64,000 nucleotides of DNA from NCBI RefSeq assembly GCF_009914755.1, contig NC_060926.1; one strand, given 5' to 3'. The notes below the pieces were generated by a model that ran no database searches, had not been told where the DNA came from, and saw only the letters and a list, made by a program, of their open reading frames with translations. Both the position numbers and the translations under genes were made by a program. Shown one piece after another: positions 1-64,000 of this stretch; the stretch's first letter is position 1; each line of letters starts with the position of its first letter. Origin of the DNA: the human T2T-CHM13v2.0 reference genome, Homo sapiens.

Positions 1-772
1 CACCTGCCCATGCCGCACTGGCTGAGGCACATCAGGAGGCCCAGCCCCAGGCCCACCTGCAGGACACTGTCCTCCTCCCACAGGCGTGGATGACGAGCAC
101 TGTGACCACAGCATGGATGAATGGCGGGGCTGGGGCTGGGAGCCCAGGTTGCTATGGGGGACCCACACCCCTTCCCTGCCTCCCACAGCCAGGCCCGATG
201 GCCCTTCCAAAGCTGACAAAACAAGGTCTTCTCTGGAGAAACTGGATCTAAGGGGTTACAGCTGAGGGACACGGGATGGCTAAGGTCTGGGGAGAAGGTG
301 GAGGAGGGGCTGCCTCCTGACTTGTGGCCCCTGGAACCCTTCCTGCACTCGGCTCAGGCTGCCATTAGCTAGACAGGGACCCCCAACCCCAAGCAGGAGA
401 CCTCAGGGGCCTTCCTGGGAGATGCTGAACTGCCTGGGGAAAAGACCTCCTTTTGGGGTCCCCGAGAAAGAAGCAGGCCAGCCCCCAGGCTCTACCTGGA
501 CACCCCACAAGGAGTTGCTAGTCTTGCTCCTCCTATGGAAAGGCAGGCCTTCCCCCCAAAAAGGAAGGACCAAAGCACACAGAGGAGTACCTGGGGGAAA
601 CTGAGGCACAGCAAGGAGCAGTGAAAATGCCACCTACCAAAAAGGTCCCTAACATGACAATCCTCAGAGAGATAAGAGATGACACCTTGGACCCACAGCC
701 AAGCCAATCTGGGGAAGAAAAAAAGGTAAATGCTTTCTCACATTCACAAAAATGGTTCTGAAAACCACTTCA

Positions 773-1425
<653 letters not shown>

Positions 1426-1727
1426 TCAGGCCGAGGCTGCGGAGGATGGGTACATTTGACTCTGACAAAATGCGCAATCTCTGCACAGGAAGAGAAAGAG
1501 TTTGCAGTGAAAGTCTGGTGAGAAATATCTGTAGCATTTATAACCAACAAAAAAAAAATTCCCAGAGAAATGGGCAAATTCTCTACCTAGAGATCCCAAG
1601 AGTCCAATGAGCAACAGGGGGATGAAACACGCTTGGCCTTACAGGTGGCCTGGGATGTGCACAGTACAGCCACCTGGTGTCACCATTCATCTGCCGGATC
1701 AGCAATACTTACAGATTTTGTAATATC

Positions 1728-2043
<316 letters not shown>

Positions 2044-4914
2044 TCAAGGGGTTGGCAGGTTGCTGCCAGAGGGGGTAGGTTCCAGCCGGGGCAGCTCTAT
2101 CCACAGTGGAAGAGGATGTGGCTGGCCTGGCTGAGCCTGGACATGAGGCTGCATCAGGACCCCCTGGCCTGGCTGAAGCCCACTCTTCCAGACCCTGCCA
2201 GGGAGGGAAGGGGGTCGGTGCATGGGGGGTGCTAAAAGCAGGAGACTGTGGCCCCTGCTTGGCCTGTGGTCACTTGCCCTTGCCTGGCTGCCAGGCTAGT
2301 GGACAAACTCTCCAGCCGTGCGGGTTCCCGGCTGTTTACTTAGCACTCATCTGAGTTTATACAAAACCCTTCTGGTCCAAGCTCTGATCCTTCATTAGTA
2401 AGAGGAATGAGCTTCTGGGAAAAGTGAATGGGGAGGGGCTGTTTGCTCAGGGAGCCATCTGGGCAAATGGGGCAACAGGCCCACAGGCCTTGGCACAGAA
2501 AGTGTATGGTGCCCCCTTGGTCAGGTACATCCCATCTGATCATCTGTCACCACAGATCCCGGCATGAGCAGCAGACCAGGGGCGCGTCCCCCCTTCCAGA
2601 TGGGGAAGGGGGTCCAGGCAGCTTGTGGGAGGAGAGCCTCCAGCCCAGGGAGCTCCTGTCCCTCTGTCTCTGCACCACACACCTCTCCCGAGGGGGCAAC
2701 CCGGGTCACCTGCCCTGACAGCAGCTCTCACGGGACCTCGTTCAGCCCGTGCAAACTGTAGGGGTTATTGTGCAGTGCTGCGCCTCCTGGGGTGCAAACA
2801 GTCCCTGGCTTTCTGCCCATGGTGGGATGGGGTGCTTGCAGAAGCACCCAAGGGACCCTCCCTGGAACTGGCCCACTGCAGACTCTGCCCATCACCTCGA
2901 AGCCTCTCCTTGGAGGGTTCTGATCTGGAAACCAGGGCAATGACCTCATCCAGGGGCCTGGGCCAAGCCGAGAGGGTTTGCAAATTGATGCCCACTTAAC
3001 CACTTTATTAGCTTCTGCTGCTGGTCCTCTTAAAACATCTCCAGGGCTTGAGGATGCTATAAATTTTTGGTCAAGGATCCTCTGGCAGCCTCACTATGCC
3101 AGCATCGGTCACATGGCCCAGCCCTAGACCTCCCAGAGAGAGGCCGGGGCCTGGGGGTGCCTTTTCTGGAGGCGCAGATCATACATTCCCTTCCTTCTAG
3201 AAGCAGCGTGAGGCTGCTTTTCTGTGACTCGGAACCAGCGCACCCCATCGCTCACTGCAGGTAGGAAGCATTTCGTTGCTTCATGAAGAAGTAGACATTC
3301 TGGGCCACGAGACAGAAGGGGAAGGAAGGACTCCGAGGTTTAGAATAAGCTGGTCTCACTGCCGCAGATGACTTGGGGGGACCCACTAAGGGGGTGGGGG
3401 GCACAATAGCAGCAGCCCCTGCTGTTGGCTGAGTCCACTCAGGGCTCACCACAGCCCATCTGCCTCCCAGGCACAGGGAAACCCCCCACGGGAGGTGGGG
3501 AGACCTCAGGGGGGTCCCTCCGCCCAGGAGGAAGGCTTGCGCTGGCCAAGTGAAAACACAGGAATCTCATTTTAGTTCTAGTGGGAAGGTTCGACCGCAG
3601 CGAGGGTGGGCTGGGATGGTGGAGGTGTCTTGCCGCCCACTTCCTGCCCTGCCCACCCAGTATTCACCTCGGCCACTTGAACCTGGAGTGGGGGTGACCC
3701 GTGGGGTGGGGTGGGGGGCGTTCTCTGAGGAAACGCCGGGTGGCAGAGTTTGAAGATGGGGGAAGAATGTTCCAGGAAGAAGGAAAGTAATCTTCGAGGA
3801 GCGGGAGAGGAGGCTGCAGAGGCAGGAGGGGCTCTGGTCTCACTGAGGGTGCTGGGGCTGTCCGGAAGGAGGTGGCGCGGCTGGGACGGGGTGGCAATGG
3901 CGAAGCAGCCAGGCAGCTGCTACCTCAGGAGCATTTTGAAAGGAGAACGAGAGGTGTGGCCCACCCACAAGCGGCTCCCTCCATGCAGCCTGGGTCACCC
4001 CATGCACAGGAACTGGCCAATGAGAATGTCCTGGCCCCACCAGAGACACCAGGCTCTGATCCAACTCAGAATGCGGGACTCCCTCAGAGCGCTGCAGCCT
4101 GTCTCTTGCACCCGCAGCACGCCCTGCACTCCAGAGGCTTCCTGCGAGCCGCTTGTGTTCGGCCCCACCCAGTCCCTCTGGCCTCTCCACGCCGCGCCAT
4201 GCCGGTCCACACCCTGTCCGGCCCACTCATACCATCCACGCCCCTGCACATACTGACAGCTCAGTACCCCTTAGGGGCTGGGCTCAGAACAGACCCTCTA
4301 AAGAATGAGGCCGGAGTGGTAGGGCCAGGCAGGACCCACCTATGCCTGAGGCTGCCGCCGCTGCTGAACCCTCCGTTCCCCGCCCCCGTCTCCTGTGTCT
4401 CCTTCGTGTCTTTTTCCCTGCAAGTATGTACTTTCCCCTGCAATGCCAGCGCGTTCAGAAACTCACATTCCACTTTTAAACGCTGACACCCATGACAAGC
4501 TCTTCCTCAACGGCAAGCAGCAAGCCCAGCTTATAAAGGACAAGCGGTTCGGTCACCTTCCAGCCCATCAGGGATCACCACTGGGAAGAAGCCATGGCTC
4601 CGTGGGCCTTTGTGGGCAGGTACTGCCCTCCTCAGAGGCAGCCTGCAGTGACCGGGAGGTGACGGAGGGGTGCCAGCCTGGGGCACGTGCAGACACACAC
4701 TACCCAGCAGAAAGATTCCGGGCGGCTCGCCACACAACCCTCTGCCTGGTTTTGCAAAAAAAGGACCATCTGAAGGCCACCGGGTAGTGGGTGGAGAGGC
4801 CAGTCCAGAGTGAGGTGGCCGGCACAAAGTCCAAGGACTCTGCTGCCACCGACCCCCGTGGCCTGCAGGCTGAACGCCCGCCCAGTCCCACCCACCCCCG
4901 GCATGGCATCCCCA

Positions 4915-5568
<654 letters not shown>

Positions 5569-6984
5569 CCCACACAACTCACTTCAGGGTCTAGCGTTGC
5601 CAAGGGCAACGGGGTAGAGTGGCCTCTACCCCAAGGGGTACCCCTCAGTGAGGGAAGTCACTGGAGACAGGGAGGGGGGCTCTGGAAGCCTTCCAAGACC
5701 GGCAGACCTCCCTCCCCACTCCATGCTAGGGGTAGAGTCTCAGATCTGCCTCAGACCCACTGGGCAAAGGAAATGGATGACAGATCTACTCACAGCATCT
5801 GAGATTTGCAGCCGGCCAGGGCAGGTGGCTGCACAGAGGAAGGTGCCCTGCTTCTGGGGGGCACCACACATTTGTCACCGTGGGAGGGAGGGCTCAGCTC
5901 AGTCTCCAAGGCGGCACAAGGCCACAGCAGCCTTCCAGGAGGACAACCAGGATGCTCCCGTTCTGTGCCGTCAGGGGCTGGCTCTGTATGGCAGGGCCTG
6001 AGCCAAGGAGGAGAGAGGACCAGGGTGGGGGAGGCAAGCAGCCGTCACATGAGAGATGAGATAGAGAGGAGCCATGAGGAGGTGAATGGCTAGGCTGGGA
6101 GAATCCCAAGCCTGAGGGCTGGCTTGAATTTGCAATGTTGAATGTGGGCATCACTGGGTTATGGACCCCTCTGCGCCCCACTCTGTGACCACACAGCAGC
6201 CTTGAGTGAGCAGGCTCTTATGGAAATCCAGCATCCTCCAGGTCACATTCCACAGGAGCTGATGGGGGCCCACCCGCTTCCACACCATCCAGGGCCAGGT
6301 ATGAGACCCAGGCCTGACTGCTTAACACCTTCCCCATGTCCAGCCACAGCTGGCTTGGAAATGGACAGAGTACAGAAGCTGCCCACCCCAAGGGATCTCC
6401 CAGAGCTACCTGGACAGCCCGACTTTTTTCCACTGGCAAAGCCTGAACTTGTGAGGTATATACAGGGAGCTGTGGGCTTTATCCTGCAATTACACCAGGA
6501 CAGTCTGTCTGAGAGTGGAGCCATCACAGGGGAGCACAGATGGAAAGAGACTCCTGGATCCAGCTATGCCTGAAACCAACCGACCTCTCTCTGGTCACAC
6601 AAATCAACAAACTGCCCTGTGCTTAAGCCAGTCTGGTGGGCTGGTATCAGCGCTCAGAAGCCCACTCACCAACCAGGGACCGAGTTCCATGCTAGGTCAA
6701 CACTGGGGCAGAGAGAGGAGTCAGTTGCATGGCAAGAGTGGATGTAAGAGTTCTGCAGAGACAGAAAATCAGGGCCAAAGGTGACCGGAGAAATGTAGGC
6801 TCCCAAGAAGTCAAAGCACTCTTGGGAAATTGAGGGCTGGGACTGGGCCTCCTCCAGGTCTCAGTGGACAGGAAGACCTCAGCTAACTCCAGCATGACCC
6901 AAGTTTTTTAAGGTCTGAATAAGGGTTTGCGGTCTAGGTACTCCAGATTGCTTAATCTCCTCATCTGCTCTCTTTTTAAAATTT

Positions 6985-7504
<520 letters not shown>

Positions 7505-8085
7505 TGAACATCCAGAGACACAGCTTTACCTGGTTTCTGCAGCTCCTGGGATGCAGAACATGTCTATCAATTATGCCCAGTGGCCCACTACCCCCATGTC
7601 AGAGCCCAGGAGACGGCTCCAACAGGAGACAGGAAGCAGGAAGTATGAGTTCATTCTGCACAGGAGGAAACTGAGCCTGTGAATGGGGCAGGAAGTTGCC
7701 TGAGGCTACACAGCGGGAAGGTTGCAGGTGTGAGCTTCCTGGTCTCCTGCCTGCAAGTACAGGCTCTTCCCCTGACAGAGGTACTTCAGGAACCATGGAG
7801 TTAGACCCCAAGGTTTACAGTCTGGCCATGCCCAGTCTTGCAGTGACTCCTTGGGCGAGATCTTTTCCCTCTCTGCATTTCTGTAATGCTATCTACAGGG
7901 AATCCCAAACCTGACTGCTCTTCAGAAATCTGAGGCGCACACTGTCCAAGGAGCTCTAGACTCTACATTAAAGAGTTCATTAAAATGCACCCTCAGATTT
8001 TACTGTACTACAGCTTTTCTGAAAAAGCAGCTAACAATGACTGAGCACTTACTACATGACATGGATTAAGAATTCAGTCCTCCCA

Positions 8086-8385
8086 GGCTGGGCGCTGTGG
8101 CTTACGCCTATAATCCCAGAACTTTGTGATGCCAAGGCAGGTAGATCACGAGGTCAAGAGATCGAGACCATCCTGGCCAACATGGTGAAACCCCCTCTCT
8201 ACCAAAAATACAAACAATTAGCCGGGCGTGGTGTCAGGTGCCTGTAGTCCCAGCTACTCGGGAGGCTGAGGCAGGAGAATCGCTGGAGCCCAGGAGGCGG
8301 GGTTGCAGTGAGCCGAGTTTACGCCATTGCACTCCAGCCTGGCAACAGAGCGAGACTCCGTCTCAAAAAAAAAAAAAAAAAAAAA
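8086..8385 (+). mobile_element. Alu (AluS-like)
   Basis: Dimeric Alu with poly(A) and TSD aagaattcagtcctc. Confidence 0.9.
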
Positions 8386-8494
8386 GAATTCAGTCCTCTC
8401 AACAATCCTAGGAGGTAGGTATTATTATTCTTCCTACTTCCCAGACAGGAAAGTCATAGCAGATAGAAGTTCCATAGCTTTCCTAGCTTCTGGT

Positions 8495-10325
<1,831 letters not shown>

Positions 10326-10559
10326 CCCGGGGAACACCCAGGCGGCTGGGGCTGGCTCTAGGTCCCCACTGCTCTGCCTTGCGGGGGCCGCTCCGGCCTG
10401 GTCGCCTTCTCCGGGCGCATCCAGGGAACTCGCTCGGTCCTCCTTAAGCGGGGAAGCTCGGAAAGCGTCTCCCCGACTCCGCCCCCAGGGTTGCCTTTCC
10501 CTTAGAAGGCCAAGCCCCAAGCCCAGCCTCTCGCCAGCTGGGAGTCGCGCGCTGCCCAC

Positions 10560-10776
10560 CTCGCTGCCCAGGCCCCCGACGCCGCGGCAGGAGCCCCCCA
10601 AGAGCGCGGGAAGCCCCGTGGACCTGGCGCTCCCGGCTCGGGCGTGGACGGGGCGGGCGCCGGGGCGGGGCGCGCGTCCTCGCGGGTCTGAATGGAAGGG
10701 TCGAGGTCGTCGTCGGCGGCGAGCAGATCCTGAAGCCAGAACTCCACCCCGGCGCCCGCGCCATGCGGCGGGAGAG
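10560..10776 (+). other. BOK: BOK exon 1 (5'UTR, non-coding; TSS approximate)
   Basis: Donor GAG|GTGAGC at 10776/10777 inside the CpG island, pairing with acceptor ccgcag|G at 11237/11238. Confidence 0.75.
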
Positions 10777-11266
10777 GTGAGCGCGGCGGGCGTGGCGTCC
10801 GTGCCGGGGTGCCCGGGGTGCCACGGGAACGGCGAGGCCGGGGACACGCGCGCAGGACGCCAGCGGCGGAGGTGGGCGGCCCCGGGCCGGGGCGGGGAGG
10901 GCCGGGTCCTGGCAGTCGCCGTGGGGGACGCGCTGGGCTGTGCCCTCCGCCCCCGCCGCCCACGCACTCGTCTTCGAGGGCGGGCCCGGCGGCCCCGGAG
11001 CAAACCGCCGTCTCCCCGCGGCCCCACCGGTCCCTGGCAGCCTCGGGGAATGTCTGTAGCTGAATTCGGGCTCTGAAAGAAGGTGGCGCTGGGTTTTTAA
11101 AGATTTGGGGCACAAAAAACGAGAGCGGACCCGGCGCCGGCTACGGCCCTTCCCGAGGGCCACGCCCAGCCCGGCGCCCCGCGCGCCCCGTTCCCCGCGC
11201 CGCCTCCCTCCACCCGGCTGAGCGCTTGTGCCCGCAGGTGCGGCGCCCCCCACCCGCGTCGCCGCC

Positions 11267-11486
11267 ATGGAGGTGCTGCGGCGCTCCTCGGTCTTCGCCG
11301 CCGAGATCATGGACGCCTTTGACCGCTCGCCCACAGACAAGGAGCTGGTGGCCCAGGCCAAGGCGCTGGGCCGGGAGTACGTGCACGCGCGGCTGCTGCG
11401 CGCCGGCCTCTCCTGGAGCGCGCCCGAGCGTGCCGCGCCGGTCCCGGGACGCCTGGCTGAGGTGTGCGCGGTGCTGCTGCGCCTGG
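11267..11486 (+). CDS. BOK: BOK coding exon 2 (MEVLRRSSVFAAEIMD...VLLRL; BH4 region and first part of BH3)
   Basis: Perfect Kozak gccgccATGG; translation matches BCL-2-related ovarian killer; donor G|GTGAGT at 11486/11487; 220 nt. Confidence 0.98.
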
Positions 11487-13176
11487 GTGAGTGCGCCCTG
11501 GTGGGATCCCCAGCTGCGCCTCCTCCCCTGCTGGGCCGCAGCCTCCCTCCGAGGCCGAGATGGGGGTCCGGCCCAGGGGCGCCCACCCCCTGCCTGGGAC
11601 GGCCAGGCGCTCGGGACAGGGCCACCCAGGCGGGTGCTCCCGGATCTGCCCTCTCAGGCCTCCCACGCCACAGGCCCCCCCATCAGCTGCCTGCTCAGCC
11701 CAGATTTCAGTCATGCTGGCCATAAACAATAGAAAGCTCCAGAAAGAATAATCTATTAGTGGGTGGCTAAGCTTCCACAGTGACCCTTGTTCTCAGCTGG
11801 GCACAGAAACCCTTTGTAGGAGCACGTGTCCCGATGTTTATTTTGGAAAACAGATTCTTGCTGTTACTGGCCGAGATCCCGCCCGCTGCCCTCTGGATTC
11901 CGAGGCCTCCGAGGCCCCCCCATTGGAAACTGCGCCCACCGGGCTGGGTAGCCAAAACCTCAGTATTCGTTGGTGCTGTGAGGACATCTGGGGGTGCTCG
12001 GTTCTGGGGTCACACACGGTCCACTGGCTGCCCCCACCGTCTCCAAGGTCTGGACCCAAGAGGGAGGGACCAGCCCCACTGTGACTGTCCAGTCCCCTCA
12101 CCACAGCTGGGCTGTGGCCGTCACCTGGGAATGTTTATGTGATGCCCGAAGAGGGCACATGGGGCGCCTGTGGCTGAGCCCGGGAAGGGGAGGTGACAGC
12201 ATAGGTGAAACTGAATCGGTGGCTCTCCAGGCAGGGGGTTGGAGTCGGAGGGCACGACCCCGTGAGGGGACACGCTGCCTCCTCTCAGGCTGGCGCTGGC
12301 ATGGGCTCTAGGTGGCCCCTGCCCTTACGTGGTGGGCTGGGCCCAGAGAGCAAAGCTGTGTAGACCTGGCCTGCCCAGGAGTGTGTGTGGGGTGCAGACA
12401 GAATCCATGGGGACCAGCACAGAGCCTCCAGGAGGAGGTGGAGTCCCATCTGAGAAGTTCAGAAGGAGGGAGAGGTCTCTGGGTGGGAGCTAGGGGGTTG
12501 GTGGGGCTCCATGAGATCCGCCGCCTGCTGCTGCCTCTAGTCGGGCTCTGAGAATGACCCTAGGGGATCCTTTTAGTGGCCTTCTGAAAAGATGATGCCA
12601 GACCCCTGGAATGGCTGGGAAGAAGTCCCAGATGTCTAGGGGGACCCCAGAGGGACACAGCTCAGACCTGCATCTGCCCTCACGGCTGCTCAGGGTCAGT
12701 CCCTTGAGGCCAGCGCTGTCTCCCTGCCCTTGGGCAGTGCAGACAGGAAGAAGCCCGGGTTGTGTCCCCACCTTCAGTCTGGGGCCAGCCTGCAGCAGCC
12801 CCGGAGATCTGTGTTTGGGAGCTGCCGGGTCAGTCCTGGGAATTTCCATGTCGTCCCCCGCCCCCAGCCAGCCTCTCATGGGCTCTGCTCTGCTTCCAGA
12901 TCTTAATTAATGAGATACAGAGCAGCCTTTATCAGCTGGGATGGTCCGGTCAGCAGCATTACCCTGTTTGCTTTGGCTGGAGAACTGGCCGGGCTGCGGA
13001 CTCCCAATCCCAGGGCCCTGTGGCATTCTCGGCACCATCTGCCCCGTGCCTGTGCGCTGCTGCTGCCAAGGGTGCCACAGGCAGCACTGGGGCGGTGGGC
13101 CTGTAGGGGCCATCCTCGGCTGCCAGGGGCAGGGCTGATGCAGTGCCACCTCCAAGCACATCCCCTTGGCAGCAAG

Positions 13177-13584
13177 AGCCCAGGTGGGAGCGTGGCAGTG
13201 AGGGTGGCCCAGGACAGCGGCCCAGCCAGCCCAGGTGGGAGCGTGGCAGTGCGGGTGGCCCAGGACAGGGGCCCAGCCAGCCCAGGTGGGAGCGTGGCAG
13301 TGCGGGTGGCCCAGGACAGCGGCCCAGCCAGCCCAGGTGGGAGCGTGGCAGTGCGGGTGGCCCAGGACAGGGGCCCAGCCAGCCCAGGTGGGAGCGTGGC
13401 AGTGCGGGTGGCCCAGGACAGCGGCCCAGCCAGCCCAGGTGGGAGCGTGGCAGTGCGGGTGGCCCAGGACAGGGGCCCAGCCAGCCCAGGTGGGAGCGTG
13501 GCAGTGCGGGTGGCCCAGGACAGCGGCCCAGCCAGCCCAGGTGGGAGCGTGGCAGTGCGGGTGGCCCAGGACAGCGGCTCAGCC
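13177..13584. repeat. 51-bp minisatellite, 8 copies, BOK intron 2
   Basis: Unit agcccaggtgggagcgtggcagtgcgggtggcccaggacag(c/g)ggcccagcc, with alternating c/g variants. Confidence 0.97.
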
Positions 13585-13640
13585 TCTGCATCTGAGTGGT
13601 CCCTGAGCCATGCTAGGGCCTGAGCCGGGCTCTCGGGCTG

Positions 13641-13745
13641 TCCCCTGCTCTCACCCCAATGCTTTCTCTGCCCAGCCCCTCCCCACGTCGGGCTCCCCTG
13701 CTCTCACCCCAGTGCTTTCTCTGCCCAGCCCCTCCCCACGTCGGG
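13641..13745. repeat. 53-bp tandem duplication (2 copies)
   Basis: tcccctgctctcacccca(a/g)tgctttctctgcccagcccctccccacgtcggg at 13641 and 13694. Confidence 0.9.
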
Positions 13746-14130
13746 GTCTGGCCGTCTGCCTGGTCCCTCCTGCTCTGGGCAGCTCGGCTGCCTGTCGGCT
13801 GTGAGTCACCAGCAGGCACGGCCCACGCTCTCGCAGGATTCCCGCCCCACCGGCTTGGCCGGCTAGGCTTAGGGGCTGGCTCGTCAGAGGGGCGGGACTG
13901 GGGGCGCCTTCAGTACTTCCTTGGTCTTCTGGTCCCTAGGGGCCAAGGTTGGGGGATGGCCCAAGGGAGGTCAGATGGGGTCAAGTGGAGGTGGGAATCA
14001 GACAAGTGAGGAACAGGCTGGAATTCAAGCATGGTCAGGTGGGGGTCAGGTGCAGGGTGTGCCCCAAGCCAGTCGTGTCCCAGGAAGCTGGGACGTGGGC
14101 TGCCTCTCACCTGCTCTTGTGACCACACAG

Positions 14131-14259
14131 GCGATGAGCTGGAGATGATCCGGCCCAGCGTCTACCGCAACGTGGCGCGTCAGCTGCACATCTCCCTGCA
14201 GTCTGAGCCTGTGGTGACCGATGCGTTCCTGGCCGTGGCTGGCCACATCTTCTCTGCAG
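14131..14259 (+). CDS. BOK: BOK coding exon 3 (GDELEMIRPSVYRNVARQLH...HIFSA)
   Basis: Acceptor cacacag|GC and donor G|GTATGC; 129 nt; completes the BH3 motif LLRLGDELE across the junction. Confidence 0.98.
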
Positions 14260-17200
14260 GTATGCCCAGCCTGCCCGTCCCATGGGACCTCAGGGAGGGA
14301 TCCAGGGTCTGTGGCTCAGGCTCACAGGGACCCCACGAGCTGGCCCCCACCCATCCTGGCGCTGCCCAGTGCCCACCGGTGCCATCTCACTGCTGCAGGT
14401 GTCAGGAGCTGCCCAGCCACCAGCGTGGGCTCAAACCACAGCATTCAGGGTCTCTTGTGGTTCTGCAGGCTGGTGGGCATGCTGAGCAGCTGGCACAGGC
14501 TTCTTGATTGGTTGTAGTTGTGGTCCAGCATCCGTGGGGCCGCGTGACCTGCAGTCCTGTGGGGTGGCACGTCCTAGGGCTGCCTGGTTTCCTGCAGGGG
14601 CCCCCGAGCGGGGCTTGGGCTTCTCACAGCATGGTGCTGTGTCCCAAGGAGGAGTGGCAAGGAGCAGGTTTCCCAGACAGCTCCCGAGTAGATGCTGCCA
14701 GGCTGTTAGGATATACCCTCAGAAGTCACGGGTAACTCTGCTGGATTCTGATGGTCAGAAGCGAGCCTCAGGGCTCCAGCGTCCAGGAGAGGGGAGAGCA
14801 TGGGGGTCCAAGCAGACTGGCTCCCGGAGGGCATCCGGAGAACAGCAGCGCATCTCACCTGGCTGTGCCTGCCTCACCTGTGACCCTCCTGTGCGCTCCC
14901 ATCTCTGCCCTGGAGAGGCATCTCCTGGCCCTGCCTCCCTGCTCCTGCTGCTCCCGGCTGTCCACATGCTTCTAGGCCCACGGGAGGCTTAGGGCTTGTC
15001 TCCCCTACTCGGTGCCCGCTGTCCACTTGTCCAGCTGCCTTGGCCTGGATTTGCCCAGTGTGGCTTCTGTCCGCTTGCCCCATGTCATCAGGTCTGGCCC
15101 TGCAGACCTCAGCCCCCTGCCTTTGACCTCTGTGACCTTGGGTCCTGTCCTGGCACCCCGTGCTATGAGCTGCCCCTGGGTGTGGCAGGCGCTGGGTGCT
15201 GCTGTTGGGGTGAGTGGTGCGCCGGCCCTGATGTGGCACCTCCCTGATTGGCACATTCCTCAGCTGTTTTCCAAGTGCTGTCCAGGTGCTGGGCACAGCT
15301 CTGGGCCAGTGAACCCCGGGGTGCGCAGGATTCCCTGAAGCTTGGAGGAGGGGCATGCTGTTCCCCTGGGGCAGTTTTTTGGAAGACCCCTGACAGCAGG
15401 GAGGCCTTGCACACCCTTGTCTGGGAGCTGGTGTGGGTCCGTGGCCAGTCAGCTGTGTGACTGTGGCCTGCTGTCATCTCTGTGGCCTCAGCTGCCTTGT
15501 CTCCAGGCAGTCCTGACAGCAGCAGGAGCCAGGCATCAGGCGCCAGAGGAAGCCACACCCTCGCTGTGGGAGATGCATCCCACGCCACGGGGTGACCCTC
15601 AGAGCCAGGGGTCTTCAGATGGCCTCGGGACCTCCACCCACCGGAGGGCAAGGGGAAGAGGCCAGGAGTGTGAGGACCACTGCCTCTCGCTCAGGCAGAC
15701 CCCACCTTTGTGGGGTGTCCTCCAGCTCCTCTCCCAGACGTCTCCTCCGACCCCTGGTGGGCCAGCCAGATGGGGACAGAGCGGGGCTGACACCCTCGGC
15801 TGGAGGCCAAGGCGGCGGGGGCTGCGAGCATTTTCTGACAGAATCCGGCCTCTCCAGTGCCACGCTTGCTCACTGCTGACCTCCCTGGACAGAAGTTACT
15901 GTGGCTGGGATGCAGCGGCGACCTGGCAGGCTGCTGGAGCGGGAAGGCTGAGTCCAGGGATGGGAGTCCAGGCGGGGTCTGGTCCTGCCTCCGGGCTTGT
16001 CTTGTTGCCACAGCATGTGCTGGAGTGCCTCAGACCACACCTGGGGAGGGGCAGTGACCTCAGGCTGTGGTGTGGGGTCAGGAGGCGGAACCAAGCTGGG
16101 TGCGGGCGAGACTCCCTGTCTGGCGCTCCTGGGGTGGCCTCAGAGCCTGGACTCTGTCACTGCTCCTGTGTTCCTTTGGGAGATCGTAAATGAATCCTCA
16201 TTGGCAGTTTGGCTCCAAGGCCCCCACGTGGCAGCTGAGGGTGGGGGGCCGGGCCCAGGCCAGGCTGAGGCGTGTCATGGGGCAGACCTGAGTCGGCTGG
16301 GGGTGCATATGGGTAGGGGCTGGGGAGTGGGCAGGTGGTGTGGCTCAGGGGCCGGGTGGGCAGGGGGCAGGGTTCACGGCACAGTGGGCAGCGGAAGCAT
16401 GGTGGCAGGAGCTGGCAAGCTGGTGCCCGCCCCTCCTGCCGCCAGGGTGACCCAGGCAGGCACGGGGCAGGCAGTGGGTGGGGCCCCGGAAGGAAGCCAG
16501 GGGTGGAAGGCATCCTGGGCTGACGACCACTCTCAGCCCTCCCTTGGCCGACGCCGGCGCGTGGGTGGCCACCCGGGTGTCTGTCTCGGGGCCGCTGGGT
16601 TTACGAGCTGCAGGCTGGCTTTAAAAGGAACAGTCATTTCTGAGAATGCAGCAGCCTGCCCAGAGGTGGGGCGCCTCCCCCTTCGGCAGGGAGAGAGGAT
16701 GGGGCCAGGATGCCCCTACCCGCCCGGCCTTGCTTGAGCAGGGCCTGGCCTGAGGTGGGGGCGGTGCCTAGGAAGGCTCTGGTTGGTTCTGGGAGGGCAC
16801 CTGGGGGCCAGGGAGGGCTGAGGGGAAGGGGATGGCTGGACGAGCGGGCACACAGCTGACGGGGAATGTGGGCGGCACCGGCCAGGTGGCCCGGGCTATG
16901 TGTAGAGTTCAGTTTAAGTCTTGTTTTCACTGGAAAACCGGAGCCCACTCCCCTGTGGTCAGCATCCCCCACCCCACCCAGCGCCCCAGGCTTGTCCCAC
17001 GCAGGCCCGGCTCTGGCCATGTGGCAGCCCCCACACCCCCACCTGCTGCTACTCTGAGGCGGCCCTGCCCGAGGGGAGCCACGCAGGTTGAAGCCCAAGA
17101 GCCTCGTGACCTGCAACGGGTTTCTGAACCTCCCTGAACCAGAGCCACCTGACTAGGGAGCTAGGGCAGGGCCGCCCCTTCTGCCCCTCAGGCCCACTGG

Positions 17201-17785
17201 CAGTTGCACCCCCAGCCCCCTTCACCTTTGTCCATCCCAGTCCTCTTGGGCCCTTTTGTCTACAGGGCGAGCCTCCAGCCTCCAAGTGCTTTACACATCC
17301 TTGCCTCCCTGCCTGAGGCCCCTCCCACGCCAGCCATCCCTGCACGCTCTGACCCCCGGTCTTCCTCCCTCTCCTCCTCTTAGCAGGCGCCCTTGAGGGT
17401 GTGCGCCCTGCCCAGCCCCTCCACTGCAGGCAAGCTGCACAGCCCGCACCTCAGGGCTGGGGCCTTGGCTAGTGTTGTGAGCCGTGTGAGGGCTGCAGGG
17501 CAGGGCTCCGTGGGGGTCTCCAAGTCTCCAGCCCCAGGAGACTCCCACGAAGGCAGAGGCCAACAAATGTTGTTTCTGGCTGTTTTCATTTAGGGCTTCA
17601 AAGTTCCTGCTCAGGACTTTGGAAAAACTCATCTCCAAAGTGGTAGAACTCAATTTTCCTCCCCATTTAAAAGTTGGCAATAGTGTTTATTTTTTTCTTT
17701 GAATTTGAATTGTATTTTCTATAAATACATATGTAATTTTATATAATTCTTCTAATTATAGTTTTATTATAAGAAAAATAAAAAT

Positions 17786-18368
<583 letters not shown>

Positions 18369-18924
18369 AAAAAACACAAATCAGACCATGTCACTTCCCT
18401 GCATAAAGTTCTCGTGTTGCTGTGACTTCCCGTGTCTTTCAAAGTAAACCTAAGTTTGAATTCCCAGCTGAGCTGGCCCCTGGCAGACTCCAGCCCTTTT
18501 CCTGCCACCTCAACCTGTGAAATACGCCAGACACAAAATGAACAAGCCGTGTGATTACACTTATGTGAAATTTTCAGGGTAGGTAAATCTACAGAGACAG
18601 AAAGTAAGATGAGTGGCTGCCAGGGGCTGTCGGTGAAATAGGGAGTGACTGCTAGTGGGCATGGGGTTTCTCGTGGGATGATGAAAATGTTCTAGAATTA
18701 GATAGAGGTGATGGTTGCACAGCTTTGTGAATATGCTCAAAGATATCCCACTTTTAAAAGATTAATTTTATGGTAATGGAATTATATCAGTTAAAAAGAC
18801 ACAGAAGAGCTGGAAGGACACAGTGGACGCCGAGGCTGGTGCCTCCGGACTCCTGTCTTCCTGTCTTTCTTTCCCATCCACCCCTCTGGAGTGGAAATGT
18901 TGCCATCACTCGGAACATAGTATG

Positions 18925-21214
<2,290 letters not shown>

Positions 21215-21909
21215 GTAAAAGCTTTTAATGCAACAGATTACATTTTGTTTTAATTTGCCTTTCTTTGGTTATTAATGAAGGTAAACATTTTTCGTGTCTC
21301 TTATTATAATTTTCTTTTGTGAATCAGCTGTTCCAGTTCTGTGCTCATAGTTCTTTTTTGAAAGCCTCTCTTTTCTCGCTCGTGTATAAGACGTCTTTCC
21401 GTGTTGAGGCGTCGTGTCCTGCCTTTTATTCTTTCCCCTGCTGTCACCATCTTTCGTCCTCTCTTTCAAGGCTGCTCCCATCTCAGTTCAGCCTCAGCAG
21501 GTTAGGGGTCTGGGGAAGGCAGTTTCTCTGCGGGCCTCAGCTTCTTTATGTGTAAAATGTGGACGCCAGGCCTGTTGTGGGAACAGGCAGCCCAGGGGTG
21601 CCACCCGTGAGGTCACTGGCTGCTCACTCCATCTGCTGCTGCCCTCAGTTCCCTCGCCTCACCCCACGTTGTCCCTGCGGCCTCCTGCACAGACGTGGGC
21701 TGGGCAGGTGTGCAGTGGAGGCCGAGAAACCTGCCTGCCCAAGAACTACCTGACAGGCATCCTGTCAGGGAGCGGTCCCCCCTTGGGACGGTCCCTGGTC
21801 ATTAGCTGGACGGCAAGCAGGACAGCGGCTCAGAGAGGCCCAGCCCCTTCCTTAAGTGCTCCCGTGGGCGGGATTCAAGTCCTGATCTTGACCATCTCTC
21901 TCCCTGCAG

Positions 21910-22073
21910 GCATCACGTGGGGCAAGGTGGTGTCCCTGTATGCGGTGGCCGCGGGGCTGGCCGTGGACTGTGTGAGGCAGGCCCAGCCTGCCATGGTCCA
22001 CGCCCTCGTGGACTGCCTGGGGGAGTTCGTGCGCAAGACCCTGGCAACCTGGCTGCGGAGACGCGGCGGATGG
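21910..22073 (+). CDS. BOK: BOK coding exon 4 (GITWGKVVSL...WLRRRGGW; BH1 and BH2)
   Basis: Acceptor tctctctccctgcag|GC and donor TGG|GTGAGC; 164 nt; TWGK BH1 variant and WLRRRGGW BH2. Confidence 0.98.
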
Positions 22074-22915
22074 GTGAGCGCCTGAGTGCCCGTGTGGGTG
22101 GGAGAGCTGGGGTGCGAGGGTGCAGAGGTACAGGAGGGAGTGGTGGATGGGTGAGCCTCTGAGCGCCTGGGGGGTGGGAGAGCTGGGGTGCGAGGGTACA
22201 GACGTACGGGAGGGAGTGGCGGATGGGTGAGTGAGCGCCTGTGGGGGTGGGAGAGCTGGGGTGCGAGGGTGCAGAGGTACAGGAGGGAGTGGTGGATGGG
22301 TGAGCCTCTGAGCGCCTGGGGGGTGGGAGAGCTGGGGTGCGAGGGTACAGACGTACGGGAGGGAGTGGCGGATGGGTGAGTGTCTGAGCGCCTGTGGGGG
22401 TGGGAGAGCTGGGGTGCGAGGGTGCAGAGGTACAGGAGGGAGTGGTGGATGGGTGAGCCTCTGAGCGCCTGGGGGGTGGGAGAGCTGGGGTGCGAGGGTA
22501 CAGACGTACGGGAGGGAGTGGCGGATGGGTGAGTGTCTGAGCGCCTGTGGGGGTGGGAGAGCTGGGGTGCGAGGGTGCAGAGGTACAGGAGGGAGTGGTG
22601 GATGGGTGAGCCTCTGAGCGCCTGGGGGGTGGGAGAGCTGGGGTGCGAGGGTACAGACGTACGGGAGGGAGTGGCGGATGGGTGAGTGTCTGAGCGCCTG
22701 TGGGGGTGGGAGAGCTGGGGTGCGAGGGTGCAGAGGTACAGGAGGGAGTGGCGGATGGGTGAGTGTCTGAGCGCCTGTGGGGGTGGGAGAGCTGGGGTGC
22801 GAGGGTGCAGAGGTACGGGAGGGAGTGGCGGATGGGTGAGTGTCTGAGCGCCTGTGGGGGTGGGAGAGCTGGGGTGCGAGGGTGCAGAGGTACGGGAGGG
22901 AGTGGCGGATGGGTG
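22064..22915. repeat. About 76-77-bp G-rich minisatellite, 11 units (A/B dimer of 153 bp), starting at the exon-4 donor
   Basis: Unit ggatgggtgag(cctc/tgtc)tgagcgcctg..gggtgggagagctggggtgcgagggt(g/a)caga(g/c)gtac(a/g)ggagggagtgg(t/c). Confidence 0.96.
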
Positions 22916-24155
22916 GTCACCTGAGCACTCCTGGGGGAGATGGGTGAGGCAGGGGGTGGGGCAAGGGCCGAGACCTACAGGCAGGCCCTGGACTCTCCTC
23001 TGCCCAGATCCAGCACTGACTTACCCCCGATCCTACCCCTGTGCTAAGGACCCGCTGCCCCAGCCCCCGCCCTCCCGAGTGGGAAAAGCAAGGCCCCGAG
23101 GGGTGGGTGTCAGAGCCAAACCCTTCCTCTGTCTCCACGCCCCCAACTTCCTGCCCTGCTCCGGCCAGACCGCAGTTGCCGCTGGGCCCTGGGTGTGGAG
23201 GGTGGCTCCCCTGCCGAGAGTCTAGCCTTCTTTCCTGTACAGCGGGTGTTGGCCTGGTGTGTAAATCAGCGGCCAGGGGTGACAGCGCTCAGACCCCTCT
23301 GCTGGGGCCTTAGCTTTAGCATCTCGAGAGATTGAGGTCACGTGGTCTGCGGGGGCTGTGGTCTCCTCTGAAGGCTGAATTGGGGGTGCAGAGGGCAATG
23401 TCCCAAGATGTCGCACATGGCTACAGGTGTCCCTCAGCACAGAAACCCCAAGACTTCCGTCCCCTCCTGTCTTCCTCCTGTGGAGTCTGGCATGGGGCTG
23501 GGCACTGTGTGCCCAGTGGGCGACGACACTTTGAGCAACGCCAAGGCCACAGGTCCAGGCTGCAGGGAAAAGCCTTCATGTATTAGCAGGAAGTGAAGGG
23601 AATAAGAGAATTGGACGTTCATTCACTTCCCCAGAAGGAACTTCAGAGTCCAGGGAGTCCGTGGGCTTCCGGAAACGCAGTCCCTGCTGTTGTTCCAGGC
23701 AGAGTCTGAATGAAGCTGGGTTTGCCCCTTCCTGGTAGCCCAGGCTCCAAGGCCCCACAGGAGGATGACGGCGGCATACCTGTAGCCCCTGGGGGGCAGC
23801 AGGCAGGTGGCCGAGGGGAGCTGGCACCCTGGTCTGGATGTCTGGAGCCCCAGCGAGGGCCATGAAGGCCTCTCTCCTGCTCGGCAGGGGCCCTCCGGCC
23901 GGCCTGCCTGGCTGCCATCTGTCCCCACCTCCCGTGCCTCCTGGCCCTTCACACTGTCTGAATGTGCACGGCATCGGGTCTGGTCTTGTGTTGGAGCCTT
24001 CAGTCCAGGCCACAGACCTCCTTCCCGAACAGTCTCCTGCATTCCCTTCATGCAATTTTGCTGATATTCTGGTGCACGGTGCTGGGGGGCCTGGCGGTGC
24101 TGGGGGCCTGGCGGTGCTGGCTCTGCTTTCTAACGGTCTCCCTCTTCCCTCCCAG

Positions 24156-24281
24156 ACTGATGTCCTCAAGTGTGTGGTCAGCACAGACCCTGGCCTCCGC
24201 TCCCACTGGCTGGTGGCTGCACTCTGCAGCTTCGGCCGCTTCCTGAAGGCTGCCTTCTTCGTGCTGCTGCCAGAGAGATGA
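24156..24281 (+). CDS. BOK: BOK coding exon 5 (TDVLKCVV...AAFFVLLPER*; C-terminal membrane anchor)
   Basis: Branch point ttctaAc (24133), pyrimidine tract and cccag| acceptor; TGA at 24279-24281. Exon sum 220+129+164+126 = 639 nt = 212 aa plus stop. Confidence 0.98.
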   Translation, partial: TDVLKCVVSTDPGLRSHWLVAALCSFGRFLKAAFFVLLPER

Positions 24282-24595
24282 GCTGCCCACCTGGCAGTGG
24301 CCGCAGCCTGGCCCTCTGGGCCCAACGCAGGAGGCCCTCAGCACCCGAACACATCTTCCTCCTCCCCACCCGAGCCTGGAGCACTCTAACCCTCGGAGAC
24401 CCCCTAAGCCCCGTTCCTCCGCAGACCCAGGCCCTCCGGAAGGGGTGAGTGGGGAGGGGCTTTCCTGAGCCTGGAGCTGGGCTTTGGGGCAGCCTGCGAC
24501 CCTCCCCGCTTGTGTCCCTTCTCCTGTGATCTCTGTGTTTTCCCTTTTCTTTCTGGGGCCAGGAAGTCAGGGTCAACTCCCAGGCCTCAGATGCA

Positions 24596-25270
24596 GGGGC
24601 CCAGAACACCTGCTCTCACCTGAGCCCCAGGTGAAGGGGCCCGGGAACACCTGCTCTCACCTGAGCCCCAGGTGAAGGGGCCCGGGAACACCTGCTCTCA
24701 CCTGAACCCCAGGTGAAGGGGCCCGGAACACCTGCTCTCACCTGAGCCCCAGGTGAAGGGGCCCGGAACACCTGCTCTCACCTGAGCCCCAGGTGAAGGG
24801 GCCCGGGAACACCTGCTCTCACCTGAGCCCCAGGTGAAGGGGCCCGGGAACACCTGCTCTCACCTGAACCCCAGGTGAAGGGGCCCAGAACACCTGCTCT
24901 CACCTGAGCCCCAGGTGAAGGGGCCCGGAACACCTGCTCTCACCTGAGCCCCAGGTGAAGGGGCCCGGGAACACCTGCTCTCACCTGAGCCCCTGGTGAA
25001 GGGGCCCGGAACACTTGCTCTCACCTGAGCCCCAGGTGAAGGGGCCCGGAACACCTGCTCTCACCTGAGCCCCAGGTGAAGGGGCCCGGAACACCTGCTC
25101 TCACCTGAGCCCCCGGTGAAGGGGCCCGGAACACTTGCTCTCACCTGAGCCCCAGGTGAAGGGGCCCGGAACACCTCCTCTCACCTGAGCCCCAGGTGAA
25201 GGGGCCCGGAACACCTCCTGTCACCTGAGCCCCAGGTGAAGGGGCCCGGGAACACCTCTCACCTGAACCC
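24596..25270. repeat. 40/41-bp minisatellite, 16 full units plus a partial, inside the BOK 3'UTR
   Basis: Unit cacctgctctcacctgagccccaggtgaaggggcccg(g)gaa starting at 24607, 24648, 24689 and so on to 25212. Confidence 0.97.
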
Positions 25271-25997
25271 GGGGGTCCCATCCCAGGAAGAAGGGCCATC
25301 TCAGGACATGAGTCCTCAGGGGCCCTGCACATTCAATCTGAAGGTGACCCTGGCCTGGCTGAAGCTGGAAGAGCTGTGGGGACTCAGCCTGTAAACAGAG
25401 CGTAAGGTTCACATGCTGGTTGCTTAATCCGTTTCTGGAGGAAGAGTATGACACCCACTTGTGATGGGGTCCTTGTGCGGTGGGGACCGGGGCCGGCGGG
25501 CTCCAGGCCAGCACACCTAACCCATGGATGTGGAACCTACGGCCGAGAAGGAATGTTGCATGAGTCGGATCCCAGTCCATTGTCAGTGGAGGGTGAGGGT
25601 GACCCCATCTGCTATTTTTGTGCTCATCCTCATACAACCATTTGGGGATGTGCCTATTAGGGCTCCGTAAGAACTCAGATGCCTGGGAAGCCCAGCCCCT
25701 CAGGTGCCCCCACACACAGCCTTCCCTTGACGCCTACATTTCTAGGCACATGTGAGGCATCTTTCCTGGAGCCCCGAGCCAGCCCTGTCCCTCCCCAGTG
25801 CAGCATGGCACTCAGGAGATACAGGCTGGACATGGGGCAGTCGTTCTGGGGAGGCCTGGCCTAGCAGCCACCCACCTGAGCCCTCCCGGCCAGGCTTCGT
25901 GCTGGGGTGGGCCATGTGCCAGGACAGGAGGGTCCCGGCGGAAAGCCAGCCCCGGACTCATCGTGACATTGAGATCCCACTGGAGGGTAGGGGTGGT

Positions 25998-26003
25998 AAT
26001 AAA
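25998..26003 (+). terminator. BOK: BOK polyadenylation signal AATAAA
   Basis: First AATAAA I found after the stop codon, followed by U/GU-rich sequence (ttgtcatttt, tgtgtgtgtgtt). Confidence 0.88.
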
Positions 26004-26144
26004 CTTCTCCAAACGATCGTTGTCATTTTAGACAGAATGTCACTGTGTGTGTGTTAAATAGCTTCTACCTATACACAACATGGTAAGAGGTGCGGAGGGT
26101 TTGCTTGAAAATAATTGAGGGTGGGGAGTGGCGAGAGGGTGGGG

Positions 26145-27810
<1,666 letters not shown>

Positions 27811-27814
27811 TGTC

Positions 27815-28220
27815 CTCCCTATTCTCCTCTTCCTCCTCCTCTGCAGCCCTCCACTACCCTCCTCCTACATCCCTCCTCCTCCTCCAGTCCTCCTCCCTCT
27901 CCCCTTCCCCTGCAACTCTCCACCACTCTCCTTCTCCCACTGCAGTTCTCTTTTCTTTGTAGCCCTCCTCCTCCTCCCCTGCCAGCTCTCCTCCCCCTCC
28001 CCTGCAATACTCCTCCTCCCCTTGCAGCCTTCCTCCCTCTCCTCCTCCCGCTGCAGCCCTCCACCCTCCTTCCCTGCAGCTCTACTCTTTTCTTTGTAGC
28101 CCTCCTCCTTATCCAGCCCTCCACCCCTCCCCTGGCAGCCCTACTCCCTCCCCTTCCTCCTCCTGTCTGCAGCCTTCAACTCCCTCCTCCTCCTATACTT
28201 CTCTCCCTCATCTTCCCTCA
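27815..28220. repeat. CT-rich low-complexity tract
   Basis: Degenerate cctcct/ctgcagccct motifs with strong pyrimidine skew. Confidence 0.85.
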
Positions 28221-28661
28221 GGACCCAGCCCTAATGCCAGCACCCCAAGCCTTCGCTGACCCTTAGCAGGGAAGCTCCCGACTGGGTGCACGCGGCCGTG
28301 CCCAGGAACTCTGGTTCGGGCCTGCTGCAGGGCTCGTTTGCCTCTCCAGCGGTGGCTCTCAGGTGCTGCGGTGCCGTGGCCAAGGAGCCACACAAGAAGG
28401 CCCACGACCTGTGTCCCTCAGCTTTGTGCATCTGCTTCTCCGGGACGGGGCCCCCTTGAGGGCAGGCCTGGTGGACCACCCTGTTTCCCATGAGGCCTTG
28501 CACAGGCCTTCCTGTGGACACTGGACACGGGTGACTGAACCTGAAGTGTGAGATGTTTCTAAGATCTCATGAAGTGTGAGATGTTTCTAAAATCTCTACA
28601 TGGGCCGACCACAACCTGCTATCTTCTGCTACTGTGTGCCATGCTAGAGCTCCCCTACCCT

Positions 28662-28885
28662 GGGAACAAACGCCAGGGTGCCCTGCGGCCCGGCTCTCCT
28701 CGGTTCCCCTGATCCATCCAGGGAACAAACGCCAGGGTGCCCTGCGGCCCGGCTCTCCTCGGTTCCCCTGATCCGCCCAGAGAACAAACGCCAGGGTGCC
28801 CTGCGGCCCGGCTCTCCTCAGTTCCCCTGATCCATCCAGGGAACAAATGCCAGGTGCCCTGAGGCCTGGCTCTCCTCAGTCCTCC
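28662..28885. repeat. 59-bp minisatellite, about 3.8 copies
   Basis: Unit gggaacaaacgccagggtgccctgcggcccggctctcctcggttcccctgatccatcca at 28662, 28721, 28780 and 28839. Confidence 0.93.
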
Positions 28886-29019
28886 GATCGGGTCCAGTCC
28901 ATTTTCATTCATTTCACTTTGGTCTCCTGTCTGTCTGTGCCTCTGGGCCAAACTCATTGCAGGGCCATGGCCCCGGGCAGGCCCCACCTTCCTGCTTTCT
29001 GATGCAGCGATATTCTTCC

Positions 29020-29321
<302 letters not shown>

Positions 29322-29905
29322 CTGTCTGATGCCAGCTCAGGCCACAGGGCACATTAGGCTTCTGACAAAGCTGGAGGACAAGGCCCCCTCGCATGCCCCA
29401 TCCTCTCCTCGCCCCCCCCTCCCCCGAGTGCCTCCTTCGAAGCCCTGCCTCCCTCTATCATGCCCTCCCCCCACGCAGCCTCAAGAAACATGAAGAGGGG
29501 ACCTCTGGGGTGGTCTGGCAACGCCTGCCTGGTGGACAGCAGATGGGAGAGAAGGAAAGCAGCCGGTAGGAGAAGAGACAGAGGAAAGGGGAGGAGGAAG
29601 CCCATGCTCAAGGTGCCCCTCCTGCCCAGGCTTCCTGCCAGATGCTTCTTGGATCAAATACTTTGTTATATTTCCAGCACAAGAAAGTGATGTTACAAAC
29701 ACTAAGAGAATTCAGAGAAACAGCAGGATTTAAAGTAGCACACAGAGATCTTTGTGCATACTTTCAGTTCAAAGACAGAGTGGAAGAGATGACCCATTTT
29801 TAACAGCAACAAAAAGATAAAAATCCCCATGCGTAAAAGAAATGTGAAACCCTAAATGGGAAAAACTTTAAATAGACCATAAAGACACCAAAGTCGATTT
29901 TAACA

Positions 29906-30289
29906 CCACCATGGTTTGAATGAATTCCCCAAAAGTTCATGTGTTGGAAACCTGGACTCCAATGCAGCAGTGCTGGGATGGGATTCTGGGGAGGTGATTG
30001 GCTCATGAGGACTAATCCATTCATGGACTAATGGGTTCTCAGGGAGTGGAGCAGTTATCACCAGGGGGCTGGTTATAAAAGCCAGCTTTGCCGTCTCTCA
30101 TGAGACCCTCACATAATGCCCGGCACCACTTGAGACTGCAGAGTCTTGACCAGCAAGAAGGTCCTCACCAGATGCAACTCCTATACCTTGGACTCCCTGC
30201 CTCCAGAACTGTAAGAAATAAAATTCTTTTCTTTATAACTTACCCACTCTGTGGTATTCAGTCATAGCAACAGAAAATGAATTAAGACA
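29906..30289 (+). mobile_element. MaLR solo LTR (MST-like)
   Basis: atggtttgaatg start, ccagaactgtaagaaataaa PAS region and typical end atagcaacagaaaatgaattaagaca. Confidence 0.8.
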
Positions 30290-31637
30290 GAAAGAAAGAC
30301 CATGTTCCTGGATAAGAAAACTCTCCTAAGCAAGACAATTCTACAAAAGTAAATTTATAAATGTAATGTAATCCTTATAAAAACGCCGCATGCTTTTCCC
30401 CAGATCTAGAAAACTAATTATAAAGTTCATGTGAGAGAGGAAGTGCACAGGAGTGTAAAAATAGCCAGGAAAACTCTGCAAAAGAAATGGAGAGGTCCTC
30501 TGCCCCCGAACCATCTCCTGGCCTCCGTAATGGAACCACATGACACCAGGACCCATGTAGGCAAGCAGGCCCAGGGACATGAAAACCCGGGGACAGACCC
30601 CAGTGCCTAGAACATTCAGTCTATAAGGTAGCATATGATACCGGTGAGGAAAGGATGGACTTGTTAATACAAGTGGTTAAACGTTAACCACTTGGAGAAA
30701 GACGAAAATGAATCTGCACTTCATACCATACACTAAGACAAATTCCAAATGGGTCAAAAGTACTAGGAAAAAGTGAATTCCTTCATCACCGGGGAGTGGG
30801 CAAAATCTTCTTAAATATGACTTAAAACCCAGGAGTGATAAAAGACAAAATGTATACTGGGAAAAAAGTTTTATAACATAGCACATTTTCAAAGTGTCGG
30901 TGACTTGAGTGGGAAGCAGGGCAGTGACTGTCGGGGACTGAGGGTGGGGGGATGGTGTTGAACGGGCGCGGGGTCTCCTTCTGGCGTGATGAAGGCTTTG
31001 GAAGCACACAGAAGTGATGGTTGTACGTTATGAATGTATTAAATGCTGCTAAATTGTAGACTTTAAGAGATGGTTAAAATGGTGAATTTTTTTAACCATC
31101 TATAGGACTCTGATAAAAATGTTGTTTTATGTATATTTTACCTCAATAAAAATTATAACTTAAAATGAGAAATATTAGGATTAATATTCCTTATTCAAAC
31201 GAGCTCATGAGTTTGGAAAATCAAGAAAATGATTAAAAAAAAAAAAGAGAGAGAGAAATGCAAACCAAAACCACCCCAAGACTCCATTTCTCACCTACAA
31301 GATTGACCCAAATCCAAATTTGACACCAGATTCGGCTGCTGAGGGGGGCAGGGACTTCCTACAATGCTGTGGGGATGCAGAACGCCTGGCCCCTTGGGGA
31401 CAGGGACAACACCCAGACAAGCCAGATGAGCCTCTCCCCGCCGACTGGCAATCCCACTTCCAGAAATGTATCCTTAAGATACGATGGCCAGAATCCACAA
31501 GGATGTGGAAATGCCCTTCTAACCAGACTTAGAAGACAAGCACTCTGCAGTCCCAACGGAGGTGCTGGGTCCAACTCTGACATTTGATTGGCCAAAGACT
31601 GGAAACAACCCAAGGCCCAGCATGAGGGGATCTGCTG

Positions 31638-32079
31638 GCTAACTCACGGTGAGCTAATCCACGGCGAGCTAACCCACGGCGAGCTAACCCACGGCGAGCT
31701 AACCCACCGCCAGCTAACCCACGGCGAGCTAACCCACGGCGAGCTAACCCACGGCCAGCTAACCCACGGCGAGCTAACCCACGGCCAGCTAACCCACGGC
31801 CAGCTAACCCACGGCCAGCTTACCCACGGCCAGCTAACCCACGGCGAGCTAACCCACGGCCAGCTTACCCACGGCGAGCTAACCCACGGCGAGCTAACCC
31901 ACGGCGAGCTAACCCACGGCGAGCTTACCCACGGCGAGCTAACCCACGGCGAGCTAACCCACGGCGAGCTTACCCACGGCGAGCTAACCCACGGCGAGCT
32001 AACCCACGGCGAGCTAATCCACGGCGAGCTAACCCACGGTGAGCTAATCCACGGCGAGCTAACCCACGGCGAGCTTACC
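31638..32079. repeat. 15-bp minisatellite, 29 units plus a partial
   Basis: Unit gctaacccacggc(g/c)a, embedded in an old L1-like segment. Confidence 0.97.
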
Positions 32080-32606
32080 GGAGCACTCGGTAGCTGTGCT
32101 AGAGGCCTGTGTGGAGCAAATGTGCCTGGTTTTACAGTTCTGACAAGAAAGCCAGTCAAATGATTTGTATTCGCAAAACAAATTATAACAATTTCTAGAA
32201 TTTAAACAAATGGACTTGTGTATCAAGTTGGTGACAGAAGCGCAGAGTAGTTAATCCAATTACATCATATTTTAACTTTGTATCTTCAAAGGGAAAGGTC
32301 TAAAAAAGCTAGCAGAAAAAAACTTTGACCAGTAGTCATTGTTAACAATACCTTTTTTGGTAGAGGTGGGGTCTTACTATGTTGCCCAGGCTTATTTTGA
32401 AATGATTATATGCATTTATATGTAGAATAAAGCAAATAATGTTAATGTTGTAATGAACCAAGATTTTCAGCTTAAGAGGTAAAATCAAAGAATATTTAAA
32501 AACCCTTATAATCTTAACATTTGAATGGAAAACAGTATGAATTCATATTTTTCAAAAATACATGTGTATATCCCATGCTAAAGTAGTTAAGGGTGAAGGG
32601 TCCTGA

Positions 32607-32949
<343 letters not shown>

Positions 32950-33282
32950 GAGAAAATAAATTTTAGAACAATTTTCTGGTTTTGTCCATGGAAAGGCTGG
33001 GAGGTAGAGCAGCCCAGCCATCATAAGCAGTCAGTGCTCAGTCTGTGGCCTCCAATTCCCACTCCCTCCAATTCCCACTCCCCACTAACGAGAACCAGGG
33101 CTCTGGAGAAATGGGTAGTTCCAGGTTCTGGGCAGGAAAAGTCAGAGGCAGCTGTGGCCCCAGAGCAAGGAGGCATCAAAGCCCACTGGATGGAGGGGCT
33201 CCTCTGTCCAATTACGAGATAATCTGAGCATCTCCTGTTTGCCAAAGATATACGCAGCACTTGATTAAAATGATATCAAATA

Positions 33283-33888
<606 letters not shown>

Positions 33889-35494
33889 TATACATGAAAG
33901 CATTAAGCTCGTAACATGAGTAGGGAAGCGGGAAGGGTAAGTGCAGTGGTGTGAGGAACTCCCAGTCCTTTGGCACCACTGGAGGGTGCCAGGACATTCT
34001 TACTCCAAAAATTGATCATTAAAGGGAAATAATTAAGTGCTTATGCTGCCTTTCTAGTATGAACGCACTTCAGGGTAACCTGACTTACCCTAATGGATAA
34101 AGGGAAGGTCTGAGAGAATTCCAGCCACTAAATGTCCTTCTGATGAGACAGAAGACGAGAATTCTGCAGTCCCAGTGAAGGTTCTGGTTCTAGCAATGGT
34201 CACCCACAGGTGGCAAAACTGTCAGGGGAACAGTTGAGGGGAAACTGACGATAAAGGGGTCAGGCTGTCGCCATCCAAGCTTATTAATGCTTCAACAAAG
34301 TGACACAATTGGACATGAGGCTGTGACACGAGGAACTGAGCACCGTCCGGGTGTGATTCCAGCCACAACTTTAGATCCAACTTCCAGACGACAGGATATA
34401 GAGGGGACAGAGGAACAAGTTAAACACTACAAGGAGGATGCTAAGTCCAGACTGGGGACACCTTCGAGGACAAGTGACCAGCTTCACCAACAAGTCAAGG
34501 GCACAGGGGAGGGAAGAGGGGGACTTTTAGGATCAAAAGGATCCTAAAAGACTTTGTAGCCAAACACAAACGTGAATAAAGCTTTGATAATCCAATCGTG
34601 TGAGGATATTTCTTAGGCAGTAAGGGAAATACGAATAGGACTGTTAGAGAACATTACAGAATTCTTATGCATTTTGTGAAAACAGCACTGTGCCGTCAGT
34701 TATTGACTTCTTGTCTCTTGGCTTGTCTGTGCTCTGCCCTGAGTGCTGCCCTTCCACACACCCTTCCAGCTGGGTGTGCTGGAGCCCTGGATGCAGGAGT
34801 TGGGGCTGGGACCTCCCTGGTGTTCCCAGGTTATTTCAGCATCACTTTGGGAGCAGAGACAGCTCTGAGCCCAGCCACCAGGTCCCTTGGTGCCCCCTTG
34901 GCTCCTGGAGTACAGTCCTAGGCCCTCCTGCCCCTCTTGCGAGAACCAAGCACATCCTGTAAGCTCTGAGGTCCCTGAAACCCCACCCTGGTAATACTTT
35001 TTGTCCCCAAGCCCTGGAGGTGGTACCTGCGGTTGCTACCCTGGATGTTAACCCTGCGCAGCCTGTGTGCTACCTATTCTGACTCTGCTTCCCAACACCC
35101 GTGTAGCCTCGTCTCCATGTGCCTGGTGAGACTTCTGATATGGCAACGAGTTAAGAGAAAGAAAATGGCTTTGTGTTGTTTTGTGATGCCTACCAAAGGA
35201 TTTAGGGGCAAGTGACAATATGTCTGGAATTTGCTTACGTGTATTCCCGCAGAAGTGGGGGAGGAAAAGATGGAAGTGCTTTGGGCAAAATGCTGGCAGG
35301 TGCTGAAGCTGGGTGACAGGTACAAGGGTTTAGTGTATGTTTGGAAACTTTCATAGTGAAAAAAACCCCACAAAAACGAAAGCTGTATTAGAGTTACAAA
35401 CTAAAACTTACATGATGATGTTAAGATCACAGCTAGCCTCTTGGGAATGCTCCATCTGTAGGAAAATATAGACTCGGCTCTTTAAAAGTAATGA

Positions 35495-36193
<699 letters not shown>

Positions 36194-36310
36194 CCCCTTC
36201 TTAATTTCTTAGGGAACGCTTTGGAAAACAAACATCAGCAGATAAAAAAAAAATGTACAGCCTACGCAAGTGATAATATTCAAAATCCTCAGCCATAAAA
36301 ATAAAGGCCT

Positions 36311-36316
36311 TTTATT
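36311..36316 (-). terminator. THAP4: THAP4 polyadenylation signal (AATAAA on the minus strand)
   Basis: tttatt on the plus strand, about 160 nt past the THAP4 stop codon. Confidence 0.85.
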
Positions 36317-36474
36317 TGGTTTTTCTATGCCAGTACAGAAACATCTGGACAACACTCTTGAGCCTGCAGAGGCTCACGGCCACACCCACTTCTGCCGCAG
36401 GGACTGTCTGTTGAGGAGCCGAACCGTTGAGGCACAGTAGCCAGGCCCTCCCGAGGGCTCCAGAAGCTCTAGGT

Positions 36475-36594
36475 TTACGGGGTCACCTTCTTGTAGGTGA
36501 CGTGAAGATGCTGAGTCATTGGCTGTGTCGTGGTTGCCATGGAGACCGTCTGCTCAAGTTTGCCTTCAGAATTCAGCCTGAACTTCCGGGTGAT
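36475..36594 (-). CDS. THAP4: THAP4 last coding exon (ITRKFRLNSEGKLEQTVSMATTTQPMTQHLHVTYKKVTP*)
   Basis: Acceptor ttctcctgctcag|ATC; TAA at 36477-36475; nitrobindin C-terminus including the heme-ligating His of QHLH (established). Confidence 0.96.
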   Translation of the reverse strand: MTRKFRLNSEGKLEQTVSMATTTQPMTQHLHVTYKKVTP

Positions 36595-36836
36595 CTGAGC
36601 AGGAGAATGGAACAAAGATAGCTTAGTTTTATCTTCAAAAGATTCAATCAATGCCTGTGCGCCCACTGCATGCCACACACTCATCACGGGCTGTGAGCCA
36701 GGCAGTGGCCCTGCCAGAGGAGGGTAGACACACAGCCCAGGGCCCCTGGGCATGTCACAATCCAGGTGCCCTTCAGCTGCCTCCAGAAGACCACCAGGGG
36801 AACACAGGGATTGTTTATTTAGAAGTCACCTTTTTT

Positions 36837-36926
36837 GTCGACGGCCATACCACCCTGAACGCACCTGATCTCGTCTGACCTCGGAAGCTAAGGAGGGTCG
36901 GGCCTGGTTAGTACTTGGATGGGAGA
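36837..36926 (+). pseudogene. 5S rRNA retropseudogene, nt 1-90 only, tailless
   Basis: gtcgacggccataccaccctgaac...gtacttggatgggaga matches human 5S rRNA with about 5 substitutions; 16-bp TSD agaagtcacctttttt at 36821-36836 and 36924-36939. Confidence 0.95.
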
Positions 36927-37610
36927 AGTCACCTTTTTTTGGTCTCTACAAATCATATACCTGATCAGACAAGCGCTGAGCTTCCAGTGCTTCCCTTCTC
37001 CACTGCCTCCCACTTTCACTGTAACTAGAACTGATGTCCAGTGTGTTCTTGGAAAGCTCAGAAATACCATCTTTGGAACAGTAATTCATCAGAATAAATT
37101 ATAGCAGCTGTTTCCAACAAGAATCCAAGCCTATGGCAGCTAAGTCCCGAATGAGTCAGCCCTATATGCCCAGAATGTTTGCCGGCAAATTGTGAGAGTG
37201 ACCACTGTCAAAAGACAATTCTCTGATGGGCACTATCTCTCTAGTGCCCCAGATGTGTGGGGGGTCATGTGGGGTGGGGGGCACCAGAAGTGGATGAAAC
37301 GGAGTTCTGCTTATGGCCATGGCTGACTACTCTGTAACTGACCAACCCTCCTGCAGATAACAACCCAGGTTTTAAGAAGTTTCTTTAAAGGTGTCAGAGA
37401 ACCACCAAGTCAGCGAGGACCAGCACCCCAAAGAGAAGGAAGTGTGGAGGTGAGACCCAATTTGGAGCAACTGGCCCCGATGCTTTTGCTGCCCGGAAGT
37501 CAAGGGGTTCAAGGGGTGGAGGCTGAGAGGGATGTGGTAGCTAAGAGGCTGAGAAGCTAAGTGGGGCCTTCTCAGACTCATGGAGCTGGAGGGACAAACA
37601 CTGGAATTCA

Positions 37611-38251
<641 letters not shown>

Positions 38252-38399
38252 CTACTGAACACGAGCTGTCCATCCTTGACCAACAGGCAGAAGCACAGAA
38301 CTGCTCTTTGGTGAGGATAACATCAAAGGAAGCCTCAAGTCATCTCTACAATTTTTCACACATATTGTCTAGAATCCAAGAAAAAAAGAAAAACTCCTT

Positions 38400-41810
<3,411 letters not shown>

Positions 41811-41812
41811 CA

Positions 41813-44657
41813 CTGATGATAATGATGGGCACTAGGACACTCAGAGCTGCTCGGCTGACGATGATGGGCACTAGGACACTCAGAGCTGCTCGGCTGACGA
41901 TGACGGGCACTAGGACACGCAGAGCTGCTCGGCTGACGATGATGGGCACTAGGACACGCAGAGCTGCTCGGCTGACGATGATGGGCACTAGGACACTCAG
42001 AGCTGCTCGGCTGATGATAATGGGCACTAGGACACTCAGCTGCCCGGCTGATGATAATGGGCACTAGGACACACAGAGCTGCTCGGCTGATGATAATGGG
42101 CACTAGGACACTCAGAGCTGCTCGGCTGATGATAATGGGCACTAGGACACTCAGAGCTGCCCGGCTGATGATGAGGGGCACTAGGACACTCAGAGCTGCC
42201 CGGCTGATGATGATGGGCACTAGGACACTCAGAACTGCCCGGCTGATGATGAGGGGCACTAGGACACTCAGAGCTGCTCGGCTGATGATAATGGGCACTA
42301 GGACACGCAGAGCTGCTCGGCTGATGATAATGGGCACTAGGACACTCAGAGCTGCTCGGCTGATGATAATGGGCACTAGGACACACAGAGCTGCTCGGCT
42401 GATGATGGGCACTAGGACACTCAGAACTGCCCGGCTGATGATGAGGGGCACTAGGACACTCAGAGCTGCTCGGCTGATGATGATGGGCACTAGGACACGC
42501 AGAGCTGCCCGGCTGACGATGATGGGCACTAGGACACTCAGAGCTGCTCGGCTGATGATGATGGGCACTAGGACACACAGAACTGCTTGGCTGATGATCA
42601 TGGGCACTAGGACACTCAGAACTGCCCGGCTGATGATGAGGGGCACTAGGACACTCAGAGCTGCTCGGCTGATGATAATGGGCACTAGGACACGCAGAGC
42701 TGCCCGGCTGACGATAATGGGCACTAGGACACACAGAACTGCCCGGCTGACGATGATGGGCACTAGGACACACAGAACTGCCCGGCTGACGATGATGGGC
42801 ACTAGGACACACAGAGCTGCTCGGCTGACGATGATGGGCACTAGGACACTCAGAGCTGCTTGGCTGATGATGATGGGCACTAGGACACGCAGAGCTGCTC
42901 GGCTGATGATGATGGGCACTAGGACACTCAGAGCTGCTCGGCTGATGATCATGGGCACTAGGACACACAGAACTGCCCGGCTGATGATGAGGGGCACTAG
43001 GACACACAGAACTGCCCGGCTGATGATGAGGGGCACTAGGACACTCAGAAGTGCCCGGCTGATGATGAGGGGCACTAGGACACTCAGAAGTGCCCGGCTG
43101 ATGATGAGGGGCACTAGGACACTCAGAGCTGCCCGGGTGATGATAATGGGCACTAGGACACGCAGAGCTGCTCGGCTGATGATAATGGGCACTAGGACAC
43201 TCAGAGCTGCTCGGCTGATGATGATGGGCACTAGGACACACAGAGCTGCTCGGCTGATGATGATGGGCACTAGGACACTCAGAGCTGCCCGGCTGATGAT
43301 GATGGGCACTAGGACACTCAGAGCTGCCCGGCTGATGATGATGGGCACTAGGACACTCAGAGCTGCTCGGCTGATGATGATGGGCACTAGGACACTCAGA
43401 GCTGCTCGGCTGATGATGATGGGCACTAGGACACACAGAGCTGCTCGGCTGATGATGAGGGGCACTAGGACACACAGAACTGCCCGGCTGATGATGAGGG
43501 GCACTAGGACACTCAGAACTGCCCGGCTGATGATGAGGGGCACTAGGACACTCAGAGCTGCTCGGCTGACGATGATGGGCACTAGGACACACAGAGCTGC
43601 TCGGCTGACGATGATGGGCACTAGGACACACAGAGCTGCTCGGCTGACGATGATGGGCACTAGGACACTCAGAGCTGCTCGGCTGACGATGATGGGCACT
43701 AGGACACACAGAACTGCCCGGCTGACGATGATGGGCACTAGGACACACAGAACTGCCCGGCTGATGATGATGGGCACTAGGACACTCAGAGCTGCTCGGC
43801 TGATGATGATGGGCACTAGGACACTCAGAGCTGCTCGGCTGACGATGATGGGCACTCGGACACACAGAACTGCCCGGCTGACGATGATGGGCACTAGGAC
43901 ACTCAGAGCTGCTCGGCTGATGATGATGGGCACTAGGACACTCAGAGCTGCTCGGCTGATGATGATGGGCACTAGGACACACAGAGCTGCCCGGCTGACG
44001 ATGATGGGCACTAGGACACTCAGAGCTGCTCGGCTGATGATGATGGGCAGTAGGACACTCAGAGCTGCTCAGCTGATGATGATGGGCACTAGGACACACA
44101 GAACTGCTTGGCTGATGATCATGGGCACTAGGACACTCAGAACTGCCCGGCTGATGATGAGGGGCACTAGGACACTCAGAGCTGCCCGGCTGATGATAAT
44201 GGGCACTAGGACACGCAGAGCTGCTCGGCTGATGATAATGGGCACTAGGACACACAGAACTGCCCGGCTGACGATGATGGGCACTAGGACACTCAGAGCT
44301 GCTCGGCTGATGATAATGGGCACTAGGACACACAGAACTGCCCGGCTGACGATGATGGGCACTAGGACACTCAGAGCTGCTCGGCTGACAATAATGGGCA
44401 CTAGGACACACAGAACTGCCCGGCTGACGATGATGGGCACTAGGACACTCAGAGCTGCTCGGCTGATGATGATGGGCACTAGGACAGACAGAACTGCCAG
44501 GCTGACGATGATGGGCACTAGGACACTCAGAACTGCCCGGCTGACGATGATGGGCACTAGGACACTCAGAGCTGCTCGGCTGATGATGATGGGCACTAGG
44601 ACACTCAGAACTGCTCGGCTGATGATCATGGGCACTAGGACACTCAGAGCTGCTCGG
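41813..44657. repeat. 39-bp minisatellite, about 73 copies (2.85 kb), THAP4 last intron
   Basis: Unit gctgatgatgatgggcactaggacactcagagctgctcg with recurring variant positions. Confidence 0.98.
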
Positions 44658-46349
44658 TCTACAGTGGCAGAAACCAGGCCGGGGGCTTGAGAGGGCAGCG
44701 GGGGTTGCCTGTGGAGCACGGGGACTTTCTAGGGTGCTGGGACTGTTCTCAGTCTTGACTGGCGCAGCGTTACAAGATTATATATGCTTGTCCAAATGTA
44801 TCAAACTGCACACTTGAAGTGTATGCATTTATTCCATATAAAGTATACCTCAATAGAGGTGATTTTTAAAAAGTAGAAGCCATGATAATGAAGACAGTGT
44901 GGTATTGGCACAGGGACTGACAAACAGACCACCTGGAACCAGAGAGAGGGTGAGAAGCAGACCCCTGATGAAGGATACTGAGGGGCTCAGGGGGCAGTTG
45001 CATGGGTGAACAGGGGGGCCGGGCTCTTCATGCAGGGTGCAGGGTAGCTGGCCCTCATCTGAGAACAAGGAGAGGGGACAGCACTTCACACTATACACAC
45101 AACTCAGCCCCAGGTGGATTAATGACCTAAAGGAAAGATTTTAGGTTGAACTGTGAAGCTTCCAGAAAAATTCAGAATACATATTTTGACCTGTTAGTGA
45201 GGAAAGACTGCTTAACTAAGACATTAAAAACAGAATCCATAAAGGAAGAGATTGGCAAACTGAACCACATAAAATCCAGAACCTCTGTTCTTCAAAAACA
45301 ATTTGTAAAACTCAAAAGATAATCACAGACCGAAAAAGCTATTTGCAACACATTTAGCTAACAGAGCTTTATTCAAATCATATAAAGAACTCTGACATGT
45401 CAGCCAGAAAAGGCACAGTGGAAATGGTCACCAGACCTGAACAGGCACCTCGCTGGAGGATGACCCAGCAACGACGTGAAAAGATGCTCAAGCTCGCAGG
45501 TCACCGGTGGCAGCCCAGGCTGCAAAGCTAGGTCCAGAGCCACCCACATAAGGCAGGAAGCGGGGAGGCTCTGCCAGGCTGGGGGCCTCTCTGAGCCTCA
45601 CTGTAAAATGGGGCCTGGCCTGGACCTGCCTCGTCTCAGGGCTGCTGCAAGGCACGTGCTACACAGACTGCATGGGGCCCTGAAGTTACAAAGCACAGAC
45701 ACACACAGCACAGGGAATGTGCAGGTCAGCGGGAGCCTGGGGACCCCTCAGGCCCTCCCAAAAAGAGTCACACGAGCCTCTTCCAACACACTCAGTTCTC
45801 CCCTGGGGTGTGCCACCACTGCTCAGTCACCGGACATGAGTGACAAGCTGTCCCTGGGGCAAGCTGGCCAGGGACCCTCGGCAGCTCACAGGCTCCACCA
45901 GGCTCAGTACACAGCTCATTGAGGCATTGCTACCCTCTGTGGGGCCTGCAGTCTGGGCCATGCCCACCAACACCCACACAAACAGTAAAGACACTCACAC
46001 GTCCCATCCCAGCCTGATCCCCCAGATGCCACGGAGCAGCTAAAGGAAAGCCTCACTTCCCCAACATAAGCCTCGGTCTCTTCGAGAGGTTCCAGCCCGC
46101 TCCTCCAGAGCGAGGGGGAAAAACCGGGTGCTTCTGCATCCACATGCAGACACCGTGTCTGACGCTATGGCCGGCAGCATCAATCCTGACAGCCAAGGAG
46201 GGAAATGCCCCAAACAGCAGTCAGCGGGGCCACAGTGCCTAACAAGGGCCACGGGACGTCTGTACGGGGAAAAAGGGAAAATGGGACTGCTACCTCACAC
46301 TACAGAGAAACAATAATCCCAAATACCATGCATCTTAAAAGGAAAAGCT

Positions 46350-50398
<4,049 letters not shown>

Positions 50399-51164
50399 CT
50401 ACTTGACATCAACAACGAGGAAACCTCCCAGAAAACAGAGCAAGAGATGGGAAGAAAAAGTAAGGGAGATTAGAAAACACAAGGCCACTTCAGGAGTTCC
50501 AAGAGAAGGGGGGGTAGTGGGGAGGGAGTCTCAGGATGGCAGCTCTACTCCTTGGTCTTAACAGAGCAGATCAAGCAGCTCTGAGAGTTCCGCAGGTGGA
50601 ATTCAGGTATCACATCTGAGTACCCAAGCTGAGTTTTAGATACCGGCAGAACGCATGGTGCTGACTCAGGGATAAGCATGTAAACATTAAGCAAACCAAA
50701 AAAAAATAACATTTTTAACTCAAAAAAGGTACACGGAAAAGGAACAGCCATCGTGGAGCCCGTGATCTGGCTGTGAGCGTGGGGACTCGGCTGTAACAGT
50801 GGCAACCCAGTAAAATCAGGACACACACTCTCCGGGAAGGCGGGAGTAGGACATGCATGGGAACCGAGTTGGGGTCTTGGGTACGGGAGCAGAATCTTCT
50901 TCATCCACGGTGAGCAGACGCTCGGTCAGTAAGGCGTAGTCAGCAATGTTAAGAGGAAGCAATCAACACACCTCATGGCTAAATATGGAGCTAAAAACTA
51001 AATGAATCAGTTCAAAGAGTTGAGACCGTTTACCTCTAACGAACAAGAAATAAGGGTCAGTTGAGTGGGAACACTACGTAGCAGAACTCACAAACTGACA
51101 GATGAAGAAGAAAAAAGGGCCAAAGAGAATTTCAATCACGATTAGGAAGTCTCATTTAAAGACA

Positions 51165-53112
<1,948 letters not shown>

Positions 53113-53798
53113 TAAGTCGCTCGGTAGAGGTCCCCAAAGCCCCCAGGGTGCAGGGGCTGCATGGCACAGAGCCTTCCCCTAAGCGCCATGCCCAGGCTTC
53201 GCAACTCCATCGTCTCTGTCTCCTCCCTCTATTTGCAGAAAAAGAGCCACTTTTTGTTAAATTAATAAAACCCAAATCTAGTTATTTAGCAAAAATAAAC
53301 ATGCAAACAAAAAAAAAAAAACAAAAAACCCTGATAAAATAGATAACCTCTGACAAGTATGATCAAGAAAAAGAGAAAACACACACAAAACATCAGTAAA
53401 AGAGAAGTGACATAGAACAGCACATCAAGAGAAAACAGTATCTATTACTTCTTCCAAAAATTCTGAAAATCTCATGAAACGGACACTTTTGCAGGAGAAC
53501 ATGAATTTGCAGATGGAGCCAAGTAAGAACGTGGAGAGACAAGCAGTCACGGAACAAAGTAAAAGCACAGCTTAGGTCTGGTTACCAGATACCTTCCCAG
53601 AGAGGCCGACCAACTCCCACGGGGCCACCCTTTGCCAGAGAACATTTGCAAAAGCTAAGAAGCTCCCAGCTAGCCTGTGAATAACTCCAATACCAAAATG
53701 GACAATGATGTCTAAAAACAACATATCATGACAACTCAGGGTTATCCCCCAAAAACAACCATGATCCAACACTGATGAGCTATTAATATAATTTATTA

Positions 53799-54075
53799 CA
53801 GCAGTCCCCAAACTTTTTGGCCCCAGGAACTGGTTTCATGGAAGACAATTTTTCCACAGCTGTGGGGGTGGGGGTGGTTTTGGGATGAAACTGTTCCATC
53901 TTAGATCATTAGGCATTAGATTCTCATTAGAAGCAAAACCTAGATCCCTCATATGCACAATTCACAGCAGGGTTCGTGCTCCTATGAGAATCTAATGCTG
54001 CCACCTGATGGACAGGAGGTGGAGCTCAGGAGGTCATGCCCACTCACCTGCTGGCCACTCACCTCCTGCAGTGAG
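53799..54075 (+). mobile_element. MER1-like hAT-Charlie element
   Basis: cagcagtccccaaactttttgg...ggtttcatggaagacaatttttccac...ctcctatgagaatctaatgc. Confidence 0.78.
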
Positions 54076-54301
54076 GACTGCATTAACAGCTTCAAGAGGA
54101 AGACAAGGGGGAAAAACAGATTCATCCCCAACAGGTTATAAAAGCATTTGATGAAATTCAAAATTCATTTCTGAATACAATTCTTGGCATACTAGAAACT
54201 GAATCTTCTTAACCTGAAAAAGACTGCCTTTACCAAGATACGCACCTGCACTGGAAAAAAAAAAAAGTAGAAAAATTTTACAACTAAAAAAAAGGCTATC
54301 C

Positions 54302-56717
<2,416 letters not shown>

Positions 56718-57225
56718 TTAGATTCAAAACATGAGTGAGATTTCATCTTTTATTTCTCAGATTTGAAAGGACCGAAATTCTGAAAATACACCATGTTGTT
56801 AAGGAGTAGGGAACCAGCTGCCCTCATGCAAGAGATAGTGGGAGGATAATCATGAAGAAATACAATCTAACAGTGTGTATCAAATTTAAAATGTACCTGT
56901 CCTTTGATCCAGCAATTTAACTGGGAAAAATTTATCAATAGATATGGATATATCTGTAAACGTGGACAACCCAAATGCAAAAGGATGTTTGTGACAAACA
57001 ACAAACCTCAAAAAAACCACACCACTGACCAGCCGAGGAGGGGGCAATGAATTTAGGGAACATCCACCCTGGATGGTCCGAGAAGGGAAAAGAAGGAGAC
57101 AGTGAAGACAGGCCTGTGAGACACAGTGGCAAGACACGCACTACCTCACGGAAGAGGAAGAGGCTGACTCCACAGACCGCTGCAAACAGAAGACAGGAGC
57201 GTGCTGGGAGCAGGGCTGGGCTCAC

Positions 57226-57329
57226 CTGCTCTACGTGGGGCTCCTTGGCGAAGGAGATCCTGGCGATGGAGTGGGATGCGATGCACAGCTCCTGCCCGTT
57301 CACCTCGCCCTCCTCCACTTCCACCACGC
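57226..57329 (-). CDS. THAP4: THAP4 penultimate coding exon (GVVEVEEGEVNGQELCIASHSIARISFAKEPHVEQ)
   Basis: Acceptor ttcccttgcag|GC and donor CAG|GTGAGC; 104 nt; phases fit both neighbours. Confidence 0.96.
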
Positions 57330-57668
57330 CTGCAAGGGAAGGGCAGTCAGCTCACCCAGCAGCTGCTCGGCTTGCAGAGAGGCAGCCTTGACTCTCCTTG
57401 CCTGCAAGCCGGGACTCCACAGGAGGCCCCAACTCTGCAGCTGTGGAAGCAACGATATTTCTCCTCCTCCCCACTTCACCCTGTGGATACGGAGGGAAAG
57501 CCACAACTCTCCTCACAGAACAGGCAGGTGCTCTATGGAAGGCCACCCTCTCCAGACTGGGCCCCAGCCCTCCCACCTCCACCCACCAATCAGCCTGGCA
57601 GAACCACCCCTAGCACATACAGTGGCAGAAGTCGCAGGTGGGAATGGACGTCCAGGAAGAAACACTGA

Positions 57669-57914
<246 letters not shown>

Positions 57915-58299
57915 TGAACTCCTGACCTCAAGTGATCTGCCCACCTAGGCCTCCCAAAGTGCTGGGATTACAGGCGTGAGCCACTGTGCCCAACCTGTTT
58001 TCCAGCAATTCCTAATGAATGCACACAGCTGATGGCCATTTCTGCAGACGTGGCACTGGGTAAACGGGCCCTCATGGTCAGGGGGCTGCACGCACACAAC
58101 CTGTGTGCCGGAGGCCCCTACAGCTACACAGTCGGCCCCGCAGGCTCCCAGGACCACTCTCAACACTCAGGGCCATCCCCACGGTCCCCACCAGCACATG
58201 CCTCAGCAGGGTTGCACATGGGCATCCCTGCACCCCTGCTTCGAATGCAGGCAGCAGCCTCCCATGGCCAGCCCTCCCGCCCCGCAAGCTGGGCCTCAC

Positions 58300-58409
58300 C
58301 TGTGTTCTGGGCGCTGACAAAGGCCACCTTGTTGGTGTCGGGCTTGAGGCGAATGAAGCCACACTCTCTGTGCATCGGCTTGCGCGTGTCCGGGTGGAAG
58401 GAGTTGAAC
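58300..58409 (-). CDS. THAP4: THAP4 coding exon (FNSFHPDTRKPMHRECGFIRLKPDTNKVAFVSAQNT)
   Basis: Acceptor ttcccgtccag|G and donor G|GTGAGG; 110 nt; PMHRECGF nitrobindin motif. Confidence 0.96.
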
Positions 58410-58506
58410 CTGGACGGGAAGTTGGAGTTGAGAAGCCCAGGCACTGGCCTCCAAGATGGCGTGGGCTGCGTGGATGCCAGAACTGTCCAGGGTGCCCTCC
58501 AGGTGG

Positions 58507-58905
58507 CTGCTCCAGCCACACCCGCACACCTGTCTGCCCCTACCACCACCTTGCTCATTTTGGCTGTGTCTGTCTTACCTGCTGACCCTCCACTCCTGAA
58601 GACGGGCTGTTCCAGCCACGCCCACACACCTGCCCGCCCCCTCCACCACCTTGCTCATTTTGGCTGTGTCTGTCTTGCCTGCTGACCCTCAGCTCCTGAA
58701 GACGGGCTGTTCCAGCCACACCCGCACACCTGCCCGCCCCCTCCAGCGCCTTGCTCATTTTGGCTGTGTCTGTCTTACCTGCTGACCCTCAGCTCCTGAA
58801 GACGGGCTGTTCCAGCCACACCCGCACACCTGCCCGCCCCCTCCACCACCTTGCTCATTTTGGCTGTGTCTGTCTTGCCTGCTGACCCTCAGCTCCTGAA
58901 GACAG
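58507..58905. repeat. 100-bp tandem repeat, 4 copies
   Basis: ttgctcattttggctgtgtctgtctt(a/g)cctgctgaccctc recurs at 58551, 58651, 58751 and 58851. Confidence 0.95.
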
Positions 58906-60823
58906 CACTGTTCTTAATCACCTCAGGGCATATCCTTGCCCTGGGCCCGTTAGCCCAGGCCTCACACAGTGTCAGCCCTCAGCACTCCCTTGCAGTAAAC
59001 CTCACCCTAACACAATCTTTCTCTTTTGAGCTATGCTCTTGTGTAAGAATCTAATCAATTCCTACGGTAAAAAACAGAACAGGTGCTGAGTTATGGTATG
59101 GTTTCTTATCACCCTTCATCATTAGTGCAAATTCTCAACAGTAAAAGACAGGCACCTGCATCTTGAACTGAGGGCACAAAACCACGGCTTAAAAACTAAC
59201 TCGCTGGCATGGTGACTCAAGGCCGTAATCCCAGCACTTCAGGGGCCCAGTCGGGTAGATCTCTTGAGCCTAGGAATTTGAGACAGGGCTGGGCAACACA
59301 GACCCTGTTTCTACAAAAATAAAAACAAAAAAACCAAACCAAAAAAAAAAAAGCCTCATTTATCATTTCACCAACCTTATGAGTTTCTATAGGGAATCCA
59401 TCTCTATGATTCTTAGAGATAAACTTTATTTATTTATTTTTTTGCTCTGTCACCCAGGCTCGTCGCGGTCTCAGCTCAGTGAAACCTCCGCTTCCTGGGT
59501 TGAAATGATTCTCCTGTCTCAGCCTCCTGAGTAGCTGGGATTACAGGCGCCCACCACACCCGGCTAATTTATTTATTTATTTATTTATTTATTTTTTGAG
59601 ACAGAGTTTCTCTCTTGTTGCCCAGGCTGGAGTGCAATGGCGCTATCTTGGCTCACTGCAACCTCCGCCTCCTGAGTTCAAGCGATTCTCCTGCCTCAGC
59701 CTTACCGAGTAGCTGGGATTACAGGCATGCGCCACCATGCCCGGCTAATTTTGTAATTTTAGTAGAGACCAGGTTTCTCCATGTTGGTCAGGCTGATCTT
59801 GAACTCCCAACCTCAGGTGATCTGCCCACCTCAGCCTCTCAAAGTGCTGGGATTACAGGTGTGAGCCACTGTGCCCAGCCACACACCCGGCTAATTTTTG
59901 TATTTTTGTATTTTTTTTTAGTAGAGACACAATTTCACCACATTGGCCAGGCTGGTCTCGAACTCTTGACTTCTAGTGATCCACCTGCCTTGACCTCCCA
60001 AAGTGCTGGGATTACAGGCGTCAGCCACCGCACCTGGCCAAGATAAACTTATTTATTTATTAAAACAAATTTTTTTAGGGTCTCACTGTGTTGCCCAGGC
60101 TGGTCTTGGACTCCTGGACTCAAGTGATCCACCCGCCTTGGCCTCCCAAAGTGCTGGGATTACAGGCACGAGCCACCGCGCTGGGCCAAGATAAATTTCT
60201 GTTGGGCTAGTGATGGTGCTACACCTTCTAGAATGGTACATGCTCACTAACATAACCCCGACAAAGAAATACATTTATACCATATTCTAGGACACACACA
60301 CAAACACACATACCATCACATTTACTGAAATATATTTTCCACTCTGGTTCATTTTTCTTCGAATGCTAGTCACAAAATTGACTTTCTGACCTTTTCGTGG
60401 GTTATAATCTATAGTTTAAAAAAGACTGCTTGGGTTCTGGGTTATTTTGTATTACCCAGAATTCTCACCTTTTGGTTTATGTGCAGATGTATTACTTTGA
60501 CCTCATGCATTCAATCAATAATAATATAAAAAGGTAGGAGATATTTTTAAAAACAATGAGATCTTCTAAAAGGGGATGGAGGGTCTCAGAGCTGGGGGTC
60601 TGAGAGCCAGGTGCCCAGCCCCGTTCTGAAACTGCTAGGCATTATACAAATAGTACCAAGTTGGTTTAATAAGATTCTTAACATATAGTTGTGTAATGGA
60701 GACTAAGGGAGGGTTTGCTTTTTATATTTTGTTTAAACTTTAAAAAAACTGTGTATTACTTCTATAATTAAAAAATAAAGATACTTCAACCACTCCCCAT
60801 CCCTGGTGGCTCTCCTCTACTTC

Positions 60824-62221
60824 AGAGGCCTACACTGCTATCTCCCTAAAAGCAGGCAATTTCTCCACCTGTGGGGAGCAGGTGGTGGGAAGGGATACTG
60901 AGGGACCTCAAGGGGCTTTTGCTTTCTTGTACGGTAAGAATATGAGAACCACATACTAACAGCTTCCTTGTGACCCCAAATAGCTCAGGGGTACGTGTAA
61001 AATACAAACATGCACTATTATTTTCAGTAATATTGGGTGACTAATTTTTTTCTTTTTTTTTTTTGAGACAGGTTCTCACTCTGTCACCCAGGCTGGAGTA
61101 CAGTGTTATGATCACAGCTCACTGTAGCCTTGGCCCTCCCTGGGTTCAAGCAATCCTCCCACCTCAGTTTCTCGAGTAGCTGGGACTACAGGCATGTGTC
61201 ACCACACCTGGCTAAATACTTTTCAGTAGAGACAAGGTCTCACTATGTTGCCCAGGCTGGTCTTCAATTCCTAAGCTCAAGCAATCCTCCTGACTCAGCC
61301 TCTAAAGTGCTGGGATTACAGGTATGAGCTACCGCACTGGCCAGGGTGATTAATTTTGATACATAAATTAAGTACATGCATTTGTTTTTATGTTTGGATT
61401 AACAAGCCTGTAATTTGGTGGTCAGCTTAATATCTCCAAAAATATAACAGAACCAGAAAGTATCATTTTTACCACTCTGTGTCTCAGTTGCACATTCAGG
61501 CAAGAGGACACCTTTCTGAAATAGATGGACAAGTTCCTTTTACACCTTCCTGCTTGGCCTTTGTCTTTGATCAGTCTGGAATTATTTTCAGAGACCTAGG
61601 CGGCCCATGAGTCAAGCAGGGTGGGGTGGAGGGAGACAACTTACGAGAAGTTCAGCATGGGCTGGCCCACGTGGGAGATGTGAACCTCCTCCAGGTACTG
61701 GAAGGGCTGCAGTGTGGGGTAGGTCCCGGCTCCAGGTGGGTCCGACAGCCAGGTGCCCAGCATCCAGGACAGTGGCTCCACCACTGGGTTCATCTTGGGG
61801 GGCTCTGAGGACAAAAGAATGAGACTATCAGTGGCCTCCCTCCAACCATGCCTTGCTGAGCTTTAAGCAGAATGCACGTTCCATATCGACGCTTGCTTCT
61901 GGTGGCCACAGCTAATCCTGGGGGACCTGTCAAGAGCGGGAGAAAATGGTCAAGCAACTGTAAATGTCATAGTGAAAGATCCAGCTTCAGAAGCCTCTGC
62001 AGTTCCTGCAGAGAAAAGAGATCCAACAGGGGCCAGGCAGGGCGCAAGCAAAGAGGCCTACACTGCTATCTCCCTAAAAGCAGGCAATTTCTCCACCTGT
62101 GGGGTGCAGGTGGTGGGAAGGGATACTGAGGGACCTCAAGGGGCTTTTGCTTTCTTGTACAGTTAAGAATATGAGAACCACATACTAACAGCTTCCTTGT
62201 GACCCCAAATAGCTCAGGGGT
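60824..62221. repeat. Dispersed direct repeat of about 170 bp (60824-60992 and 62052-62221)
   Basis: agaggcctacactgctatctccctaaaagcagg...atagctcaggggt occurs twice with about 3 differences. Confidence 0.95.
61645..61804 (-). CDS. THAP4: THAP4 coding exon starting the nitrobindin domain (EPPKMNPVVEPLSWMLGTW...GQPMLNFS); upstream exons lie outside the window
   Basis: Acceptor ttcttttgtcctcag|AG and donor TC|GTAAGT; 160 nt; LSWMLGTW motif; the four exons join in frame. Confidence 0.96.
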
Positions 62222-62985
62222 CCTCCATGTCCTACAGCAAGGCTGAAAGCAGCTCACACGGGAGGCACGGTGCCCTGGCGTGAAGAGTGTGTGAAGGAGA
62301 CAAAGAGCATCAGGGAGAAAATGAAAGGGGATGCAGGGTCTCGGAGCAGCCAGAGTGTGAGGGCCCAGGGGCAGGCGGGGTTTAAAAGGGAAGTAAGACC
62401 CCGCTTCCCTGAGGAGGGGCTGGGGCTTCACAGCAGCCTGTGTAGTGGCCAGGAGACCCCTTTAGAAGGTCTCCTGTGGGGTTCAGTCTCTCATCCCACT
62501 AAGTGTGAAGGATGACACCACAGGCCTGGAACTCAGAGGTGGGGGTGCAGTGACAGGACAGCAGGGAGGGGCCGCTGGGTTGGCTGTTCTGCTGGGCGAA
62601 CTCAAAGGGACCCCTGCTTCCTGCCTCGCTCAGCAAGGACTGGGTGCTCCCGAGCGGCTTTTCAGGATTCACTCACATGACCCTCACCCTGGCTGGATGC
62701 ACGGGCCCTGCTCTTACTCATTTTCTAAGGGAGACCTGTGCGGGGACCACAGGAAAGCCCCACTGCATGCTACCCATCAGGGGCGCTGGAAGAGAAGGAC
62801 TGATCCCCAGAGGCAATCCCAAAGACCTGCTTCCCAGGCCTGCTTAACCCTCAAGTCTCAGTGCTTCAATTGACAGAACGGACACTGACACCCAGGAGCA
62901 GCAGCAGGGACAGAAGCAGCTCTGTGGCCGCACAAGCCTCATCTACGGAGCCCAAAGATGCCCAAGCACAGAGACCGGCCTGCAC

Positions 62986-63378
62986 ATCAGGACTGACCCC
63001 CGGCGTCTCCTCCAGGCCCGCGCAAGCAGAAGACGGACTGACGGGGACAGGATCAGGACTGACCCCCAGTGTCTCCTCCAGGCCCGCGCAAGCAGAAGAC
63101 GGACTGACGGGGACAGGATCGGACTGATGCCCAGTGTCTCCTCCAGGCCCGCGCAAGCAGAAGACGGACTGATGGGGACAGGATTGGACTGACCCCCAGT
63201 GTCTCCTCCAGGCCCGCGCAAGCAGAAGACGGCTGACGGGGACAGGATCAGGACTGACCCCCGGCGTCTCCTCCAGGCCCGCAAAAGCAGAAGACAGACT
63301 GATGGGGACGGGATCAGGACTGACCCCCAGTGTCTCCTCCAGGCCCGCGCAAGCAGAAGACGGACTGACGGGGACAGG
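62986..63378. repeat. 66-bp minisatellite, 6 copies
   Basis: Unit atcaggactgacccccagtgtctcctccaggcccgcgcaagcagaagacggactgacggggacagg. Confidence 0.95.
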
Positions 63379-64000
63379 AGTTCTTGGAACCATCGCAGCT
63401 TCTGAAATTACACAACCTTTGGATTATAAATTCCAGGAAGTCTGGGAAAAGAAGATCGGGGGAAAGGAAAGCAAAGGCTCTGGGGGTGGAGGAGACCACG
63501 TCCAAGAACAGCTTGGAACCAAGGAGGGCCGCACATGTGGCCTGGCCCAGTGGCCGAGCCCTGGGGCCCAGAGTGAGAACCGAGGGTGGAGAGCAGGTAA
63601 TGAGCACTCTGCCTGCTGGCTGCACAGGGCAAACATAGGTGACCTGAAGCAGGAGAGTGGGAGAGTCCGCTCCTTTTCCAGACTGGCCTGTGGTCTTTCA
63701 GTATTTCCTTTTTTGTTTTTCTTAAATGATGATTTAAAAATTTTTTATATCAGTATTTCCTCCTCAGACTCCCGGTGAAAAGTGGGAAGGTGAGGATGGG
63801 AATATTTGGACTTCAATAAAACTTTCCTAATTAGACAATAAGAGAATTTTTAAATCAAGATTTTCGTTGCAATCTTTCACGGAGATAAGGAATAGAAGCT
63901 TCTGAATCCAATGTGTGGCCTCTGGAACGAGGCTTGTGATCTATCATAGCTGATCAATTCTTTCATCATTCAACGTGCTGGACACTCTTCCAGGGAGAAG

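What the first reader, a model, noticed from the sequence alone, without database searches (positions are those of the whole stretch)
22064..22950. Minisatellite built from the BOK exon-4 5' splice site: 10 decoy donors, six closer to consensus than the real one
Seen: the array starts at the exon end (GGCGGATGG|GTGAGC) and every unit recopies it. GATGG|GTGAG has its GT at 22151, 22227, 22300, 22376, 22453, 22529, 22606, 22682, 22759 and 22836. Six copies (22227, 22376, 22529, 22682, 22759, 22836) read GTGAGT, matching the +6 T consensus that the native GTGAGC lacks. Reading past the native donor gives GTG AGC GCC TGA (stop at 22083-22085), 65 nt before the first decoy junction. Established: stops more than 50-55 nt upstream of the last junction usually trigger NMD, and intronic G-runs bind hnRNP H/F. 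Inference: repeat number may tune productive splicing against NMD, or against a BOK lacking its membrane anchor (...GGWVSA*), or act as a U1 sink.
Basis: partly seen in the sequence, partly recalled or inferred. Interest (0 to 1): 0.75.

Follow-up and report, generated by a model that had tools for sequence, protein, structure and literature searches.

The report
Minisatellite repeating a BOK splice donor
A variable-length repeat that starts nine bases inside a BOK exon copies that exon's splice donor ten times into the next intron; this layout is already known from several other human genes, where the extra donors stay almost entirely unused.

Summary
A tandem array at 22065-22915 (77 bp x 11.2, or 153 bp x 5.6) begins 9 nt inside BOK exon 4. 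It repeats GATGG|GTGAG ten times downstream of the native donor at 22074. Six copies read GTGAGT and four read GTGAGC. Read-through gives VSA* with the stop 65 nt before the first decoy junction. The unit occurs only at this locus in T2T-CHM13, 626 kb from the 2q end. A published table gives its length as 1076 +/- 285 bp over 16 assemblies, so it is a true VNTR.

The kind is known: minisatellites whose first monomer spans an exon-intron boundary (F7 IVS7, IFI6, CBS, LMNB2, PDGF, ABCA7 intron 18). In F7 minigenes, pseudo-sites with the same 9-mer as the BOK decoys (TGG/gtgagt) were never used. Changing monomer number from 1 to 12 changed nothing. In ABCA7 the first decoy is used at about 2%, independent of length. 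None of 8 RefSeq BOK transcripts uses a decoy.

Most likely this is a neutral subtelomeric G-rich VNTR with silent decoys that serve only as fallback cryptic donors. Length-tuned NMD is not excluded but is disfavoured. I found no paper describing the BOK case, so I file it as a new member of a known kind.

The parts
21910..22073 (+). BOK exon 4 (coding, 164 nt). Its last 9 nt, GGCGGATGG (22065-22073), are the first 9 nt of the repeat unit.
   Evidence: Hub gene table; the spliced CDS translates to an uninterrupted 212-aa BOK; TRF array starts at 22065.
22071..22079 (+). Native 5' splice site TGG|GTGAGC (GT at 22074). It is the weakest of the four annotated BOK donors by the rough matrix.
   Evidence: 2.94 bits against 4.39-5.87 for the donors at 10777, 11487 and 14260; matrix frequencies recalled.
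22083..22085 (+). In-frame TGA met on reading past the native donor (VSA*). It lies 65 nt before the first decoy junction.
22065..22915 (+). G-rich minisatellite: 77 bp x 11.2, with a higher-order 153-bp dimer x 5.6. It is 55.6% G on the sense strand and takes 842 of the 2082 nt of intron 4.
   Evidence: The unit is found only here in the assembly: all 6 matches lie in this array.
22148..22156 (+). Decoy 1, TGG|GTGAGC (GT 22151), the same 9-mer as the native site. The F7 precedent predicts this as the fallback donor if the native one is lost.
   Evidence: F7 precedent.
22224..22232 (+). Decoy 2, TGG|GTGAGT (GT 22227)
22297..22305 (+). Decoy 3, TGG|GTGAGC (GT 22300)
22373..22381 (+). Decoy 4, TGG|GTGAGT (GT 22376)
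22450..22458 (+). Decoy 5, TGG|GTGAGC (GT 22453)
22526..22534 (+). Decoy 6, TGG|GTGAGT (GT 22529)
22603..22611 (+). Decoy 7, TGG|GTGAGC (GT 22606)
22679..22687 (+). Decoy 8, TGG|GTGAGT (GT 22682)
22756..22764 (+). Decoy 9, TGG|GTGAGT (GT 22759)
22833..22841 (+). Decoy 10, TGG|GTGAGT (GT 22836)
22096..22882 (+). Eleven canonical G-quadruplex motifs (G3+ N1-7, four runs), one per unit, on the sense (non-template) strand. The array holds 73 runs of three or more G.
   Evidence: Six G-runs lie within +1..+85 of the native donor.
22916..22965 (+). Degenerate terminal copy of the unit, with GATGG|GTGAGG (GT 22944) and a twelfth G4 motif. I read it as an old, diverged array edge.
   Evidence: the reading as an old edge is inference.
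24156..24281 (+). Coding part of the last coding exon (transmembrane anchor). Its acceptor at 24156 is the only partner available to the native donor or to any decoy.
   Evidence: Hub gene table; translation.

Best explanation
This is a locus-specific, length-polymorphic, G-rich subtelomeric minisatellite. It arose by tandem duplication of a roughly 77-bp segment made of the last 9 nt of BOK exon 4 plus the first 68 nt or so of intron 4. It was later amplified mainly as a 153-bp dimer. Every unit therefore carries a copy of the donor.

In normal splicing the decoys are silent or nearly so, because the most upstream competent donor after exon 4 wins. The native site is transcribed first and is paired with the exon-4 acceptor across a 164-nt exon. 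Using a decoy would need an exon of 241 to 926 nt packed with G-runs. G-runs help a donor when they lie downstream of it and hinder when they lie inside the exon.

The decoys matter mainly as fallback cryptic donors. If the native GT is lost, the site at 22151 should take over and give an NMD-prone message ending in ...GGWVSA*. I expect unit number to have no or little effect on donor choice.

Shown here: the anatomy, the uniqueness of the unit, the polymorphism (from a published table), and the absence of decoy use in RefSeq. Inferred: silence of the decoys and its mechanism, by analogy with F7, ABCA7 and TP53.
For: Anatomy.

Locus and setting:
- All 6 matches of a 153-bp dimer in the whole assembly lie in this array.
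- The array is 625,837 bp from the end of chr2.
- Ten minisatellites cover 10.3% of the window, so arrays are common here.

Polymorphism: Lu et al. 2021, supplement file 2, row for chr2:241570278-241571056 (GRCh38). Reference length 778, assembly length 1075.8 +/- 284.7 over 16 assemblies.

F7 precedent (Borensztajn 2006, PMC1557585; abstract and sections 4, 6, 9, 10, 12 and 14 read):
- The first monomer spans the exon boundary, and only the most upstream site is used.
- Pseudo-sites raised to TGG/gtgagt (consensus value 91) are still not used.
- Constructs with 1-12 monomers give the same splice.
- Knocking out the native GT activates the next site.
- The introduction lists LMNB2 (100-bp monomer) and PDGF (81-bp monomer) as using only the authentic site.

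ABCA7 precedent (PMC5954066, passages): first decoy used at 2 +/- 1%, independent of length.

TP53 intron 6 (PMC12062376, passages): five G-runs in 85 nt keep a weak donor in use against a strong cryptic donor downstream. BOK has six G-runs in +1..+85.

Annotation: the hub table lists no exon-4 variant ending at a decoy among 8 RefSeq transcripts.

Competence of the decoy sequence: the 9-mer TGGGTGAGT is also the working donor of the BOK exon ending at 11486. The decoys are therefore unused because of their position, not because the sequence is defective.
Against: No RNA data could be consulted, and NMD targets are under-represented in RefSeq.

Precedents that show some decoy use:
- IFI6 and CBS do use the first two pseudo-sites.
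- F7 pseudo-sites made perfect (CAG/gtgagt) did compete.
- ABCA7 shows a measurable 2%.

Weak points in the mechanism:
- The native BOK donor is weaker than six of its decoys and is the weakest of the four annotated BOK donors by the rough matrix.
- G-triplet mutations had no effect in F7, so the G-run part of the mechanism is not general.
- Local folding gives no reason for the preference. The native 9-mer is predicted to be no more open (0.0016) than the decoys (0.007-0.018).

The 'eqtl False' entry in Lu 2021 is weak. The locus quality of 0.932 lies below their 0.96 filter, so it may not have been in the main test.
Confidence: 0.7

Rival explanations
1. The array is a functional G-run / G-quadruplex element. 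The G-runs bind hnRNP H/F and are needed to keep the weak native donor in use. Alternatively, the sense-strand G4 motifs and R-loops slow the polymerase or act as an enhancer. Either way, array length or motif make-up would set BOK splicing efficiency, intron-4 retention or transcription.
For: - The array holds 73 G-runs and 11 canonical G4 motifs on the sense strand.
- G-run density is 85.5 per kb, against 25.8 in the rest of intron 4 and 19.8 in the window.
- Six G-runs lie within 85 nt of a donor that is weak by the rough matrix.
- TP53 intron 6 shows exactly this dependence.
- A RefSeq 'enhancer' feature at 21841-22462 overlaps the first five units (hub table).
- CpG observed/expected is 0.68 in the array and 0.34 in the rest of the intron.
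- ABCA7 VNTR length lowers expression and alters splicing of the next exon.
Against: - F7 G-triplet mutants and monomer deletions had no effect.
- Only the G-runs of unit 1 lie within reach of the native donor, so extra units add little.
- The locus is not flagged as an eQTL in Lu 2021 (with the quality caveat).
- The lead BOK eVNTR and eMotif loci of Lu 2023 are three other arrays. [quoted passage not shown] - BOK has no exon downstream of intron 4 that could be skipped.
Confidence: 0.15
2. The stronger GTGAGT decoys are used at an appreciable rate and give messages with a premature stop that NMD destroys. Unit number then tunes productive BOK output, or the amount of anchor-less BOK made from retained intron.
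For: - Six decoys outscore the native site, and the decoy 9-mer is a working donor elsewhere in BOK.
- The stop lies 65 nt or more before every decoy junction.
- IFI6, CBS and ABCA7 show real use of proximal decoys.
- Allele length varies widely, 1076 +/- 285 bp.
Against: - F7: the same 9-mer downstream was not used, and monomer number was without effect.
- ABCA7: decoy use is about 2% and independent of length.
- In the known cases only the first one or two decoys are used. Here the first decoy is no stronger than the native site, and the first GTGAGT lies 153 nt away.
- The genes with long monomers (PDGF 81 bp, LMNB2 100 bp) use only the authentic site.
- None of 8 RefSeq transcripts uses a decoy (hub table).
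- No eQTL flag (weak).
Confidence: 0.1
3. The decoys act as a U1 snRNP sink, or as U1 landing sites that protect the intron from premature cleavage and polyadenylation.
For: Ten to eleven U1-complementary sites lie within 850 nt.
Against: - Intron 4 contains no AATAAA or ATTAAA to be masked.
- Ten sites in one modestly expressed gene cannot deplete U1, which is among the most abundant nuclear RNAs (recalled knowledge).
- The array lacks any acceptor-like pyrimidine tract, so it cannot form decoy exons: C 12.8% and T 16.2%.
Confidence: 0.02

Closest known systems
F7 intron 7 (IVS7) 37-bp VNTR (Borensztajn et al. 2006, PLoS Genet, PMC1557585)
   Same: The first monomer spans the exon-intron boundary (4 exonic nt in F7, 9 here). 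The donor TGG/gtg... is repeated in each monomer. The array is polymorphic in copy number. The pseudo-sites are competent but silent. G triplets occur in each monomer. The mutant pseudo-site tested there, TGG/gtgagt (consensus value 91), is letter for letter the BOK GTGAGT decoy.
   Different: The F7 pseudo-sites are identical to the native site, while six of the ten in BOK are naturally stronger. The BOK unit is twice as long (77 against 37 bp) and has a 153-bp higher order. BOK has 10 decoys in this assembly, against 4-8 in F7. BOK splicing has not been tested.
ABCA7 intron 18 25-bp VNTR (De Roeck et al. 2018, PMC5954066)
   Same: The VNTR abuts the exon and includes its donor. Each unit carries GTGAGC (T2T copy: L009 603-2869, 25 bp x 88.6). 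Use of the first decoy causes a frameshift and a premature stop. The locus is subtelomeric, at 1.01 Mb on chr19.
   Different: The ABCA7 unit is C-rich and the BOK unit is G-rich. The ABCA7 array begins at the GT itself. Its length effect acts on skipping of the next exon and on expression, whereas BOK has no internal exon downstream. Decoy use was measured in ABCA7 (2 +/- 1%, independent of length) and has not been measured in BOK.
IFI6 (6-16) intron 2, CBS intron 13, LMNB2 and PDGF intron 4 minisatellites (as listed in the introduction of PMC1557585)
   Same: All are minisatellites whose first monomer spans a donor. PDGF (81-bp monomer, 16-18 copies) and LMNB2 (100-bp monomer, 10-15 copies) are closest to BOK in unit size, and both use only the authentic site.
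   Different: IFI6 and CBS use the two nearest pseudo-sites as well. I did not read the primary papers for these four genes.
TP53 exon 6 / intron 6: a weak donor kept in use by intronic G-runs against a strong cryptic donor (PMC12062376)
   Same: A weak native donor is followed by five or six G-runs within 85 nt, with a stronger donor downstream.
   Different: TP53 has one cryptic site and no tandem array. The dependence on G-runs is shown there and only inferred here.

Membership tests
Boundary-spanning intronic minisatellites with repeated 5' splice sites (F7 IVS7 type) | Tandem array whose first monomer spans the exon-intron boundary | tested here: met
   The array starts at 22065 and the exon ends at 22073, so 9 exonic nt belong to the unit.
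Boundary-spanning intronic minisatellites with repeated 5' splice sites (F7 IVS7 type) | The donor sequence recurs in the following monomers (pseudo-sites) | tested here: met
   10 of 10 downstream units carry GATGG|GTGAG. Four are identical to the native 9-mer and six have +6 T.
Boundary-spanning intronic minisatellites with repeated 5' splice sites (F7 IVS7 type) | Copy number is polymorphic in the population (a true VNTR) | tested here: met
   This rests on a published table, not on the sequence. Lu 2021, supplement file 2: chr2:241570278-241571056, reference 778 bp, assemblies 1075.8 +/- 284.7 bp, n = 16.
Boundary-spanning intronic minisatellites with repeated 5' splice sites (F7 IVS7 type) | Pseudo-sites silent, or only the nearest one or two used, in vivo | tested here: inconclusive
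   None of the 8 RefSeq transcripts in the hub table ends exon 4 at a decoy. No RNA-seq junction data were available, and NMD targets are under-annotated.
Boundary-spanning intronic minisatellites with repeated 5' splice sites (F7 IVS7 type) | Locus-specific unit, not a dispersed repeat family | tested here: met
   All 6 matches of a 153-bp dimer in the 3.1-Gb assembly lie within the array. The tool warns that repeat counts are lower bounds.
G-run (hnRNP H/F) intronic splicing enhancer downstream of a weak donor (TP53 intron 6 type) | Several G-runs within about 85 nt downstream of a weak donor | tested here: met
   Six runs of three or more G lie in +1..+85. The native donor scores lowest of the four annotated BOK donors by the rough recalled matrix.
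G-run (hnRNP H/F) intronic splicing enhancer downstream of a weak donor (TP53 intron 6 type) | Donor use depends on the G-runs or on hnRNP H/F | not testable with these tools
   This needs minigene mutagenesis or a knock-down.
Alternative splicing coupled to NMD (poison 5' splice site) | A premature stop more than 50-55 nt upstream of the last exon junction in the alternative isoform | tested here: met
   The stop is at 22083-22085 and the nearest decoy junction at 22150, 65 nt away.
Alternative splicing coupled to NMD (poison 5' splice site) | The alternative site is used at a regulated, appreciable level | tested here: inconclusive
   No decoy-using transcript appears among the 8 RefSeq models (hub table). 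No paper on it was found in the searches.

The most novel reading that the evidence does not exclude
The BOK array is a natural, polymorphic version of the F7 'stronger pseudo-site' experiment in which the upstream-site rule leaks. When hnRNP H/F or U1 availability changes, or on long alleles, the GTGAGT decoys capture a share of transcripts and send them to NMD. A subtelomeric VNTR varying by about 285 bp (1 s.d.) between haplotypes would then set each person's dose of a pro-apoptotic BCL2-family effector.
Probability: 0.1. Interest if true: 0.6.

Novelty: new member of a known kind. Interest (0 to 1): 0.3.

Why it matters
- For splicing research, BOK offers a natural test of the rule that the most upstream donor wins. 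The spacing is long (77 nt), the downstream sites are stronger than the native one, and allele length varies between people.
- For variant interpretation, loss of the native BOK donor should activate the decoy at 22151 and give a null-like allele.
- The last 9 nt of exon 4 and the start of the intron are repeated, so short reads and splice predictors may misplace variants and junctions here.
- If the decoys leak, a common VNTR would modulate an apoptosis effector. As it stands, the finding is an ordinary member of a described class.

Tried and rejected
**Literature on the BOK array**
- Four full-text searches found no paper on it: 'BOK' + 'VNTR' (29 papers, the 20 listed are on other subjects, several being Korean veterinary papers); BOK + NMD / intron retention; BOK + tandem repeat; BOK + sQTL / 2q37.3.
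- The one sQTL hit I opened matched an author named Bok.
- The BOK circRNA nanopore paper (PMC10609399; passages and section 5) mentions 'extended exons' only in single-exon circRNAs and does not say which exons.

**Supplement searches for BOK**
- Hamanaka 2023 splicing-TR catalogue: none (file 1 not searched).
- Bakhtiari 2021: none (file 1 unreadable).
- Cell Genomics 2024: none (file 4 unread).
- Lu 2023: BOK eVNTR and eMotif leads lie at three other arrays, and there is no row for this locus.
- Sulovari 2019 is not held, so whether the array is human-specific stays open.

**Sequence checks**
- No PRDM9 13-mer lies in the array. The window has 12 matches, all elsewhere (the motif was recalled).
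- Local folding does not mask the decoys or expose the native site.
- No Rfam family matches 20000-26500.
- No ATG ORF of 60 aa or more overlaps 22000-23000 on either strand.

**Not available**
- MaxEntScan, SpliceAI, RNA-seq junctions and non-human mammalian genomes were not available.
- GRCh38 and T2T BOK spans differ by 85 bp. Forty of these are one 3'UTR unit. The remaining 45 is not a multiple of the 73-77-bp unit, which says little about copy number in GRCh38.
Full report
**What is there**

The sequence and Tandem Repeats Finder (whole window) show one array at 22065-22915. It reads as 77 bp x 11.2 copies (91% matches, score 1436), or better as a 153-bp dimer x 5.6 copies (97%, score 1519).

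BOK exon 4 ends at 22073 (hub table), so the unit begins with the last 9 exonic bases, GGCGGATGG. A script places GATGG|GTGAG with its GT at these positions:
- The native donor at 22074.
- Ten further positions: 22151, 22227, 22300, 22376, 22453, 22529, 22606, 22682, 22759 and 22836.
- One degenerate copy (GTGAGG) at 22944, just past the array.

Six of the ten decoys read GTGAGT. Four read GTGAGC, as the native site does. Units 2, 4, 6 and 8 are identical, and so are units 5 and 7. This is the alternating pattern behind the 153-bp period.

The coding sequence up to 22073 is 513 nt, so the intron is phase 0. Reading on gives VSA and a TGA at 22083-22085, 65 nt before the first decoy junction. 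Every statement of fact in the finding is confirmed.

**Strength of the sites**

MaxEntScan was not available. I used a rough log-odds matrix whose frequencies I recalled from memory.
- The native TGG|GTGAGC scores 2.94 bits. This is the lowest of the four annotated BOK donors; the others score 4.39-5.87.
- The six GTGAGT decoys score 4.43 bits each. They are the only ones of the 174 GT dinucleotides in exon 4 plus intron 4 that reach 4 bits.
- The decoy 9-mer TGGGTGAGT is also the working donor of the BOK exon ending at 11486.
- The F7 paper gives this same 9-mer a Shapiro-Senapathy consensus value of 91, against a mean of 82.96 +/- 6 for authentic sites.

**Composition**

- The sense strand is 55.6% G, with 73 runs of three or more G. 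There is one canonical G-quadruplex motif per unit: 11 in the array and one more in the degenerate tail.
- G-run density is 85.5 per kb in the array, 25.8 in the rest of intron 4 and 19.8 in the window. Six G-runs lie within 85 nt downstream of the native donor.
- The array takes 842 of the 2082 nt of intron 4. The intron holds no AATAAA or ATTAAA. CpG observed/expected is 0.68 in the array and 0.34 in the rest of the intron.
- Local folding predicts the native 9-mer to be no more open (0.0016) than the decoys (0.007-0.018).
- Nothing else is encoded there. No Rfam family matches, and no ATG ORF of 60 aa or more lies on either strand.

**Setting**

- A 153-bp dimer finds only this array in the whole assembly: 6 of 6 matches. 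The tool warns that repeat counts are lower bounds.
- The array lies 625,837 bp from the end of chr2.
- Ten minisatellites cover 10.3% of the window. Three of them are in BOK: intron 2, intron 4 and the 3'UTR.
- The array is a true VNTR. Supplement file 2 of Lu et al. 2021 lists chr2:241570278-241571056 (GRCh38), with reference length 778 bp and assembly length 1075.8 +/- 284.7 bp over 16 assemblies. Quality is 0.932, Vst is 0.0008 and eqtl is False.
- The quality value lies below that paper's 0.96 filter. The eQTL flag therefore carries little weight.

**What is known**

This layout is a described class. Borensztajn et al. 2006 (PMC1557585; abstract and sections 4, 6, 9, 10, 12 and 14 read) studied the F7 intron-7 VNTR of 37-bp monomers. 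Its first monomer spans the exon boundary, and its donor TGG/gtgggt is followed by 4-8 identical pseudo-sites. Their findings:
- Only the most upstream site is used.
- Knocking out the native GT activates the next site, with growing exon skipping as more sites are lost.
- Pseudo-sites raised to TGG/gtgagt are still not used. Only a perfect CAG/gtgagt competes.
- Constructs with 1 to 12 monomers splice alike, and G-triplet mutants change nothing.

Their introduction lists further cases:
- IFI6 intron 2 and CBS intron 13, where the two nearest pseudo-sites are also used.
- LMNB2 (100-bp monomer) and PDGF intron 4 (81-bp monomer), where only the authentic site is used.

ABCA7 intron 18 is a later case (De Roeck 2018, PMC5954066, passages).
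- The VNTR includes the exon-18 donor.
- The first decoy is used at 2 +/- 1%, independent of length.
- Length raises skipping of the next exon and lowers expression.
- I located it in this assembly with the paper's primer. It is 25 bp x 88.6 copies, C-rich, with GTGAGC in each unit.

A separate precedent bears on the G-runs. In TP53 intron 6, five G-runs within 85 nt keep a weak donor in use against a strong cryptic donor. Deleting four or more of them hands splicing to the cryptic site (PMC12062376, passages).

**Most likely explanation (about 0.7)**

The array is a neutral subtelomeric minisatellite that happened to start 9 nt inside the exon. The decoys are competent but are passed over because the first donor after exon 4 is chosen. 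The G-runs of unit 1 possibly help. The exon size that any decoy would need (241-926 nt) counts against them.

They would act as fallback donors if the native site were lost, and the resulting message would be NMD-prone. None of the 8 RefSeq transcripts in the hub table ends exon 4 at a decoy.

**Rivals**

- A functional G-run / G4 element with length-dependent effects on BOK (0.15).
  - For: the composition, the overlapping RefSeq enhancer feature and the ABCA7 length effect.
  - Against: the F7 deletion and G-triplet results, and the lack of any BOK signal at this locus in the VNTR-eQTL tables I could search. Several of those files were unread, as listed under Tried and rejected.
  - For: decoy strength and the leaky cases IFI6, CBS and ABCA7.
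  - Against: F7 and the length-independence seen in ABCA7.
- A U1 sink or U1 protection of the intron (0.02).

**Novelty and limits**

I found no paper describing the BOK array in the searches. The array is catalogued without comment in one VNTR table. I therefore file it as a new member of a known kind.

What remains open:
- Actual decoy use in RNA.
- Any effect of allele length.
- The age of the array in primates.

None of these could be tested here.

Noticed in passing
window 24584-25257, with 25036-25075: A second BOK minisatellite lies in the 3'UTR, 40 bp x 16.7 copies. The 40-nt RefSeq 'intron' at 25036-25075 is exactly one repeat unit, running GT...AG. It is almost certainly an alignment gap, because this assembly carries one unit more than the reference mRNA, and not a real intron. 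The array also carries 14 copies of the donor-like CAG|GTGAAG inside the terminal exon. These score 3.48 bits on the rough matrix, above the native exon-4 donor.
   Followed up: partly
window 28662-28877: A 59-bp x 3.7 array lies just downstream of BOK. By coordinate arithmetic and by eye (reverse complement) it matches the lead 'eMotif' VNTR for BOK expression in whole blood in Lu et al. 2023 (chr2:241576761-241576976, p = 3.8e-39). If a VNTR does affect BOK expression, published data point to this one rather than to the intron-4 array.
   Followed up: partly
window 13177-13584: A third BOK minisatellite of 51 bp x 8.0 copies (97% matches) lies in the intron between the exons ending at 11486 and starting at 14131.
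   Followed up: no
window 41817-44657: A large minisatellite of 39 bp x 73 copies (2.8 kb, 93% matches) lies inside a THAP4 intron.
   Followed up: no
window 31638-32079, 58505-58903, 62986-63379: Three further minisatellites: 15 bp x 29.5, 100 bp x 4.0 and 65 bp x 6.0. Together with the others they bring array coverage to 10.3% of the window, which fits a position 0.6 Mb from the chromosome end.
   Followed up: no
L009 603-2869 (G000:C19:1012102-1014368): In this assembly the ABCA7 intron-18 VNTR has 88.6 copies of its 25-bp unit (2267 bp). The paper reports 23.7 copies (592 bp) for hg19.
   Followed up: partly

What the first reader, a model, noticed from the sequence alone, without database searches (positions are those of the whole stretch)
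24596..25325. BOK 3'UTR minisatellite is an array of 18 miR-296-5p seed sites: a possible copy-number rheostat on an apoptosis effector
Seen: each of the 16 units contains GGGGCCC, with one more copy at 24596-24602 and one at 25319-25325. That makes 18 sites about 40 nt apart, two of them followed by A (8mer type), all between the stop codon and the PAS. Established: miR-296-5p begins AGGGCCCC, so its nt 2-8 complement is GGGGCCC, and closely spaced sites can act cooperatively. I recall miR-296-5p being reported as a BOK regulator but cannot verify that here. Inference: if the array is length-polymorphic, allele length would set miRNA site dosage and BOK level, or make BOK mRNA a miR-296 sponge.
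Basis: partly seen in the sequence, partly recalled or inferred. Interest (0 to 1): 0.8.

Follow-up and report, generated by a model that had tools for sequence, protein, structure and literature searches.

The report
BOK 3'UTR minisatellite of miR-296-5p sites
A 40-base tandem repeat in the tail of the human BOK messenger RNA does carry a microRNA-296-5p docking site in every unit, but this many-site targeting of BOK was published in 2017, and only the idea that repeat length tunes BOK levels remains new and untested.

Summary
A 40/41-nt minisatellite (16.7 units, window 24584-25257) lies in the BOK 3'UTR. GGGGCCC occurs 18 times on the + strand between 24596 and 25325, and two copies are followed by A. 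I confirmed the seed match from the genome's own MIR296 gene. A nineteenth canonical site, a 7mer-A1 at 24318, was missed.

The core interpretation is already in print. Onyeagucha et al. 2017 showed that miR-296-5p represses BOK and reported "at least sixteen" putative 3'UTR sites. Their seed-mutant reporters tested exactly the first and last sites of this set.

What remains new is the VNTR and rheostat idea. CHM13 carries one unit more than the RefSeq mRNA, so length does vary, though only two alleles were seen. One unit changes site number by about 1 in 18. The sites are predicted to be structurally occluded. The searchable GTEx eVNTR tables of Lu et al. 2023 list other nearby VNTRs for BOK, but not this one. 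In HEK293T, mutating two U-rich elements restores most expression. The enrichment reflects amplification of one unit, in a window holding at least ten minisatellites. I found no sign of selection on the motif.

Verdict: real and mostly known. The rheostat is a plausible but probably weak effect.

The parts
24584..25257 (+). GC-rich minisatellite in the BOK 3'UTR. The unit is 40/41 nt in 16.7 copies, with a 162-nt (4-unit) higher-order period in its 5' half. GC content is 0.67.
   Evidence: TRF. Unit alignment and unit types. Composition. Only self matches in the CHM13 genome.
24596..24603 (+). First miR-296-5p site, an 8mer (GGGGCCC followed by A), in the partial first unit. It corresponds to the published reporter 'seed 1' (UTR nt 299-322).
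   Evidence: Duplex dG is -22.0 kcal/mol. Mapping to Onyeagucha 2017 coordinates is, taking UTR nt 1 as window 24282.
24636..25247 (+). Sixteen further array sites, one per unit, at 40/41-nt spacing. Fifteen are 7mer-m8 and one is an 8mer at 24880-24887.
   Evidence: Duplex dG is about -24 kcal/mol for 14 of the 16 and about -20 for two variant units.
25319..25325 (+). Last 7mer-m8 site, in unique sequence 62 nt beyond the array. It corresponds to the published reporter 'seed 2' (UTR nt 980-1005 of the reference mRNA, which equals CHM13 position minus 40).
   Evidence: It has the best duplex, dG -26.2 kcal/mol. Coordinates.
24318..24324 (+).
   Evidence: Site census.
25036..25075 (+). One repeat unit present in CHM13 but absent from RefSeq NM_032515.5. 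It is annotated as a 40-nt 'intron' and is in fact an allele-length difference.
   Evidence: Hub annotation. The gap is exactly one unit and is GT..AG-flanked only because every unit holds CAG|GT. It can be slid over 59 start positions with an identical product. A review states that BOK has five exons, whereas the hub table lists six here.
24279..24281 (+). BOK stop codon (TGA). The 3'UTR starts at 24282.
   Evidence: and the hub annotation.
25998..26003 (+). The only AATAAA in the 3'UTR, about 30 nt before the annotated transcript end (26030). No upstream alternative PAS hexamer would exclude the array.
   Evidence: 11 hexamer variants scanned.

Best explanation
This is a GC-rich subtelomeric minisatellite that expanded inside the BOK 3'UTR from a 40-nt unit that happened to contain a canonical miR-296-5p seed match. 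The mature BOK mRNA therefore carries 19 canonical sites in CHM13: 2 8mers, 16 7mer-m8 and 1 7mer-A1. It behaves as a multi-site miR-296-5p response element, and AGO-miR-296-5p binding lowers BOK mRNA and protein in cells that express enough of the miRNA. This is the interaction published in 2017. Spacing of 40-41 nt is within the range where neighbouring sites can bind cooperatively. The array varies in unit number between haplotypes. Because each unit adds only one moderate site to about 18, and the sites are partly buried in inter-unit helices, the expected effect of common length variation on BOK level is small.

Shown here: anatomy, seed match, position in the mRNA, and a one-unit allele difference. 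Shown in print: repression by mimic, derepression by inhibitor, and seed-mutant reporters for the first and last sites. Inferred: function of the internal array sites, cooperativity, and neutral origin.
For: Anatomy.

Seed match, from the genome's own MIR296 (Rfam RF00733) and published primers. Among 7-mers of pre-miR-296, only the one at nt 2-8 of the 5p strand is complementary to a high-copy array 7-mer.

Predicted duplexes are about -24 kcal/mol, with some 3' pairing to the CCAGGUG of each unit.

Onyeagucha 2017 (passages read):
- The mimic lowers BOK mRNA and protein, and the anti-miR raises it.
- Reporters carrying UTR nt 299-322 and 980-1005 lose the response when the seed is mutated.
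- These two fragments map to window sites 24596 and 25319.

Reviews repeat the link.

Cooperatively acting sites lie 8 to about 60 nt apart, and closely spaced sites sequester miRNA cooperatively (Denzler 2016, passages).

Neutral-origin context:
- At least 10 distinct minisatellite arrays lie in the 64-kb window.
- About 8 variable positions per unit lie outside the motif, which chance alone gives at P of about 0.18 (my arithmetic).
- The window-wide motif count is not above shuffles.
Against: - Only the two outermost sites were tested in print. They were tested as 24-26-nt fragments with a transfected mimic, which the methods give as 75 nM of a precursor. The internal array sites are untested.
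- Local folding (W=80, L=40) gives a median probability of 5.3e-4 that the 8-nt site is unpaired. The whole UTR gives 8.2e-3 and the UTR outside the array gives 1.6e-2. The GGGGCC of one unit pairs with the GGCCCC of a neighbour in the MFE fold.
- PITA-like ddG is only -4 to -13.5 kcal/mol.
- In HEK293T, mutating URE1 and URE2 in the full human 3'UTR restored expression to near the CDS-only level (Fernandez-Marrero 2018, passages). The array is therefore not a strong constitutive repressor there.
- I found no AGO-CLIP or CLASH support. The stored part of the Helwak 2013 CLASH table has 0 miR-296-5p rows and one BOK row, miR-331-3p in the CDS.
Confidence: 0.65

Rival explanations
1. Neutral passenger. 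The minisatellite is one of many in this subtelomeric region, and the seed matches are a by-product of its GC-rich unit. At physiological miR-296-5p levels the occluded sites do nothing measurable, and the published effects reflect over-expression.
For: - At least 10 minisatellites lie in 64 kb.
- Forty different 7-mers are repeated 9 or more times, so some seed match is expected. This rests on my recalled estimate of a few hundred conserved and about 2,000 total human seeds among 16,384 7-mers.
- There is no excess conservation of the motif.
- Predicted accessibility is low.
- URE mutation alone restores expression in HEK293T.
- The array is not listed as a BOK eVNTR.
Against: - The anti-miR raised endogenous BOK in two breast cancer lines.
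- Seed-mutant reporters lost the response.
- A second group reports the same target in pancreatic cancer. I saw this only as cited in a review.
Confidence: 0.3
2. Copy-number rheostat. Population variation in unit number changes miR-296-5p site dosage enough to set BOK level, so the array acts as an eVNTR through a post-transcriptional mechanism.
For: - Unit number differs between CHM13 and the RefSeq mRNA by one unit (hub annotation).
- The higher-order 162-nt period indicates block duplications.
- Site spacing allows cooperativity.
- A precedent is cited in print: the effect of the miR-491 mimic grew with the number of DAT VNTR copies (Jia 2016, as described).
- SHISA7 VNTR with miR-3681-5p is a second precedent.
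Against: - Only two alleles were seen, one unit apart, which is about a 6% change in site number.
- If sites act independently, n versus n+1 units changes expression by the effect of one moderate 7mer-m8 site (inference).
- Lu 2023 GTEx tables list BOK once among length eVNTRs. The lead is GRCh38 chr2:241589947-241591266, slope -0.235, whole blood, with 17 VNTRs tested. BOK appears twice among eMotifs, both at other loci.
- Nothing in those tables starts with 241572 or 241573, where the 3'UTR array maps. File 1 was not searchable, file 4 was cut, and I could not confirm that the array was among the 17 tested.
- BOK is absent from four other supplement sets.
Confidence: 0.1
3. miR-296-5p sponge. 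BOK mRNA, with 19 sites, titrates miR-296-5p away from its other targets such as MCL1.
For: - There are many closely spaced sites per molecule.
- Closely spaced sites sequester miRNA cooperatively.
- MCL1 is reported as another target with two sites.
Against: In hepatocytes, derepression needed about 0.7-1.1 x 10^5 added sites per cell, and cooperativity lowered this only by about 50%. At 19 sites per mRNA that is roughly 3,700-5,800 BOK mRNAs per cell by my arithmetic. I judge that far above ordinary mRNA levels (inference). The GC-rich 7-mer is likely common in GC-rich UTRs (inference).
Confidence: 0.03
4. The array acts at another level. One option is a DNA E-box cluster bound by ZEB, SNAI or bHLH factors. 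Another is an RNA array of U1/5' splice-site-like CAG|GUGAAG motifs that influences 3'-end processing or cryptic splicing within the UTR.
For: - There are 28 CACCTG and 14 CAGGTG in 674 bp.
- CAGGTGAAG occurs 14 times, and each unit also ends in a pyrimidine-rich ...CCCCAG|G.
Against: - No RefSeq functional element is listed over 24584-25257 among the six intervals the hub table shows. It also says 'and 3 more' enhancers that I cannot see.
- These motifs are repeated for the same trivial reason as the seed match.
- No expression or binding data are available here.
Confidence: 0.05

Closest known systems
miR-296-5p repression of BOK (Onyeagucha et al., Oncotarget 2017, PMC5689661)
   Same: It concerns the same gene, the same miRNA and the same sites. 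The paper reports 'at least sixteen putative' sites in the BOK 3'UTR. It validates by seed mutation the fragments that map to window 24596 and 25319.
   Different: In the passages I read, the word 'repeat' occurs 0 times in the main text. The paper does not describe the sites as a tandem repeat or VNTR, does not test internal units, and does not consider allele length.
SLC6A3 (DAT) 3'UTR VNTR and miR-491 (Jia et al. 2016, seen only as described in PMC7398795)
   Same: It is a 3'UTR VNTR in which repression by a miRNA mimic increased with the number of repeat copies. This is the same 'copy number sets site dosage' logic. The 40-bp unit length of the DAT VNTR is recalled, not from a call.
   Different: It involves a different gene and miRNA. 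I did not read the primary paper. The BOK array has more units and GC-rich, structured units.
SHISA7 3'UTR VNTR with miR-3681-5p sites (Lee et al., Mol Cells 2020, PMC7398795)
   Same: It is a tandem repeat of 9.5 units in a 3'UTR, with a conserved miRNA seed match in 6 units. The stated hypothesis is that the number of sites affects expression.
   Different: The units are longer (about 70-75 nt). The authors report up-regulation with both mimic and inhibitor, so the effect is not classical repression.
Multi-site miRNA sponges such as ciRS-7/CDR1as (recalled, no call)
   Same: It has many closely spaced seed sites for one miRNA on one RNA.
   Different: ciRS-7 is an abundant, stable circular RNA with far more sites. 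BOK is an ordinary mRNA, and published thresholds make sponging improbable.

Membership tests
Canonical miRNA target site (miR-296-5p) | Contiguous Watson-Crick match to miRNA nt 2-8 (7mer-m8), with or without A opposite nt 1 | tested here: met
   The reverse complement of the seed, from genomic MIR296 (L009:1495-1515, minus strand), is GGGGCCC. The census gives 2 8mers, 16 7mer-m8 and 1 7mer-A1 in the 3'UTR, and 0 sites in the four coding exon segments.
Canonical miRNA target site (miR-296-5p) | Located in the 3'UTR of the mature mRNA, more than 15 nt past the stop codon | tested here: met
   The stop codon is at 24279-24281 and the first site is at 24318. The single PAS is at 25998. The hub annotation places the array in the terminal exon.
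Canonical miRNA target site (miR-296-5p) | Repression that depends on the seed match | not testable with these tools
   This is published for the first and last sites only, as short fragments. The internal units are untested.
Canonical miRNA target site (miR-296-5p) | AGO occupancy in vivo | tested here: inconclusive
   The stored part of the Helwak CLASH supplement has 0 miR-296-5p rows, and the file was cut. No other CLIP data were reachable.
Canonical miRNA target site (miR-296-5p) | Conservation of the site in orthologous UTRs | not testable with these tools
   No primate or rodent genomes are held. The only data point is that the human 3'UTR is stated to be three times longer than the mouse one.
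Minisatellite / VNTR | Head-to-tail array of units of about 10-100 bp | tested here: met
   TRF gives period 40, 16.7 copies, 95% matches and score 1196.
Minisatellite / VNTR | Unit number varies between individuals | tested here: met
   CHM13 has exactly one unit more than RefSeq NM_032515.5 (hub annotation gap 25036-25075). The published site coordinates are offset by 40 nt. Only two alleles were seen, and both lines trace back to the same reference mRNA.
eVNTR (repeat length associated with expression) | Significant association of array length with BOK expression | tested here: inconclusive
   The array is not listed in the searchable Lu 2023 tables, while other VNTRs are listed for BOK. 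BOK is absent from four other supplement sets. Whether this array was genotyped in any of them is unknown.
ceRNA / miRNA sponge | Sites contributed are a sizeable fraction of the miRNA's effective target pool | not testable with these tools
   No expression or transcriptome-wide site counts are available. The published thresholds argue against it.

The most novel reading that the evidence does not exclude
The BOK 3'UTR minisatellite is a functionally relevant, length-polymorphic miR-296-5p response element. Alleles spanning a wide range of unit numbers would give graded, cooperative repression of a BCL-2-family effector by an imprinted miRNA. Inherited repeat length would then set BOK dosage in tissues that express miR-296-5p. 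It would be a post-transcriptional eVNTR that short-read eQTL studies have missed.
Probability: 0.1. Interest if true: 0.55.

Novelty: already known. Interest (0 to 1): 0.25.

Why it matters
BOK is a BAX/BAK-like apoptosis effector whose protein and mRNA levels often disagree, so knowing what controls its mRNA is useful. The multi-site miR-296-5p control is already published.

This check adds four points:
- The published sites are a variable tandem repeat.
- Only the two outermost sites have been tested.
- The internal sites are predicted to be structurally hidden.
- Published eVNTR tables point to other repeats near BOK.

If repeat length did tune BOK, it would be a clean human example of a post-transcriptional VNTR effect. 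There are precedents (DAT with miR-491, SHISA7 with miR-3681-5p), and the per-unit effect is expected to be small.

Tried and rejected
**The 40-nt gap as a real intron (rejected).** I considered the annotated gap at 25036-25075 as a genuine intron and rejected it for four reasons.
- It is exactly one repeat unit.
- Its GT..AG ends exist in every unit.
- The same product arises from 59 alternative placements.
- At 40 nt it is much shorter than the four real BOK introns, which are 461-7650 nt, and a review gives five exons.

**Selection on the seed motif (not supported).** I looked for motif invariance across units. GGGGCCC is intact in 17 of 17 array units, but about 8 variable positions per 40-nt unit miss it by chance at P of about 0.18 (my arithmetic).

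**A dispersed repeat family (not found).** The search of the CHM13 genome returned only self matches, and that tool scores best candidates only.

**CLASH support (uninformative).**

**eVNTR support.** BOK is absent from the supplements of Bakhtiari 2021, Lu 2021, the Cell Genomics 2024 study and the 2018 census. Lu 2023 lists other loci. The Garg et al. AJHG paper is not held, and the supplements of its bioRxiv version are closed.

**Literature for BOK plus VNTR.** The search gave 29 papers, 25 listed, and none was about the BOK gene's repeat. A four-term search for VNTR plus miRNA binding sites returned 0 papers, probably because of the term form '3 utr'. A looser search found the SHISA7 paper.

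**Other limits.**
- Primate and rodent orthologues could not be examined with the collections held.
- I could not enumerate which other human miRNA seeds match the other 39 high-copy 7-mers, because no miRNA library is held.

Full report
**1.

Reading window 24100-26100 and running TRF shows a 40-nt unit repeated 16.7 times at 24584-25257. It has 95% matches and a 162-nt higher-order period. GGGGCCC occurs on the + strand at 18 places from 24596 to 25319. Successive starts are 40 or 41 nt apart for 16 intervals, and the last site is 78 nt further on, in unique sequence.

Two sites are followed by A, at 24596 and 24880. The BOK stop codon is at 24279-24281. The only PAS-type hexamer in the 3'UTR, among the 11 variants scanned, is AATAAA at 25998. 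All sites therefore lie in the 3'UTR, and no upstream PAS would remove them.

**2. The seed match, checked from the genome rather than from memory**

- A paper's primer table gives the first 15 nt of hsa-miR-296-5p (forward primer) and its last 6 nt (RT primer end).
- The 15-mer occurs three times in the CHM13 genome.
- The chr20 copy lies in a hairpin that Rfam calls mir-296 (RF00733, 106 bits against a gathering score of 66), next to mir-298.
- Taking the 21-nt 5p strand by coordinates from that locus, the reverse complement of nt 2-8 is GGGGCCC.

A census of site types gives 2 8mers, 16 7mer-m8 and one 7mer-A1 in the 3'UTR. The four coding exon segments hold none. Among all 7-mers of pre-miR-296, only the one at nt 2-8 of the 5p strand is complementary to a high-copy 7-mer of the array.

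**3. The enrichment is not evidence of selection**

- Window-wide, the motif is not enriched. There are 35 matches against 28.2 (sd 5.6) in shuffles, and 12 of 100 shuffles reach 35.
- The cluster is one motif amplified with its unit. Forty different 7-mers occur 9 or more times in the array.
- With a few hundred conserved miRNA seeds, and some 2,000 human seeds in all, among 16,384 7-mers, a match of one of 40 repeated 7-mers to some seed is unremarkable. These seed numbers are recalled, not from a call.
- GGGGCCC is intact in 17 of 17 array units. The units differ at only about 8 positions. By my arithmetic those would miss a given 7-nt stretch by chance at P of about 0.18.
- The window holds at least 10 distinct minisatellite arrays, as expected near a chromosome end.
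- The array has no other copy in the genome. One search gave self matches only, and that tool scores best candidates only.

**4. The central interpretation is already published**

Onyeagucha et al. 2017 (PMC5689661; passages read) report the following.
- miR-296-5p was predicted by four algorithms to bind multiple sites in the BOK 3'UTR.
- The mimic lowers BOK mRNA and protein, and the anti-miR raises it.
- Reporters carrying 'seed 1' (UTR nt 299-322) and 'seed 2' (nt 980-1005) lose the response when the seed is mutated.

Taking UTR nt 1 as window 24282, seed 1 is the first site of the present set (24596-24603). Seed 2 is the last site (25319-25325) once 40 nt are subtracted.

The word 'repeat' does not occur in that paper's main text. 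The tandem-repeat nature, the internal units and allele length were therefore not addressed there. Two reviews repeat the link. The second cites a pancreatic-cancer study, Okazaki 2020, which I did not read.

**5. The array is length-variable**

The hub annotation splits the last RefSeq exon at 25035/25076. The gap is exactly one unit. It begins GT and ends AG only because every unit contains CAG|GT. The same mRNA results from 59 alternative placements of the deletion.

The four real BOK introns are 461-7650 nt, and a review gives BOK five exons. The gap is therefore an allele difference: CHM13 has one unit more than the reference mRNA. The 40-nt offset of the published 'seed 2' coordinates agrees, though it traces to the same reference sequence. 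Only two alleles have been seen.

**6. How well should the sites work?**

- Predicted miRNA-site duplexes are about -24 kcal/mol for 14 of the 16 further array units, about -20 for two variant units, -22.0 for the first site and -26.2 for the last.
- Spacing of 40-41 nt is within the 8 to about 60 nt range in which sites act cooperatively (Denzler 2016, passages).
- Against this, the array is 67% GC and folds on itself. The GGGGCC of one unit pairs with the GGCCCC of a neighbour in the MFE structure of a 171-nt piece (z = -1.98 against shuffles).
- Local folding (W=80, L=40) gives a median probability of 5.3e-4 that the 8-nt site is open. The UTR overall gives 8.2e-3 and the UTR outside the array gives 1.6e-2.
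- Opening a 25-nt footprint costs 11-17 kcal/mol, leaving a ddG of -4 to -13.5 kcal/mol.
- In HEK293T, mutating two U-rich elements in the full human 3'UTR restored expression to near the CDS-only level (Fernandez-Marrero 2018, passages). The array is therefore not a strong constitutive repressor there.
- The stored part of the HEK293 CLASH table holds no miR-296-5p rows, so it is uninformative.

**7. The rheostat and sponge ideas**

*Rheostat.* One unit changes site number by about 1 in 18. With independent sites, that is the effect of a single moderate 7mer-m8 site (inference).

In the GTEx tables of Lu et al. 2023, BOK appears once among length eVNTRs. The lead is GRCh38 chr2:241589947-241591266, in whole blood, with slope -0.235, p 1.3e-9 and num_var 17. 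BOK appears twice among eMotifs, at 241576761-241576976 and 241545681-241546425.

By my offset from the BOK 3' end, the first two of these are window 41817-44657 (39 nt x 73) and 28662-28877 (59 nt x 3.7).

No entry starts with 241572 or 241573, where the 3'UTR array maps. Three caveats apply:
- File 1 was not searchable.
- File 4 was cut.
- I cannot show that the array was among the 17 tested.

TR_locus numbers 43494-43496 fall between the listed neighbours, which leaves room for it (inference). BOK is absent from four other supplement sets.

*Sponge.* Derepression in hepatocytes needed about 0.7-1.1 x 10^5 added sites per cell, and cooperativity helped only about two-fold. At 19 sites per mRNA that is thousands of BOK mRNAs per cell (my arithmetic).

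*Precedents.* The concept has precedents: the DAT VNTR with miR-491 (as described) and the SHISA7 VNTR with miR-3681-5p.

**8. Verdict**

The feature is real and correctly described. Its main meaning, a many-site miR-296-5p response element in BOK, is already known. This check adds five points:
- The published sites are a VNTR.
- CHM13 and the reference differ by one unit.
- There is a nineteenth site.
- Only the two outermost sites have been tested.
- The internal sites are predicted to be occluded.

The rheostat remains an untested hypothesis with a low prior for a sizeable effect. The sponge idea is unlikely.

Noticed in passing
window 41817-44657: A 39-nt x 73-copy minisatellite (2.8 kb in CHM13) lies here. 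By my coordinate offset it is the published lead length-eVNTR for BOK in whole blood (GRCh38 chr2:241589947-241591266, slope -0.235; Lu 2023). That GRCh38 interval is only about 1.3 kb, so the array looks strongly length-polymorphic.
   Followed up: partly
window 28662-28877: A 59-nt x 3.7 tandem repeat lies 2.6 kb downstream of BOK. By offset, and by its motif read on the opposite strand, it matches the published eMotif VNTR for BOK in whole blood (GRCh38 chr2:241576761-241576976).
   Followed up: partly
window 24584-25257: Every unit carries a 5' splice-site-like CAG|GTGAAG (14 exact copies) and a pyrimidine-rich ...CCCCAG|G. Unit-to-unit cryptic splicing, or aligner artefacts like the annotated 40-nt 'intron', are therefore possible. 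The array also holds 42 E-box hexamers (28 CACCTG, 14 CAGGTG).
   Followed up: partly
window 22065-22915: A 77-nt x 11.2 (153-nt higher-order) G-rich minisatellite starts within the last bases of BOK coding exon 21910-22073 and runs into the intron. It overlaps the RefSeq enhancer 21841-22462.
   Followed up: no
window 13177-13584: A 51-nt x 8 minisatellite lies in a BOK intron. GGGGCCC recurs in it every 102 nt (13268, 13370, 13472), which shows that this motif is common in the local GC-rich repeats.
   Followed up: no
   Followed up: yes
L009:1450-1528 and 2063-2147 (minus strand; G000 contig C20 near 60.60 Mb): The MIR296 and MIR298 hairpins lie about 530 nt apart (Rfam 106 and 107 bits). 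One 7-mer of pre-miR-298, at position 74, is complementary to a high-copy array 7-mer. I did not establish whether it falls in a mature seed.
   Followed up: partly
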